Below, in pieces: positions 1 to 64,000 of a DNA stretch of 64,000 nt. The stretch comes from an uncultured archaeon (GTDB lineage: Archaea; Asgardarchaeota; Thorarchaeia; Thorarchaeales; Thorarchaeaceae). The position numbers and the translations under genes were made by a program. How positions within the stretch are numbered: position 1 is the first letter of the stretch; each line of letters opens with the position of its first letter. The stretch spans positions 46,440-110,439 of the forward strand of contig CAYYQL010000007.1 of NCBI GenBank assembly GCA_964473825.1. The letters run 5' to 3'. The notes beneath the pieces are model-generated. The model worked only from the letters and a program-made list of their open reading frames with translations, searched no databases and had not been told where the DNA came from.

Positions 1-905
1 TCGATAAGGGGTATGATGTCCGATGCTTTGATGTGCCTACAAAGAGTAATGAAAAGAAGCAACAGGAACTTCAAAGACTCGGAGGGTTTCAGACAGTCTG
101 GGGAGATATCCGTGATGCTGATGCTGTATCTATGGCAACTCGTGGTATGAATGCAATCATTCACCTAGCGGCCATCATTCCCCCAATGACTGAGAAGTAC
201 CCAGATATTGCTAAAGCCGTGAACGTAGTTGGCACAGCCAACCTGTTGGCTGCTGCAGAGGAAATGCACACCAATCCAAGATTCATCTATGCTAGCTCTG
301 TGGCGACCTTTGGACAATGCAACGGTGATGGCCCACCAAAGACTGCGGCAGATCCTGTATGCGCTACCGATACCTATACCACTCACAAGATCGAGTGCGA
401 GAAGATGGTATGGGAGAGCGGATTACCATGGGCAATACTCAGGTTTGGAGTTGTCACTCCTCTTGCTATTACTAGTGAGTTAGACCCAATAGTGTTCGAG
501 ATTCCTCTGGAACAGCGGATTGAGTTTGTTCATACTAGAGATATTGGTCTAGCATGTGCAAATGCTGTTGAGGCAGATTGTCTGGGGAAGGTGCTTCTTC
601 TCGGGGGCGGGCCCTCATGTCAGATGAGGTATCGTGACCTCGTGCAGGGCATGCTCGATGCAATGGGAGTTGGTATGCTACCGGACAGCGCCTTCAAGCG
701 GCCCACCTGTGAGGAAGAGTGGTATCAAACTGACTGGATGGATACGGAAGAGGCTCAAAGAATTCTTGCGTTCCAGAAGCATGACTTCCAAGATTTCTTG
801 AATGAGTACAAGAAACGCGCTGGAATGAGGCGACATATTGCGAGGCTTTTCAGACCCATAGTACGGCGAAAGCTGCTCTCGGCCTCACCGTACTACAAGG
901 AGTAG
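1..905 (+). CDS. NAD(P)-dependent epimerase/dehydratase (extended SDR), 5'-truncated by window
   Basis: Frame is open from position 3 (DKGYDVRCFDVP). Motifs GDIRD, IIHLAA, VNVVGT, YASS and catalytic YTTHK (YxxxK). The GxxGxxG motif lies upstream of the window. Confidence 0.85.
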   Translation, partial: DKGYDVRCFDVPTKSNEKKQQELQRLGGFQTVWGDIRDADAVSMATRGMNAIIHLAAIIPPMTEKYPDIAKAVNVVGTANLLAAAEEMHTNPRFIYASSVATFGQCNGDGPPKTAADPVCATDTYTTHKIECEKMVWESGLPWAILRFGVVTPLAITSELDPIVFEIPLEQRIEFVHTRDIGLACANAVEADCLGKVLLLGGGPSCQMRYRDLVQGMLDAMGVGMLPDSAFKRPTCEEEWYQTDWMDTEEAQRILAFQKHDFQDFLNEYKKRAGMRRHIARLFRPIVRRKLLSASPYYKE

Positions 906-1070
906 GTGGTCTGACAGGGATTGCCACTGCCCCGATATCGGCAACAAGCCATCTGTTGGTCGCGCAAACTACCGAGAGCACTATGAAGAGTCTGATGCCT
1001 TACCGGCTGGAGAACACCGCTAGAGCATGAAATGGGGAAAGGGGATATCCCTATTTTGTGAATTGGTGTC

Positions 1071-1370
1071 TCACTCGTGCCACGGACTCTGAGGGGTTCT
1101 ATGGTGCCTTCTTGAGGTGTAGTACGGAGTTTCACGCCCGGTACCATTGGTGAACCAGCTAGCGACCCATTTCCCCAAGTATCCGTTGACGATTGCCCCA
1201 ATTGCCACTCTGATGATTGCAGCGATGTTGTAGAATGTGCTAGATGCAACGTTAAGCAGCAATCCGAAAAGCCAGAGGGGTATACCGGCAATCAGGAGTA
1301 GAATCAAGCATCCCGGCAAAACAGCCAGAACGAAAACGGTGGCCAGTGGTAACCGTCCTGCCCCTCTCAA
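1071..1370 (-). CDS. Small hypothetical membrane protein
   Basis: 99-aa ORF with 2-3 hydrophobic segments, filling the gap between two real genes; TTG start. Confidence 0.45.
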   Translation of the reverse strand: MRGAGRLPLATVFVLAVLPGCLILLLIAGIPLWLFGLLLNVASSTFYNIAAIIRVAIGAIVNGYLGKWVASWFTNGTGRETPYYTSRRHHRTPQSPWHE

Positions 1371-1638
1371 CTTGAATACACATGGAACAGTATGGCTATG
1401 AGCACTTATGAACGAAGATCTCTGCCAGACAGCACAGTGTAGCGTTCCATAATCTCGGCTCCCGCGATCAGCATGATTGTTACGGAACTCACCACCGAAC
1501 CCAACTGATGTGGGCCCGTGAGCAGTTCGAGTTAGGTATGTAGCAGAGGCAGATACCAGACACCAAACTAAGATTTAAGGGCAGAAACCTCTGAAAGAGG
1601 CCAATGGCAAACTCTTGATTTGAAGGAGGTTTCCGTCC

Positions 1639-2775
1639 GTGAATGATGTTGTCTTCGAGTGTGAGTTTCTTGGTCGAAACCATGGCAGCATAGAGGTGGA
1701 TAGTGACGTTACGGAGATCAACCTTGTTGAGATGGACATTGTCAGCATCGATCTCAGTCCAATTGTCCGCTGTAGTAACCTCGAGCGCCTGACGCTGTCA
1801 GAAAACCCACTTCGTGACATTGACCTTACACCGCTTGCTCAATGTAAGAAACTGCAGGAACTCTGCCTCCGTTGGAATCAGCTTGACCAAGTAGATTTGA
1901 AGCCCCTTGGTCACCTAGACAATATGATCGAGATTGACATCTCATCAAATGGACTCAGAAGTGTTGACCTAGAACCCCTGAGAGGAAAGCATACGATTCG
2001 TGACCTGTACGTCTCTGCCAATGAGATAAATGAGATTGACCTTTCGCCTCTTGTCGATTGTAGGAGTCTTCGCTATCTTGGTCTGACTCATAACCTCCTA
2101 AAGGACGTGAGTTTGACAGCGTTGAGTCAGTGTCCAAACCTTCGCTATTTGGGCCTTACAAGCAACAGAATAGAGAGTATAGACTTGGGACCCCTTGAAA
2201 ACTGCAGCAGACTCGAGAGAGTCGAACTAGAGCACAACGAGATTGAAGAGCTTGACTTGCGCGCATTGGATACGTGTCGAAGCCTCGAGTACCTCAATCT
2301 GAAATCAAATCGGTTGCAGAGTCTTGACCTCGAACCGCTCAAGCGTTCCACACGACTCCGGTATCTGCTGCTCTCATCCAATTCACTAAAGACCATCGAT
2401 TTGTCGCCGCTACAGAACTGCGAGAACTTAGAACAGCTGCTCCTCGACCACAACGAGTTGCAGCATATGGAGCTGGATCCTCTAAGCCAGATACCCAGCC
2501 TTCGCGAGCTGCGTTTGGGAGCGAATGCATTGACAGAGATTGATCTCTCACCCGTCAAAGGCATGCGAAATCTAAGAACCCTTGATCTTTCAGACAACCC
2601 ACTCGAGCCAGTGAATGTAACTCCCCTCTTCTTCTGTGAAGCACTAAGGAAATTCAATGTCGAGAGATCAACACCGGGTAGGGCGATCCGTTTGATGGCT
2701 GATGGGAATGAAAAGGGAAGGGAAAACTTACCGAGGGCTATAAGGGAGATAGAAGAACGGATTGAGTGGACCTAG
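1639..2775 (+). CDS. Leucine-rich repeat protein (22-aa repeats)
   Basis: About 14 tandem LxxLxLxxNxLxxIDLxPL repeats; GGAGGT Shine-Dalgarno before the GTG start. Confidence 0.92.
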   Translation: MNDVVFECEFLGRNHGSIEVDSDVTEINLVEMDIVSIDLSPIVRCSNLERLTLSENPLRDIDLTPLAQCKKLQELCLRWNQLDQVDLKPLGHLDNMIEIDISSNGLRSVDLEPLRGKHTIRDLYVSANEINEIDLSPLVDCRSLRYLGLTHNLLKDVSLTALSQCPNLRYLGLTSNRIESIDLGPLENCSRLERVELEHNEIEELDLRALDTCRSLEYLNLKSNRLQSLDLEPLKRSTRLRYLLLSSNSLKTIDLSPLQNCENLEQLLLDHNELQHMELDPLSQIPSLRELRLGANALTEIDLSPVKGMRNLRTLDLSDNPLEPVNVTPLFFCEALRKFNVERSTPGRAIRLMADGNEKGRENLPRAIREIEERIEWT

Positions 2776-2805
2776 TACTTCTGAGTAAGCTTCAAGTGCC
2801 GCTGA

Positions 2806-4191
2806 GTGTATGACAGATACATGTGCGGGGATGTCAGCAGACTTCTCCATGAGGCTCGCCAGTGTTTAGACTCGGGAGAATATGAGTTGGCCACTAAGAA
2901 GATAGAGGCAATCCTAGCAGTGGTACCAGAGTCAGATGAGAGCCACGTAAAAGCCCTCGTCCACCTTGGAGAGATTCTCTGGCAACGCGGGAAATACGAC
3001 GAGGCTCGTGATATCCTCAAGCGGGCCCAAGAACTCGGAGAGAAACAAGGATACGTCAGCCTCAGTGCCCGGGCTCAACGACTGACTGGTAATACCCTCA
3101 TCGACCAGGGATTTGGCCAGCTGGCGGAGAGAGCCTATAGCGCAGCTCTGGAGATGTTTGAAAGCGTAGATGATGCTAGGGGAATTGCCCGATGCTACAA
3201 CAACCTCGGTATCGTTAGTGTTGACAAGGGCAATTTCATTGATGCCTTGAGATACTACGAGCAGTCTCTTGATATGCATCGAAAACTTGGGGACGAAGTT
3301 GGAACTGGTATGTGCCTCAACAACATCGGAGAGATCCATCGATTCAAGGGGGAATACGAGCTAGCTGAGGAGTTGTACCAAGAATCACTGATAGGTGATA
3401 CAGAAAGAGGGGATCGGTACGGACAAGCCATTTGCTGGGGCAATCTCGGTGCGGTATCGTATGGCCGGAAAGAATATGCAAAGGCAGAAGAACGCGTGCA
3501 GAGGGCGGTCGAGATATTCAACAAGCTGGGTATTCGTGACCTCGTTTATGTTGAGATTCGAGGACTTCTAGTAGGAATAATGGCTGCTACAAAGCGATTT
3601 GATGGTGGCCAAATCCATCTAGATGCTATCTGGGATGCTGCGGAAACTCTGAACTCCGATGCCGCAGACATCATCTGCCACTTCTATGGTGGTTTGCTGG
3701 CACAGCGTCAATGGAACTTGTCCTTTGCCAGGAAGCACTATAACAACTGTCTTGAGCTCTCAAAGAGAGCACGGTCGTTCGAGTTCGTTCTCCTGTCGCT
3801 GATGCAGCTCGTTGAGATTGAGATGCTACATTACAGAGTGACAGGAGAGGAGCAGTACCTAGAGGCGATGCAGAGAACACTACATCAGGCATTGAATCTC
3901 GCCGAGACTCACAATCTTCACGCACCGCTGGTAGAACTCATGGTCCTGAATGCCCTCTTTCATGTCGAGAGCCAGAATCCTGAGAGAGGTCTGGAATTGC
4001 TGAAAGAAGCAAAGGAGGTCTGCCATAAGAAGGGTTTCGAGTCTAGGGAGAAGACCATCGTGAGTCTTATGGAAGACATCCACATACGGCTTGAGTCCGA
4101 TGCTACAAGTACAGAGACTGTAGAGGCGAAACTCAAACGTCTTCAGGAGTACATAGAGGACTGTCAGCGGGTTGTACTTGCCAGCAAGTAG
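2806..4191 (+). CDS. Tetratricopeptide repeat protein
   Basis: Repeats such as ARCYNNLGIV, GMCLNNIGEIH and AICWGNLGAV (42-aa TPR type). Confidence 0.9.
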   Translation: MYDRYMCGDVSRLLHEARQCLDSGEYELATKKIEAILAVVPESDESHVKALVHLGEILWQRGKYDEARDILKRAQELGEKQGYVSLSARAQRLTGNTLIDQGFGQLAERAYSAALEMFESVDDARGIARCYNNLGIVSVDKGNFIDALRYYEQSLDMHRKLGDEVGTGMCLNNIGEIHRFKGEYELAEELYQESLIGDTERGDRYGQAICWGNLGAVSYGRKEYAKAEERVQRAVEIFNKLGIRDLVYVEIRGLLVGIMAATKRFDGGQIHLDAIWDAAETLNSDAADIICHFYGGLLAQRQWNLSFARKHYNNCLELSKRARSFEFVLLSLMQLVEIEMLHYRVTGEEQYLEAMQRTLHQALNLAETHNLHAPLVELMVLNALFHVESQNPERGLELLKEAKEVCHKKGFESREKTIVSLMEDIHIRLESDATSTETVEAKLKRLQEYIEDCQRVVLASK

Positions 4192-4335
4192 ATTCGTCTC
4201 TCATCACACGAGTTTCTTTAATTGGTCCAAGAATCGTTCTGCCTGTTTTGAGCCCAGACTCCAGAAAGACGGATCGGATATATCGAAACGGAGATGGCGA
4301 GTCAGTTATATGGTGTGCTCGGTTGTTTCCGGTTC

Positions 4336-5019
4336 ATGAACCCGACACGATGCGACTTGCACATTCATACAGACTATTCTGACGCAGTCTGCACCGTTTC
4401 GGATGTAGTCCAGAAAGGCGCCCAGTTGAGGCTTCAAGCTATTGCAATCACGGACCATTTTTGGCCATCATTAGGTTCCAGGCAGAGAGGAAGAGGAATC
4501 ATCAATCGTCGAAGGCAGGAGATAGAGGCCCTCAGATTGGAGCATCCCGAGATGGCCATCTTGGACGGAGCCGAGGTGGACATCAGCTTCGACGGCACTG
4601 TTGCACCCATTTCGGGAGGGCTCGAACAGTTTGATTTGGTCATCGGATCGTTCCATCGTGCATCTGATTCAGTGACTTGGTCAAGAGCTATAGACAGCGC
4701 CCTGAAGAAAACCAGTTTTGATATCTTGGGGCATTGGGACGGCTATCTAAGAGCGTACAGACAATCTGATGGCGAGTTCGTCGCACAGAAACTAGCAGAG
4801 CATAATGTGGCAATTGAACTTAGTACGCGGTATCCAGTGAAATATGCAGAGTTTCTTGAGGTTGCCCGTGAAAGTGGTTGTCTATTCACGTTAGGTAGCG
4901 ATTCGCATAGAACAGAATCCATTGGAAATCTGACTCGACCGAAGAAGCTAGCAGAGGCATACAATCTGCCCCTCTTGGACATTGAGAAGGCCGGGCTGGT
5001 CCCCCGATTACCGAGCTAG
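4336..5019 (+). CDS. PHP-domain phosphoesterase
   Basis: DLHIHT, AITDH, GAEVD, GSFH, GHWD and GSDSH motifs; start moved to the ATG at 4336. Confidence 0.88.
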   Translation: MNPTRCDLHIHTDYSDAVCTVSDVVQKGAQLRLQAIAITDHFWPSLGSRQRGRGIINRRRQEIEALRLEHPEMAILDGAEVDISFDGTVAPISGGLEQFDLVIGSFHRASDSVTWSRAIDSALKKTSFDILGHWDGYLRAYRQSDGEFVAQKLAEHNVAIELSTRYPVKYAEFLEVARESGCLFTLGSDSHRTESIGNLTRPKKLAEAYNLPLLDIEKAGLVPRLPS

Positions 5020-5032
5020 ATGTGGTTTGTTC

Positions 5033-6535
5033 TTACTTCAAATCCGACATCGAACCTATAATGGACTTCAGCAGGTCGTAGATAACACTGACATCTCGTA
5101 TTCGCACCTTCTCATCCGGTGTGTGCGGGTTCTTGATTGTGGGGCCGAGAGAGACCATTTGCATTCCCTCAACTTGAGCACCAATGATTCCACACTCGAG
5201 GCCTGCATGGATTGCCTCCACCTCTACGACATCATCTAGGACCTTCTTATAATGCCGCTTAACATATCGCAAAAACTCGCTCTTTGGCGCTGGCTTCCAT
5301 CCGGGATACGCAGGAGTGAGAGTAACACTCCAGCCGCCCAATTCGCCGAGGTCCCTCAGAGACCTACGGAATGACTCAAGCTCGGCATCATCGTTGCCCC
5401 GCGCAGAGATGTAGATATTCATCTCAGTTCCATCAGTTGACACGATGGCCATGTTGCACGAAGTCTCCACCAGATCAGGTACTTGTGGGGAGAATCTTCG
5501 AGGACCGTGCGGAATCGCATTTGCGGTCTTGATGATTCTATTGCTCTCAGAGATGGCGAAATAAGGTACAGGTTCTGTTGGGCTGAGTTGAATGGTGATG
5601 CTTGGTTCCAAGACCTCAGCATCCGGTGATGCTTCATGATAGTAGGCCATGATAGCAGCCATTTCCTCATTCAATGCGTCATTCATCACAGAGACCTTAT
5701 CGTTCCTTACCCCAAACACTGCCCTCGAATCTCGCGTGATCGCGTTGTGCTTGGTCCCCCCGTTCCAAGATGCAAGAACAGGATGAGCAGAGGCGAGAAT
5801 AGCAGAAAGCAGTCTGGCCACTAGTTTGTTCGCGTTAGCACGGGGTAGATGAATGTCAACACCAGAGTGACCTCCAAGAAGCCCTGAAACCTCCAAATTG
5901 AAGAACGTGAACTCATCTTTGGGTTCTTCCAGTTCCACCTCCTTACGGTACTCGACACCTCCTCCCCCTGCAGAACCAATCGTGATAACTCCCAAGTCCT
6001 CAGAGTCTAGATTGAGCAGATACTTGCTTCTTACTCCAAGACCTTCAACATCTAGCCCAAAAGCCCCAGTCAGGCCAGTTTCTTCGTCAACTGTGAAAAG
6101 CAGCTCCAAAGGACCGTGGCTGAGTTCCTTGTCCTGAATCGTTAGAAGCGCCAAGGCGAGAGCTATCGCAATGCCATTGTCCGCACCCAGTGTCGTCCCA
6201 TCGGCATCTACCCACTCCTCGTTGTCCTGAATTCTAACAGGAATAGGCTCCTTCTCGAAATCAAACCCCTCCAATCGGTCTGATTCACATACCATATCCA
6301 GATGGCCCTGTATCATGAGCGGAGGAGCAGATTCCAGACTTTTGGTCGCAGGGACCCTGATGAGGATGTTACCGGTAGCATCTTCGAGAACCTCCACATT
6401 CACCCCCTGATCTTCGAGCCAAGCACGTATTGCCTTACGAATCCCGACCTCATTCTTTGAGCATCGCGGAATCCTCGCTACTAGATTCTCAAATATTTCC
6501 CAAACATCTCCAGGCTGAAGATTCTCAAGAACCAT
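5033..6535 (-). CDS. pepD: Aminoacyl-histidine (beta-Ala-His) dipeptidase, M20 family
   Basis: QGHLDMVC, TTLGADNG, DEETGLTGA, NLDSED, GGHSG, HAGLECG and HTPDE motifs. Confidence 0.92.
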   Translation of the reverse strand: MVLENLQPGDVWEIFENLVARIPRCSKNEVGIRKAIRAWLEDQGVNVEVLEDATGNILIRVPATKSLESAPPLMIQGHLDMVCESDRLEGFDFEKEPIPVRIQDNEEWVDADGTTLGADNGIAIALALALLTIQDKELSHGPLELLFTVDEETGLTGAFGLDVEGLGVRSKYLLNLDSEDLGVITIGSAGGGGVEYRKEVELEEPKDEFTFFNLEVSGLLGGHSGVDIHLPRANANKLVARLLSAILASAHPVLASWNGGTKHNAITRDSRAVFGVRNDKVSVMNDALNEEMAAIMAYYHEASPDAEVLEPSITIQLSPTEPVPYFAISESNRIIKTANAIPHGPRRFSPQVPDLVETSCNMAIVSTDGTEMNIYISARGNDDAELESFRRSLRDLGELGGWSVTLTPAYPGWKPAPKSEFLRYVKRHYKKVLDDVVEVEAIHAGLECGIIGAQVEGMQMVSLGPTIKNPHTPDEKVRIRDVSVIYDLLKSIIGSMSDLK

Positions 6536-6642
6536 AGCGGGTCACAACCTAGCTGGAATGGTCTGGGACTTAAATCGTTTCTTAGTCAACGGGAGGATTT
6601 TTCAGTCACCAAGCTTATCCCTCGGTCCTAGGTGGTAGACAG

Positions 6643-7515
6643 TTGTTCTTCGATGCCGACCTCACACTCATATTCCGTGACGCCCTGCCATGGGCCGGGG
6701 GACTCTTCCAACTGATAACCGAGTTGGGATCAGAGATCTTCTATGTCGTTGTTATCCTGGTAGGATACTGGGCCTATAAGAAACGAGGCTCGGTGATTCT
6801 CCTGGGAGTTCTTCTTGTCTCGCTTATCTCGAACTACTGGTTGAAATATATGATACAGAATCCAAGACCTGATGAAAGCTACTGGTATGAGGGAGTTGAG
6901 GGCACAAACTACAGCACACCTAGCGGACATGCACAGAACTCTGCAACTTTCTTCGGATGGCTTGGCGTGAAATCAAGAAACGTGGTCGTGTTCAGTTCAT
7001 CGATAATCATTGCCCTTCTGATTGGTGCGTCCCGGGTATATCTCGGAGTCCACTATCTTGGGGACATTCTCATTGGATGGACAATTGGTTTTGCCACCGT
7101 AGCTGTACTATACTTTGCTCAAGAACCCCTTGAGAAGGTGCTCGCGCAATATAGTCTCGAGCAAAAATACGGGGCACTCTTCCTATTTGGTTTCGCGCTA
7201 CTCCTGATTGGCTCACTTCTACCTCAGCCCCCTGATGACAACTTCGGATCACTGGCAGGTCTCGTGATGGGAGTGGCGATTGCATTTCCGCTCGAAGAGC
7301 GATATGTGAATTTCTCGGTAGAAGCCCCCCGGAATCAGAAATGGCGCCTAGTTCTGCGGGTCGTAATAGGACTCGTTCTAGCAATAGGAGTGATGTTCGG
7401 CCTCGCGTCATTGCTTCCCACAACGAATCTCTGGCTGAGAGCACTGAGATATGGGCTTATTGCAGTCGTTGGTGGTTTGGTCTGGCCTGCCGTATTCACA
7501 AGAGTGGATCTATAA
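6643..7515 (+). CDS. PAP2-family membrane phosphatase
   Basis: KxxxxxPRP, PSGHAQ and SRVYLGVHY motifs; multiple TM segments. Confidence 0.9.
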   Translation: MFFDADLTLIFRDALPWAGGLFQLITELGSEIFYVVVILVGYWAYKKRGSVILLGVLLVSLISNYWLKYMIQNPRPDESYWYEGVEGTNYSTPSGHAQNSATFFGWLGVKSRNVVVFSSSIIIALLIGASRVYLGVHYLGDILIGWTIGFATVAVLYFAQEPLEKVLAQYSLEQKYGALFLFGFALLLIGSLLPQPPDDNFGSLAGLVMGVAIAFPLEERYVNFSVEAPRNQKWRLVLRVVIGLVLAIGVMFGLASLLPTTNLWLRALRYGLIAVVGGLVWPAVFTRVDL

Positions 7516-8418
7516 GAGAAGATCTGTTTCATGCTGCAAAGAGAACTCGAAACCGATCTCGTCGGCATGTCTTAGAACCAGTGCATCCACCATTTTCGAC
7601 ACAAGGAATCTGGCAGCTGTTCTGTCAATACCGGATAGGTTGATGATTTCGGCCACAGTGCTTGAACCGTCGAACCGTGAAAGCAGTCTGACGATTTCGG
7701 GGTACTGATGTGTGATTGCTTCAGTGGGCTCGCCCACCTTGATAAGAACACAGTCATCACTGACCTTTCGCTTGAGTTGTACGTGCCCATGATGAATGAG
7801 AATTGACAGAAGAGCAACGGACTCATCCTTGGGTAGAGGAACACTCTCGATGATCTTACGGATGTTACGTTTGCCATTGATGTATTTCTCAAGGACATCA
7901 AGGTGTGTGTCAATCTTTCCCACTCGATAGTTGATTCTTCGCCCATCCGTAACGCACGGGATGAGTTCCGGGTCAACCTTGGTAAGTGGAAATGCAGTAA
8001 CGATGTTCAACGCGAACTCACGGAAGACCCTGATATCTCCCTCATAGTGTTCCAGAATATTAGAAAACCTTCCCTCAAATTCCGCAATCAGATTGACAAG
8101 TTTCTTTCGATATGGCTCTGGGGCAGTAACTTCATTCAGGCCGATAACTGCAAGAACCTCTGCACCAATCTCGAAGATCACGCTGGAACGGCCCCACTGG
8201 ACAGTTCTTAGTCCATTCTTGGCGACGGTCATTATTGCTTTGATCAGAGCCGCCAACAGATCTGGATCAACCTCTCTGCGGGAATCACTCGCAAGCTTGG
8301 AACTCACCGGTCCATCTGCATAGGAGACCCGAACTAGCAGTTCACCGCTTATCAATCGGATTATCATGACATAGCTGATACTGGAATTGTCTGATTGCCC
8401 GTACATACACGCTCCCAA
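7510..8418 (-). CDS. Longin-like domain plus tandem winged-helix protein (NPRL2-like architecture)
   Basis: N-terminal longin-like pattern (YVMIIRLISGELL ... LIAEFEGRFSNILEHYEGDIRVF), then two wHTH units (YINGKRNIRKI; FDGSSTVAEI). Confidence 0.6.
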   Translation of the reverse strand: MGACMYGQSDNSSISYVMIIRLISGELLVRVSYADGPVSSKLASDSRREVDPDLLAALIKAIMTVAKNGLRTVQWGRSSVIFEIGAEVLAVIGLNEVTAPEPYRKKLVNLIAEFEGRFSNILEHYEGDIRVFREFALNIVTAFPLTKVDPELIPCVTDGRRINYRVGKIDTHLDVLEKYINGKRNIRKIIESVPLPKDESVALLSILIHHGHVQLKRKVSDDCVLIKVGEPTEAITHQYPEIVRLLSRFDGSSTVAEIINLSGIDRTAARFLVSKMVDALVLRHADEIGFEFSLQHETDLLL

Positions 8419-8493
8419 CTAAATTCGTTCCACCCAGAAGAAGAAAAATGCTTCGGTGGTCATCAGATCCCGAACAGACTCATGACCCCTGTG

Positions 8494-10203
8494 TCAGAGG
8501 TACTCAGATGCCTCTATCTGTGCCAGTTTCACACCAGCACTTCGCGAATAGTGCTTCATTATCTGCCAACATACGATACCGTAGACCGGCAATACAATAT
8601 ATGAAAACGGTACACCAATGGATATCCCAAGCATGATCATCGAGAATGTTCCCAGATACCCCACAACGTTGGGTAAGAGCTGAGCACGAAGTATAGACCA
8701 GCCTCGAATCGGCATCTGAACAGAAGAACCCCTCTGTCTGGTCACCATCCGTTCAGCCTTGAAATCACCGCCAAGAGCAGCTGCATTGGCTGCAACTCCC
8801 CCCGAAGCCAGATTCGTGAACACTGCCGCAGCAACGACCATGGGGATATAGAACCAGAAGGATGGGTACACTACTAGGATAAGTACTCCTACGAGGATGC
8901 TTGCAGCCACCGTGAAGGGTACTGCGGAATAGACTTTCCCGCGTACGTAGTCTTCCATATTGGCAGCAGCAAGTTGCAGGTTCTGGAGATTCTTACCCTC
9001 GTAGACGGTCTCATAGCCAGCAAAGTAGAGTCCGTAGGACGTTGAAAAGGGAATGAGAGCTGCAATCATGAGGAATGGTGCGAAAAAGCCCATCCCTTCT
9101 GGATTGGTCAGGATAGGAATAAAGAAGAATATGACAAACTGAAGCGGCCCCATCAGATACCGCGCAAATACTCGAGATTCGCGGCGGATGTTCGTGATAT
9201 TGTACCAGATAGAGGTGCTAATGGTCTTGTTGAACTTGATGCCCGGTATGGGTTGCGGGTCCCATGGCTTGTGTTCTATGATCTTCTCTTCTTTCGAGCT
9301 GCGTTTCGACCCGCTCATGAGCCAGCCGCTGTAGTGGGCTTTCTCACTGACTATGGCGTTGAGATAGACGAGGCTGCCACCAAGCACAATATAGAAAATC
9401 GTCGATGCAATCTCATAAGACCCGAACTCTGCCCCCACTAGAAGGCCGAGCGTGATCACGCTCACTGTATACCCCGGCGTCAGGTCCGAGGCTAGACCGA
9501 TTTGTTGAGCTAGCTCGAACAACCAGTCAAACACAAACGAGTTATTGGAGGAATAGAGAAAGTAGTACCATACAACGGTGAAGATAATCGCCATGGTGCT
9601 CATAAGGAAGTACCCCACCTGACGGAGTTTCCGCCGACCTGCAACAACCCGTGAGAATAACAGACCTAGAAGACCACCAAACGAAACACCAATCGTAACC
9701 AGCACTAGAACGAGAACCAGATATGAAAGCACTGCAACAAAGGCCAAGGGGAGAGGGGACACGATACTCAGACCAATGATGATTGGAGAGCCGATCACCA
9801 GCCAGAGAAGTGAGCTGTAGACGATGATGATAATCGTCTTCTCTAAGAACAGTGTCCGAAGAGAGATTGGCATCGTCATGAGATACTCCATCCTCTTGCT
9901 ATTGGCAACAGTAGTGGCTGACACCATGATTGAACCTATGAACGAAAATAGCACTATGACGTTAAACAATGTAGATCCGACGGCCAGATTCTCGAGAATG
10001 AGACTAGCAATCATGTTCCAGCCAAAGAGAGGTACAATCCAGACTACAGCCAGAACAATGGCAACGGCTACAGCCACGGCGATAATGGGACCGAGAAACC
10101 TCCGAAGAGCACTCTTCTGCTCAGAACGCCGACCTGTGCCTCCCAGTCGGAAGGTCTGATTAAGGTCCTGCCTGAGCAAAATCATCAGATCTCTAAGGCT
10201 CAA
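8494..10203 (-). CDS. ABC exporter permease (duplicated ABC-2-like membrane domain)
   Basis: About 12-14 TM segments; EYLMTMPISLRTLFLEK motif; 4-bp overlap with the ABC ATPase gene. Confidence 0.8.
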   Translation of the reverse strand: MSLRDLMILLRQDLNQTFRLGGTGRRSEQKSALRRFLGPIIAVAVAVAIVLAVVWIVPLFGWNMIASLILENLAVGSTLFNVIVLFSFIGSIMVSATTVANSKRMEYLMTMPISLRTLFLEKTIIIIVYSSLLWLVIGSPIIIGLSIVSPLPLAFVAVLSYLVLVLVLVTIGVSFGGLLGLLFSRVVAGRRKLRQVGYFLMSTMAIIFTVVWYYFLYSSNNSFVFDWLFELAQQIGLASDLTPGYTVSVITLGLLVGAEFGSYEIASTIFYIVLGGSLVYLNAIVSEKAHYSGWLMSGSKRSSKEEKIIEHKPWDPQPIPGIKFNKTISTSIWYNITNIRRESRVFARYLMGPLQFVIFFFIPILTNPEGMGFFAPFLMIAALIPFSTSYGLYFAGYETVYEGKNLQNLQLAAANMEDYVRGKVYSAVPFTVAASILVGVLILVVYPSFWFYIPMVVAAAVFTNLASGGVAANAAALGGDFKAERMVTRQRGSSVQMPIRGWSILRAQLLPNVVGYLGTFSMIMLGISIGVPFSYIVLPVYGIVCWQIMKHYSRSAGVKLAQIEASEYL

Positions 10204-10973
10204 CCTTCTTCACCTGTGTCACCCAGATACTGAGCAATAAGCTGCATGTCTGGCCCACCAGTTAGGTCCAGGAATATCTCCTCAAGACTGGCCTGACCCC
10301 TGGCCTTCTGCTTCAGTTCATCCATCGTACCCTCCGCTACCATGTGACCATCCTGAATAATGCCGATACGGTCAGCCATCTGCTCGGCTATCTCCAGAAT
10401 ATGTGTTGACATGAGCACAGTTGCTCCGCGAGAACTGAGACCATTGAGAATCTCCTTTATCGTGGCAGCACCGCGGGGGTCAATGCCCGCCTGGAACTCA
10501 TCGAGTACAAGCACCCTCGGTCTGTGTATCAGAGCCGCGATGAGGCTGGTTTTGCGCGACATACCCTTGGAATAGGTCTCTATCAGGTCATCACTGGCAT
10601 CTCTGATATCGAGAAGGGTAAGAAGCTCGTCTATCTCTTCTTCGCGTTCTTCACCACGCTCAACTCCCCAGATATCAGCGACGTAGTTCACATACTCCCA
10701 CCCGGTGAGACGTTCGGGCAAGACAGGCTCCTCCGGAACATAACCCATTACTCGCTTCGCTGTGACAATCTCCTTGCGGATGTCATAACCAGAGATTCTG
10801 GCGGTTCCCTCGGTGGGACGCAACAATCCAAGAAGCATGCGCATAGTTGTTGACTTTCCCGACCCATTGGGCCCTAACAGTGCATAGGTTTCACCAGATG
10901 CAACTGTGAAGCTCAGAGTATCAACTGCAGTGAATTCATTGAACCTCTTGGTGAGTTCTATAGCCTCAATCAT
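10200..10973 (-). CDS. ABC transporter ATP-binding protein
   Basis: Walker A GPNGSGKST, signature YSKGM, Walker B LVLDE, H-loop STH; start MIEAIELTKRF. Confidence 0.93.
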   Translation of the reverse strand: MIEAIELTKRFNEFTAVDTLSFTVASGETYALLGPNGSGKSTTMRMLLGLLRPTEGTARISGYDIRKEIVTAKRVMGYVPEEPVLPERLTGWEYVNYVADIWGVERGEEREEEIDELLTLLDIRDASDDLIETYSKGMSRKTSLIAALIHRPRVLVLDEFQAGIDPRGAATIKEILNGLSSRGATVLMSTHILEIAEQMADRIGIIQDGHMVAEGTMDELKQKARGQASLEEIFLDLTGGPDMQLIAQYLGDTGEEG

Positions 10974-11180
10974 CAGAACCACTCTGTCAGAAGGATGAGG
11001 AGATATATCCTTTAGGTTAGGTGTATCCGGATTCCGCGGAGGGGGAACTGCAAGAGGTTGTCGTGCCATTTGCCAGTCGATAGATTCAGACGAAATATTC
11101 AGAACAACAACTCATTGTTACATAACTCGGAGGAGCGTCCCATTTAGAAATCGTAATAAACTTAGGACCGTCCGCAGAGG

Positions 11181-12326
11181 TTGGCAGTGAACCCCATGAA
11201 GGCCCCCCCTGAATCATCCGTTGCTGAGAAGCGAATCCTTGGAGAGTCGCCCGACTTTCTTAGAACGAGCCTTGCTGCCGCAATTACCATGGATATGGTC
11301 CCCGGCCGATTCTATCGTGATGCCAAACTCTACTGCGTGAATCTCCTGTTGACCTACAACGAGGGCTGTCATGCCAAGTGTGCGTACTGTGGACTGTCGG
11401 GTTCGCGTGAAACGGATACTGAATGGGATGAGAATAGTTTCATCAGAGTTGACTGGCCAGTCTTTTCCCTCAAGGATATCAAGATCGCACTTGCTGACGG
11501 CACTTGCGATCATGTTGAACGAGTATGCATTTCGATGATCACTCTAGGAAGAGCTAGGGAGGATTGTGTCACCGTTATAGAAGAGCTAAGCGAGGTCATT
11601 CCAAGAATATCAGTTCTCATGACACCCACTATCATTAACCGCAAATGGCTACATCAGATTAAGGACGCTGGAACAGACATGGTGGGAATTGCCATTGATG
11701 CTGCCACACCCGAGCTATTCGACGACCTACGGGGCAACGGCGTGCGGGGACCTCACAAGTGGGAGAAATACTGGGACACAGTTCGACAATCACTAGAGGT
11801 GTTCGGCAAAGGAAACGTCGGAATACATCTCATAGTGGGGGTCGGCGAAACCGAACAGGAGATAATCAAGACCATTCAAGATGCACAGGACCTCGGAGCA
11901 GATACACACCTCTTCTCGTTCTTTCCGGAGGAGGGTTCATCAATGGAAAATACGCCACAACCTCCTATCGGGGCATACAGGCGGGTGCAATTTGCCCGCT
12001 ATATCATAAACTACAACCATGGCACGTATGAGAATATGCAATTCAATGAGAGAGGTCAAGTGATTGATTTCGGAATCGAGAGAGATGTCTACGAGTCCCT
12101 CTTACAAGCTGGAAATGCCTTCATGACGTCTGGTTGCAAGGGAGAAACTATGCAGAATGCCTGTAACCGGCCCTTTGGCAACTGTACGCCCTATCAGGCG
12201 TCAATCGGGCATTGGAGAAACTTCCCAATCAGGCCCAATGAAGAGGATATTTCAAAGATCCGGGAGCAACTGAAGGACTATTCCCTGACATATGACATGG
12301 ATGGCTTCGATTTTTATGACGAATGA
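11181..12326 (+). CDS. lipS2: Radical SAM lipoyl synthase subunit LipS2
   Basis: CHAKCAYC radical SAM motif and C-terminal TSGC...CNRPF motif characteristic of LipS2; clustered with lipoate ligases. Confidence 0.8.
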   Translation: MAVNPMKAPPESSVAEKRILGESPDFLRTSLAAAITMDMVPGRFYRDAKLYCVNLLLTYNEGCHAKCAYCGLSGSRETDTEWDENSFIRVDWPVFSLKDIKIALADGTCDHVERVCISMITLGRAREDCVTVIEELSEVIPRISVLMTPTIINRKWLHQIKDAGTDMVGIAIDAATPELFDDLRGNGVRGPHKWEKYWDTVRQSLEVFGKGNVGIHLIVGVGETEQEIIKTIQDAQDLGADTHLFSFFPEEGSSMENTPQPPIGAYRRVQFARYIINYNHGTYENMQFNERGQVIDFGIERDVYESLLQAGNAFMTSGCKGETMQNACNRPFGNCTPYQASIGHWRNFPIRPNEEDISKIREQLKDYSLTYDMDGFDFYDE

Positions 12327-13332
12327 TGACATAGTTGAGAGATGCTTCGCATCTCCTAACGAAGGGCTCTCATCCCTCTCACAGGCGGGCTTTGAAGCCT
12401 CTAGAAGGGCACTGGGAAACACGATGCGTTTCTATGTCCCGGGGATGGTACACTACGAAACCGAATACCACAGTATGTCGAATAAGCTACGATTCCCCGG
12501 TCTTTCAACTACTGGTAGGGCCTGTGCATTGAACTGTGACCATTGCAGTGGTCAGCTTCTGATCTCGATGCATCCTACAACGAGCCCCGAAGCACTCTGG
12601 AAACATGGACTAAAGGTCTACAAACATGGTGGGTCGGGTATTTTGGTTAGTGGAGGATCTACACATCTGGGAAACACCCCGTTACTCCCCTTCATCCCCG
12701 TTCTGAAACGTATCAAGCAGGACTTGGGTCTGCATATTGTGGTACATACTGGCCTCGTGCTACCAGAGATTGCCGAAGCCTTAGGGGAGGTCGGAATAGA
12801 TGGTGCAATGCTTGACATCATAGGATCAGACGACACGCTTCGGGAGGTATACCACCTCGATATGTCCACCGATGTTTTTGACGAATCTATGAGCCTACTG
12901 GAAGAGAACAACATCCCATTCATGCCTCATGTAATTGCTGGACTTCACTACGGCAGACTCGAGGGGGAGATTCGTGCAATCAGAATGATTGCAAAACACA
13001 ATCCCGAAGTAGTCGTGGTTGTTGCATTCATGCCGCTGGATAACACTCCGATGGAACACGTTGCCCCATCAACACCCGAAGACATCACAAGGGTCATACT
13101 CGCTGCCCGCCTTGCCATGCCTCGAATTCCACTTACCCTCGGTTGTGCACGACCACTAGGAAATCATCGGAGAACAACAGACCGGCTGGCTATCGACTCG
13201 GGCGTAAACGGAATTGCGTATCCAACCCCAGAAACGCACGAATATGCGGTAGAAAAAGGACTAGATGTCATCTATGAAGACGAATGCTGTTCCTTGATTG
13301 GGCGAGCATTCCACTTGGAGACTAACAGATGA
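12316..13332 (+). CDS. lipS1: Radical SAM lipoyl synthase subunit LipS1
   Basis: CALNCDHC motif plus LGCARP and terminal CC motifs typical of LipS1; overlaps lipS2. Confidence 0.8.
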   Translation: MTNDDIVERCFASPNEGLSSLSQAGFEASRRALGNTMRFYVPGMVHYETEYHSMSNKLRFPGLSTTGRACALNCDHCSGQLLISMHPTTSPEALWKHGLKVYKHGGSGILVSGGSTHLGNTPLLPFIPVLKRIKQDLGLHIVVHTGLVLPEIAEALGEVGIDGAMLDIIGSDDTLREVYHLDMSTDVFDESMSLLEENNIPFMPHVIAGLHYGRLEGEIRAIRMIAKHNPEVVVVVAFMPLDNTPMEHVAPSTPEDITRVILAARLAMPRIPLTLGCARPLGNHRRTTDRLAIDSGVNGIAYPTPETHEYAVEKGLDVIYEDECCSLIGRAFHLETNR

Positions 13333-14927
13333 ATGACTGGCGACTACTAGACACGGGTGTCCTTACTGGCGCCGAGAATATGGCGCTAGATGACGTAATG
13401 CTCGAGTGTCGTTCCGAGAAGGAAACCCCAAACACAATAAGATTCCTCCAATTCAACCCCTCTGCCGTTCTTGTTGGCTACCATCAATCAGTGGAACAGG
13501 AGGTTCGCACCATATTCTGCCAAGAGAAAGGGATTGACATCAATCGCAGAATAACTGGAGGTGGTACCATCCTCTTCACGCCTTCATGCCTCGGATGGGA
13601 AGTTTTTGCAGACAAGTCCACTCCCCGGATTCAGGATTTGAGAAAGGATCTCGATCGACTGGCAGGCATTGTCTGCAAGGGTACCATAGCAGGCCTGAAG
13701 GAGCTTGGTATTGATGCGGAGTTTAGACCCAAGAATGATATTGAGGTCAAGGGCCGCAAGATTTCTGGCACAGGAGGTACGCAACGAGGAGATTCGTTCA
13801 TGTATCAGGGAACCCTCCTCGTTGATTTTGACGTTGAACTCATGCTTAGGGCCCTTCGAATACCTGTTGAAAAGCTGAAAGACAAGGAGATTGAAAGCGT
13901 CAAGGAGCGCGTCACATGTCTGAAATGGGAGATGGGTCATGTACCGCCAATGGATGAGATAAAATCTGCTTTGTCAGCAGGCTTTGAAGAAGTGCTAGAT
14001 ATGTCCCTTGAGCCGCATGGATTGTATCCGTGCGAAGAAACGCTGTATCAGGAGCGTCAGCGCTACTACCAATCGGATGAATGGGTGTATCTGGTCCGTC
14101 GGCCTGCTGAAACTGGGGGACATGTCAATGCCATGCGGAAGACCCCAGGTGGCCTCGTGAGGGTGTCCGCCAGTATTGATGTTCTTGGAGGATTCATTGT
14201 GAGTTGTTTCATCACAGGAGATTTCCAGGCCTTTCCGCAACGCGCCATTATGGATTTGGAGGCCAGACTCAAGAACGTGTCCACTGACGAGGAAACTATC
14301 CGCAATATCATCCTCTCGTTCTTTGAAGATTCTGGAGCAAACATTGTTGGAGTCGAGCCGGAGGATATTGTCCAGCTGATCCTTGAAAGCGTGAAGAAAA
14401 CTGCATTCACGAAGTACGGAGTAACTCTTGATCAGACAAACTATCTCATGCCGGTCAATTTTATGCCTGACGAGCTAGAGGATCAGATCTTCGACTATGT
14501 CCTCTTGCCCTATTGTGCCAAACGCGTGGGTTGTGAACACCGCTGGACCGAGGGCTGTGACACTTGTGGTGCCTGCACGATCAGCCCTGTCTACGAACTA
14601 ATTCAGGAGCTGGGTGTTGCCGTTCGGACAATACAAAGCTACGAGGATCTTATCGAAACCATTGATGAGTTCAAGGAGAAGGGAGCCAGAGGATACATCG
14701 GTTCTTGTTGCGACGCCTTTCGAAGCAAGCATTACTACGATTTCGTTGAAACGGGTGTGCCTGCTTTACTCCTCGACGTGGAGGACTCTACATGCTACGA
14801 TCTAGGGAAGGAACAGGACGCATATGCTGGGAAGTTCGAAGGGCAGACTACATTGATGATCGAGCTAGTCAGCCATATGATCAGAGAGATGTGGAAAAGA
14901 GGAATTCTCCGCGCAGAGGTGAAGTAG
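13329..14927 (+). CDS. Lipoate/octanoate-protein ligase fused to a C-terminal Cys-rich DUF116-like domain
   Basis: NMALD, RRITGGGT and KNDIEVKGRKISG motifs; LplA C-terminal domain (KTPGGL..ITGDF); then LPYCAK..C..CDTCGAC..GSCC..C. Confidence 0.85.
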   Translation: MNDWRLLDTGVLTGAENMALDDVMLECRSEKETPNTIRFLQFNPSAVLVGYHQSVEQEVRTIFCQEKGIDINRRITGGGTILFTPSCLGWEVFADKSTPRIQDLRKDLDRLAGIVCKGTIAGLKELGIDAEFRPKNDIEVKGRKISGTGGTQRGDSFMYQGTLLVDFDVELMLRALRIPVEKLKDKEIESVKERVTCLKWEMGHVPPMDEIKSALSAGFEEVLDMSLEPHGLYPCEETLYQERQRYYQSDEWVYLVRRPAETGGHVNAMRKTPGGLVRVSASIDVLGGFIVSCFITGDFQAFPQRAIMDLEARLKNVSTDEETIRNIILSFFEDSGANIVGVEPEDIVQLILESVKKTAFTKYGVTLDQTNYLMPVNFMPDELEDQIFDYVLLPYCAKRVGCEHRWTEGCDTCGACTISPVYELIQELGVAVRTIQSYEDLIETIDEFKEKGARGYIGSCCDAFRSKHYYDFVETGVPALLLDVEDSTCYDLGKEQDAYAGKFEGQTTLMIELVSHMIREMWKRGILRAEVK

Positions 14928-14928
14928 C

Positions 14929-15984
14929 CTGCAACACAATGATGTCATTATAGTTGGAGGAGGACCCGCCGGGGCGGCAAGTGCTATCCTCTGCGCAAGA
15001 GAGGGGCTTGATGTCTGTCTGCTCGAAAAGAAAGGCAAGAACAGGCACAAGGTGTGCGGAGGAGTCCTGCCAGCTGTTGCTCCAAGTGCAATAGAGGATA
15101 TCTTGGATGTGTCACTGCCAAATCATGTTATGGCAAACCCGTCACAACTCGGGCTGTACTACATACCTCCAAGCGGCCGGGAAAATGGCGTTGTTATTGA
15201 GGGATACAAGATATACAATGTCAACCGTGACAGGTTCGACCAGTGGCTTCGTGATACGGCTGAAAAGAACGGCGTCAGCATCCAGTACAAGACAGAGTGC
15301 ATTGGGTTCGAGTATGATAGGGAATTCTCCGTCCAAGTTGAGGGTCCTAGTGGACGGTGTCTGTATTCCTCGGAGTATCTCATTGGAGCTGACGGTGTTA
15401 GGTCTTACACGCGCCGTAAACTCATGCCAAATGAAGATACCCCTGTTATGCTAGTCGCTCAGGAGGAACTGAATGCAGAGGGCGATTTTGGAGAGTACTT
15501 CTATGGATTCTTTCGCGAGGACATCTCCAAAGCCTACGCGTATGTCATCCCGAAGTCCAATAGACTGTTCCTGGGTCTGGGTACAACCCCGCACACGAAG
15601 CCCAATCTCCATCAACTGATGATTCGTTTCAAGAAATGGCTAGGAACCGAGTTTGCATTCAATGAACTGAGTCTTGTTAGACGGGAAACATGGGCAATAC
15701 CGTTCGGGTATTTCCATCTTGGTGTCGGTAACGCTCTTCTTGTTGGAGACGCTGCAGGGCTGTGCAACCCGCTATCGGGTGAAGGTATCAGACCCGCCAT
15801 CGAAAGCGCAGAGGCTGCGGCGGCGGCAATAACTACGACGGGTGATTCGTCCCTCGTTAACCGCTATGCACGCAACGTGGAGGGGCTAGTATTCATGCTG
15901 AAGGACCTCAACCGCTTTGTGCGAAGTATGGATAATGCAGCCATGGAGGAGTTCATTCACCAAGAGGCAAAGAGACAACTCTAA
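14929..15984 (+). CDS. FAD-dependent oxidoreductase, geranylgeranyl reductase family (LipT-like by context)
   Basis: Extending the frame 41 codons upstream of the tracked start restores DVIIVGGGPAG...LLEK...KVCGG. Also GADG, GDAAG and PLSGEGI. Probable CTG start behind GAGGTGA. Confidence 0.85.
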   Translation: MQHNDVIIVGGGPAGAASAILCAREGLDVCLLEKKGKNRHKVCGGVLPAVAPSAIEDILDVSLPNHVMANPSQLGLYYIPPSGRENGVVIEGYKIYNVNRDRFDQWLRDTAEKNGVSIQYKTECIGFEYDREFSVQVEGPSGRCLYSSEYLIGADGVRSYTRRKLMPNEDTPVMLVAQEELNAEGDFGEYFYGFFREDISKAYAYVIPKSNRLFLGLGTTPHTKPNLHQLMIRFKKWLGTEFAFNELSLVRRETWAIPFGYFHLGVGNALLVGDAAGLCNPLSGEGIRPAIESAEAAAAAITTTGDSSLVNRYARNVEGLVFMLKDLNRFVRSMDNAAMEEFIHQEAKRQL

Positions 15985-16021
15985 CATCACAATTAAGTGT
16001 CAACGAGTATAGACTCGTGCC

Positions 16022-17119
16022 ATGCCTATCGAGACTTGGCGACTATTGGACTTGGGACCCATTGATCCCCTCGAAACCCAGACAATATATGACATGGTGG
16101 CACAGGCCATCACCGAGGATGAAGCAGAGAACACGCTCATCATATGCTGGCCAAGTGACCCTCTCGTATCGCTGGGATACTTCCAAGAAGCCGAAAAGGA
16201 CATTGACCTAGAGTACTGTCGAGAGAACGATGTTCTAGTTGTGCGAAGAGTCATCGGTGGGGGTGGTGTCTACCTTGATGAGGGTCAGCTCTTCTACCAG
16301 ATAATCGGCCGAGTTGACAGTCCAACCACACCCAAGAGCATAGATGCTTACTATCGCAAGTTTCTAGATGCGCCTGTGCAGACCTATCGTAACCTAGGAA
16401 TTGATGCAGAGTTCAGACCAGTAAATGATATTCAAGTGAGTGGGAAGAAGATCTCGGGAAATGGAGCAGGAGACGTAGGAGATGCCAGAATACTCACCGG
16501 AAATCTGATCTTTGATTTTGATTTTGATTCAATGGTTCACGTACTCAGAGTTCCAAGTGAGAAGTTTCGAGATAAGATATTCAAGAGTCTCAAAGAGCGA
16601 ATGACCACCATAGAGGGAGAGCTGGGTGCACTACCCGACCGTAACACCGTGAAAGAAGACCTTCTTAGATTATATGAGAAGACCCTCGATATTGACCTTG
16701 AGCGGGGAGACCTCTCGTCCTGGGAGAGAAACAAGATGAAGGAGCTCCGTGACAAGTATCTCTCGAGGGACTGGCTATTCTGGAGGAAGGGACGGAAATT
16801 CGATGTTGCTCATCAGGTGAAAATATCAGCCACGGCATCTGTTGGCACTGCGAACTTCAAGGCTGAAGGAGGGCTCATCAGGGTGACCGCAGAGGTGGTG
16901 GAAGGAACGATAGAGGAGATTGTCGTGAGTGGTGACTTTTTCATGATTCCCTCTCTCGGAATCGAACTTGTTGAAGGGGCACTTACAGGCGTCAGGGCAG
17001 AGAAAGAGGAGATTCTGCGTCGAATCGAGCAGCTTTATTCGGACAAGGGGCTCCAGTCACCGGGCGTTAGACCCGAGGATATTGCCGAAGCCGTGAATCT
17101 GGCCGTACAGGAGACTTAG
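16022..17119 (+). CDS. Lipoate-protein ligase (catalytic plus C-terminal accessory domain)
   Basis: RRVIGGGGVY, VNDIQVSGKKISGNG and C-terminal KAEGGLIRV..SGDFF motifs. Confidence 0.88.
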   Translation: MPIETWRLLDLGPIDPLETQTIYDMVAQAITEDEAENTLIICWPSDPLVSLGYFQEAEKDIDLEYCRENDVLVVRRVIGGGGVYLDEGQLFYQIIGRVDSPTTPKSIDAYYRKFLDAPVQTYRNLGIDAEFRPVNDIQVSGKKISGNGAGDVGDARILTGNLIFDFDFDSMVHVLRVPSEKFRDKIFKSLKERMTTIEGELGALPDRNTVKEDLLRLYEKTLDIDLERGDLSSWERNKMKELRDKYLSRDWLFWRKGRKFDVAHQVKISATASVGTANFKAEGGLIRVTAEVVEGTIEEIVVSGDFFMIPSLGIELVEGALTGVRAEKEEILRRIEQLYSDKGLQSPGVRPEDIAEAVNLAVQET

Positions 17120-17231
17120 GAGCACCTAGATAGGACTCAAAAGTAGAACGATAGTTGATGTGCCACCTTTTCACCAAGGGAAAGAGGCATGCTTTTCTTC
17201 TTGCGCTCCTCAGTGAGAATGCAAAGCACAG

Positions 17232-18329
17232 GTGGTTGCTCTGACGATTACCAATCAGTTCAAGATCACGACCCCGGGAAGACTGTGCCTCTTTGGAGAG
17301 CATAGCGACTATCTAGGCCTAGATGTCATTTCTGCGGCCCTAGACAGATATATCGAACTGAAGGTCAGCCCACGTCAAGATGATGTAATCACTGTTCTCT
17401 ACAGAGACTTGGAAGAAGAGGAGCGCTTCTCAGCGGAATCTGAGGCCCCTTATCTCAAGAAACGTGATTATGTTAGAAGTGCGTTCAACGTTGTGAGGCG
17501 GCGGAGCCCTCAACGCATGGCAGGTGCAGATATCACCGTTACAGGGAACATCCCGATTGGGGCGGGCCTATCAAGTTCGAGTGCTCTGACAGTTGGAGCA
17601 GTCGTTGCATTCTCAAGACTGGCAGGCCTTGATCTCTCCAGCGACTATATCGCTAGAGCAGCCTTTCAGGCAGAGGTGGTCGAGTTTGGCGAGAGTGGGG
17701 GAAAACAGGATCACTTCGCTATTGCGTATGGAGGGATAGTCCATCTTGATTTGGGAGAGGACTATCTTGTGACTAGGCTCCCGGCGAAGCTCTCAGGACT
17801 GGTCATCGGAGATTCGAGAGAGCAGAAGGAAGATACCGTGGGAGACCTCGCGCATCTACGGGAGACAATTCTCAATGAATATGACAAGATCAGAGCATCT
17901 ATTGGGGAGTTCGAACCCCGAAGCACAGAGCTGAGAAAAGTGCATGACCTCTCAAGAAGAAGACCTACGAACGCAAGGCTCATGGCCGAGGCTACTCTCA
18001 GAAACCGTGACCTCACTGCTCGTGCACGAAAATTGCTGGGCGAGAAGGATCCAGATGTTAAACTTCTGGGGAGGCTGATCGATGAGCATCATGAGATACT
18101 ACGTGACAGCCTGCATAGGTCTACGGACAAAATCGAGCGGCTGATAGAGGCAGCCAAATCCTCAGGGGCTCTGGGATGCAAGGTGAACGGAAGCGGAGGG
18201 GGAGGCACGATGCTTGCTTATGCACCGAACAGAGAAAGCGAAGTCATGGATGCGATAGATGCCGCCGGAGGTACTGCATTTGAAGTCGAAGCGGGCCAGG
18301 GAGTCTCCCTGACCGCGAAGAAAGTGTGA
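17232..18329 (+). CDS. GHMP kinase, galactokinase-like
   Basis: PGRLCLFGEHSDY, IPIGAGLSSSSA, GKQD and KVNGSGGGG motifs. Confidence 0.87.
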   Translation: MVALTITNQFKITTPGRLCLFGEHSDYLGLDVISAALDRYIELKVSPRQDDVITVLYRDLEEEERFSAESEAPYLKKRDYVRSAFNVVRRRSPQRMAGADITVTGNIPIGAGLSSSSALTVGAVVAFSRLAGLDLSSDYIARAAFQAEVVEFGESGGKQDHFAIAYGGIVHLDLGEDYLVTRLPAKLSGLVIGDSREQKEDTVGDLAHLRETILNEYDKIRASIGEFEPRSTELRKVHDLSRRRPTNARLMAEATLRNRDLTARARKLLGEKDPDVKLLGRLIDEHHEILRDSLHRSTDKIERLIEAAKSSGALGCKVNGSGGGGTMLAYAPNRESEVMDAIDAAGGTAFEVEAGQGVSLTAKKV

Positions 18330-18330
18330 A

Positions 18331-19890
18331 TCAGTCTTCTTCAAGTTCCTTCATCCGCTGTTCAACGATATGAAGAATATCTTCTTTCATCTTCTTGCCC
18401 TCAGAGATGATACGTTCGACTTCTTCTCCAGTCTTTTTCACGAAGTCTTTGTCGCGGATGTTTCCCAGATTGATGCGGACATTGAGAGCCGCCCCCTCTA
18501 TTGCTGCCATGAGGGCATGTGCTGCGACTCCAGCATCAGTGATTGCGTTGATGTTTCCCTTGTCCGCGGCGACCTTGGTATGCTCTAGGGCGTTGAAAGA
18601 GTGACGCATTGTCTCGAGCGGTACCTCGGCAGCATGTATCGTCGCGGATTCAACTGCTTTCTCCTTTGCCTCCTTCTCCTTCGCTGTGTCTTCTGACATC
18701 TTGTATGCGGTCATGACTCGGTCAAAGGCTTCCGAGTCTTTCTCAACAAGGCCCATGAGAACCCCTCGATCATTCTCGCAGGCATGACGATGCTCTAGCA
18801 TCTCCTCCCGAATTGCCGCGAATTTCCGGCCAGAAAGTGACAGTCCAGTGACCATGCAGACAAGTGCACCACCAAGAGAACCCATTGCTGCAGCGACACT
18901 GCCGCCTCCAGGTGTTGCTCTGGCTCGACGAACTTGATCTCCGAACTCGATGAGTGACATCTCGCTGAAGCTCTTCTCAGTTGGATCCTGCGCACCTCCC
19001 AAGTAGTAGAGGTCGAGAATCATCTCCTGTTCGAGTTTCTCCGGCTGTACGTAGTATTTGAATGCATCAAGTATGGCGAACAAAGGAATCATTCCCACTA
19101 TCTCGGTCTCTACAACTGTTGCTCCGAAACGTCGTGCCTCGTTGCGGACCACCTCAAGCACTTGATGAATCTTCGTTCGTTTAGGATGAATCAGGTTAAG
19201 GGAGACCTGGGTCATGCCTTTCTCAGGGAGGTCAAGACCTATTCCTTGAACGTATACAAAACCACCAGTTGTCGCTCGTACAGCATTGGCACATGTCTTT
19301 GCAACTTCAACATCTGTTGTGTTCAGATTACAGTTGAAAGCTATGAGGAAATGTCGAGCGCCTGTGGCCGTAGCCCCTGCTGTCGGATGGATCTTCTTCG
19401 GGCCATAGTCAGGGTCTTTCTCAGCTTCTACTCCAATCATTTCACTGAGACCTTCAAATTCGCCCTGTCGAATATTGGGAAGCTCTCTGCGGTCAACCCG
19501 AGTGGCAGACTCTGCATAAAGATAGACAGGCACATCATGCTTTGAGGAGTACTCCTCTGCAAACTGCTTGGACAGCTCGATGCATTCGCCTATTGTAGTA
19601 CCATGGAGAGGTATAAACGGAACGACATCGACTGCACCCATCCGAGGATGGGCGCCCTGATGCTTAGTCAAGTCAATATTCTCAACAGCAACATCAGCAG
19701 CCTTCAGTGCTGCATCTTTGACTCTCTGGGGTTCACCGATGAATGTGAAGACAGACCGGTTGTGATCCGGGTCATACTCGACGTCCAGAAGCCTAACACC
19801 TTCAATGCTCTTTATGGCATCTGCAAGCGCGTCAATGACCTCTTTGCGTCGCCCTTCTGAGAAATTGGGTACGCATTCAACGATTTTCAT
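18331..19890 (-). CDS. ftcD: Bifunctional glutamate formiminotransferase / formiminotetrahydrofolate cyclodeaminase
   Basis: ECVPNFSEGR, DHNRSV and HPRMGAVDVVPF (FT domain); TPGGGSVAA, DSEAF and NVRINL (CD domain). Confidence 0.93.
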   Translation of the reverse strand: MKIVECVPNFSEGRRKEVIDALADAIKSIEGVRLLDVEYDPDHNRSVFTFIGEPQRVKDAALKAADVAVENIDLTKHQGAHPRMGAVDVVPFIPLHGTTIGECIELSKQFAEEYSSKHDVPVYLYAESATRVDRRELPNIRQGEFEGLSEMIGVEAEKDPDYGPKKIHPTAGATATGARHFLIAFNCNLNTTDVEVAKTCANAVRATTGGFVYVQGIGLDLPEKGMTQVSLNLIHPKRTKIHQVLEVVRNEARRFGATVVETEIVGMIPLFAILDAFKYYVQPEKLEQEMILDLYYLGGAQDPTEKSFSEMSLIEFGDQVRRARATPGGGSVAAAMGSLGGALVCMVTGLSLSGRKFAAIREEMLEHRHACENDRGVLMGLVEKDSEAFDRVMTAYKMSEDTAKEKEAKEKAVESATIHAAEVPLETMRHSFNALEHTKVAADKGNINAITDAGVAAHALMAAIEGAALNVRINLGNIRDKDFVKKTGEEVERIISEGKKMKEDILHIVEQRMKELEED

Positions 19891-20056
19891 TCTTTGTCAC
19901 TGCGGCCGCACTTCACAACCATCTAGAAAAGCGTTTGGGCCTGACATTGGGGAGACTGCCTACCCCTCAGTCAGAGTATATACTCGAGAATCTGCAAGGT
20001 GCCTTACAGAAACGAGGCGGCAGCTAACTGCGAGCTCTCACATCTCGTGTACGAAA

Positions 20057-20986
20057 CTAGCTGACGTACGATCCGTAATCGATAGCAACTGTCGTGAGGA
20101 CGTTTGTCTGAGCCTGCTGGAAGGAGTAAGCAGCTAGAACGTTCTTGAGAAGCATCGCAATGGTCATGGGGCCAACTCCCCCTGGCACTGGAGTTATGTA
20201 GGATGCGATCTCTTTGACTTCGTCAAAGTCCACATCGCCATTGGGGGTAGCAACATCGATGACTATGGCGCCCTTCTTCACCATGTCCGCGGTAATGAAG
20301 TAGGGATCATCATCTCCTTGACGTCGACCCACTGCGGTAACGAGTATGTCAGCCTGTTTCGTCATGGAAGGCAAGTCGCGGGTATGTGAATGGCAAACGG
20401 TGACCGTGGTGTTCCGATTCAGGAGTAGGAAGACTAGGGGTTTACCCACGATAGTTGATCTGTTGACAATGACAGCGTACATTCCATCCAAGTCAACACC
20501 CAGTAAATCCAGCATCGTCACAATTCCTTGTGGTGTGGCGGAGCAGAGCATCTCACCACCATAGAAGAGACGATAGATGTTCCGTGGAGAGAAGCCGTCA
20601 ACATCCTTACTCGGGTCGATAGCGCTGATGATGGTCTCTTCATCAATGTGCCTTGGCAACGGAAGCTGAACCAGAATACCGTGAACACTCACATCTCGAT
20701 TAAGCCTCTCAATCAGTCCCATCAGATCTTCTTCGCTCGTGTCACTCGGTAACGAATGGCCATCAGAGATTATGCCCGCTTTCTTGCACGCACGATGTTT
20801 CATCCGAACATACATCTTGGAACCCGGGTCTTCTCCAACTATCACAGTTGTCAGCTTCGGGGCGATTCCGTGTAGCTCTGTCAGGCGCTCTACTTCAGAT
20901 GCAATCTGGGAGCGAATCCTCTTGCTCAGTTTCTTTCCATCGATGACATTACCTTCGATGAAATCTTCAGGCTTGATTCGTTTCAC
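20057..20986 (-). CDS. folD: Methylene-THF dehydrogenase / methenyl-THF cyclohydrolase
   Basis: YVRMK, GILVQLPLP, KDVDG, RSTIVGKP and TPVPGGVGPMT motifs. Confidence 0.95.
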   Translation of the reverse strand: MKRIKPEDFIEGNVIDGKKLSKRIRSQIASEVERLTELHGIAPKLTTVIVGEDPGSKMYVRMKHRACKKAGIISDGHSLPSDTSEEDLMGLIERLNRDVSVHGILVQLPLPRHIDEETIISAIDPSKDVDGFSPRNIYRLFYGGEMLCSATPQGIVTMLDLLGVDLDGMYAVIVNRSTIVGKPLVFLLLNRNTTVTVCHSHTRDLPSMTKQADILVTAVGRRQGDDDPYFITADMVKKGAIVIDVATPNGDVDFDEVKEIASYITPVPGGVGPMTIAMLLKNVLAAYSFQQAQTNVLTTVAIDYGSYVS

Positions 20987-20998
20987 TGTACAATCCTC

Positions 20999-22597
20999 CT
21001 AGAAGACTCCGTAGATATCACCATCATCATCTAGACCCATTCCAACGGCAGCAGGTTCCTTGGGTAAGCCGGGCATCAGCATAACATCGCCCATGTACAC
21101 AATCACGAATCCAGCACCAGCACTGACGTCAACACCTCGTACAAAGACTTCAAAGCCGGTCGGGCGTCCTTTAAGTCGCGGATTGTCAGAGATACTGAAC
21201 TGCGTCTTGGCAACACAGATGGGCAACTCGCCGTAGCCCCGCCGCTCCAATGAGCGTATCGGACCGCGTGCATTGTCCGAGAAGATCACCCCATCTGCCC
21301 CATACACCTTCTTGGATAGCTTCTGGATCTTCGTCTTCAAGTCATCTTTGAGATCATATGTAGGGATCACCTTGGCATCTGCATCGACCGCATCCAATAC
21401 GGCGGAGGCAAAATCCTCTCCACCCTTGCTTCCTTCTGCAAATACATCAGAGACCTCCATCGACCAACCTTGCTCATCACAGAATGAACGGAGAGTATCT
21501 ATCTCCGAATCCGTATCATCCGGAAACCTGTTCAGTGCAATCACTGCAGGCAATCCGAAGTCGTGGATATTCTCGACATGTTTCTGTAGATTCGGAAAGC
21601 CTTTCGCGAGTTCACCGTCGCCGTGCTCTTTCAGTGCACGGATTGATGTGACAATGACTACAGCATTGACATCGAATTCTCCTGCCCGAGTGACTATGTT
21701 AAGGAACTTCTCTGCACCAAGGTCAGCACCAAAACCTGCCTCAATGACCACATAGTCAAAGAGCCTTAATGCGATATCAGTAGCTATGACCGAGTTCGTC
21801 CCATGTGCGATGTTGGCAAAGGGTCCTGTGTGAATGATGGCGGGTGTTCCCTCACTGGTCTGTACAAGATTCGGTTTCAGAGCATCTTTGAGAAGCACAC
21901 TCATCGCCCCCTCAGCCTTGAGGTCACCCGCATGCACCTCTTTCAAGTTCATATCCCGTGAGAGAAGAATCCGTGAAAGGCGCTTCTGCAAGTCATCGTA
22001 GTCTTTAGCCAGAGCAAGGATTGCCATGATCTCGGAAGCAGCCGTGATGACGAATCTGTCTTCTCGTGGGAATCCGTTGGACTTGCCACCTAGGCCCACC
22101 ATGACCTCTCTGAGGGCACGGTCGTTCATGTCTATGGCGCGGGGCCAATAGACTCTTCTGACATCAATGCCAAGCTCGTTGTCTTGGTGAACATGATTAT
22201 CCATCATCGCTGAAAGGAGATTGTGTGCTGCAGTAATTGCTGGGAAATCCGCGGTGAACATCAGATTGATGCGATCAGAAGGCAGTACCTTAGACTTGCC
22301 ACCACCGGTTGCTCCACCCTTGATGCCGAATACAGGACCAAGAGAGGGTTCTCGAAGAGTCACAACAGCGTTATGACCCATTGCATTGAGAGCCATTGAA
22401 AGCCCAATCGAGGTGGTCGTCTTCCCCTCTCCAGCCGGGGTAGGCGTTGTCGCCGTGACAAGTATCAATTTGCCCTTTCTCTTACCGAGCTTTCTCCGTA
22501 TATCTAAGTCGATCTTCGCCATGTATTTTCCATACGGTTCAAGGAATTCTTCTGAGATGCCAGCCTTTTCAGCCACTTCGGTTATGTGAATCATCAT
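20999..22597 (-). CDS. fhs: Formate--tetrahydrofolate ligase
   Basis: TPAGEGKTT, LREPSLGPVFGIKGGATGGG, GPFANIAHG, EAGFGADLGAEKF, AKTQFS and MPGLP motifs; start at MMIHITEV. Confidence 0.96.
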   Translation of the reverse strand: MMIHITEVAEKAGISEEFLEPYGKYMAKIDLDIRRKLGKRKGKLILVTATTPTPAGEGKTTTSIGLSMALNAMGHNAVVTLREPSLGPVFGIKGGATGGGKSKVLPSDRINLMFTADFPAITAAHNLLSAMMDNHVHQDNELGIDVRRVYWPRAIDMNDRALREVMVGLGGKSNGFPREDRFVITAASEIMAILALAKDYDDLQKRLSRILLSRDMNLKEVHAGDLKAEGAMSVLLKDALKPNLVQTSEGTPAIIHTGPFANIAHGTNSVIATDIALRLFDYVVIEAGFGADLGAEKFLNIVTRAGEFDVNAVVIVTSIRALKEHGDGELAKGFPNLQKHVENIHDFGLPAVIALNRFPDDTDSEIDTLRSFCDEQGWSMEVSDVFAEGSKGGEDFASAVLDAVDADAKVIPTYDLKDDLKTKIQKLSKKVYGADGVIFSDNARGPIRSLERRGYGELPICVAKTQFSISDNPRLKGRPTGFEVFVRGVDVSAGAGFVIVYMGDVMLMPGLPKEPAAVGMGLDDDGDIYGVF

Positions 22598-22738
22598 TCT
22601 ACACCAATCTGATAAACAGGGGGGCTTTTGACTCATAGTGTCAAGAAGCTTTCCCTTTATGTTGTTGAATCCTATCTCTGAACGCCGCTCCAAAAGAACA
22701 TAAGCCCTATTGTACAGACAAAGAACGGGCTGATTGAA

Positions 22739-24040
22739 ATGGAGAAGATTCCCCTCGAAGCACTACCTGATGCATTACCGGACGGCATAGACATAGAGAA
22801 TTATGTGATATGCACCTACTATGTGGGTCTTCCCCCCTTTATGGATGCAAGACAAGTTGCACATGCTGCGGCAGTTGAGCAGAGCACAGGAACTTGGACA
22901 ATGGTGCCAGGCGAGACCTTGGAAGTGCGGAAGCGTCATGTGGCCAAAGTGGTTGGCATCTATGAGGTGCCGCAATACGAATACAGCACCCCCAAAGATA
23001 TCGAGCGGCGGCAGTACATCATACAAGTGGCATATCCATGGGAAAACTTCGGCAGACAGATTCCAATGCTACTGAGTACGGTTATTGGGAACATATCGCT
23101 TGGAGGGCGCATCAAGTGTTTAGACATGCGCTTTCCAAAGGAATGGTTGAAGGGCTTCAAAGGACCGAAGTTTGGAATCAAGGGCCTTCGGAAGCTTCTT
23201 GGTGTTAAGAAACGTCCACTCCTGAACAATATGATCAAACCGTGTGTCTATACATCAGCCAAGATGGGAGCAGATTTGGCATACCAAGCTGCTGTTGGGG
23301 GAGCTGACATTATCAAGGATGATGAGCTCCTTGCCAACCCAGAGTTCAATACGCTTGAAGAGAGGATACCCCTGTTCATGGAGGCGCTGGATAAAGCAGA
23401 TGCAGAGAAAGGAGAGAAGACACTATTCACGGTGAATATCACAGACAGCGTCCCCAAACTGTTTGAGAACGCCGATAGAGCAATCGAGCTGGGTGCCAAT
23501 GCACTCATGATAAACTTCCTTGCTGTGGGGTATTCTGCCTTCAGACATGCGTGTGAAATGAGTGAGGTTCCAGTTCTTGCACACATGGATATTGCCGGGG
23601 CTCTATCGTACTCACCCATAACCGGCATCGGAACAAACATCGTGATCGGAAAGCTCCCCAGGATTTGTGGGTCAGACATAACCGTCTTCCCTGCCCCCTA
23701 CGGGAAAGCCCCTCTACTGAAGGAACGCTTTCTAGCCATGGCACATCACATGGTCATGCCTCTCAGAAACATCAACCCCAGTATGCCCATGCCCAGCGGA
23801 GGAATATCTCAAGGCATGGTGGAGGAGGCGGTGGATGATCTGGGACCAGACATCGTGATTGGGTCGGGTGGAGCGATACACGCCCATCCAGATGGCCCAA
23901 CAGCTGGAGCAAAGGCATTTCGGCAGGCCATTGAGGCCAAGATGAAAGGGGTCCACGTCAGTGTCTATGCCAAGGAACACGAGGAGCTGAAGAAAGCAAT
24001 GGACTCATGGGGCTCGGGTCGGACTGGATTCGACCTGTAA
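22739..24040 (+). CDS. RuBisCO-like protein (form IV)
   Basis: EQSTGTW, GPKFGI, IKP, IKDDE, PSGG and GGAIHAHPDG. Lacks carboxylase residues: KPC instead of KPK, HM instead of HR, and no His at the 327-equivalent position. Confidence 0.9.
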   Translation: MEKIPLEALPDALPDGIDIENYVICTYYVGLPPFMDARQVAHAAAVEQSTGTWTMVPGETLEVRKRHVAKVVGIYEVPQYEYSTPKDIERRQYIIQVAYPWENFGRQIPMLLSTVIGNISLGGRIKCLDMRFPKEWLKGFKGPKFGIKGLRKLLGVKKRPLLNNMIKPCVYTSAKMGADLAYQAAVGGADIIKDDELLANPEFNTLEERIPLFMEALDKADAEKGEKTLFTVNITDSVPKLFENADRAIELGANALMINFLAVGYSAFRHACEMSEVPVLAHMDIAGALSYSPITGIGTNIVIGKLPRICGSDITVFPAPYGKAPLLKERFLAMAHHMVMPLRNINPSMPMPSGGISQGMVEEAVDDLGPDIVIGSGGAIHAHPDGPTAGAKAFRQAIEAKMKGVHVSVYAKEHEELKKAMDSWGSGRTGFDL

Positions 24041-24073
24041 TGCTGAGAGACTGGTAGTAGAGAAACATGAAGG

Positions 24074-25657
24074 TCAATGAGCCTCTTCATTCATCTTCTT
24101 CCAGAGGGCCTTATTCCTCTTGTAGTACTTCTTCATGATCTCAGAGAGCCGCTCATAGGTCTCAAAGGTGTCAGCGTTGGGCTCGAAGACATGATCAACC
24201 TTTATCTTGTTTCCAACCTGATTGAAATCCTTGAGTTCGCCTAGACCCACAAATGCAACCATCGACACTCCTATGCTTCCTGCTGCCTGTGGATGCCGCA
24301 TCCTGTGTATTGGCTTCTGAAGGACGTCAGCAAATATCTGGGGCCAGAGATCAGACTTAGCGCATCCACCAATCATGTTGATCTTCGGTACCTTCCCCAG
24401 CATCTTTCGTTTCTCGACCCCTTCCATCATCCAGCGCGTATGAAGAGCAACACCCTCTAGTACGGAACGCACCATATGCTTCTTCGAATGAGCCAGTGAT
24501 AGATTGAAGTAACCGCCGCGTACATTGTGGTCATCAAGTGGGCTGCGCTCTCCAAACATCCAAGGTGCAAAGAGTAGATTATCAGAACCCGGCTCAGACT
24601 CAGCGGCAATCTTGTCTATGACTGAAAATGGGTTTCGTTCTCCAGTCTCGCAGGATAAACACTCCTCGGCTGCAAGGGGACGTATGTTTTCGCAAAGATC
24701 ACAGTGCCATTCTTCACGTAGATGCTTCAGGCATGCGCCCGCGGACTCTTGTTCAGCCACCATGAAATACTTGCCCGGAATGGCACTGCGTATTGAACCT
24801 GTGAAGGAGCTGATGTCTAGCTTCCTGTCTTCAACATGAGCCCCTAGCCAAGCACTTGACCCTGCGTAGAGATGGCATTCCTTTTCACGCACAGCCCCCG
24901 AACCAACTCCCGCAGCAGTCATATCTCCGCTCCCGTTCACGACCATGGTCTCGGTAGTGAGCCCTAGCTCTTTTGCAGCGTCAGATGTCAATGACCCCAC
25001 AACTTCTGTGGAAGGTGCCAGCCGGGGGAGCTTTTCAATGTCAAGGTTCATCCATCCCAGAATGGTTTCGGACCATTCATTGTTTCCCTTGCGTGTGTTC
25101 ATGAACCACGTGAGGTTCCCGCAGTCCCAGGAGGTCACATACTCGCCCGTGGTACGAAATATCAAGTAGTCCTTACAATCCAAGAATTTACAGGTCTTCT
25201 CATACACCTCCGGGCGCTCCTCCATGACCCAGAGAATCTTCCCGATGATGTCCTTTCCTGAGGGCAGTCCACCCGTGATTCGTAACATCCTGAGCATTCT
25301 GATTGGATTCGAGATGATTTTCTTATTCTGCCGAGCCGCCCTTGAATCCATCCAGGTCATGCAATTCATCAGTGGTCTTCCTACTCTATTGACAGGGATT
25401 GTACCCATCATTTGAGTCGAGAATGTGAGGGCAATCACATCTCTGGGAGATAGTTTGGACTTCGATATCACTTTACGTGATGTTTCCCGGATAGCATTCC
25501 ACCAGTGCTGCTCCGGGTCTTGTTCAGCCCAGTTGACTTGGGGATAGAGGACAGGGTAGCTCTTTTCTGCAGAGGCCAAAATCTCACCATCGATACTGAC
25601 AAGAGATGCCTTGTTTCCGCCGGTTCCTACATCGTGTGCTAGGACATACCCCGTCAT
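24074..25657 (-). CDS. FGGY-family carbohydrate kinase (xylulokinase-like)
   Basis: HDVGTGGNK, EQDP, WMDSRA, GSGD, GERSP, LEGV and GGCAKS motifs. Confidence 0.9.
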   Translation of the reverse strand: MTGYVLAHDVGTGGNKASLVSIDGEILASAEKSYPVLYPQVNWAEQDPEQHWWNAIRETSRKVISKSKLSPRDVIALTFSTQMMGTIPVNRVGRPLMNCMTWMDSRAARQNKKIISNPIRMLRMLRITGGLPSGKDIIGKILWVMEERPEVYEKTCKFLDCKDYLIFRTTGEYVTSWDCGNLTWFMNTRKGNNEWSETILGWMNLDIEKLPRLAPSTEVVGSLTSDAAKELGLTTETMVVNGSGDMTAAGVGSGAVREKECHLYAGSSAWLGAHVEDRKLDISSFTGSIRSAIPGKYFMVAEQESAGACLKHLREEWHCDLCENIRPLAAEECLSCETGERNPFSVIDKIAAESEPGSDNLLFAPWMFGERSPLDDHNVRGGYFNLSLAHSKKHMVRSVLEGVALHTRWMMEGVEKRKMLGKVPKINMIGGCAKSDLWPQIFADVLQKPIHRMRHPQAAGSIGVSMVAFVGLGELKDFNQVGNKIKVDHVFEPNADTFETYERLSEIMKKYYKRNKALWKKMNEEAH

Positions 25658-25752
25658 GATTTAGCCACACTTCAACTGACAAGAGTGTACTTGGCGTGCA
25701 AAATAGATTTCGATTGTCTTTCTGACGCAGCAATGGCATATATCGATGCCAG

Positions 25753-26967
25753 TTACAGGGCTATTCGCTCGAGATTCCCCTCATGATTAATGGATTCGAT
25801 AATCAATGGAGAACCCTCTCCTGTTACATCATCTAGTTTCAGATATTCCTGCATGAGCCCAAGGAACTCAAGAGGATTGATAGATGCCTCCGGAGGTAGA
25901 ACTCCTTTACCCTCCACTTTACCTCTCTGCATGAGGAGAGCTCCAATAGCAGCTGGAATGCCGGTCCCCTCCCCCATAGACTGCCCCTCGGAAGCAAGAG
26001 AGAAGTCGAACTGGTGGGGCTTGCCCTCAACAGCACCCTTCATCGTGATCTTGAGACAACCTCGCTGTGTTCCGAAATTGGTGGCTTCCAGAATCTCGTC
26101 TCTCCGCGAGATGATATAGGCGATAGTGAATTCTCTCGGAACGACTTCCTGCCCCTTGACATTGATTGGCTCCTCCTCCACAATACCGAGCCTAACGATT
26201 TCCCTTATCAGATCGTAATACTCTGTCGGAATCACACACCCGAGATTCGTCACTCGCTGGCAATCAATGTAGTTGGGTAAGGTTATGGTCTCGGGGTGAG
26301 GATAAGGGTAGCAACGATATGTTCCAACGCAGTGGAATTCAACATCCTCTTCAAGGGCTTGCCCACTCTCTTCGAAGTATTTCACAGTGGTAAAACCGCC
26401 ATCGAGGTACATCGGAATATCAGCCAGCATGCTGTGAATCCTGTGTGCAACAACAGCCGGACCCTCATTAGGTTCACCCCCGTGTGCATGAAGAATGTCA
26501 ATTGAGTCCACCTCATCGAGCATGTGATCTGCACAGAACTTGGCGAGAAGATTGGCAACACCAGGCGAGCTACCCATTCCTGTTAGGGCTGTGACATCAG
26601 CTTCCTTCGCTACTGTGTCCATATCCAGTAGTTTCTTTGTGGCGTCAAAGTCGTCACAGACATCAACATAGTTGACTCCAGCCTCGATAACAGCTTTGAG
26701 TACTATTGGCCCATACTTGTAAAATGGTCCACAGCAATTCAGAACCACGTCTGCATTCTTGATGGCATTCTTGATGCTCCCAGCATTCCCGGCATCAACT
26801 GCAAGAGCCGAACAACTATCAGATCCCATCTCTGCAGCTCGTTCATGCGCCCCCTCTTCATTGATGTCAGCAATGACAATCTCATCGAAATCATCGAATG
26901 AGGCAAGTGCTCGTACAGCGATACTTCCAACAATGCCGCAACCTCCAATGACCACAACTCTTGGCAT
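25753..26967 (-). CDS. Saccharopine dehydrogenase-like oxidoreductase
   Basis: VIGGCGIVG, NCCGPFY, YVDVCDD, GMGSSPG, HPE and GVLPPE motifs; start at MPRVVVIGG. Confidence 0.87.
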   Translation of the reverse strand: MPRVVVIGGCGIVGSIAVRALASFDDFDEIVIADINEEGAHERAAEMGSDSCSALAVDAGNAGSIKNAIKNADVVLNCCGPFYKYGPIVLKAVIEAGVNYVDVCDDFDATKKLLDMDTVAKEADVTALTGMGSSPGVANLLAKFCADHMLDEVDSIDILHAHGGEPNEGPAVVAHRIHSMLADIPMYLDGGFTTVKYFEESGQALEEDVEFHCVGTYRCYPYPHPETITLPNYIDCQRVTNLGCVIPTEYYDLIREIVRLGIVEEEPINVKGQEVVPREFTIAYIISRRDEILEATNFGTQRGCLKITMKGAVEGKPHQFDFSLASEGQSMGEGTGIPAAIGALLMQRGKVEGKGVLPPEASINPLEFLGLMQEYLKLDDVTGEGSPLIIESINHEGNLERIAL

Positions 26968-27195
26968 GGCTATCATGAAGGGAGCTGCCGACATATAGAT
27001 ATGTCGAGCTGAGCTATTAGCCCATCCGTAAGGGGTGTGCTTCAATCCTTTGCACAAAAGATACTTGGACAGGATAACTGAGAACTCATGATGGATGGCT
27101 AGATATCCTACATGATTCCTTGTGCCACCATAATATTTCCATATACCGCCTCCGGATATCACAATGGCAGAACAAGAAGTGCCTCTCTCATAAAG

Positions 27196-27927
27196 TCAGA
27201 GAATAGATACACGGTCGCCGGGTTGAAGGTCAATTCTGTCGATAGCCCGTGCATTCCGTCGGCAGATCTCCAGAGTGCCTGCGCTACCCGTTACGATGAA
27301 GAGCTCATCGTCGGGACCTTCGCCATACGTAGAATGGCATCTCAGGGGCATCTTCAGTTTGTCGTTCATAAGACAGACTTTGTCTTTGGCCAGAGGGGGG
27401 AGATTGGTGATTATGTTGCCAAAGCGGTCTATCCGGACCACCTGACCTTCTCGCCCATCACGATGAAACGTCAGAGGTACCTGAAGCGATTCTCTGTATT
27501 CGCCCAGCCGCTTCCCCGCAACACCCTTCTCAAGATAGGCAGCCATGCGGGCAAATACGTCGCGGCCGTGGAATGTTTTTGCATCCTCTTCCTCAACAGC
27601 AATCGTGAATATCTTTTCTACTCCATCATTCTGAACAGTGGGATAGAGAACACCATTGTCGGGTCCAATGAAGCTGAAATTACGGGTTGTTACCAAGACA
27701 GCATCGCGTTCTGTACCAACCCCGGGATCCACCACAACCACAAAGGTTGTTCGTCGTGGAAAGTAAGAGTAGCTCTTGAGAAGGATCCAGGCACCTTCGA
27801 TTATTGATTGGGGACTCACAGAATGTGTGAGGTCAATGATACGAGCCTTGTCGCAGATAGAGTATATCATACCTTTCATCATACCTACATACTCGGACTC
27901 GCCGAAATCTGTTAACAGAACTATCAT
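27196..27927 (-). CDS. SAM hydroxide adenosyltransferase (DUF62 / fluorinase-chlorinase family)
   Basis: LLTDFG, VVDPGVGTER, GPDNG, TFHGRDVFA and IDRFGNIITN motifs. Confidence 0.92.
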   Translation of the reverse strand: MIVLLTDFGESEYVGMMKGMIYSICDKARIIDLTHSVSPQSIIEGAWILLKSYSYFPRRTTFVVVVDPGVGTERDAVLVTTRNFSFIGPDNGVLYPTVQNDGVEKIFTIAVEEEDAKTFHGRDVFARMAAYLEKGVAGKRLGEYRESLQVPLTFHRDGREGQVVRIDRFGNIITNLPPLAKDKVCLMNDKLKMPLRCHSTYGEGPDDELFIVTGSAGTLEICRRNARAIDRIDLQPGDRVSIL

Positions 27928-27960
27928 GAGAAAGCCTCTATTCACCTATGTATAATTGCG

Positions 27961-29094
27961 TTATTCTACCTTTACCAATCGTATCTCGTTGTAGTCACTG
28001 ATGACCCGTATGTAGCCTTGAAGCATTTCATCAACAGCAGAATCGCCTGTATCAACCTTTAGTGTTTCTCCTTCAATGCCCTTTAGTTTCGAAGGTGTTG
28101 ACAAAACCTTGATGTGATCTCGGCCTACACGTTTGATTATCTCGGGACTGATCTGCTGGTTTCCTCGTCCAAACAGCATACCCTGGTGTCCGATAGGCGA
28201 CACGATAATCCACGCTTTCTCGAAATCATCCACTAACTCTAGAATCTGTGATTCATTCACATCATTATGGACCTTGCCACTGTGATAGAGGTCCACCCCA
28301 AGTGTGGTCTTCTTAATTTCAAGGAGGTCTGTTACACTCTCTACTGTCGTTCCGGGTCCCAGGATGTAGTAGCCGTCATTCTCCATACGTTCGACAATAT
28401 GACGAGCTATCGCCTCCTGTGCCTCTTGTTCATTGACAGTTTCAGGACTTGCCTGCTTGGCCCCCTGAAATCTTGCAGGAACCGAGGGTCCTTGAAGATA
28501 ACCATAGAGTCTAATGCTAAAGTTGTCTTCGCGGAAGGCCTCTTCGTCCGCATCCATTATCTCGAATTTCGATGGCTGCGCGGAGCCCTCAAGTACGAGG
28601 CGGACTACCTCCGCAGCATCTCTCGGGTTTATCACAAAGATGCCGCTGTACATCTTTACTCCAGATGGGACGCCCAATACGACCAGTTCATCCAGCGAGT
28701 TCTCTTTTACAGAGTCAAGGATATCACGGGCAGTACCGTCCCCACCCACAAATGCGAGCAGTCTCACTCCTGCATCATAAAGCGCCTTCACACAGACTCG
28801 TGTATCGTGGGAAGTCGTTACCTCACCAACATCAACATCTACCACTGTGTGACCTATCCCCAAGCCATTCAGGATGCCGTCACCCATCGGTTCTGGACAT
28901 GAATAGAACTCAATGTCAAATCGCTCGTCATCTAATATGCTAGATTGTAGAGCCTCAAGAAACTCCTTTGCTCTTCCCGGAGCCACGGGCTTGGCCCCTC
29001 TTCTGCGGGCCTCCTCTACAACCCCGTCAGTCCCCTTGAGACCCACTCGTCCACCCATTCCTGCAATCGGATTGATCAAGAAACCCAGTTTCAT
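27961..29094 (-). CDS. ATP-NAD/AcoX kinase family protein
   Basis: NPIAGMGGRVGLKGTDG, GGDGTARD, GVKMYS and GRGNQQIS motifs. Confidence 0.88.
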   Translation of the reverse strand: MKLGFLINPIAGMGGRVGLKGTDGVVEEARRRGAKPVAPGRAKEFLEALQSSILDDERFDIEFYSCPEPMGDGILNGLGIGHTVVDVDVGEVTTSHDTRVCVKALYDAGVRLLAFVGGDGTARDILDSVKENSLDELVVLGVPSGVKMYSGIFVINPRDAAEVVRLVLEGSAQPSKFEIMDADEEAFREDNFSIRLYGYLQGPSVPARFQGAKQASPETVNEQEAQEAIARHIVERMENDGYYILGPGTTVESVTDLLEIKKTTLGVDLYHSGKVHNDVNESQILELVDDFEKAWIIVSPIGHQGMLFGRGNQQISPEIIKRVGRDHIKVLSTPSKLKGIEGETLKVDTGDSAVDEMLQGYIRVISDYNEIRLVKVE

Positions 29095-29235
29095 GTGAAC
29101 CTCGCCTATTGATAATCGGATTCTCTTACTCTTTAGAGATTTGGTTGGGTAAGGTCATTCGATCGAATTATTGAGTGATATTCAGAAGATATTCTGCATG
29201 AATATCGATTCTTCATAACTGAAGAGATGCATCTG

Positions 29236-30408
29236 TCAACTGACTCTCCTTAGAACGTCAGTCACCATGAATTCCTTGTCCTTTCGCCATTGGGAGGCTT
29301 CTTCATCAAAAGCATCAGCCCAGGGCCCGTAAACCTGGCTTCTGTGATAGTCCAGCATTGTCACAACGAAGTTACGACTGATGCTATGCATCCGTCCGAG
29401 CAGAGCAGAAAGGTGGCTAGGCGGTAGCTGAAGATACCAGAAGAGGTAGTTGTCATTTCTTTTCAGTGTAGAACGAAATGGTATCGGATGTGCAGTCATT
29501 CTCGACTGTAGGTGGTAGATTTGGTCTGCGTCGCAAGTTGCTGTCAGGATGACATTACTGTACAGGTCGAAAGCTGTCGGTTCGACAAAGACGTGATATC
29601 CAGTAATGAACCGGTCTTCTATCCGCTTGAGTCGACGAGAGAAGTCTTGAGAAGTGAAATCGATACCGTCTTGGCTCAGGGCCTGAATCATGGCTTTCTG
29701 TTTTCTTCTGGCCCCATGGTTCAACTGGCAGATGATATGGAGGTCCTTCTTGGTTAGTTGGGTGAGGAATGATTCGCCCCCCTTCTTCTGAGGAATAACA
29801 GTATCAACCTCTTTCTCGAACCAACGGTCCCAGTCGAATTTCCACGTGAATGTTTGGGGATTCCAGTTGGCCACCTTGGAAGTCGAGAATATCGGCGGAT
29901 GTTCACTTGTTGGTAGAATCGAAAACGAGTCCAGGTGACCAGCAGACTTCACCCGTCCGAGAAGGTCCGTGATCATTGGCTGCATTCCAGTGGGAATTCT
30001 GAACTGCACGAAAAGCCCAGAATGAGCTCCATAGCATCTGGCTCGATACTTTGTGTAGGGATGCTCATCACAGAGTCGCTCCATCCGTTCCAGATCCACG
30101 AGATTTGAGGTCATGATGAAGCAGTCGGTCGTATTCAAACCAAGAGCTACTTCATCAAGCTGAGGAATGACTCGAAATAGACGGTCGGCATAATCCTTGC
30201 CTTTACTACTCATCTTACGGAGGTATTCAGAGACTGTTGTTCTCGAGAAAGTGACACGATTGGCGAGCTCTTGGACAGTGTTCATCGGTCCTTCCTGTAG
30301 AGCAACAAGCAGGCTCAGCTGCTTACCTGTGAGTCCGTCTTTGTTCAAGCCTTCGCCCTCTGATGTAGTTCTATTCCTCTTGTGTTCCTCTTCGATTTCT
30401 ACCAGCAC
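29236..30408 (-). CDS. Transcriptional regulator with duplicated wHTH/Lrp-like units
   Basis: Two HTH units (TVQELANRVTFSRTTVSEYLRKM; AMIQALS..TSQDFSRRLKRIE), each followed by an alpha/beta domain. Confidence 0.7.
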   Translation of the reverse strand: MLVEIEEEHKRNRTTSEGEGLNKDGLTGKQLSLLVALQEGPMNTVQELANRVTFSRTTVSEYLRKMSSKGKDYADRLFRVIPQLDEVALGLNTTDCFIMTSNLVDLERMERLCDEHPYTKYRARCYGAHSGLFVQFRIPTGMQPMITDLLGRVKSAGHLDSFSILPTSEHPPIFSTSKVANWNPQTFTWKFDWDRWFEKEVDTVIPQKKGGESFLTQLTKKDLHIICQLNHGARRKQKAMIQALSQDGIDFTSQDFSRRLKRIEDRFITGYHVFVEPTAFDLYSNVILTATCDADQIYHLQSRMTAHPIPFRSTLKRNDNYLFWYLQLPPSHLSALLGRMHSISRNFVVTMLDYHRSQVYGPWADAFDEEASQWRKDKEFMVTDVLRRVS

Positions 30409-30866
30409 ATGACCTCTATGTGAGGATCACCGACACCTGAACCTGTAGGAGGATCGAAGATATGAGAGGTTTCAGTGTAACCAAGCACCGATCCGCCGTA
30501 GGCGATTGCAGTAATGTCAAGATTGTACCAGCCCGACTCCCATGCGGAATCATACCAGAAGATTCTCATGCGAATCTCAGAGAATCTTCCGATCAGCTGT
30601 ATTAGGCCGTAATGCTCGAACCCTGATGGCAATCTCAAGACAAGATAGTACTCGGAGTACCGAGGGCAGGGAGCGTGTGGAGGCACTGTCAAAGTCAAAT
30701 CTATCAGAACATCATCTTCGATTCCATCGGAATCGAGATCTGCATAGGTAGCGTAGTCTACAGTCACTTCCAATCTGCTTGTGGATGCAGACACTCGAGG
30801 TGCTGACATTAACACGAGAACCAAAGTCACGAGGGCAATCAGACCATGTCGCTTTGTCAGTCTCAT
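30399..30866 (-). CDS. Secreted hypothetical protein with a DxDxDG Ca-binding-like motif
   Basis: Signal peptide MRLTKRHGLIALVTLVLVLMSAPRVSA; DLDSDGIEDD; beta-rich. The ATG lies about 25 nt downstream of a TATA box (leaderless). Confidence 0.7.
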   Translation of the reverse strand: MRLTKRHGLIALVTLVLVLMSAPRVSASTSRLEVTVDYATYADLDSDGIEDDVLIDLTLTVPPHAPCPRYSEYYLVLRLPSGFEHYGLIQLIGRFSEIRMRIFWYDSAWESGWYNLDITAIAYGGSVLGYTETSHIFDPPTGSGVGDPHIEVMCW

Positions 30867-30873
30867 GAAGTGT

Positions 30874-30897
30874 GGATTATGCAAGTCAACTTATATA
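30874..30897 (-). promoter_or_regulatory. TATA box plus TTGCATAATCC motif upstream of the secreted-protein gene
   Basis: Minus strand TATATAAGTTGACTTGCATAATCC; the same 11-mer occurs at the same TATA spacing at 32953-32975. Confidence 0.6.
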
Positions 30898-30915
30898 CAT
30901 TCTTGAATAATTCCC

Positions 30916-30944
30916 AAAAAAAGAAGGTGGGGGGCAGAGCCCCC
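30916..30944 (-). terminator. Hairpin plus oligo-T terminator after the S8 protease gene
   Basis: Minus strand GGGGGC-TCT-GCCCCC stem followed by CACCTTCTTTTTTT immediately after the stop codon. Confidence 0.7.
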
Positions 30945-30948
30945 GTTA

Positions 30949-32904
30949 CTATATACTGAATGTCTTGGAGGTTTCGACATTTGCTGAGGAGTCGTATGTA
31001 TAACTCGAATGTGTGACTCCCGTTACCGTTACTGTGTACGAGCCCTTGGCGGTCTTGCCTAGGTCAAACACAGCCACGCCATCACTTCCTGTGGTGGTGG
31101 TGAAGGTACTCACCGATCCACTCGGATACTGAACGTCAATAGTGACGGTGGCTCCGCTCACAGGGTTGCCGTTTTGGTCAACTATGGACACATAGATGGT
31201 CAGCCAGGCGTTAGGACCTCGATAGGTGGCTTGGTAGGTGATACTGGATACATGCATGTAATCATCAGTAGAACCTCCACCATTATCGACAGTTACGCCA
31301 TTGCTGTCCGAAGCTATCTGGGAATTGGTGTCTGTAGCACGAGCTGAAACAGTATGACTGCCGTCAGAGTAGGCAGTTGTGTCCCAATCGTAGTAGTAGT
31401 AATCACCATCGATATTGTTGGTGATGTCTACCCAGCTTCCAGAGTCAATCCGAACCTCTACTTTCGAAACGCCATTGTCGTCGGCAGCATTCACATAGAC
31501 CCGATAGACACCGCTGATTGTTTCACCTTCGGCTGGTGCAACAATCGAGCATGACGGAGGATTGTCAGTAGTGCCGCCGCCACCTGTGACATAGTCGAGT
31601 GCATCTTTTGCCTGAGCGATACCGTATCCGTACGTGTTGTCAGGACCTTCCTCGCCCTTATCAAGAGCTGTGGTTGTCAGGACATTCTTTACGTCGAAAG
31701 AGCTGAGAGTGTTGTCAGCCTGACGTATCAATGCACCAATGCCTGCCGCCATAGGCGTCGCCATTGATGTACCACTGTATGTCACATATCCATTTCCGCT
31801 GTTGGCCTCTGCAGCGGTGATTGATGATCCTGCAGCACATATCTCTGGCTTCAGCCGGCCATCACCAGTTGGCCCCTCATTGCTGAAACTCGAATGAGAG
31901 CCATCGTCATTCACCGAACCAACGGTGATTGCGTAACGGGAAGCGGCCGGGCAACCAATGGTGTTGTAGCCGTACAGCATCTCAGGACGACCGTGATTTC
32001 CAGCGGCCACGAACAGGGCAACATTGGACTCCATTATGGAGTCGGCCATGAGACAAATCTCGTCAGTTCCATCACATGAAGAGGACGGGTTAGTTCCAAG
32101 GCTCATTGAGGCGATGTCAATACTGTAGGTGGTTCTGTAATCAATGACCCATTGCATTCCAGCAAGTACGCCCTCCAATGAGCCGCCACCACCAGAATCT
32201 AGCACTTTAACACCCACCAGCTGTGCAGCATATGCTACACCGCGGTATCGTGAGTCGGCCTCACCAGTCCCTGCTGCGATGCTGGCACAATGCGTTCCAT
32301 GTCCATTATCGTCGTAAGCAGAAACAGGAGCCGATAGGTCATCTTGCCCGTTTACAAAGTCTTTGAATGCAATGACCTTGTAGTTGTTGTAGGCGTCATT
32401 GTCATCAAGGTCAACGTGTGAGTTGTCAATTCCGGTGTCGATAATCGCAATCACCATGCCCTCTCCGCGATACGGATACGACTGATACGCCTCAGGTATC
32501 TGAACAACAGGGGTGCCGCTATCTAATGTAGCACGGACCTCAGTTTCCGCATCAGATATTCGAATGACATCAGTCATCTTTGTCAATAGAGGTACATTCC
32601 GGACAGGAATGGATATCGACATGGCTCCTATTGCATCATAGCGATACCGAACGGTTGCATCCAATCCAGCCAACATATCCTCCAGGCTTGGACTGGCGGT
32701 TACGATGACTGACACATATTCATTTCTTTCAAGACTAGCAAGCTTGCTCTCGAAGCTGTCAACAATCTTGTTACCGTTCATGTCCCAGGCAGTGACCTGG
32801 ACTGAGTCAGTTCCGACTTCGATACTCAGTAGACCAGCAACAGTTGTCGCAGCAAAGAGAAAAGTGAAGACAAAAGCAGCAATCTTGAGACTCTTCTTAT
32901 TCAA
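30949..32904 (-). CDS. Secreted S8 subtilisin-like serine protease with C-terminal Ig-like domains
   Basis: Signal peptide and propeptide; catalytic triad IIDTGID / HGTHCAS / GTSMATP; two Thr/Ser-rich beta-sandwich domains after Gly linkers. Confidence 0.93.
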   Translation of the reverse strand: MNKKSLKIAAFVFTFLFAATTVAGLLSIEVGTDSVQVTAWDMNGNKIVDSFESKLASLERNEYVSVIVTASPSLEDMLAGLDATVRYRYDAIGAMSISIPVRNVPLLTKMTDVIRISDAETEVRATLDSGTPVVQIPEAYQSYPYRGEGMVIAIIDTGIDNSHVDLDDNDAYNNYKVIAFKDFVNGQDDLSAPVSAYDDNGHGTHCASIAAGTGEADSRYRGVAYAAQLVGVKVLDSGGGGSLEGVLAGMQWVIDYRTTYSIDIASMSLGTNPSSSCDGTDEICLMADSIMESNVALFVAAGNHGRPEMLYGYNTIGCPAASRYAITVGSVNDDGSHSSFSNEGPTGDGRLKPEICAAGSSITAAEANSGNGYVTYSGTSMATPMAAGIGALIRQADNTLSSFDVKNVLTTTALDKGEEGPDNTYGYGIAQAKDALDYVTGGGGTTDNPPSCSIVAPAEGETISGVYRVYVNAADDNGVSKVEVRIDSGSWVDITNNIDGDYYYYDWDTTAYSDGSHTVSARATDTNSQIASDSNGVTVDNGGGSTDDYMHVSSITYQATYRGPNAWLTIYVSIVDQNGNPVSGATVTIDVQYPSGSVSTFTTTTGSDGVAVFDLGKTAKGSYTVTVTGVTHSSYTYDSSANVETSKTFSI

Positions 32905-32952
32905 ATCATCTCTCTCCCAAGTGATGCACAGAAGTGCCCACTCTTAGCTTGC

Positions 32953-32977
32953 GGATTATGCAACTTGCTTTATATTT
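32953..32977 (-). promoter_or_regulatory. TATA box plus TTGCATAATCC motif upstream of the S8 protease gene
   Basis: Minus strand AAATATAAAGCAAGTTGCATAATCC; matches the element at 30874-30897. Confidence 0.6.
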
Positions 32978-33222
32978 CTACCGAAAATTTCCGCACAGCC
33001 TCGGATCTAACTAGCGTTGGTCATTTAGATTGGCAGCGAGGATGCGCTGGCCGCAACTCAGGAGTGCGCTGACTGACTGCTAAGTATACACTGGAGTCCT
33101 CCGAGAAACAACGAACGGTGGGAGAAATCCATTGATGTGCTGCTTCGTAGTGCAGACCCCCTTGGCCCAGAGTCCGCAACAGTGATATAAGACAGCACGA
33201 GTCCCTTTGAGGAAGGGACTGA

Positions 33223-35043
33223 ATGCCGATGAGAATACCACAGATCTCAGATGTGTTTGATGTTGCCGACTTGGAATTGGTTGAGCTATCTCATGACTGT
33301 CGGTTTCTCCTGGTCATGAGCAATAAGGAGAATGTACATCACGTCTATCAAGTCCCCATATCAAATACCAACATATGGACTGATCTTACGCCGGGAGAAG
33401 ATAGGGTCATCACGGGAAGTCTGTCATCCGATGACTCTCGCCTTCTGTTCTGGAGAGAGACTGCAGGAGATGAGAAGTACAACCTCTATGTCACAGACCT
33501 CGAGTCGCATGAACCATCTCTTCTGCTAGACCTAGATTCCATACGGGTCCAAAAGGCTGACTGGACGCCAGATGACAGTGGCGTGCTGTTTCATGGTTCA
33601 TCGGCTTCAGAGATGGCTCTTAGATTCTTCAGTCTGTCAGAAAGGGAAGTAGTCACTATCTATGAAACTGAACTGATGGCGTCAATGGGTTTTGTCAATC
33701 CCGAGAAACCACTGGTGACATACAACGAACGGACGCCTGATCATCCGACAGCCATGGACACTAAGATAATCGACTACGCAGAAGGGGAGGTCGTAGACAC
33801 AATCTCCGAGGGCGAAAACAGCAGAGACTATGACTTAGGATAGAACGCTGATGGATCCAAGCTTCTGATCTGGACTAACGCGCCTGGGGCGCCAACGATT
33901 GCCATCTGGGATATGGAGTCATCAGAGAGTATTCACTCTCGCGCAACAGAACTCGGACTGGGGATTGACTACGAAGTCGCCAAATGGATACCCGAAACAG
34001 ACGACATCCTCTATGCTGCCAAACTGAATGGAGAAACCAGACTCTTCAGAGAGAATGTCTTAGACTCCGAGGACCCCGTCGAGTTACCCCTTCCTAGAGG
34101 ATGGATCAGTGCGCTGAAGGTCGACAAGAACAATCCAGACACGGTCTTCCTGGCATGGTCTAACTCGGCCAGCCCCACGAGAATATGTGGGTACAATATG
34201 AAATCGGGCAACCTTGAAACCCTACTGGACTCCAAGCCCACAGACCTCAATGCCAAACTGGCACAGGGGGCGTTTCTCCGATATCCAACCTTCGATGACT
34301 CGAAGATACCATCTTTTGAAATTCCACCCAGTCCGGATGCACCGAAGCTGAAGGGAGAACCAATCATTATCCTTGTTCACGGAGGACCGTGGTGGGAGTT
34401 TTCAAACAGCTGGTCGGCTATGGGACTAGTCATCCAAGCGTACAGCACAGCAGGTTTCCGGGTCTTTTGTCCCAATATTCGCGGTAGCACTGGATACGGC
34501 GATGAGTTCATGTTCTGTAATATCGGCGACCTCGGCGGCGACGACCTCAAGGATGTTCTCTACGCAAGAAAGTTTCTGGAACAGAAGTATCCTAAGACCA
34601 AAAAGTTCTTCCTTACTGGAGCAAGCTATGGTGGGTTCATGACCTTCCTGACCTTGACCAAGCACCCAGGAGCCTTCGATGCCGGTGCTGCTGTGGTTGG
34701 TGTTACTGACTGGGTAGCGATGCACCGACTCGGTGATGCTATATTCAAACGATTCACTGAGAACTTTTTCGAAGGCCCTCCAGAGAGCAATATCGAGCTG
34801 TACAAAGACAGGTCCGCCATCAATTTCGTGGAGAATCTAGAAGACCCGCTTTTGATAGTCCACCGAGCCAATGACTCGAGGTGCCCTGTGGAGCCCATCT
34901 ACACCTTCACAGGAAAGGCCATCTCGCTCGGTAAGCCTGTTGAGATCTATGTGGAGAGAGAGGCCGGGCATGGAACGCAGAGGATGGACCACCTTCGTCA
35001 GCAATATGGCCGCGTAATCGAGTTCTTCCGCACGCGACTCTAG
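33223..35043 (+). pseudogene. S9 prolyl oligopeptidase / acylaminoacyl peptidase interrupted by an in-frame TAG at 33841-33843
   Basis: ORFs 33223-33843 and 33913-35043 share one frame and join as DLG*NADGSKLLIW. Beta-propeller plus HGGP, RGSTGYG, GASYGG, NDSRC and GHG motifs. Confidence 0.8.
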
Positions 35044-35061
35044 CCGCTGTGCTTGAGAGCG

Positions 35062-35646
35062 TCAGCTACGAAGTGCGCCAACGGTAGCCGCTGTCTGAAA
35101 CCAGAACGAAACGCGTACTAGGAGTTCTTCGAGAAACGCGGCTCTTCTGTCTGGCTTAAGGTCCTCCGGCCAGCCTTCGCTACGGTACTCGTTGAACTTC
35201 TCGAAAGTCTTGCCGTACTGTGTAGTCAGAGGAGTCTCAACCACCCTATCACACACAGTCACAAGAGCTCTCACGAAGAGAACAAAATCGAGGTCTAGTT
35301 TGAGAATCCATCTTGTGAACAGCTTGAAGAACTTCCGGTTGTTGATATGACTCCAGTCAATAGTCTTCAGGCCTTCTCTATCCGACCCCTCAATTCTCTC
35401 ACTGTTGAAATCGCAGTCGCGCTTGAAGGTGCAACGACCGCGAGCATAGACTTGCCGGTCAGATATCCAGATGAGAATTTCGTGTGGGCCCTTAGAACGC
35501 ATCATCTCTTTGTGTTCACCGGAGGGGAACATGAGCTCGACAACACGTGATTGCTTGAATGGCCCGCCCTTCTTGAAATAGAGATGCAGTGCTAAGGTTA
35601 CGGGCGGTAGAGTGTTGACCGGGTAATATTCATCAGGGTCGGGCAT
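35062..35646 (-). CDS. Hypothetical protein
   Basis: 194-aa ORF with natural composition, co-oriented downstream of the Rab-like GTPase; no motif recognised. Confidence 0.7.
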   Translation of the reverse strand: MPDPDEYYPVNTLPPVTLALHLYFKKGGPFKQSRVVELMFPSGEHKEMMRSKGPHEILIWISDRQVYARGRCTFKRDCDFNSERIEGSDREGLKTIDWSHINNRKFFKLFTRWILKLDLDFVLFVRALVTVCDRVVETPLTTQYGKTFEKFNEYRSEGWPEDLKPDRRAAFLEELLVRVSFWFQTAATVGALRS

Positions 35647-35745
35647 TGTCAGTAGAACTCAGTGTCAATCCCCTGATATGCCTTCTCCTTTTCCAAGTTA
35701 AAAAGAACCATGCAATTCAGGAGTCTTATCCGGACGAGTTCAATC

Positions 35746-36294
35746 TCAACCCGAACCGGACTCTCTGTTATGAACAAGGGTTGTTCCTAGCTGTTCGAAT
35801 ACATCAAGAATCCCCTCTCCGGTCTTGGCTGAAGATTCAACGTAAGGCATTCCGTGAGCGTCTGCGAACTCTCTGCCTTCAGATGGAGCAACGACCCTAT
35901 CAGGAAGGTCGGTCTTATTTGCCACTAGAACTAAGGGAATCTCCTTGCCGATTGCGGTTCTAAGTTCGTCGAGCCACTCCTCGAGTACGATAAATGTTCT
36001 GCGTCGGCTAACATCGTAGACCAGCAGTCCACCACTTGAACCTCGATAATACATCGGGCGAAGAATCTGAAAGCGGCTTTGTCCCGCCACGTCCCAGATC
36101 TGCAATTTCACAGTGAGTGGATTACCATGAATAGATGGAATCTCTATATTCTTGACTGCAAACTGACTTCCGATTGTTGTCTTGTAGTCAGTTCGAAAGA
36201 AACCATGAGAAAACCTAGTGACGATTGCAGTCTTTCCAACTGCTCCCTCACCGAGAACAACAACCTTGAACAGATAGTCATACGAGCTACTCAT
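35746..36294 (-). CDS. Rab-like small GTPase (eukaryotic signature protein)
   Basis: G1 GEGAVGKT, G2 TTIG, G3 WDVAGQ, G4 NKTD, G5 SAK; RabF-like IGSQF, KLQIW, RFQIL, YYRGS and LVYDVS. Confidence 0.93.
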   Translation of the reverse strand: MSSSYDYLFKVVVLGEGAVGKTAIVTRFSHGFFRTDYKTTIGSQFAVKNIEIPSIHGNPLTVKLQIWDVAGQSRFQILRPMYYRGSSGGLLVYDVSRRRTFIVLEEWLDELRTAIGKEIPLVLVANKTDLPDRVVAPSEGREFADAHGMPYVESSAKTGEGILDVFEQLGTTLVHNRESGSG

Positions 36295-36458
36295 CTAAGA
36301 GACCCCATTTCTGATTCTAATCTCATACCCGATACATAGCGTCTTCACCAGACGTAGGCAATTCTGGTTTGAGCTTCTAGACCCGATAGAACTTTCGCCG
36401 GCTAATAAGGTTTCGTCGGGCCAGCATGACCAAGACCAGAGAGGACTAAAGTGAAACG

Positions 36459-37253
36459 TCAGGTGGAGTTCTCAACCCATGTCAAGAACTTGCCAAGAAG
36501 CGGGTTGAAGACGTTAGGCATGTCTACCATGGGAGAGTGGTCCCCCTTCTTGATCATTGCGATATCCGAACGGGGTAGAAGTCTGTTCAACCTCTGTCCA
36601 ACGCCGGGCCGAAAGACATCATCATCCTCTCCGCAGATGACAAACGTAGGGATCTGGATATCACCCAGTCTTGGTGTGATGTCAAACCTATCGCAGGCCT
36701 TCAAATCCCTGCGCACTACTTCAGACTCGCTTTTCCCCAAGCTTCCTTCTCTCATACGAATTCGGTAGATGTTGGAGTGAACACTCGTCAGATGAGATGT
36801 TACAATGCTTAGATAACTCTCAAACGACTCTATCGCAAGACCAGGCAGTATTCTTGAGGTTTCAAGGTCGGGGGAGGTGGAAACGAGAGCAATTGCACGC
36901 GGTTGGCGCAACTGCTCGTTGAGAACATAGGCCATGACAATGGCTCCCCCCATGGAGTGACCAACAAACACAAAGTCCTTCAGGTCAAGATGTTCCACAA
37001 CCGCTGCAAGCTCGTAGACATATCCATTCTCTATGTCAGCTTCATCAGAAATATCATCAGAGAGACCATGACCCAACAGGTCGGGAACAATGACTCTGTG
37101 AGTCTTGACAAACTCATCTATCTGCATGCTCCAGATGAGGTGAGAAGTCCCGGCTCCGTGCAGAAAGACAACTGGGAAGCCGTTGGAGGGGTCGTCCCTC
37201 TCGTCAATGTCCAAGTAATGCATCCTGTGCCCGTGGTGGTTGAGAAAAGGCAT
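36459..37253 (-). CDS. Alpha/beta hydrolase
   Basis: FLHGAG, DLLGHGLS, GHSMGG, GEDD and GDH motifs. Confidence 0.9.
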   Translation of the reverse strand: MPFLNHHGHRMHYLDIDERDDPSNGFPVVFLHGAGTSHLIWSMQIDEFVKTHRVIVPDLLGHGLSDDISDEADIENGYVYELAAVVEHLDLKDFVFVGHSMGGAIVMAYVLNEQLRQPRAIALVSTSPDLETSRILPGLAIESFESYLSIVTSHLTSVHSNIYRIRMREGSLGKSESEVVRRDLKACDRFDITPRLGDIQIPTFVICGEDDDVFRPGVGQRLNRLLPRSDIAMIKKGDHSPMVDMPNVFNPLLGKFLTWVENST

Positions 37254-37366
37254 GATGTCCTCCTCATTCCATGTTACCGCACAGCGGACATATAGGTCTA
37301 TGTCGCTTGGTCGAATCAACGGTACCTTTTTCTCTGAGTGAGTGCAGCATCAGGCCGGTGGCTCAT

Positions 37367-38746
37367 ATGTCTGACAGGCTCTTTGGAACTACGGGCGTGC
37401 GGAAGGTCTACGGTGACGAGTTCTCCCTTGACATGGCTCTTGACCTTGGTCGGGCACTTGGTACATATCTGAAGAGAGGCGACGTGCTTCTTGCACGAGA
37501 TGCAAGGACCACCGGCTCCATGGTTGAAGATGCATTCTCAGCGGGCGTACTTTCAACAGGGGTCAACGTCGTGCGAGCCGGAGTGATTCCAACACCGACT
37601 CTGGCGTTTCTTACAAGCTATCTGGATATGGACACCGGAGTCATGGTCACAGCATCTCATAACCCCCCCGAGTACACGGGTATCAAGTTCTGGGGTTCGG
37701 ACAGCATGGGCTATACACCTGATATCGAAAGACGCCTCGAAGAGATATACCATTCTCGCGACTTCACAGCAGCAGCATGGGACAGACTGGGAGAGGAAGA
37801 ATATCTCGATGCGCCCGAGTGGACACACATCGATGCGATTGTGAAACGGACAGATGTTGCGGCCATCCATGAGAAACGATTCAAAGTGGTTGTGGACCCA
37901 GGGAATGGAGCGGCTTGTGTACTCACACCCTATCTCATGAGAGAGTTGGGTTGCAGCGTCATCACACTCAACGGCCAACTCGATGGACACTTCCCCGGTC
38001 GAGAGAGCGAACCGGATGAAACAACCCTTGTTGACCTGGCCAACATGGTCAAGTCATCGGGAGCCAATCTCGGCATCGCTCATGATGGGGATGGAGACAG
38101 GGTGGTGTTCGTCACTGAAAACGGAGAAATCGTCAGAGGAGACCGAACGATTGCGCTTCTTGCTCAAGATTTTCTCCAGAGAGAGCAGGGCGGAGTCATC
38201 GTCACCACTGTTGACAGCTCAAAGGTCGTGGATGAGACTGTTGAACAGGCAGGAGGTCGCATAATCAGGACGCCTGTCGGCGATATACAAGTCGCAGTCA
38301 AGATGAAGGAAGAGAAAGGCTTGTTCGGAGGAGAGGCATGCGGGGTCTTCATCCATCCAGACTTTCATCTGGCACCAGAGCCCTTTCTCACTTCATGCCG
38401 TATTCTTGAGATGATGGCATCACACGGAAAGGGTTTCGGAGAGCTGATCTCAGAGATACCTGTATATCCCCTCAAGAAGGCGAAACTGGAATGCCCCAAC
38501 AACAGGAAACCAGCAGTGATGGATAGACTTGCCGAAGTTCTACCAGATGAAATGGAGGAGATTACGGATATATTGACTGTGGACGGGCTTGGCATATCTC
38601 TCAAAGGGGGGTGGGTCCTTGTCAGACCGTCAGGTACCGAACCAGTCATCAGAATAACATGCGAAGCCCAGTCTGAAGAGGCCGTTCAGAAGATTCTTGA
38701 CAGAACGAGAAGTATCATCAGCAACACGATTGCGACGACTAATTGA
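37367..38746 (+). CDS. glmM: Phosphoglucosamine mutase / phosphohexomutase
   Basis: LFGTTGVR, TASHNP, DGDGDR, GGEACG and RPSGTEP motifs. Confidence 0.88.
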   Translation: MSDRLFGTTGVRKVYGDEFSLDMALDLGRALGTYLKRGDVLLARDARTTGSMVEDAFSAGVLSTGVNVVRAGVIPTPTLAFLTSYLDMDTGVMVTASHNPPEYTGIKFWGSDSMGYTPDIERRLEEIYHSRDFTAAAWDRLGEEEYLDAPEWTHIDAIVKRTDVAAIHEKRFKVVVDPGNGAACVLTPYLMRELGCSVITLNGQLDGHFPGRESEPDETTLVDLANMVKSSGANLGIAHDGDGDRVVFVTENGEIVRGDRTIALLAQDFLQREQGGVIVTTVDSSKVVDETVEQAGGRIIRTPVGDIQVAVKMKEEKGLFGGEACGVFIHPDFHLAPEPFLTSCRILEMMASHGKGFGELISEIPVYPLKKAKLECPNNRKPAVMDRLAEVLPDEMEEITDILTVDGLGISLKGGWVLVRPSGTEPVIRITCEAQSEEAVQKILDRTRSIISNTIATTN

Positions 38747-38837
38747 ACACCGAGGATGTAGAGAGCAAATCAGCAAATGCAGACAAGCTTTATAGCACAA
38801 CAGGGTCTCAAACACCTTGAAAACGAGGTCTCATATC

Positions 38838-39248
38838 ATGAGTAATGGCGATGATGATTTCATCAAATCAGAGTTTGAATGGGCTCTGAAGGACCCTACC
38901 GAAGAGAAGCTACGAGGCCTCGGTGAGATTGTTGATACTATCACTAAAAGGCTCGTTGGAGCAATAACTGAGCTTCAGAGCGACCTCTACGAGCTCCAGA
39001 CTGCCGTACAGAGTATGGAGTCGAAACTGAACTCGCTGGACTCCCGGGTGGCATCTGGAGGGGTTGCACCATCAGCTGCAGCCTCTGCATCCTCAACACC
39101 TTCCGCCGCAGGAGCTCCGGATGAACCCATGGCTAAAGCACCCACGCCCAAGCCGGCTCCGGCTGCAGGCCCGGGTGGCATGATGTCTGAACTGAAACAG
39201 CTCCTTGCTGCAAGGAGAAGAAAGGCTGAGGGCGGAGGCGGGGAATAG
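38838..39248 (+). CDS. Coiled-coil plus Pro/Ala-rich protein with a C-terminal Ena/VASP FAB/WH2-like motif
   Basis: Heptad coil (ITELQSDLYELQTAVQSMESKLNSLDSRV), low-complexity linker, terminal GGMMSELKQLLAARRRKA; GAGGT Shine-Dalgarno upstream. Confidence 0.75.
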   Translation: MSNGDDDFIKSEFEWALKDPTEEKLRGLGEIVDTITKRLVGAITELQSDLYELQTAVQSMESKLNSLDSRVASGGVAPSAAASASSTPSAAGAPDEPMAKAPTPKPAPAAGPGGMMSELKQLLAARRRKAEGGGGE

Positions 39249-39253
39249 CCCGC

Positions 39254-39928
39254 TCATATCAAGCGTCGGACATGATTTCTCGGATAGAACGGGCCGGCGT
39301 GTTTCAATAGAGAACTGGAGAATGCTTCAGCCCTCTCGCAGTCCGATTGGACTCCTCTCAACCGGGTTCGTACATCGTAGAATCTCTCGTAGTAACCGTC
39401 TGCCTTGCTAGTCTGGCTCTTGTGACAGCGTAATCCCTCCAGTGCGGTATCATAGCTCTCAGTGACATTGACCATCACGTTAGGTCGTGAGAGAAGGGTG
39501 TTGACTTCCATATGGTAGATACAACTGACTCGATGGGCTCTCTCGAACTGAGTCGCATGTGATGCCCATTCAGCTGCATCAGCAACAATCTTCGCACATG
39601 CTACATGGTTGTTATTGTAGTCCTGCTCGGAGTGGGTGATAATGATCTCCGGATGCCATTCGAGGATTGCCTCAATGATTCGCTTCTCCACACCCCTGTC
39701 AACAGCAAAGTCTTCCCGCTCTTCCGTCAGAAGATGACGGACACCAAGTATCTTGCTGGCCTCCTTCAGCTCTCTGTTTCGAGCTGGACTTCCCGTGAGG
39801 CACATCAGATCCACGTCTACTCCCTGACTGGTATGAAACGCTATCGTCCCACCGGCACCCAAGCATTCGTCATCGGGATGCGCAGTAACAACGAGAATAG
39901 AGCCATCGTCAAAGGAATTCATGGTCAT
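39254..39928 (-). CDS. bshB: PIG-L family de-N-acetylase, BshB-like
   Basis: AHPDDE.LGAGGT, RxxE, HxSQ and AEAF motifs; divergent from bshA. Confidence 0.78.
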   Translation of the reverse strand: MTMNSFDDGSILVVTAHPDDECLGAGGTIAFHTSQGVDVDLMCLTGSPARNRELKEASKILGVRHLLTEEREDFAVDRGVEKRIIEAILEWHPEIIITHSEQDYNNNHVACAKIVADAAEWASHATQFERAHRVSCIYHMEVNTLLSRPNVMVNVTESYDTALEGLRCHKSQTSKADGYYERFYDVRTRLRGVQSDCERAEAFSSSLLKHAGPFYPRNHVRRLI

Positions 39929-40011
39929 CCCAGACCCAGTTTTACTAATCAAGCTTTGGCCCAACCATTCGTCTTAAAACCCACCGTTTGCTGTTCAGTA
40001 CTGTGACCAAC

Positions 40012-41172
40012 ATGAGGATAGGAGTCAATCTATATGCCTCAGTGGGTGGCTCAGGCTACCTCGCGACGCGCTTGGGACAGCACCTTGCCGACCGGGGGCA
40101 CGAGATTCATTTCATCACCTACCAGAGGCCGTTTAGCCTAATGTGGGAGCAATCACGAGGAGTCTATGTTGATCTCGTGGATAGTTTTGATTATCCGCTC
40201 TTCAAGTCAACTGGAACGCCCTACACCATGACTCTTACATCAAAGATAGTGAAAGTGGCTACCGACTCCAAGCTCAATCTCATCCACTCGCACTATGCAA
40301 TCCCTCACGCTATGTCAGCATACATGGCAAGAGAGATCATTGGTATCCCCTATGTGGTCACACTACACGGTTCAGATGTCCACACTCTTGGACTCGATCC
40401 TGCATATCGCCCCGTTGTTAAGCACACGGTAGAAGAGGCAGATGGTGTCACAGCAGTTTCAGAGTTCCTCCAGAAGAAGGCCTATGAGGAACTCGGCATC
40501 GAGAGAGATATTCATGTCATCCCCAACTTCATCGATGTTCAAAGATTCACCCCTATCGAAGGAGTCCGACTCACCGTGGAGAGCGGCTGTGTTTCTCTTC
40601 GCAAATCAGAGGAGCCCGAAGATCTTCATCCAGATGAGATGGTGCTGTTGCATGCGTCGAACTTCCGCCAAGTGAAGAGAGTAGTCGAGCTCGTAGAGAT
40701 CATGAGAATCGTTGTCGACCACTATCCTGATACGCGCCTAGTGATTGCAGGGGATGGACCCACCCGCATGCATGTTGAGCGACGAATAGAGGCCCTTGAC
40801 CTCTGCCAGAATGTGCATCTCTTAGGAGTGAAGAGCAACATGAGAGAAATCATGTGTTCAGCAGACATCTTTCTGCTCAATTCTACCTTAGAGGGGATGC
40901 CACTGGTCCTTTTGGAGGCTATGGCATCCGAACTCCCAGTTATCACGACACCCGCAGGAGGCATACCAGAGCTTGTACGTCCAGGGAAGGACGGTATTGT
41001 CACGAAGGGCTTCGAAAAGGAAGAGTTTGCAGGTGCAGTCCTAGAGTTAATAGAACATGATGCCCGAAGGAAGGAGTTGGGCAAGGCGGGACGAAAAAGA
41101 GTGGCTGAGGATTACTCAGCTGACAAGGTTGTCCCCATGTATGAGGGAGTCTTTAATCGAGCACTGGAATGA
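40012..41172 (+). CDS. bshA: N-acetyl-alpha-D-glucosaminyl L-malate synthase (GT4)
   Basis: YASVGGSG..ATRLG, GHEIHFITY..PF, HYAIPHA, TLHGSD and SNFRQVKRV, all hallmark BshA motifs. Confidence 0.9.
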   Translation: MRIGVNLYASVGGSGYLATRLGQHLADRGHEIHFITYQRPFSLMWEQSRGVYVDLVDSFDYPLFKSTGTPYTMTLTSKIVKVATDSKLNLIHSHYAIPHAMSAYMAREIIGIPYVVTLHGSDVHTLGLDPAYRPVVKHTVEEADGVTAVSEFLQKKAYEELGIERDIHVIPNFIDVQRFTPIEGVRLTVESGCVSLRKSEEPEDLHPDEMVLLHASNFRQVKRVVELVEIMRIVVDHYPDTRLVIAGDGPTRMHVERRIEALDLCQNVHLLGVKSNMREIMCSADIFLLNSTLEGMPLVLLEAMASELPVITTPAGGIPELVRPGKDGIVTKGFEKEEFAGAVLELIEHDARRKELGKAGRKRVAEDYSADKVVPMYEGVFNRALE

Positions 41173-42908
41173 TAAAACGGAGATGCCAACTTTTGAGAGA
41201 GAGCGTAGCTGAAGTATATGAGGACTACATCTGGAAGGAGGAAATGCAGGACGCCGCCCAGTATCTCTATAATTCCCCTCCAATCTATTTCGGCGGCCTT
41301 AAGGAGAGGGTAGGAAGACTTCGAGAGGCATATACAGAGACGCAGTGGTTCACTGACGAACGAATGGAGATACTTGAGAAGGCCCTGGAAAGGATAAATC
41401 GCGAGCTGGGCGCTCTCACACCAGCAGTTAGAGAGGAAATCTCAGAGCTTCGGCAGGGAGCCATAGAAGGAGCACACCAGAGCATCGTCTTTGGCGGCCC
41501 ATGCTATGTTCTGAACAAGGCCGCAACAGCATCGATACTTGCAGATATCACATCTGACGATGATAGTCCCGTAGCCGCATATTACTTCGTTGCAGACTAT
41601 GATGAGGTTCAGGCTGAACTGACCAACACCAGAACACCACTGCTGGGATCTTCAGGCAATCTGCTCAGTATTCCGGTTCCCAAGGAGTTCAAGCATTCGC
41701 CCGTAAGTGTTCTACCCCTTCCCGAGTATACCTGGTACGCAGAAGTAGAAGAGAGTATCCGCATGGGATACAGACCGATGATCAAAGACCTCGACAACAG
41801 GGCACGTATCATATACGAAGAGAGACTTGAGCAGATTCTCTCCATAACAAGATGGGGTTTCGTGAACTCAGATACACTGGGGGAATGGGCTCGACGAGTC
41901 CTTGCCCGTCTGTTCAATGTCGAGGGAAACTTGGGAATACCAATTGTCGCATATTCAGACCCTCAGATACGGAAGCTGGCAACTCTTGGAATGGAGTTCC
42001 TTCTGAAGAGAGAGAACCGAGAGAGATTCTTGAAGGCCCAAGATCAAGCAACCGACAGGATCATCGAACTCGGTCTAGAGCCCGGCTCCGGTAGAAGAGA
42101 CCGCTCCTACGTTCCGTTTCTATACGAGTGTCCTGAGAAAGGCTGCAACAGGAGTAGATTCGAACTGCAGTATTATACTAGGGAAGACACTGCGACGCTG
42201 TCAGGTAGGTGCCCATCATGCCATCAGTACTTCACAATCGAGGTCTCAGCAGACAACCCTGACTTGAGTGACCATGCCGACTACCTATCGCCCCGTGTAG
42301 ATTCACGGCAGTTTATCGTGGACATGATGATTCCCACTGTGTGTCATATTGGGGGGCCAGGTGAGACCGCTTATTATGCCCAGGTGATACCCGTGGCCGA
42401 CGCTCTAGACATTCCGTTCCCAGAATTTGTGAAGTATCCACGGCTCTTCTTCAACACACCATGGAGTGAGGCTCTTGCAAACCAGTTGGACAAGAGGGGT
42501 GAACCGGTTCTACATGGTCGTACACTCTTCAAACTGCTAGGAGAGTCAAGTGCAGCCAGAAGAAAAGAGAACTATGATGAGATGAATTCTGCCATTCAGA
42601 GACTGGGCGATCACATCAGAGACCAGCATGATGTCATAGTGAAGAGGGTGGAAGGGATAGAGAAGCAGAGAAAGAACTCAAGCGGCGAAGAAGATGAGGA
42701 GCTTCAAGGCATCAAGTTTGACCTCGAAATGTATCTCAGCTGGACATATGGGCGATATTCGGCCGAGAAGTCCGTGCAGGAGGCCTCTTGGTCCTGGATA
42801 GAGTGGGCAATAAACTCTGGACTGGCGGACCTGTTCGGTCCATACGAGAGAAGCTATGTTGAGCAGCTTAAGAATGGAGCCACGATGTGGATAAACTTCA
42901 TGATATAG
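41169..42908 (+). CDS. bshC: Bacillithiol biosynthesis cysteine-adding enzyme BshC-like
   Basis: GAHQSIVFGGPCYVLNKA (cf. GQQ..LFGGPLY...K), SPRVDSR and IGGPGETAYYAQ; C-terminal coiled coil; 4-bp overlap with bshA. Confidence 0.82.
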   Translation: MIKRRCQLLRESVAEVYEDYIWKEEMQDAAQYLYNSPPIYFGGLKERVGRLREAYTETQWFTDERMEILEKALERINRELGALTPAVREEISELRQGAIEGAHQSIVFGGPCYVLNKAATASILADITSDDDSPVAAYYFVADYDEVQAELTNTRTPLLGSSGNLLSIPVPKEFKHSPVSVLPLPEYTWYAEVEESIRMGYRPMIKDLDNRARIIYEERLEQILSITRWGFVNSDTLGEWARRVLARLFNVEGNLGIPIVAYSDPQIRKLATLGMEFLLKRENRERFLKAQDQATDRIIELGLEPGSGRRDRSYVPFLYECPEKGCNRSRFELQYYTREDTATLSGRCPSCHQYFTIEVSADNPDLSDHADYLSPRVDSRQFIVDMMIPTVCHIGGPGETAYYAQVIPVADALDIPFPEFVKYPRLFFNTPWSEALANQLDKRGEPVLHGRTLFKLLGESSAARRKENYDEMNSAIQRLGDHIRDQHDVIVKRVEGIEKQRKNSSGEEDEELQGIKFDLEMYLSWTYGRYSAEKSVQEASWSWIEWAINSGLADLFGPYERSYVEQLKNGATMWINFMI

Positions 42909-42918
42909 AAAGACAGAA

Positions 42919-42938
42919 GCCCCGGCTTCAACCGGGGC
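42919..42938. terminator. Hairpin between the convergent bshC and aminotransferase genes
   Basis: GCCCCGG-CTTCAA-CCGGGGC perfect 7-bp stem; T-rich tail on the minus strand. Confidence 0.55.
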
Positions 42939-42953
42939 GAAGACACGCATAAC

Positions 42954-44222
42954 CTAGAGTTCTTTCGAGAGTAGTTCTCCGAGTCGGGAAATCCCCTCAG
43001 AGATGATCTCGGGCGTTGCATAACAGAACCCGAGCCGCATAGTATTGGGCTGGGGTACAGATGGTTTCAAGTCGTTGCCATTGTCAGTCAGATAATAGCC
43101 ATTGATTGGATAGAAGGGACCTCCAGGCACATAGAGAACATCATTTGGCAATGCAACTTCCTCCATGAACCTGCTGCTGTTGAAGTCTTTCTTTTCGCTC
43201 TCCCACCAGATGAAGAAGCCTCCGGTCGGGTCAGTCCTCTTGCCAGCAGGGAATGACTCATCCATGGCCTTTGCCATCGCTACGTACCGCTCCTTATACT
43301 TGGGAACGATTTCCTTCATCGCCACATCAATGTAGTTCTTGTAGTATTCGTCTAGGATACGCTGTATCAGTGTTGATGTACAGAGGTCTAAGTAGCCCTT
43401 GTCTTTGAGAACCTGTTCACGCAGATTTGGAGGCATGATGGAATAGCCAACTCGCAGAACCGCAGCCTCTTTGCTCGTAGTTCCAAGATAAGCAACACGA
43501 CGGTTCTCTTTGTCAAGGGTCTTTATCGGGGGTGGGTTCTTCTTGAACTGAATTTCCGCGTATGCAGAGTCCTCAACAAGAAGAGTATTGTGGTTCTCAC
43601 ATATATCAAAGAGGGCCTGACGCCGTTTCATGGGGAGAGTAGTTCCCTTTGGGTTATCAGAGTCTGGCACCACGTAGACAATGTCAGGCAACTTGCCAAA
43701 CTTCATCTTAGACACATGGATCGCCTTCTCCACATACTCTGGAATGATTCCATCAAGATCCGTTGGCACAGTTATGACCCTAGCTCCGAGCTTGACCGCA
43801 GGGACAAGAAAGCCGAGATATGCGGGCGAGGTGGTTATGATGACATCACCGGGGTCAATCATCGTATCAAGAATTGCGTAGATGGCCTGTTGGGAACCAT
43901 TTGTCACTGACACACATTCATACTGCTCCTCGCAGTCTATCGGTATATTCCGGACATCGTGCAGGCGCTTGGCCAGAGTCTTAAGAAACCAAGGCTGGCC
44001 GCCTGTAGGCCCATAGTTGAAATCTTCCAGTGCAAGCTTGGGATCCTCTTTGTAGAGCTCAGAAAGATCGGCCATAATCTTCGCGAAAATTTCTGTCGGG
44101 ATGATACCCGGCTTACCGCCTGCGAAGTAGTATGGAACGCTATACTTCAACAGGGTACGAATCTGAGACTCCTCAATGAAAGAGGTCCAGGCTGCAAAAT
44201 TATACCCGTCTGAATCGGTCAT
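42954..44222 (-). CDS. PLP-dependent aminotransferase class I (2-aminoadipate/aromatic type)
   Basis: FAGGKP, YGPTGG, TNGSQQA, NPKG, EDSAY, GTTSK..LRVG and MRLGF motifs. Confidence 0.9.
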   Translation of the reverse strand: MTDSDGYNFAAWTSFIEESQIRTLLKYSVPYYFAGGKPGIIPTEIFAKIMADLSELYKEDPKLALEDFNYGPTGGQPWFLKTLAKRLHDVRNIPIDCEEQYECVSVTNGSQQAIYAILDTMIDPGDVIITTSPAYLGFLVPAVKLGARVITVPTDLDGIIPEYVEKAIHVSKMKFGKLPDIVYVVPDSDNPKGTTLPMKRRQALFDICENHNTLLVEDSAYAEIQFKKNPPPIKTLDKENRRVAYLGTTSKEAAVLRVGYSIMPPNLREQVLKDKGYLDLCTSTLIQRILDEYYKNYIDVAMKEIVPKYKERYVAMAKAMDESFPAGKRTDPTGGFFIWWESEKKDFNSSRFMEEVALPNDVLYVPGGPFYPINGYYLTDNGNDLKPSVPQPNTMRLGFCYATPEIISEGISRLGELLSKEL

Positions 44223-44420
44223 TCATATTCCTCCAAGAGACAGATTGGTGGTCTGTAGCAAACAGCCATCAGCGTCATGTACAACTCTGTACATTTGCAG
44301 GAGTATCATAACACAGTTCGCACTTATCTGTTTCTTTCATTTCACTCGTTTGGATGCTCGAAATAGTTCGACGGTGTACAATATTGTGCACAGCAGCCAA
44401 AGGATTCGTGTCTTCGTTAA

Positions 44421-45206
44421 TCAGTACGTCTCATCAGCAAGATTTCTGGCGGCCGAACGAGGATTCTCAGCATCGCAAATAGAACGGGCAACAATCACAT
44501 AGGAGGCACCTGCGTCTATTGCATCTCGAGCCCTTCCACCCTGAGCACCAACGCCAGGACTCAATATGGGGACGTCTGGGCCCAACAGGTCGCGAACTTC
44601 CCGAATCTTGTTGGGGTACGTTGCACCGACGATGACTGCATCAGCGTCCCAGGATTGTGCTCTCTGAGCGAATGTCATGTACAAAGGCTCGTGCCTCTTC
44701 TTCTTCTCATCTGTTGCCACATAGAGACCATAGCCCTCGTCCGCAGCAGGATGAGACATGTAACAGAGTGTTATGACCGCCCTCTTTCGCTCGCGTGCCA
44801 ACTTAAACACGGTATCCAATCCGCCCTCCCAACCTACTAGAGGGTTGGCAATGACTGCATCAAATCCCGCATCGAAATAGTACCGTGTGATCCAACCGTT
44901 CGTGTTTCCGATGTCGTTTATCTTGCAGTCCATGATTGCCAACAGGCCCTCTCTGTGAATACTCTCAACGAGGCGTCTTATACCATCGAAGAGACCTAGA
45001 GGCAGGACCAGTTGCCGATTGAACTTGTAACCGACCACAGACTCCGAAGTCTGCTGGATGATGTCTTTGGCACGAGTCTCCAACTCTGATCGCGTAGCTG
45101 CGAGCCGACCCTCAATGAGCTGTGGAGTATCAGCCGTGAGGTCGAGTCCCACTATGAGGCGGGTCTTTCTGACGAAAGCAGCTGCGGATAATTTGCTCTT
45201 GAGCAA
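44421..45206 (-). CDS. pyrF: Orotidine-5'-phosphate decarboxylase
   Basis: GLD, DCKINDIGNT, MSHP, VGATYP, SPGVGAQGG and IVARSI motifs. Confidence 0.93.
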   Translation of the reverse strand: MLKSKLSAAAFVRKTRLIVGLDLTADTPQLIEGRLAATRSELETRAKDIIQQTSESVVGYKFNRQLVLPLGLFDGIRRLVESIHREGLLAIMDCKINDIGNTNGWITRYYFDAGFDAVIANPLVGWEGGLDTVFKLARERKRAVITLCYMSHPAADEGYGLYVATDEKKKRHEPLYMTFAQRAQSWDADAVIVGATYPNKIREVRDLLGPDVPILSPGVGAQGGRARDAIDAGASYVIVARSICDAENPRSAARNLADETY

Positions 45207-45313
45207 TCTGCTACCTCTCCCAACTTCTTCTTCTAAGGACGGGTCACGTATGCTTATATTACATTTGGAGTCTGGAGTGTGTGGGAGCGGCGTCCTTGAA
45301 ACCAGATTGGCTC

Positions 45314-46339
45314 ATGACACGATTTGTTGTCGTCCTGATTGCAGTCTTCTCTCCAGTGTACTTCTTCATTCTTGTGTTTCTGCTTCCCTTCCAGATGACC
45401 CCCTTTCAGAATAGTCTGCATAATCTTCTGTTCCAGTATCTAGTGGTCCCTTCAGTCTTCTCGGCCACCTGGGTCCTGCTGATATACTTCCACAGATACC
45501 GACTGGCAAACACGGTTCATCTCATGCAGGAGTCTACGACTGCTGTTCCGCTACGATGGAGAGTGTTCTACGGGATGAATGCCGCCTTTGTCCTGATGTT
45601 CTTCATCTTACCCATGGTTACAGCCCCATTAGCCATCATAGGAGGATTCATTGTCGCTGGAAACGTCTTCTATAACGCCGCGCTGGGAAGACTTGGAAGA
45701 AGTAAGATTGCCACCCTCTTTGCAGTCCTCATTGCAATCGCTCTCTGCATTCTACCATTCCTCATAATGGTTGAGTTTGTCCCGAACTATCTAGATGTTT
45801 GGGATAGCATACTCTCATCATGGACCGGCCTCGGTTTCATGATTGTGTATGGAATAGCTCAATGCCTTGTGAATGCTCTAAGTTTCGGTGCACCTGTGCA
45901 CTTTGTCTACTATGCCGCTGAGGAGTATGATAGAGGACTCTATGGTCAGGTGTATACAAAGACTCCATCCAACATGATTCGTGTTGGTCAAGCATTGTTA
46001 TTTCTCATCTTCACAGTTCTATATTTGCCGCCTATACAGACACCTTTTGGCATCATCCCATTTGCAGATATGTCGTGGCTGTTCATGGACTACATCAACT
46101 GGATATCGCTCGGTATCGTCACAATCATGATCCTTGTGAGAAGATACTTCCAAGTCGAGGGAGATACAACGCTGGGGAGTACCTCAAACATAGTTGTTGT
46201 TGCCCTGTTCCTGATAGTTGAGATCTTCTTCAAGACGGACCTTCTCATCGTCACGATAGTCATTTGGCTGGCATTCTTTCTGTTTGCAGGAGTCATCATT
46301 GCTAACTACCTACGAGCATCATCTCGGGAGATGTATTAA
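45314..46339 (+). CDS. Hypothetical polytopic membrane protein
   Basis: About 9-10 hydrophobic segments; stop codon 1 nt before the NUDIX start. Confidence 0.75.
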   Translation: MTRFVVVLIAVFSPVYFFILVFLLPFQMTPFQNSLHNLLFQYLVVPSVFSATWVLLIYFHRYRLANTVHLMQESTTAVPLRWRVFYGMNAAFVLMFFILPMVTAPLAIIGGFIVAGNVFYNAALGRLGRSKIATLFAVLIAIALCILPFLIMVEFVPNYLDVWDSILSSWTGLGFMIVYGIAQCLVNALSFGAPVHFVYYAAEEYDRGLYGQVYTKTPSNMIRVGQALLFLIFTVLYLPPIQTPFGIIPFADMSWLFMDYINWISLGIVTIMILVRRYFQVEGDTTLGSTSNIVVVALFLIVEIFFKTDLLIVTIVIWLAFFLFAGVIIANYLRASSREMY

Positions 46340-46340
46340 C

Positions 46341-46781
46341 ATGTACAAGAATCCAGTTCCTACCGTGGATGCCATCATCTATGACAGCGGGAACATCGTA
46401 CTCATCAGAAGAGGCCAAGAACCCTTCAAGGGAAAATGGGCGCTTCCAGGAGGATTCGTGGAGTATGGAGAAACAGTGGAACAGGCAGCAATCAGAGAGA
46501 TGAAAGAAGAGACCTATCTCGATGTAAGGCTCATTGAACTTCTGGGAGTATATAGCGCTCCAGACCGTGATCCACGAAAGCACACCATCTCAACAGTCTT
46601 CGTAGCCCAGCCCACTAAAGGGGAACTCAAGGGAGGCGATGACGCCTCGGAAGCCGCTTGGTTTTCGCTAGAAACACTCGATCTATCATCGCTGGCCTTT
46701 GACCACTCACAGATAGTTCGGGATATGATTGCCTGGACTGAACACCACGGGACCTTCTGGTCCACCAAACAGGGAAACTAG
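46341..46781 (+). CDS. NUDIX hydrolase (ADP-ribose pyrophosphatase-like)
   Basis: Nudix box GGFVEYGETVEQAAIREMKEET; RDPR, GDDA and LAFDH motifs. Confidence 0.93.
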   Translation: MYKNPVPTVDAIIYDSGNIVLIRRGQEPFKGKWALPGGFVEYGETVEQAAIREMKEETYLDVRLIELLGVYSAPDRDPRKHTISTVFVAQPTKGELKGGDDASEAAWFSLETLDLSSLAFDHSQIVRDMIAWTEHHGTFWSTKQGN

Positions 46782-47134
46782 AAGTCCAGTATCTCAAGCT
46801 TCTCAGTAAGACGAATCACCGGGAGATGAACAATCATTGGTTCGGACTCGATGGCCTTTACGAAGCTCACAGACTCCTTCGGTCTGGACTTGTAGGCCAT
46901 GAAACTGCCTTCAGGTGGGCCATCTCCTTCTGTATATACCCAGAGAGGGAGGCCGTAATGCTCATAGTAGCCGTGATTGGAAATCAATGTGCCGTAGATG
47001 TGTTGGCCATTGTGCTCAAAATAGATCATACTTGCGGGGCGGTCACGTTGAGACCAGGACACCAGCATTCTTGCAAGATCAACCATACTTGAGATATGCA
47101 TGTTTACAGGCGGGCGAAGATCTTCTTTGCTCAT
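46778..47134 (-). CDS. Conserved archaeal hypothetical protein
   Basis: 118-aa ORF (DLAR..., YYEHYGLP); GGTGTGA-like Shine-Dalgarno upstream; co-oriented after the ATPase. Confidence 0.7.
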   Translation of the reverse strand: MSKEDLRPPVNMHISSMVDLARMLVSWSQRDRPASMIYFEHNGQHIYGTLISNHGYYEHYGLPLWVYTEGDGPPEGSFMAYKSRPKESVSFVKAIESEPMIVHLPVIRLTEKLEILDF

Positions 47135-47185
47135 CGGGTCACACCGTTGGCTTCTCTTTGCCTTTCCTGCTTATAAGCCATAGTA

Positions 47186-49387
47186 TCAGTATGATATGGT
47201 CTTTGCGAACGCTCGGATCGAATTGGCCAGAGAGGACACTTGACCCTGCTTCTCAGCCGTCACCACGACAGAAACACATGTGCGTCCCTCGCTTGTGCCT
47301 CCAGCCAGACAAGCGCGGGTCGATTTGCCCGTGAAGCGAAGGAACGAAAGATCATCCTGGTCTTTCATCGAATCGAATTTCAGTCCTGACGCCAGCAAGG
47401 CGACTACTGCCCTCTTCACCATAGACATGGGTTCTGAGCCATCCTCACAGAGACTGATCTGGTCACGTTCAACCGCGTTACTGTGGAAAAGGAATCGGTG
47501 GGACACACGTGAATAGAGTACCTTTCGTACCATGGCTCTTTCGAGAAGACCCGGTGAAACATCACCAAAAATTCGCGTCTTGGCCTGGGATAGATTAATA
47601 CCAGAGTCTTCCAGCGAAACTTCGGGAGCTGCTACTTCGGTGACCTCAGTCTTGCTCGGCTCCTCAGCAAGAGGGTGCCTTGGTGCAGGGTCATCGGTTA
47701 TGGAATACTCTTGCTTCTGGCGACTGAATAGCACTTTCGCATATTCACGAATCCACTCATCGAGCGCCTCCCAATCCTCACGGCTCATCTTCACCGGAGG
47801 CTTTGGAACCTCAGGAAGATAGTCCAGTTCACTCGCTTCATCACCGGGAGTTGAAGCGGACTCGGTTTCCTCCGCGGTATCTTCAGGCTCGTCCACCTCG
47901 AACGACTCCGAAGGCATCAGTTTTGCTGCTTCGAAGAGACTTGATAGTCTGTCCGTACCCCCATGTTTCGACAGTCGAGGGCGGACCTGCATCAGAAAGC
48001 CACGGCGATTCTCGGTAGTCTGATCAAATGCCAGGGCAACACCGCGAGGGAGACTACTGATGAAGGCCTTGTCGCGAAACACCTCAGGCATGACAGCGGG
48101 AGCTCGCTGTTGGAGTGCCTTGATGTCCCCATCATGTGACAGCGAATGAGAAAGGATTATGTCGGCCTGTGATATCGCATCATCAGACACTGCAGACGGT
48201 TGCTGTGTGCAGAGAACCAGACTGCAACCAAAACGACGACCCAGCTTGGCATAGCTGATGATTGCATCCTTTGCAGGTGTTGTCCCTGTTCTTGGTACAA
48301 GAGTGTGAGCCTCATCAATGACCAGCCATGTTGGAGGTAGCTCCTCCCGTGCACTTGTTCCTTCATCAGTCCAGGCCATGCGATAAGTGAGAACCTGTCT
48401 ACAGAGAATGTTGGTAAGAATGGCCAGAACAGCCTCTGCATCTGATCCCAGTGGTGCCACATCTACCACAGAGATCTGGCCGGGAATCGCCAGGTCCTGA
48501 GCGCTGGTTCCTCCGGGATTGAACACGCCGAGTCGATTGGCCTTTCGAAGGCGTTGAATCAATGCAGTACGTGTTGCTGGTTTGTATAGATCAATGAACG
48601 TCGGATTTGTCTCGATGCACTGAATCATATCACGTATGCTGAAATCAGGCTCAGCTGAAACGTGACCACCATCCTCTTGAGAATACCCCTTCTTGAGACT
48701 ATGGAGCACATCTCCGATTAGATTGTCCATCGTTGTCGACAACTGGCCATCCTTCTCTAGGACATAACCCCAATCAGCCCCTGATAGCTCCGATGGACTG
48801 ATCGAGAGAGGAAGCAACCTAGATTTCTTCTTCACCTCATCAGGAAGACCGGCGTAGCTCCTCTTCGGGATATACACTGAGATTGGAAATCCTCTTGCCT
48901 CTAAATACCAGTTCTTGAGAAGATCCATCTGACCAGTATTGGGCTCCACCATCTGGCGAAATACATCAACAGTGTCAATCAGAACAGTAGCCACCTCAAT
49001 CTCACGTCGTTCCATGGCCAGAGCAAGCTCCTCGGCAACGATGCCAAGAGTGTAGCTCTTCCCCGACCCACGCTTCCCTGCTACGAACAGTACATGGGGA
49101 CTCACAAGGTCGAGCCAGACAGGTGTTCCCACTAGAGTAGTAAGAGGGTCGTCAGAAGTCTCGCCCACCGCGCCAATCATACCAAGTCCACTTGACTTGT
49201 ATCTGTTGTGAAATGACTCCGAACGGCCCAGGATGACTCCAAGATCAGGATCTGTCAGAACCTCGAGAGGATCGGTGACAAGGGGATGGTAGTCCAGCAC
49301 ATCCTCTGATATGAGCTCGACAGGTTCTTTGGCGGTGGGAGAATCATCGTCCTCCTCATTGTCGTGGTGATGCTGCGGATCGGGCAT
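47186..49387 (-). CDS. HerA/FtsK-superfamily ATPase (DUF87-like) with an acidic linker and C-terminal domain
   Basis: Walker A GKRGSGKSYT, Walker B LVIDEAH, GRRFG and TQQPS motifs. Confidence 0.85.
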   Translation of the reverse strand: MPDPQHHHDNEEDDDSPTAKEPVELISEDVLDYHPLVTDPLEVLTDPDLGVILGRSESFHNRYKSSGLGMIGAVGETSDDPLTTLVGTPVWLDLVSPHVLFVAGKRGSGKSYTLGIVAEELALAMERREIEVATVLIDTVDVFRQMVEPNTGQMDLLKNWYLEARGFPISVYIPKRSYAGLPDEVKKKSRLLPLSISPSELSGADWGYVLEKDGQLSTTMDNLIGDVLHSLKKGYSQEDGGHVSAEPDFSIRDMIQCIETNPTFIDLYKPATRTALIQRLRKANRLGVFNPGGTSAQDLAIPGQISVVDVAPLGSDAEAVLAILTNILCRQVLTYRMAWTDEGTSAREELPPTWLVIDEAHTLVPRTGTTPAKDAIISYAKLGRRFGCSLVLCTQQPSAVSDDAISQADIILSHSLSHDGDIKALQQRAPAVMPEVFRDKAFISSLPRGVALAFDQTTENRRGFLMQVRPRLSKHGGTDRLSSLFEAAKLMPSESFEVDEPEDTAEETESASTPGDEASELDYLPEVPKPPVKMSREDWEALDEWIREYAKVLFSRQKQEYSITDDPAPRHPLAEEPSKTEVTEVAAPEVSLEDSGINLSQAKTRIFGDVSPGLLERAMVRKVLYSRVSHRFLFHSNAVERDQISLCEDGSEPMSMVKRAVVALLASGLKFDSMKDQDDLSFLRFTGKSTRACLAGGTSEGRTCVSVVVTAEKQGQVSSLANSIRAFAKTISY

Positions 49388-49510
49388 GACGGTATCAGTT
49401 CAACTGCTCTGCCAATCCCGATAAGTGTTTGTAGCTTCGCGCCTTTTGCCTCAGTGACAGGATCAAGAGATTCGGTAAGACTCAAAACCATCAGCTAGGA
49501 AGGCCAAGAC

Positions 49511-50290
49511 ATGTCAGATGTGATTGAAGATGGATCACTAGTATTCATCTTTCTAGATGCCAAGAGGAATTGGATAAGACGGGCAAAGCAAGGAGAAGAG
49601 TTTCACTCGAACAAGGGCATCATTCAATACGATGACCTTATTGGGCGGCCCTTCGGTATCAAGGTACTGAGCCATCAAGGAAAGGAGTTTCAAATACACA
49701 GACCCAGTCAGACAGATGTCCAGATAGCGATGGGAAGAAACACGCAGATTATCTATCCAAAGGATGCGGGAACAATACTGATCGAGGCACAGATCAATGC
49801 CGGGTCACGAGTTGTTGAATCGGGTACAGGATCAGGGGCACTGACAAGTATCCTCTCACGAGCAGTGGGAAAAAATGGCCACGTGTATACGTACGAGATT
49901 CGAGAGGACATGTATAGGGGAGCAGAGAAGAACCTCAGAAAGCACGGCCTGACTGAGAACATCACGATGCACAACCAAGACATCGCAGAGGGCATACAAG
50001 AGTCAGACCTTGATGCCGTCATTCTTGACCTAGCAACTCCCTGGGAGCTGGTCGACGAAGCACACAGAGCACTGAAGCCCAGCAGGTGTCTGGCAAGCTA
50101 CAGCCCCACCATCGAACAGGTCATGAAGACCTGCAAGGCCTTGGGGCAGAGTGGACAGTGGGGAATGATCAAGACGCTTGAGGTTCTACAACGGGAGATC
50201 ATGGTGAGAGAAGGAAAGACACGGCCCCCTACCTGGATGGTCGGTCACACAGGGTACATGACATTTGCACGAAACATGGCCGATGAGTAG
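49511..50290 (+). CDS. trmI: tRNA (adenine-57/58-N1)-methyltransferase
   Basis: TQIIYPKD, ESGTGSGALT, YEIRED, LDLATPW, SPTIEQ and HTGY motifs. Confidence 0.93.
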   Translation: MSDVIEDGSLVFIFLDAKRNWIRRAKQGEEFHSNKGIIQYDDLIGRPFGIKVLSHQGKEFQIHRPSQTDVQIAMGRNTQIIYPKDAGTILIEAQINAGSRVVESGTGSGALTSILSRAVGKNGHVYTYEIREDMYRGAEKNLRKHGLTENITMHNQDIAEGIQESDLDAVILDLATPWELVDEAHRALKPSRCLASYSPTIEQVMKTCKALGQSGQWGMIKTLEVLQREIMVREGKTRPPTWMVGHTGYMTFARNMADE

Positions 50291-50383
50291 TCCTGTGCGA
50301 AACCTTATATGCGGATCCTGCAGGGTTATTGTTGACGATTGTTGTCGATTAATGTCGGTCAGTCCGGTGGCAGGTCCAGAAAA

Positions 50384-50761
50384 ATGGGATACCAACACAA
50401 AAGAAAACCATGTGCCGAAGAGGCCAAAGAAACTCTTGAGAATGTGCTGAAAGTAGAGGGGACAGAGTATGCGTTGATTGAGGCAGCCGAAACGTTTCAT
50501 ATCCCCAATCCGACACAGGATATTCTGAAGAATGAGGCAGTAACGAACGTTCTACCGGACAAGACAGATGAACTTCTAAGAGAGGAGACAGATAAGAAGG
50601 TAGAAGTATCTGCTCCAACAGCGGATGAGATTGATACTGTCAAGGAGCACGAAACATCTGTCAATGTTGATTTTCAGTTAGACCTAGAGAAGGACGGATA
50701 TCATAAGAACAGGAAGGGGAAGAACCTCCTCAAACTGGGATACGATTGTGAGAAATCATAG
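50384..50761 (+). CDS. Hypothetical acidic protein
   Basis: Charged 125-aa ORF directly upstream of the wHTH gene. Confidence 0.55.
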   Translation: MGYQHKRKPCAEEAKETLENVLKVEGTEYALIEAAETFHIPNPTQDILKNEAVTNVLPDKTDELLREETDKKVEVSAPTADEIDTVKEHETSVNVDFQLDLEKDGYHKNRKGKNLLKLGYDCEKS

Positions 50762-50772
50762 GAGGGGTCCAT

Positions 50773-51150
50773 CTGTCTGACGAACAGTACAACAAGGAAC
50801 TGAGAGAAGAAATAGACGAACTTAGAAGAACCGTTCGATCGTTGAGGAGGACAGTGGCAGAATTGGCAACTCAGCTGGATGCAAGCGCGCCACACGAGGA
50901 TGAGTTGAGGACATCGGGATATAGCGTGTCTGACGATGTGCAATCATGTTTAGACCAAGATGTCAGTTGGGCAAGACTGGTGGGTCTGCTTGAACACTCA
51001 AACAGGGGGCTCACTACAACCGAGCTTGCTGAGAAGTGGGGAAAGTCGAGGTCAAGAACTAGCGAAGTCCTGAATCGACTGGTTGAAGAAGGACATCTCA
51101 TCAAATTCCGTGATGGGAGAAGGGTGAAGTTCCTTCCTGCAGAGGACTGA
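50773..51150 (+). CDS. Coiled-coil plus winged-helix DNA-binding protein
   Basis: LTTTELAEKWGKSRSRTSEVLNRLVEEG..RDGRRV wHTH. The upstream in-frame coil (SDEQYNKELREEIDELRR) starts at a CTG behind GGAGGGG. Confidence 0.8.
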   Translation: MSDEQYNKELREEIDELRRTVRSLRRTVAELATQLDASAPHEDELRTSGYSVSDDVQSCLDQDVSWARLVGLLEHSNRGLTTTELAEKWGKSRSRTSEVLNRLVEEGHLIKFRDGRRVKFLPAED

Positions 51151-51332
51151 CAGTGCTTATTCTTCAGAGTCAAGCACACTGACCAATCTTCCTGCAACCG
51201 AGAGACTACCATTTCTGAGAATAACCATGGCCAGCGATTTCTATGATGCGGCAGATGTCGGTGAACGCTAGGTAGTCTTAAGTAGAACTGACTGATTGCT
51301 ACAACAACAGACCTACTGCCGGAGTTGTTTTA

Positions 51333-53663
51333 GTGAGCAACGTGATACCACGTCGTGAGAAAGGTGAGAACCTCGACCTAGAGGGAATTGATGTATACAC
51401 TAAGAACCTGATGGAGTTAAACGCCCAGAGCCAGAATGCTATTCGGACTTTCGTGCTTCATGATATAGACGACAAAAAGGGGTTCGAGAAGAGACTCACA
51501 GATATGCACGACACAATGACTAGGCTCTATGACCAGGTAGCGAAGTTCTCAGAAGACATAATGACTGAGGACTTCGACATTACGTATCTAAGAAACAGAA
51601 TCGAACTGGCCGAGGGAGAATCAAAACAACAGATGGAAGAGGCACTAGATGAGCTGCAGGTAAAATCGGAGAAGAACCTGGGCGAAGTGTGGATGGCGAA
51701 GGTCATGGCTTGGTTGCATCAAGCTGCCGCCGCCAGCAGCCCGTTCATCGATAAGGAGAACAAAAAGAAGGCAGATGGCTCCTCCCGATATCTCTCTCAG
51801 GTGTATACGATGCTGGAGAGATCTTTCGCAGCAGTTGCCAGAAAGACAGAGGGAACAACGAAGCTGCGGAGAGTGGCGCTTGGACACATGGCGCACAAGC
51901 TCATCAAAGAATCCGGCCACAAAGGTCAAGAAGAACTGGCAGAGATTATTGGTAAGAACAAAGCAGCAGAGGCCGAGTTCTATGACGATTTTCTGAAGGA
52001 GCTGATTGGGAAAGAGAGTACCTTCAGGCAGGCGTTCAATCCCTTTGACGAGATCATCTGGAGAGACATTCTGAATACATATGTCTTTGAACGAGCAACA
52101 GACCTCTATAACGAAGCCATCCCAAACCTCGACAAGAGTTCAAAGGTGTCAAAGGACAAGATTACCATGACCAAGTCATGGAAGCAGAATACGGCTGGGC
52201 TGAGTGAGGTCTATTTTGCCATGACCTATACCGATATTGCAGACTCCCAGATGCGCGACGGAAATCTTGAGGACGCATCAAAACTCTACATGACAGCATC
52301 CAATGCTTTCGGCCGAGCAGAGAAGTGCTTCGCCGAGGTTATGTCCCTTCAGGGCAATGCAGAACAGTCACGAAACGATAAGGAGCATAAGAAGGCACAG
52401 GCGCTGTTCTGCAAGGCCGAAGCAGCAGTAGGCACACTCTCTGAGCTTCTCAAGATAAACAACAGAGATGAAGCAATGGTTGTTCTGGAAGAGATCTTCG
52501 AAGACCTTCGAAAGTCCGAGAATCTTTCAAAAACACGGGATCTGACAGGAGCCGTTAAGGAGAACCTCCGAATCTTCTCATTTGTTGAAAACCAACTGAA
52601 GAAGAGTCAGAGCACAACCGATTCGATTATTGACCAGATCGAGCTTGCAAAGGGAATACGAAGGGAAGGACTGATTCAAGACATCAACAAGTCACTGGAC
52701 GATACAACCGACTTGATGACGAAGGATCCTCCGAAAGCCCTAGAATCGCTTCGCGAAGGACTAACAAGTCTGGGCATTCTGCTCAGTCTTGAGAAGGAAG
52801 ATGACGAGATCACACTTTTGCGTAATCGAACTGTTGCCCTACTGAACAACGTGAAATATGTGATTCAGTTCAGACTCAGCTCTCAGCTTCAACACGGTGT
52901 GAATTTCATCCAATCAAGAATACTTGAAAACCTTCACGCCAAGGACGCTGCGGAGTACTACAAGGTAATTGGAGAGTTGGAGCAAGCAGAAGAACTGACG
53001 GATTTAGGAAAACTGGCCGTTGCGACAGCTTATGCCTCAGAGGCACAGATATTTGCGAGACAGTCAGAACAGTGGGCATTCAGAGCACAGATTGAACGAA
53101 CGGGAACTCTAAACCGGCTCGAAGATGAGATTGCCCAGATTGAGGACGACAATGGGGCCCTACCGAACGCAATACAGGCTCACGATACTTGTATCGAACG
53201 TATCAAGCACACCATGGCAGCATTCCAGTCTGCCGCAAAGGAACTGGATGATGTTCAAAGAGAAGACATCCGAAAGAAGAACAATGTGGACGACCAAGTC
53301 AAACAGCTTCAGGGCGTGGTGATAAAGTTCAAGGGAGACCTCTCCCGGCTCGAAGGGGCAAAGAGTGACTTCATGGCCGAGTATGCATCGATGAAAGGAG
53401 AGGGCTCGAAAGCTCGAAAGCACTACACTGACGCCAGTGATTGGTTAAGACAGGCGGTGGGCAGCTACTCATATGCTACCCAGGTATTCCAAAACCTAGG
53501 CGATGCGAACGCCGCTCAGAACGTTGATACCCGAGCCAAGACGGCAGATCTTCTCGCCAGAGCGGTCTGGGACAATCGGCAGAGACTGGAGAGACAACAG
53601 GACCCAAAATACAAGAGTCAGGCCGAACTCGCAGCTCTATATCTTGGAACAACCGGAGAGTAG
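51333..53663 (+). CDS. Large alpha-helical (TPR/SNAP-like solenoid, coiled-coil) protein
   Basis: 776 aa, A/E/K/L-rich, with helical repeats such as GNLEDASKLYMTASNAFGRAEKCF and ARKHYTDASDWLRQAVGSY. Confidence 0.75.
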   Translation: MSNVIPRREKGENLDLEGIDVYTKNLMELNAQSQNAIRTFVLHDIDDKKGFEKRLTDMHDTMTRLYDQVAKFSEDIMTEDFDITYLRNRIELAEGESKQQMEEALDELQVKSEKNLGEVWMAKVMAWLHQAAAASSPFIDKENKKKADGSSRYLSQVYTMLERSFAAVARKTEGTTKLRRVALGHMAHKLIKESGHKGQEELAEIIGKNKAAEAEFYDDFLKELIGKESTFRQAFNPFDEIIWRDILNTYVFERATDLYNEAIPNLDKSSKVSKDKITMTKSWKQNTAGLSEVYFAMTYTDIADSQMRDGNLEDASKLYMTASNAFGRAEKCFAEVMSLQGNAEQSRNDKEHKKAQALFCKAEAAVGTLSELLKINNRDEAMVVLEEIFEDLRKSENLSKTRDLTGAVKENLRIFSFVENQLKKSQSTTDSIIDQIELAKGIRREGLIQDINKSLDDTTDLMTKDPPKALESLREGLTSLGILLSLEKEDDEITLLRNRTVALLNNVKYVIQFRLSSQLQHGVNFIQSRILENLHAKDAAEYYKVIGELEQAEELTDLGKLAVATAYASEAQIFARQSEQWAFRAQIERTGTLNRLEDEIAQIEDDNGALPNAIQAHDTCIERIKHTMAAFQSAAKELDDVQREDIRKKNNVDDQVKQLQGVVIKFKGDLSRLEGAKSDFMAEYASMKGEGSKARKHYTDASDWLRQAVGSYSYATQVFQNLGDANAAQNVDTRAKTADLLARAVWDNRQRLERQQDPKYKSQAELAALYLGTTGE

Positions 53664-53732
53664 AAACAGGAGCATAGACGAATCAGAAGAGTTCAAAAGC
53701 GAATAGGGCAAATGCCTGCTTGGTGTAATATC

Positions 53733-54314
53733 ATGGAATCTGGGAGCGAGTCAAAGCAGAAGAGAGGCTTGGACACTTTCGATATCGGAGGGCTGTTCAG
53801 GGGTTCTGCTACCGTTACATTTGTGGTTGAAATCATCGCAACAATAGTGATGCTTGGATCCCTGGCGGCATACTATGTTGATGGTCTATTGCCGGCGCTG
53901 ACAGCGGACATTCAGATCCTGCTTCTACTTGTTGGAAGTATTGTCACACTGTTCGTCTTTCTGGCGGCAATGGGCGTGTTTGTTCGCTTCTCTAGAAGAA
54001 TCAGTGACCTGGTTATCGGACCGGGCATCCAAGAGGTGCCCATGGATACCCCCCGTGTCAGAACCGTTGTCTATATCTATGCAATATTGGTCACTCTGAT
54101 GGCCGCCACAGGTCTCTTCCTCTGGTATCTTGTGCATAAGTACACTCTTGGTCCTTGGGCTGGAGATTCGATATCTCTTATGATCTTCGGGCTTGCTCTT
54201 GGAGCATTCTTCATTGCCCTACTCGTACAGATCATTGTTGCACTCGTTGGCCGAACTGCAACCAAAGTCATCATAGAGGTACTCGACCAAGACGATGCGG
54301 AATTCCTAGAATAG
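53733..54314 (+). CDS. Hypothetical 4-TM membrane protein
   Basis: Four hydrophobic segments in two hairpins; acidic C-terminal tail. Confidence 0.75.
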   Translation: MESGSESKQKRGLDTFDIGGLFRGSATVTFVVEIIATIVMLGSLAAYYVDGLLPALTADIQILLLLVGSIVTLFVFLAAMGVFVRFSRRISDLVIGPGIQEVPMDTPRVRTVVYIYAILVTLMAATGLFLWYLVHKYTLGPWAGDSISLMIFGLALGAFFIALLVQIIVALVGRTATKVIIEVLDQDDAEFLE

Positions 54315-54323
54315 GATTGCCAA

Positions 54324-54548
54324 CCAGCAAGCCACTCTCGAAAGAAGTCAGGTGCCTCGGAAATCTCTTCTGAGGAAATCTACGGATGTTGTGGGGGCGA
54401 GAGCTCCTGCAATCCGTGGCATGTCATGGCTGGATAGACTTGTCACAAAGACAGGGGGCTCACTCGCGGGTGCACCTCAGACTCTGTGGTATTCTAAGCG
54501 ACATATCTTGCAGATTGGCCCGGACCCCGTGTCTCGGAGATACCACAA
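54324..54548 (+). ncRNA. Candidate structured RNA element (unassigned)
   Basis: Consecutive hairpins with G-U pairs and GNRA loops (GAAA at 54340, GAGA at 54399) in a 336-bp intergenic gap. Confidence 0.3.
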
Positions 54549-54650
54549 GACCGCATACGACCATTCAAGAATATTCATTTTGCTTCTTGTAATCAGTTAC
54601 TATGCTGGACAACAACATAATGTGATAGCAGAACCCGCTCTGAGGATTGG

Positions 54651-55940
54651 ATGATGACGATTAGACTGAGATATGGCGACGGGAAGATTGATCTGAGTAT
54701 TCCCAAGAAGAACCTGGCTGGAGAGATATCCCCCGGGGAAGCAGAGATCTTGCCAGATACACTGGGTGAGTTTGAAAGGGTCCTCAACAACCCTCACGGC
54801 CCTCATCTGGAGAATCTGGTAAAGGGAAGAAGTGTCTGTGTCTTGGTTGAGGATCACACGCGCGACGAGCCGCATAGGGAATTGCTCAATGCAATATCAC
54901 CACTACTCAGAGACGCCAATCTGGTTCAGTTCATCGTCACAACAGGTTCACACGAGGTGGAACACCCAGGCAATGATGAGATTGTAGGGATGATTAAGAG
55001 AGCGGCGAGAGATGCAGGCTTGAGGGACTTCAAAGTCAAGATACACGACTGCCAAGACCCCGATGTTGTAGATTATGGCAAGACATCACGGGGAACCCCT
55101 GTCATAGTGAATGCAGCAGCTGCAAATCATGACGTGTATGTGGCCCTTGCCGATATGAAGGCACACTACTTCGCTGGTTACTCCAATGCTCTGAAGGACT
55201 TCCTCCCTGGGATCTGTGCTTTCGAGTCAATTGAGGCAAACCATTCAATGGCCCTAGATGCAGACTCGACATTCGGACAACATCCGTATCACCCCGACCC
55301 AGACAGAAGGAACAACCCCCTTGCAGATGATATGCGTGAGGCAATGGAGATGATCACAGAGGATGCGACAGCTTTTACGCTCTCGGTCATATCTGCTGGT
55401 GACAAAGTTGTGTGGGCTGACGCCGGTCAACTTGAACCCGTTATTGCCCGAGGTATTGAGGTCCTAGATGAGACCTCCAGTTTCACGGTGCAGAAGACTG
55501 CCAGGATTATAGTGTCTCCCGGTGGCTATCCACAGGACAAGAGTCTCTATCATGCACAGAGAGGACTGGAACTCACGAAGAACGCCGTCGCGGATGATGG
55601 AGAGGTGCTCTTTCTAGCAGAATGTAGAGATGGCGTCGCTCCAGAGAGTGCAATACAGAACTTCTACAACAAACTCACTGCACCACTCGATGAAGTCGTA
55701 GAATCAATAAGCGACAAGTATCATCTGTACGAGCACAAGGCCTACAAATTCGCAGACTTGCTCTTACGTCTCTCTTCAATCAAGATGTATACTGAGCTCG
55801 ATAAGGATACGGTGGACAGAGCTCATCTCACCAAGATAGCAGACCCCCAACAGGTCATTGATGAATGGATTGAAGAGAACCCAGATGTTCAGATTCTGGT
55901 CCTTGATAAGGCAAACAAGTTGGCAGTATATAGTGAGTGA
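54651..55940 (+). CDS. larA: LarA-family nickel-pincer 2-hydroxyacid racemase/epimerase
   Basis: EDHTR, TGSH, HYFAGYS..K..LPG, NHS and GGYPQD..LY motifs; substrate uncertain. Confidence 0.85.
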   Translation: MMTIRLRYGDGKIDLSIPKKNLAGEISPGEAEILPDTLGEFERVLNNPHGPHLENLVKGRSVCVLVEDHTRDEPHRELLNAISPLLRDANLVQFIVTTGSHEVEHPGNDEIVGMIKRAARDAGLRDFKVKIHDCQDPDVVDYGKTSRGTPVIVNAAAANHDVYVALADMKAHYFAGYSNALKDFLPGICAFESIEANHSMALDADSTFGQHPYHPDPDRRNNPLADDMREAMEMITEDATAFTLSVISAGDKVVWADAGQLEPVIARGIEVLDETSSFTVQKTARIIVSPGGYPQDKSLYHAQRGLELTKNAVADDGEVLFLAECRDGVAPESAIQNFYNKLTAPLDEVVESISDKYHLYEHKAYKFADLLLRLSSIKMYTELDKDTVDRAHLTKIADPQQVIDEWIEENPDVQILVLDKANKLAVYSE

Positions 55941-55941
55941 T

Positions 55942-57471
55942 TCAGTCCCACTTCATGTCCGAGATTGACTCATAGAGACGTGTATACCTCTCGTAGCCAA
56001 CATCGTAGACTCTTCGATGCTCGGGAGTCGGCATTAGCGGCTGTTCTTCTCGAACCATCTCTTCGGCAGCCTCAACCACTGAGTCGAATATGCCTACACC
56101 CTTGCAGGCAAGGATGGCGGCTCCCAGAGCTGTGGCCTCCTCCATCTCTGTGCGAATAATGGGGACATTGAGCACATCAGACTGAATCTGCATCCAAGTA
56201 GTGCTTCTCGCCGCTCCACCGGTCACTCGTATCTCAGAGACTGATAGCCCCATATCTCGTACGACTTCAAGATTGCCACGAATCTCATAGGCAACCCCCT
56301 CCAGTATAGCGCGCAGCAAATGGTCTCTCTCGTGACCAAGTGCGAGGCCCGCAAAAATCCCTCGTGCATGCGGATTCCAGTGAGGAGATCCAGCACCAAC
56401 AAAATGGGGGATGTGAATCACACCCTCTGAGCCGGCAGGAACCTTGCTCGCCTCTTCCGTCATGACATCATAGGGGTCGACACCTCTCTCTTGAGCAATC
56501 TCACACTCCTCAGTTCCAAGATTATCTCGAAACCATCGCAGTGCGGACCCTGTTGTGAACATGCTTGCCTCAACAACATATGCACCGGGAACTACATGCC
56601 GACTGCACAAGACTCGACGCTTGAGGTCTCGCCGTGCAGTCTCAGAAAAGACAAGCATGAACGTGCCCGTCCCTGTGGTACATTTTGTCGAGCCCTCCCT
56701 GACTACTCCAACACCAAGCGCTGCACACTGCTGATCCCCTCCACCTGCAACCACAGGAGTACCTGGTTTGAGTCCACTCTCAGAGGCGGCCTTTTCAGAG
56801 ACCTCGCCCACCATTTGCCCTGGCTCGACTGTCTCGGGAAGCTTCTCCTCTGGAATCTGCATCTCATCTAAGAGGTAATCAGACCATTTGCCCGCTTCGA
56901 TGTCAAATAACATGGTGCGACTGGCATTCGAAAAGTCAGTCACATAACAGCCCGTCAGGCGGTGTAGAATGAAATCATGTACCAACAGGAAGCAATCCGC
57001 TTTGTCGAAGATACCTGGTTCATGCTCTTGAATCCATAGAAGCTTCGGTGCGGTGAAGTAGGGATCAACAGTCAGACCAGTTATGTCATACACATCCTGA
57101 ACGGGAATCCTCTCACGTATCAGGTCGCACTGTGGGACCGTCCTCCGATCCTGCCAGACGATTGCATTCCGCAATGGCGTCCCCTCAGCATCCACAGGCA
57201 CGACAGTCTCACGCTGATTGGTCACACTCAATCCAGCAATCTGCTCAGGCGAAAGACCTCCCTCCTTCAGCGCCCTTCTAATTGTGGAACATGCAGTCGC
57301 CCACCATCTGTTTGCATCTTGTTCAACCCACGAAGGGTGGGGATAGATGTTCTCGAACTCCTCGTAAGCGCGAGCAAGAGGGTGACCCGAAGAATCGAAA
57401 ACCATGCTGCGAACACCGGTCGTTCCAGCGTCTATGGCCAAGACAAGATCTTTCATTGCTCTCTCCGACAA
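55942..57471 (-). CDS. FGGY-family carbohydrate kinase (xylulose/glycerol kinase-like)
   Basis: IDAGTTGVR, WVEQD, TNQRET, WQDRRT, ASRTML, GDQQ and TGGAARS motifs. Confidence 0.92.
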   Translation of the reverse strand: MSERAMKDLVLAIDAGTTGVRSMVFDSSGHPLARAYEEFENIYPHPSWVEQDANRWWATACSTIRRALKEGGLSPEQIAGLSVTNQRETVVPVDAEGTPLRNAIVWQDRRTVPQCDLIRERIPVQDVYDITGLTVDPYFTAPKLLWIQEHEPGIFDKADCFLLVHDFILHRLTGCYVTDFSNASRTMLFDIEAGKWSDYLLDEMQIPEEKLPETVEPGQMVGEVSEKAASESGLKPGTPVVAGGGDQQCAALGVGVVREGSTKCTTGTGTFMLVFSETARRDLKRRVLCSRHVVPGAYVVEASMFTTGSALRWFRDNLGTEECEIAQERGVDPYDVMTEEASKVPAGSEGVIHIPHFVGAGSPHWNPHARGIFAGLALGHERDHLLRAILEGVAYEIRGNLEVVRDMGLSVSEIRVTGGAARSTTWMQIQSDVLNVPIIRTEMEEATALGAAILACKGVGIFDSVVEAAEEMVREEQPLMPTPEHRRVYDVGYERYTRLYESISDMKWD

Positions 57472-57506
57472 TGCTGACGTAATGGCGGGATAAGAAGACT
57501 TCGCGA

Positions 57507-57791
57507 CTATCTGTAGCTCTCCTCTGTGGAAATGACCTCGCGAATATCGCGCCTGAAATCAATCAAGGACATCTTGAGCTCGGCATCTCTCTTGATCTGG
57601 GCCTCTCGTTTCATTGCCTCCCCCCTAGAGTCATATTCTTCGAGATGTACGAGATACTCAGGTCGGTGCATTCGTAGATAGGTTGCGCCCCCTGTTCCTG
57701 AGAGATGCTCTTTGAACCGCCGCGCTAGATCATTGGTCTGTCCTGTGTAGTAAGTCCCATCCTCGGTCTCAATGATGTAGACGAAATACAT
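57507..57791 (-). CDS. GIY-YIG nuclease (UPF0213 / YhbQ-like)
   Basis: YFVYI..YYTGQTNDLARRFKEH..GA.Y..AMKREAQIK. Confidence 0.9.
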   Translation of the reverse strand: MYFVYIIETEDGTYYTGQTNDLARRFKEHLSGTGGATYLRMHRPEYLVHLEEYDSRGEAMKREAQIKRDAELKMSLIDFRRDIREVISTEESYR

Positions 57792-57865
57792 TCAGACACA
57801 TCCAGGCCTGAGTACCGCTCAGAGCTTTTAGTGGTTACTGATACGCAGATATGCTTAGATGGTTC

Positions 57866-58384
57866 TCAGCGGTTTCCGTAGTTGATGTCATTGATTGACC
57901 GGAGCTCTGTGGTCTCCAAGTAGCTGTCCATGGCGAACATGGTTATTGTCCGCTCAACTGACGGAATTTCCCTGAGAAAATCGACGATGAACGAGTTCAT
58001 CTCTTCAACGCTCGGTGCTCTCACCTTAAGAAGCACATCCCATTCTCCACTGATGACCTGAACCTCTTGCACAAAGGGATGCAAGGCTATCTCTCTGCAG
58101 AACTCGCGTTGTGATACCATCTCGGCCTTTCCAGGTATCCGGTATCGCACTCGAACCAGAATGAAACCCAAGGTCGGACGGCCCATCTTCTTTGCATCAA
58201 GGACTGCGGTGTATTTCTTGATCACACCATCTTCTTCCAGACGCTTCAGTCGGGAGTGGACTGTTGAGATACCCTTCTCCACCGTCCGAGACATATCAGA
58301 GATTGTTGTCTTGCAGTCTCTCTGAAGAATCGAGAGTAGCTCGCGGTCCACCTCATCCATCTCAACCGAAATATTTTCGTCCAT
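57866..58384 (-). CDS. Lrp/AsnC family transcriptional regulator
   Basis: DEVDRELLSILQRD HTH, STVHSRLKRLEEDGVI, and ISGEWD in the RAM domain. Confidence 0.93.
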   Translation of the reverse strand: MDENISVEMDEVDRELLSILQRDCKTTISDMSRTVEKGISTVHSRLKRLEEDGVIKKYTAVLDAKKMGRPTLGFILVRVRYRIPGKAEMVSQREFCREIALHPFVQEVQVISGEWDVLLKVRAPSVEEMNSFIVDFLREIPSVERTITMFAMDSYLETTELRSINDINYGNR

Positions 58385-58576
58385 GATTCAAACTGGTCGA
58401 ATGAAACTGAAATACTTACCGATATTTGCCGAAAAGAATTATATCATCAGGGATCGCCCCATGCTCAGCCACAAGTGACTATGCCGTTGATTTGCCCCCT
58501 TAACACACACTGGCAGTATACTGGGACGAGTATTGTCGCTAGGTGACTAAGATGTCGAATCGGATGTTAGAAACTG

Positions 58577-59878
58577 ATGACAGAGAAGAGCAAGGAGAAC
58601 AGATTCGTACGGCTGATATTCACAGGTCTGGATGGACTCTCACGATCACTGGAGATCACAACGGAGCACATAGACTCCCTGTATGGAGAGGGAATCTACT
58701 TCGATGGATCTTCGGTTCCGGGATATGCACCCGTCAATAACAGCGACATGCTCTTGATGCCTGCTTGGGACAAGCCACGGCAATGTCCGTGGTCCGGGAA
58801 TGTCGCGATGGTGCTGTGCAGTGCATACTCAGAACCCAAAGTTCCTGCTATCGGAGACCCTAGGCACTTAGTCACATCTATGTCACAGAAACTCAGGCAT
58901 GCGGGACTTGTTCTTCAGATAGGCTGTGAGCTGGAGTTCTTCTTAGTGACCAATGCTGCAACAGGAGAGGTGGTCCCTGCCGACCGAGGTGGGTACATGG
59001 CCTCATATCCAGCAGACAGAGGCCTGTATCTACGAAGAAGCATAATTGGTTCCCTTCACCAGCTTGAGATTCCTGTTGTCGCGCATCATCACGAGGTGTC
59101 GCAGGGGCAACATGAGATAGTCTTGAAGCATAGTGACGCAACTACAACAGCAGACAGCATTGCTCTCGCGAGACTTGTGACCTCAGAGATGGCTGGGCGT
59201 GAAGGTCTGACGGCCACTTTCATGCCAAAGCCATTTACCGACATGAATGGGAACGGACTACACCTTCATCAGAGCATCTGGAGCTCAAAGGCAAAACAGA
59301 ATCTCTTCGCAATGGCCTCCGGAGAGGGGCTCTCAGAGTTGGCCCTTTCCTATGTGGCGGGAATACTTGAGCATGCCGAGGCTCTCAGTGCAATCGTGTC
59401 GCCAACGGTGAATTCTTACAAGAGACTAAGGCCGTTCTTCGAAGCGCCGACAACTGTCGCATGGGGACGGAGCAACAGGTCATCGATGATCAGAATTCCC
59501 AAGACCTCAGGTGACTTGAGAAAACAGCGAATCGAGATGCGGTGTCCCGACCCATCGTGTAGCCCACATCTGGCCATCGCCGCCATCATGGCTGCGGGAC
59601 TCGACGGGATAGAGAAAGAGCTCACGCCAGCGGCGTCGAGAGAGGACAACCTGTTTGAGGATAGCAGAGATACCCGTCATCTCCCTCACTCTCTTCTAGA
59701 CGCACTTAAACATCTCAAGAGAAGCTCCGCGCTACGAGATGCACTGGGGACTGAAACAATCGATACTGTCGTGAAGTTGCGCGAGAGAGAGTGGAAAGAA
59801 TACAACATGACCACAGGGGAGCAGGATCCTGACAGAATCAGCGAGTGGGAGATTGAGAGGTATCTGCAGGCGATATAG
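58577..59878 (+). CDS. glnA: Glutamine synthetase family protein (type I-like)
   Basis: FDGSS, ELEFF, HHEV..GQHEI, FMPKP..NGNGLHLHQS, NSYKRL, EAP, NRS..IRIP and RIEMR motifs. Confidence 0.85.
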   Translation: MTEKSKENRFVRLIFTGLDGLSRSLEITTEHIDSLYGEGIYFDGSSVPGYAPVNNSDMLLMPAWDKPRQCPWSGNVAMVLCSAYSEPKVPAIGDPRHLVTSMSQKLRHAGLVLQIGCELEFFLVTNAATGEVVPADRGGYMASYPADRGLYLRRSIIGSLHQLEIPVVAHHHEVSQGQHEIVLKHSDATTTADSIALARLVTSEMAGREGLTATFMPKPFTDMNGNGLHLHQSIWSSKAKQNLFAMASGEGLSELALSYVAGILEHAEALSAIVSPTVNSYKRLRPFFEAPTTVAWGRSNRSSMIRIPKTSGDLRKQRIEMRCPDPSCSPHLAIAAIMAAGLDGIEKELTPAASREDNLFEDSRDTRHLPHSLLDALKHLKRSSALRDALGTETIDTVVKLREREWKEYNMTTGEQDPDRISEWEIERYLQAI

Positions 59879-60039
59879 ATGCATCTGCCGACACGGCTCC
59901 ACTCTGGGAGAACAGAACCCGAAGGAAACAGAGTGTAGCAGAGCATCACCAAGAACTCAGTGAGGGGGACAGTCAGTCAAGAAACCGGAGGCAACTCTTT
60001 AGAGTAGGTTTGTCGTCACATGACGGATGTGTGGCTTCG

Positions 60040-60225
60040 ATGAAACTTCAAGAGGACCTGTTGCCAGTTTCTGCAATCCTAATCGTGATAGCATCAATGG
60101 TAGGTGTAGACATCCTGATTATTGGTGAGCCACTGAGAACGCTCTCTGCGGTACCTATCAGCATAGTCTTGCTTCTCTGGTTAGCCGCCACGATACGGGT
60201 GAGGAGGAGAAACGATGCACGCTGA
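60040..60225 (+). CDS. Small 2-TM membrane protein
   Basis: Two hydrophobic helices with a basic tail; overlaps the next gene. Confidence 0.55.
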   Translation: MKLQEDLLPVSAILIVIASMVGVDILIIGEPLRTLSAVPISIVLLLWLAATIRVRRRNDAR

Positions 60226-60841
60226 GATTGTCACGCTAACGGTCATGATAGGTTGTATCCCCTGCATCGTCCACAGTTGGCTGACACGAGGTCAGTGGAA
60301 GACAGTGGCATTCTTCACAGGAGGATTCGCTTTCGGAATTGTAAGAGAGAATATCGTTGCACTCATGCCAGGCCTCTACACATATCCCAATCATCCACTC
60401 TACATTGGAGCGGCGCCTCTGATGATGGGATTCGGTTGGAGCGCATCATTCTATGCTTCATGGTGCGTTGCCGAGCGACTCCTTGAGGGGTTTGCTCCAC
60501 AACACCAAGGCAGCATATGGCATCTGGCGCTGGTCACGGGGTTAGTAACGGGTTTGTTGTCGCTCCCCGTAGAGGTGGCCGCAGGGGCCCCCGAAACTCT
60601 CTGGTGGATCTGGCCTGCAGAGGCAATTGATGTTCTTTGGGAGATGCCAGCAATTGTGCCATTTGGATGGGCCGGAGCGGCATTCCTCTTCATTCTGTCT
60701 TTCAACTGGATTAGGAAGTGGCAATACCCTCCTGAAAAACGGGCCCTGATATTCCTTCTGACCACCGTCGTGGTGATTCTCCTACATCTTCTCTATGTCC
60801 TAGGTGTGAGGTTCATCCTTATAGTCATACTAACTGGCTAG
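60215..60841 (+). CDS. Membrane protein of the carotenoid biosynthesis (CruF/DUF422) family
   Basis: Repeated E....G.Y.Y....GAAPL...GW and E.....WWIW....EMP..VP.GW motifs; about 6 TM segments. Confidence 0.65.
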   Translation: MHAEIVTLTVMIGCIPCIVHSWLTRGQWKTVAFFTGGFAFGIVRENIVALMPGLYTYPNHPLYIGAAPLMMGFGWSASFYASWCVAERLLEGFAPQHQGSIWHLALVTGLVTGLLSLPVEVAAGAPETLWWIWPAEAIDVLWEMPAIVPFGWAGAAFLFILSFNWIRKWQYPPEKRALIFLLTTVVVILLHLLYVLGVRFILIVILTG

Positions 60842-61138
60842 CAATTCCCTCTGCTGGTCGCCACCATACGGCTAGTTAGGTTGGCGAAAGCTTGGTCCCG
60901 ATATAGCTAATGATTCGGTTGCCGATTCTCAATATCTGAAAAGAGTTTTTCAACCAAGAGAAACACCCCCGAATCAGCCCTTCATCTACTCGATGTTCTC
61001 TAAACAATGCTCTTGTCATGCATTCTTCTCCAAGAGATAATCGTCAAATTTATCAGATACCAGATAACATGGTAAAGGATGTGTAATGAGGCAGGATTAA
61101 GTCCTGTCAATATGCGTTCAGAATAATAGAGTGAGAGG

Positions 61139-62878
61139 ATGGTAGTGACAGGAAATACCGCGGGGTGCTTAACCCGAATGATACTATTCACTATGATCCT
61201 GTGTGCCAGCGTACTCCCTGTACTGGTGGCTGCTGAGGAGTCGCCACCACTGGTCACAGAATCAGTGGGTTTCGACCCGGGTTGGCAGATTGAGTTCACG
61301 GATTCATGGTCGGGAACCCTCAGTGCTCTTGGTGTCGGAGTCAGTGTTTCGTTTTCCTATTTCTTTGATGCGGGAATAAGCCTGCCAGTGGCGCTTGAAG
61401 TCGAACACCCCGAGTATGTACTCGCAGAGAGCACAACTGAACTCGGGGTGACCGCCGTTGGTCTAGACAATGCACGAGCGTGGGCGTATGCTTCAGGATC
61501 TGTGGATGCAGATTTGCATGCGGGACTTGCGGGCTCGTTCTCACTAGTAGACAGGTCAATAAAAATGGGAGACGAAGTACACTTCGAAACACCTCTGGGG
61601 ATGGAGGACCGTCAGGTACTAGAGGCCGATGTTGCCCTGGGGTCTCAGACAATAGACATCCTCTTTGTAAAATATACATTTGAACTCAGATTGAAAGTCA
61701 TCGCGGTGGCAACAGCGTCAACGGGTCTCACATCAGACTTAGATATTGCTGGCGATGCCTTGGTTAGTCCTGTCCACGAATCGATGGAGTGGACCTCTGC
61801 GGAGTATCGAGAAAAAGCGGAGTTCACTGTTGGGAAGGAAGAAGGAACCTATGTTGATTTGACCTTCAGCGATGTGACGATGCGATTGCACAGACTATCG
61901 TTTGTTCTTCAGTCGTTCACGTTCTATCTGGTTGTTAATGGAGAAACCATGGGAGGACTCACTATCAATGTTCCCTCGTTTGAATTCACGCTGGGAGAGG
62001 ATTCATCACCTCAGAAAGGATGTCAGGTCTTGGCAGATCAGTCAGGTACCGAGCGCGATCTTGGCTTTAGGACCCTCTCAATTCATGTTGGTATGCCTTT
62101 CGCTTTGCCTGCATTTCTTTCTCCGGGATTTATCATGATGTTTGCCCCAGTCGCCGTCGGACTAGGCATAGGAGCGAAAAAAGAGAAGGGATCAAAGACA
62201 CTTGGTGTGCTTCTTATGGGAGCTGTGCTCTTGGGTTCAGCCCTATCATTGGGTCTGATGGTGGATCTATCTGGATCAATGGAATCTGTTCTAACTGACA
62301 TGAGTGTCCTACTCCTGCCAGAATTCACTGTCGGAACCCAGATAATGGCTATGATTATCACCTACATCCCCTGGTTACTTGCTGGTCTTGCAGTGGGTGG
62401 TGCGTCAAAAAGCGCAAAAGCAGGACTCGGGATTGGAATAGCTGTTCCTATCCTTCTGCATCTCTTTGGAGTATTCCTCTTGACAGGACAGCTACAGATT
62501 GATGGTGTACTTGACCAGCCCACGATGATGATGCTCTTAGTACCGGGAATGTTCGCTGGCCTAACGGGTGCAGCAGCAGGAGCGGCGCTGGGCGGGGGCA
62601 CTGACAGGACTTCTCAATTGCGGAGTGGTAAGAGCTCAGCCATTTCTGCAGGAGTTTCCGAATCTGATATGGCCACTGCTGAAGCAGTACACGGAATAGC
62701 ATTGAGATTGAGAGACAGACTGAATCTGACATCTGAAACCCGCCTCTTAGCCAGTGTCACTGCTGAGGGTATTCCCTTGGAAAGAGCGAAGAGGGCCATT
62801 GAGATACTGGTGTCAAGTGGTCTGCTGGACAGGAAGCCTGGCGGTGGACTTCTCGTCAAAGCAAAGGCAAATCAATGA
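61139..62878 (+). CDS. Membrane protein with an extracellular beta-rich domain, 5-6 TM segments and a C-terminal winged helix
   Basis: Signal peptide, about 290-aa beta-rich region, Gly-rich TM bundle, terminal GIPLERAKRAIEILVSSGLLDRKPGG. Confidence 0.7.
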   Translation: MVVTGNTAGCLTRMILFTMILCASVLPVLVAAEESPPLVTESVGFDPGWQIEFTDSWSGTLSALGVGVSVSFSYFFDAGISLPVALEVEHPEYVLAESTTELGVTAVGLDNARAWAYASGSVDADLHAGLAGSFSLVDRSIKMGDEVHFETPLGMEDRQVLEADVALGSQTIDILFVKYTFELRLKVIAVATASTGLTSDLDIAGDALVSPVHESMEWTSAEYREKAEFTVGKEEGTYVDLTFSDVTMRLHRLSFVLQSFTFYLVVNGETMGGLTINVPSFEFTLGEDSSPQKGCQVLADQSGTERDLGFRTLSIHVGMPFALPAFLSPGFIMMFAPVAVGLGIGAKKEKGSKTLGVLLMGAVLLGSALSLGLMVDLSGSMESVLTDMSVLLLPEFTVGTQIMAMIITYIPWLLAGLAVGGASKSAKAGLGIGIAVPILLHLFGVFLLTGQLQIDGVLDQPTMMMLLVPGMFAGLTGAAAGAALGGGTDRTSQLRSGKSSAISAGVSESDMATAEAVHGIALRLRDRLNLTSETRLLASVTAEGIPLERAKRAIEILVSSGLLDRKPGGGLLVKAKANQ

Positions 62879-63263
62879 AGGAGCCAATACTGAGCTAGGG
62901 ATGGCCGCGTACTCCGCTTGGAGTAGACCTGTTTCATTATGACATGTTTCCTCCACGCATCCTGTACGTGCACCATCGCTGGAGATGTGCTATTAGCTTG
63001 GTCATTCTGCATACTATGCTGTATATGCGAAGCTGTTAACTCAGCTGTATCAAATGAACCCGTAAGGACTGCAATGAAGCTAGAACAGAGAAGACGGGAG
63101 AAATCGATTTCGCTCTTTCTTGCTTCTTTATACATTCAAACCTACCCAGATGTCTGATTTGTGTCACTCTTCGCTGTTCACTTCTTACAGTCCCCTCCTT
63201 GTCCTAAATACCAAGGTGCGAACAGAGCTAGGCGATGAAACCCTGCTTTTGAGTTGGAGATCG

Positions 63264-64000
63264 CTATGTACTCAAGAGATTTCGTAGCTCTTCAACACCT
63301 AGCCGATTGACAACACGATTTCTCTCAATCCAACCTCTTTGTGCATTACCTACGCCAATCTCCATGTATCTAAGATGATCAACACTGTGTGAGTCGGTGC
63401 CCAATGAGAACTGGATGTCATATTCACGGGCCTGGAAGAGGTTGTCATCCGATAGGTCCAGTCGAGTAGGAAACGAGTTAATCTCAATAAGTGTGCCTTG
63501 CTCTTCTGCAGCTTCATAGACAGCGAGTAAATCCACAGGAAGGGGGTCGCTCTGTTGAATCAGGCGACCTGTGGGATGCCCAATCACATCGACGTACTCA
63601 TTGTGTATCGCGGATAGCAGGCGGTCAGTGATCTTCTCTTTATCTTGGCGGTAGCCCGAATGGATGGCTGCTATAACGAGTTCCAGCTTCTCCAAGGTAT
63701 CTGGCGTGAGATCAAGTTTGCCATTTGAGTCGATATTGACCTCGGCTCCCGATAGCACAATGAAATCGTCCATATTATCATTGACCTCGTCGATCTCCTT
63801 CTGACGTTCATCAAACTCCACCTCGTCTAACCCCTGCGCGATTGGCAGCGCTTGTGAGTGATCTGTTAGAGCCATGTATTCGTGTCCTTGGGATCTGGCA
63901 GCCTCAGCCATTTCTCGGATAGAGTGTTCGCCCTCACTCCAGTCACTATGCACATGAAGATCGCATCTAATGTCGTCCAGAGTTATCACATCTGGAAGTG
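63264..64000 (-). CDS. polX: C-terminal PHP domain of DNA polymerase X (PolX), 5'-truncated by window
   Basis: ITLDDIRCDLHVHSDWSEG, TDHS, GAEVNI, HPTGRL, EINSFPTRLDL and TDSH; frame is open to the window edge. Confidence 0.8.
   Translation of the reverse strand, partial: LPDVITLDDIRCDLHVHSDWSEGEHSIREMAEAARSQGHEYMALTDHSQALPIAQGLDEVEFDERQKEIDEVNDNMDDFIVLSGAEVNIDSNGKLDLTPDTLEKLELVIAAIHSGYRQDKEKITDRLLSAIHNEYVDVIGHPTGRLIQQSDPLPVDLLAVYEAAEEQGTLIEINSFPTRLDLSDDNLFQAREYDIQFSLGTDSHSVDHLRYMEIGVGNAQRGWIERNRVVNRLGVEELRNLLST

Follow-up and report, generated by a model that had tools for sequence, protein, structure and literature searches.

A small coiled-coil protein family of Asgard archaea with a conserved end helix: a candidate actin-binding factor

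What might a 136-aa protein with no domain match be doing in an archaeon that has its own actin? The question is raised by positions 38838-39248 (+ strand, stop codon included) of the window, by which we mean the whole 64,000-nucleotide stretch of DNA that was analyzed. A sequence-only reading had proposed that this locus encodes an Ena/VASP-like actin regulator with an N-terminal heptad coiled coil, a linker rich in Pro, Ala, and Ser, and a C-terminal F-actin-binding-like motif, and that annotation pipelines would call it hypothetical.

The gene, its family, and the predicted architecture

We found that the open reading frame is open and encodes a protein of 136 aa (P0001) with the sequence as quoted. 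As the start codon, the ATG at 38838 is favored over a TTG at 38817, since the 31 Thor homologues in the alignment all open with M-x-x-(D/E)DDFI. Two elements read from the upstream sequence, a TATA-box-like TTTATA (38789..38794, +) about 46 nt 5' of the ATG and a Shine-Dalgarno-like GAGGT (38825..38829, +) 8 nt 5' of it, are consistent with a putative promoter and ribosome-binding site belonging to the gene itself.

A search of a collection of 5.8 billion proteins returned 133 homologues of 118 to 170 aa. Nearly all were labelled Thorarchaeota or Promethearchaeota and, as had been foreseen, "hypothetical." HMMER, run exhaustively on 1.84 billion cluster representatives, gave 14 matching clusters. 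From the homologues we built a family profile (A2) and searched 400 genomes of the same phylum with it at a cutoff of E ≤ 1e-3; it matched 318. In the window's own family 80 of 85 genomes had a match, most at E values of about 1e-54 to 1e-43, and in the largest other family 124 of 135 did, mostly at 1e-22 to 1e-14. Overall, matches reached down to 1e-54 in Thor and lay between 1e-24 and 1e-9 in other families of the phylum. Thus, with 133 homologues and a profile matched in 318 of 400 genomes, the open reading frame is a real gene, beyond chance. A wider profile (A4) found named members in Loki-, Hel-, and Hodarchaeota and in Promethearchaeia. The actin reading would have lost much of its appeal had homologues occurred mainly in lineages that lack actin. 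We found that the named ones are all Asgard, except for one partial record labelled Bathyarchaeota, and that the genome studied here encodes actin and gelsolins.

Sequence searches of the protein against Pfam and the PDB gave nothing above noise; the names that surfaced (DUF4349, FliD, BLOC1_2, CCDC53, and others) all scored far below the cutoffs, and we rejected them as coiled-coil noise. Searching the ESM Atlas with the tail gave no usable match. No longer fused relatives were found among proteins of 297 to 2000 aa, which is weak evidence, the profile used being dominated by Thor sequences. Nor did we find a description of the family in the literature searched.

AlphaFold2, run with a 25-sequence alignment, predicted three helices (residues 4-18, 22-73, and 114-131) and a disordered stretch between the second and the third (residues 74-113). 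The N-terminal helix (residues 4-18, 38847..38891, +; DFIKSEFEWALKDPT...) is followed by a 52-residue helix (residues 22-73, 38901..39056, +) that is predicted with a pLDDT of 87-95 and is presumed to form an oligomerizing coiled coil. In one heptad register, 12 of the 15 a/d positions of this helix are occupied by L, I, V, M, or F. Therefore, judged on predicted helix and register together, the N-terminal coiled coil that had been proposed is real. The linker (residues 74-113, 39057..39176, +; pLDDT 42-56) is rich in P, A, and S and variable between homologues. Its description as Pro/Ala-rich was accurate, and "polyproline" would not be, since it contains no run of two or more prolines. It includes APTPKPAPAAGP at residues 101-112 and one conserved short motif, MAKAPTPKP (residues 98-106, 39129..39155, +). 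The C-terminal motif was likewise found where it had been placed: GGMMSELKQLLAARRRKA occupies residues 113-130 (nucleotides 39174-39227), and the predicted basic helix, which we treat as a putative docking motif, spans residues 114-131 (39177..39230, +; GMMSELKQLLAARRRKAE). This helix carries a net charge of +3 and lies at the extreme C terminus, after the flexible linker.

In members from distant families the parts come in the same order: first the N-terminal helix, then a coiled coil, then a disordered linker rich in Pro, and last the C-terminal helix. A 152-aa candidate for the Lokiarchaeum ossiferum B35 orthologue (G138:C1:2628805-2629245) ends ...SLRGSIMDELKTLFSKRRTDDDDDD. These proteins form an undescribed Asgard family defined by an N-terminal helix and heptad coil, a P-rich disordered linker, and a C-terminal helix of the form hR..h..ELK.hF.+h+, and P0001 carries all of these parts.

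Conservation and likeness of the end helix

One check proposed for the locus was whether homologues keep the terminal motif but differ in the linker, and the alignments show this pattern. Among the 31 Thor sequences, the invariant tail residues are M116, E118, L119, K120, L122, L123, A124, A125, R126, and R127, and those of the N-terminal region are E12, F13, W15, A16, L17, D19, and P20 (EFEWAL.DP). The Thor linker varies in both length and sequence except for MAKAPxPKP, in which A101 is invariant and P102 nearly so; P102 is also nearly invariant across the phylum. When Thor members were compared with non-Thor members, the end helix was the best-conserved segment at 44% identity, followed by the N-terminal helix (36%), the linker columns (28%), and the coiled coil (23%). 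In the phylum-wide tail core, hR..h..ELK.hF.+h+, the E and L are invariant and the K is nearly so. Examples are PVSLRGAIMGELKELFAKRR from Loki-type genomes and PLNVRQAVTGELKEIFARMRARAE, ASLRMQLNSELKKAFSRIK, and PINVRRALNMELKQLFTKLKTQSE from deeper families. Deeper members end in ...ELKEIFARMRARAE or ...ELKQLFTKLK, and the endings ARMRARAE, SRIK, and TKLKTQSE also occur. On these alignments, the AARRRKA ending is a Thor-specific, derived form of a more general helix.

That the polar residues E118 and K120 are fixed along with the hydrophobic ones points to a specific protein contact. Taken with the model, a stable rod, a floppy arm, and a tail whose polar residues are fixed across the phylum together are the signature of a putative short linear docking motif. 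The arms of the two lineages are built differently. Loki-type members carry XPPPPP tracts directly before the end helix, with proline runs of 4 to 5, whereas the longest run in Thor members is 3 and in the window protein 1. The Loki-type order, polyproline and then helix, is that of eukaryotic actin-assembly factors.

In human VASP, GAB occupies residues 223-239, FAB residues 259-278, and the tetramerizing coiled coil residues 343-380, and FAB plus the tetramerization domain suffice for actin bundling (PMC10340426). The FAB sequence quoted in the sequence-only reading is correct and matches residues 259-278 in that paper. We ran the 20-residue FAB from that paper against HMMs built on the archaeal tail, with 5000 shuffles of FAB and the open reading frames of this genome (40,879 six-frame frames, 3.48 M residues) as controls. 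With the phylum-wide tail profile FAB scored 16.1 bits, compared with 11.4 for the best shuffle and 12.3 for the best non-self frame in the genome. With the Thor-only profile the values were 20.5, 11.9, and 8.9 bits, and with the non-Thor profile FAB scored 12.4 bits and the best shuffle 9.3. None of the 5000 shuffles reached the observed score with any profile. The VASP GAB peptide, corresponding to the WH2-like site, scored 0.1 bits against the tail profile. By this measure the likeness to FAB beats chance at the scale of a proteome and would not be significant at the scale of a database. Thor sequences show it most strongly, and it weakens across the wider family. Because the RRRKA ending is a Thor-specific derivation, the likeness is one of analogy or convergence and not of descent; its decay outside Thor fits convergence on a helix-plus-basic-cluster design and does not fit common ancestry. 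When the tail profile was run against PDB sequences, only designed coiled-coil peptides matched, and nothing related to actin did; since no VASP construct among the matches includes FAB, this search does not bear on the FAB likeness.

Does this make the protein a member of a known family? Pfam models for WH1/EVH1 and VASP_tetra matched neither P0001 (E ≤ 0.1) nor 10 relatives (E ≤ 10), and profilin-type (G/A/L/S)PPPPP tracts were absent from P0001. The protein shares with the EVH2 region of Ena/VASP a coiled coil that oligomerizes (here, is presumed to), a flexible stretch with prolines, and an RRRK(A) motif on a short helix. However, the VASP coil is a C-terminal right-handed tetramer, whereas the archaeal coil is N-terminal and made of ordinary heptads. 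The archaeal protein, at 136 aa against 380 for VASP, also lacks EVH1, a GAB or WH2-like KLRK, and GPPPPP tracts. We therefore rejected membership in Ena/VASP. The three modules that had been claimed, the coil, the linker, and a helix resembling FAB in sequence (16.1-20.5 bits), are present; EVH1, GAB, VASP_tetra, and polyproline are absent. "Ena/VASP-like" is apt as an analogy at the level of the motif and not as a family name, RRRKA being specific to Thor.

The WH2/beta-thymosin motif (PF02205; N-WASP, WAVE, WIP, MIM) likewise consists of a short amphipathic helix with basic residues behind it, comes after a Pro-rich region, is often C-terminal, and is portable between unrelated proteins. 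The archaeal helix differs in being longer and in running directly into the basic cluster. PF02205 matched nothing in P0001 (E ≤ 0.1), in 10 relatives (E ≤ 10), or in the whole genome (E ≤ 1). The LKKT/V signature (L-K/R-K/R-T/V) was absent from the aligned tails, which read ...ELKxLLAARRRKA or ...ELKxLFAKRR, and the only other conserved motif of the linker, MAKAPxPKP, is not WH2-like. Thus, membership in the WH2 family was also rejected. Failing these tests lowers the case that the protein is a member of either family, but not the case that it may work like one.

Two more distant systems offer a comparison. Arcadin-2 of Pyrobaculum (PDB 5LY3), a crenactin regulator, is reportedly a small archaeal protein that uses a C-terminal helix behind a linker to dock on a filament protein of the actin family. 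It differs in belonging to another archaeal phylum, another actin (crenactin), and another gene context, and it has no sequence similarity to the present family, the tail profile finding nothing in the PDB. BimA of Burkholderia is said to be a trimeric bacterial Ena/VASP mimic with Pro-rich and WH2 motifs. By analogy, mimics of this type share the logic that an oligomerizer, a flexible arm, and a short actin-binding helix may suffice for elongation or bundling; they differ in having recognizable WH2 motifs and in being secreted or surface virulence factors, neither of which was seen in the archaeal protein.

In the genome studied here, a six-frame scan found the tail only once, in P0001 (39.8 bits, with the next frame at 12.3). 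Searching five Loki-type genomes with the tail profile gave a different picture. The helix lies at the extreme C termini of three Arf/RagA-like GTPases (...RSQIMSELKDIFKK, ...ELKDLFSKRKR, and ...ELKELFQKRKK), at an internal site of an LRR protein, and in a HEAT-repeat protein that carries the family core, and it occurs three times in a 310-aa protein with cysteine pairs and no Pfam match. Its presence on GTPase, LRR, and HEAT proteins therefore marks the end helix, as far as these alignments go, as a portable putative docking module.

Actin and the competing explanations

Compared with yeast and rabbit actin, the actin of this genome (contig C53:1660-2796) reaches 528-530 bits. Directly downstream of it a two-domain gelsolin is encoded, and a further gelsolin-domain open reading frame lies elsewhere. 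The Pfam profilin model had no match in this genome or in any control genome, so that its silence here carries no information. In the literature searched, the only Asgard actin regulators named are profilins and gelsolins, and a preprint on Lokiarchaeum motility states explicitly that formins, Ena/VASP, and other actin polymerases have no part in the picture.

The analysis shows how the protein is built, which parts are conserved, and that its end helix resembles FAB statistically; that it forms an oligomer and docks, with actin as its partner, is what we infer. P0001 would be a small cytosolic adaptor in which the coiled coil of residues 22-73, capped by the N-terminal helix, holds at least two chains together. 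Each chain would project an arm of about 40 residues rich in P, A, and S and ending in the 18-residue basic helix (MMSELKQLLAARRRK), which would serve as a short linear docking motif for a highly conserved partner. With actin as that partner, the helix would lay its hydrophobic stripe (M, L, LL) against an actin surface, for example in the cleft between subdomains 1 and 3 or on the side of the filament, and its RRRK cluster would touch acidic residues on the surface of actin, in the manner proposed for VASP FAB and WH2-type helices. Being oligomeric, as we suppose, the protein would be multivalent and could link filaments by tethering or bundling them, or keep monomers or filament ends near one another. 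Since the Thor arm lacks polyproline, delivery of profilin-actin is not expected in this lineage; the Loki-type relatives with PPPPP tracts might be capable of it.

Actin is the best single candidate for the partner because of the likeness to FAB, the polyproline-then-helix layout in Loki-type members, the portability of the motif, the vacant regulator role, and the extreme conservation of the target. We nevertheless hold this identification tentatively, at somewhat below an even chance, and we grade the whole picture of a coiled-coil oligomer docking on actin by way of flexible arms, that is, a candidate actin-binding factor, with the same caution. Several observations weigh against it. A formal WH2 signal is lacking, GAB reaches about 0 bits, the FAB likeness falls to its lowest value with the non-Thor profile, and the PDB matches of the tail include nothing related to actin. 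The gene is distant from those for actin and gelsolin and is not next to one for profilin, so genomic linkage lends no help. Thor gelsolins are of the 2DGel or ProGel forms; a 340-aa GelX-like protein from a related Thor genome (L071) has a P/T-rich linker but matches neither the tail profile nor the family profile, and no gelsolin carrying the tail motif was found in the five Loki-type genomes searched. Polyproline and profilin are also mismatched: Loki profilins are reported not to bind VASP polyproline, whereas a Thor profilin did, and it is the Loki-type members of the family that have the tracts and this Thor protein that has none. Finally, the same helix ends Arf/Rag-like GTPases, which would fit a role at the membrane or in a GTPase network equally well. 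A more specific version of the actin reading, in which the family is an Asgard actin assembly or bundling factor whose oligomeric arms carry an actin-binding helix and, in Loki-type members, also polyproline that binds profilin, is in our estimate rather doubtful.

The occurrence of the helix on other proteins bears most directly on the explanation that survives best after actin. Here the protein would be a generic adaptor, its coil and arm presenting the end helix multivalently to some other conserved Asgard protein, for example a component of small-GTPase or membrane-trafficking systems. The three GTPases, the LRR and HEAT proteins, and the three-copy protein that carry the same helix in Loki-type genomes favor such a role, as does the lack of a formal WH2 signal. 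So does a Ras-family GTPase gene (35746-36294) that lies 2.5 kb upstream of the coiled-coil gene in the same syntenic block and is 81-85% identical across Thor genera. However, this explanation puts forward no specific partner and leaves the above-chance likeness to VASP FAB unexplained. In this genome the helix occurs only in P0001, and the GTPase gene is not adjacent. Furthermore, an antibody to Lokiactin co-precipitates an Arf GTPase (UYP48373.1), a profilin, and five gelsolins (bioRxiv 10.1101/2025.11.30.690169), so that a link to GTPases is compatible with actin. A generic adaptor of this kind is possible, and we lean against it.

A less likely explanation is that the end helix, amphipathic and polybasic, targets the membrane in the manner of MinD/FtsA or of Ras tails, which would make the protein a membrane-tethered coiled coil. 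The position of the helix at the extreme C terminus after a flexible linker, and its net charge of +3, are what such a helix would show, and Arf/Rag-like GTPases carry the same tail at their ends. GTPases of this kind require anchoring to a membrane, and archaea are not known to have CaaX prenylation. The physical properties of the helix fit poorly, however: its hydrophobic moment is low, at 0.23 (Eisenberg scale, 18 residues), and its mean hydrophobicity is -0.35. In addition, E118 is invariant and K120 nearly so across the phylum while the rest of the protein is at about 25% identity, and membrane helices would usually be expected to conserve their character and not exact residues. We consider this explanation unlikely.

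Could the tail be a MIM1-type motif that recruits the MIT domain of Vps4 in the ESCRT system, or a basic tail with nucleic acid or the ribosome as its target? ESCRT-III proteins carry, behind a Pro-rich linker, a short terminal helix containing Leu and Arg/Lys, a layout similar to that seen here, and the RRRK cluster could bind nucleic acid. However, the MIM1 consensus, (D/E)xxLxxRLxxL(K/R), fits ELKQLLAARRRK or ELKELFAKRR in no register, no Snf7/ESCRT Pfam model matches, and the helical part of the protein is too short for an ESCRT-III core. Beyond RRRK, nothing points to nucleic-acid binding. Both versions of this explanation are thus very improbable. A PIP-box reading of the tail was ruled out on reading the motif.

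True descent from the EVH2 region of Ena/VASP, or bona fide membership among WH2 proteins, deserves scarcely any weight. The FAB-like score of 16-20 bits and the Pro-rich-then-helix order of Loki-type relatives are what can be said for it. Against it stand the missing EVH1, GAB, VASP_tetra, and WH2 domains, the N-terminal coil of ordinary heptads, and the derivation of RRRKA within Thor. Only some eukaryotic lineages are known to have Ena/VASP, and this range misfits vertical descent from archaea.

Equally remote is a function tied to the flanking genes, such as a scaffold for a sugar or thiol pathway. In Thor the gene is flanked upstream by a glmM-like phosphoglucosamine/phosphomannomutase gene (PGM) and downstream by a divergent PIG-L/BshB-like gene, then GT4/BshA-like and BshC-like genes. 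The order PGM, coiled-coil gene, PIG-L (opposite strand), GT4 is kept in all 20 Thor loci and in 8 of 8 with 15 kb of context. However, the entire block of about 11 kb, the Ras-family GTPase gene included, is syntenic across the Thor family, and adjacency within it carries little information. Because the whole block is syntenic within one family, the Thor neighborhood is uninformative on function. The nine Loki-type loci that we compared, from three GTDB families, have entirely different neighbors: a 206-aa all-helical protein without a Pfam match is encoded on the same strand in seven of the nine, and Elf1-type zinc-ribbon proteins are encoded nearby. Conservation of the motif extends far past the lineages that have the block. 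We therefore set gene neighborhood aside as a clue to function.

Meaning for Asgard biology

The family is small, unannotated, and nearly universal in the phylum, and its best-conserved element is F-actin-binding-like and in some lineages follows profilin-type polyproline. The window adds that the Thor form lacks polyproline, that the FAB-like RRRKA is derived within Thor, that the motif occurs a single time in this genome, and that Thor synteny says nothing about function. The candidate is easily tested, the protein being 136 aa long and the helix an 18-residue peptide. If the assembly-factor reading is true, the multivalent logic of filament tethering and elongation known from Ena/VASP or WASP would have existed in archaea before eukaryotes, built on a helix that is not a canonical WH2. 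Should the partner be actin, the assembly logic of eukaryotic actin networks would move back into archaea; should it be another protein, the portable helix would mark a new docking system that the family has in common with Arf/Rag-like GTPases. Either outcome would bear on how the cytoskeleton and membrane-trafficking networks were wired in the ancestor of eukaryotes.

Thiol-pathway genes and the Ras-family GTPase

In this Asgard archaeon, four genes within window positions 37271-42908 make up a thiol pathway of the bacillithiol type. They comprise a glmM-like phosphoglucosamine/phosphomannomutase (PGM) gene (37271-38746, plus strand), a gene for a PIG-L/BshB-like deacetylase (39254-39964, minus strand), a gene for a GT4/BshA-like glycosyltransferase (39988-41172, plus strand), and a BshC-like gene (41169-42908, plus strand) whose start overlaps the stop of the glycosyltransferase gene. 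We found the same order, PGM, PIG-L/BshB-like, GT4/BshA-like, BshC-like, in 20 of 20 and in 8 of 8 loci from Thor, the window's own family.

The real start of the window PGM is probably residue 33 of the ORF as printed, the internal methionine of MSDRLFGTTGVRK; it was placed there because the Pfam match begins at residue 36. The longest ORFs of PGM and of an alpha/beta hydrolase (36459-37319, minus strand) lie head to head and share 49 nt. Farther upstream is a Ras-family small GTPase (35746-36294, minus strand; Pfam Ras, 162 bits). Its sequences in eight Thor genomes drawn from different genera share 81-85% identity. This conservation is far above that of the neighboring genes, which have 40-65% identity among Thor genomes.

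Actin and gelsolin-domain proteins

The window's own genome encodes actin on contig C53 (CDS at 1660-2796, plus strand, from L001:1474-2613; Pfam Actin match at 1687-2790, plus strand, 437 bits); in comparisons with the actins of yeast and rabbit, this protein scored 528-530 bits. Approximately 0.5 kb downstream, in convergent orientation, is a gene for a 207-aa two-domain gelsolin (domains at C53 3334-3855, minus strand, locus L001). A Thor relative encodes a 340-aa GelX-like protein (L071:486-1508, minus strand, G319:C108) in which a single gelsolin domain is followed by a P/T/A-rich linker of approximately 120 residues and a C-terminal domain without an assigned fold. It had no match to the coiled-coil/ELK-helix family profiles.

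Repeated ELK-type helices and neighbors in Loki-type loci

The ELK-type helix, with which family members end, occurs three times in a 310-aa protein (L046:1315-2244, minus strand, G128:C1): MMNELKGLFSRYKNK near the N terminus, SLRTALMMELQRLFAARRQ internally, and SLIEELRLFFARRSN at the C terminus. This protein has no Pfam match, and it contains cysteine pairs that are zinc ribbon-like in appearance.

In five Loki-type loci, genes for extended Elf1-type zinc-ribbon proteins (L025:7664-8284, minus; L030:5918-6496, plus; L031:4443-5024, plus) lie 1-3 kb from the family gene. A helical extension brings these proteins to 170-240 aa, and they end in a conserved DDPGFLEF/W tail. In seven of the nine Loki-type loci, the gene immediately next to the family gene, and co-oriented with it, encodes a putatively all-helical, Lys/Glu-rich protein of approximately 206 aa without a Pfam match (L027:3888-4511, minus; L029:5999-6619, plus; L024:5375-6049, minus; and others). 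This helical neighbor could be a partner of the family protein.
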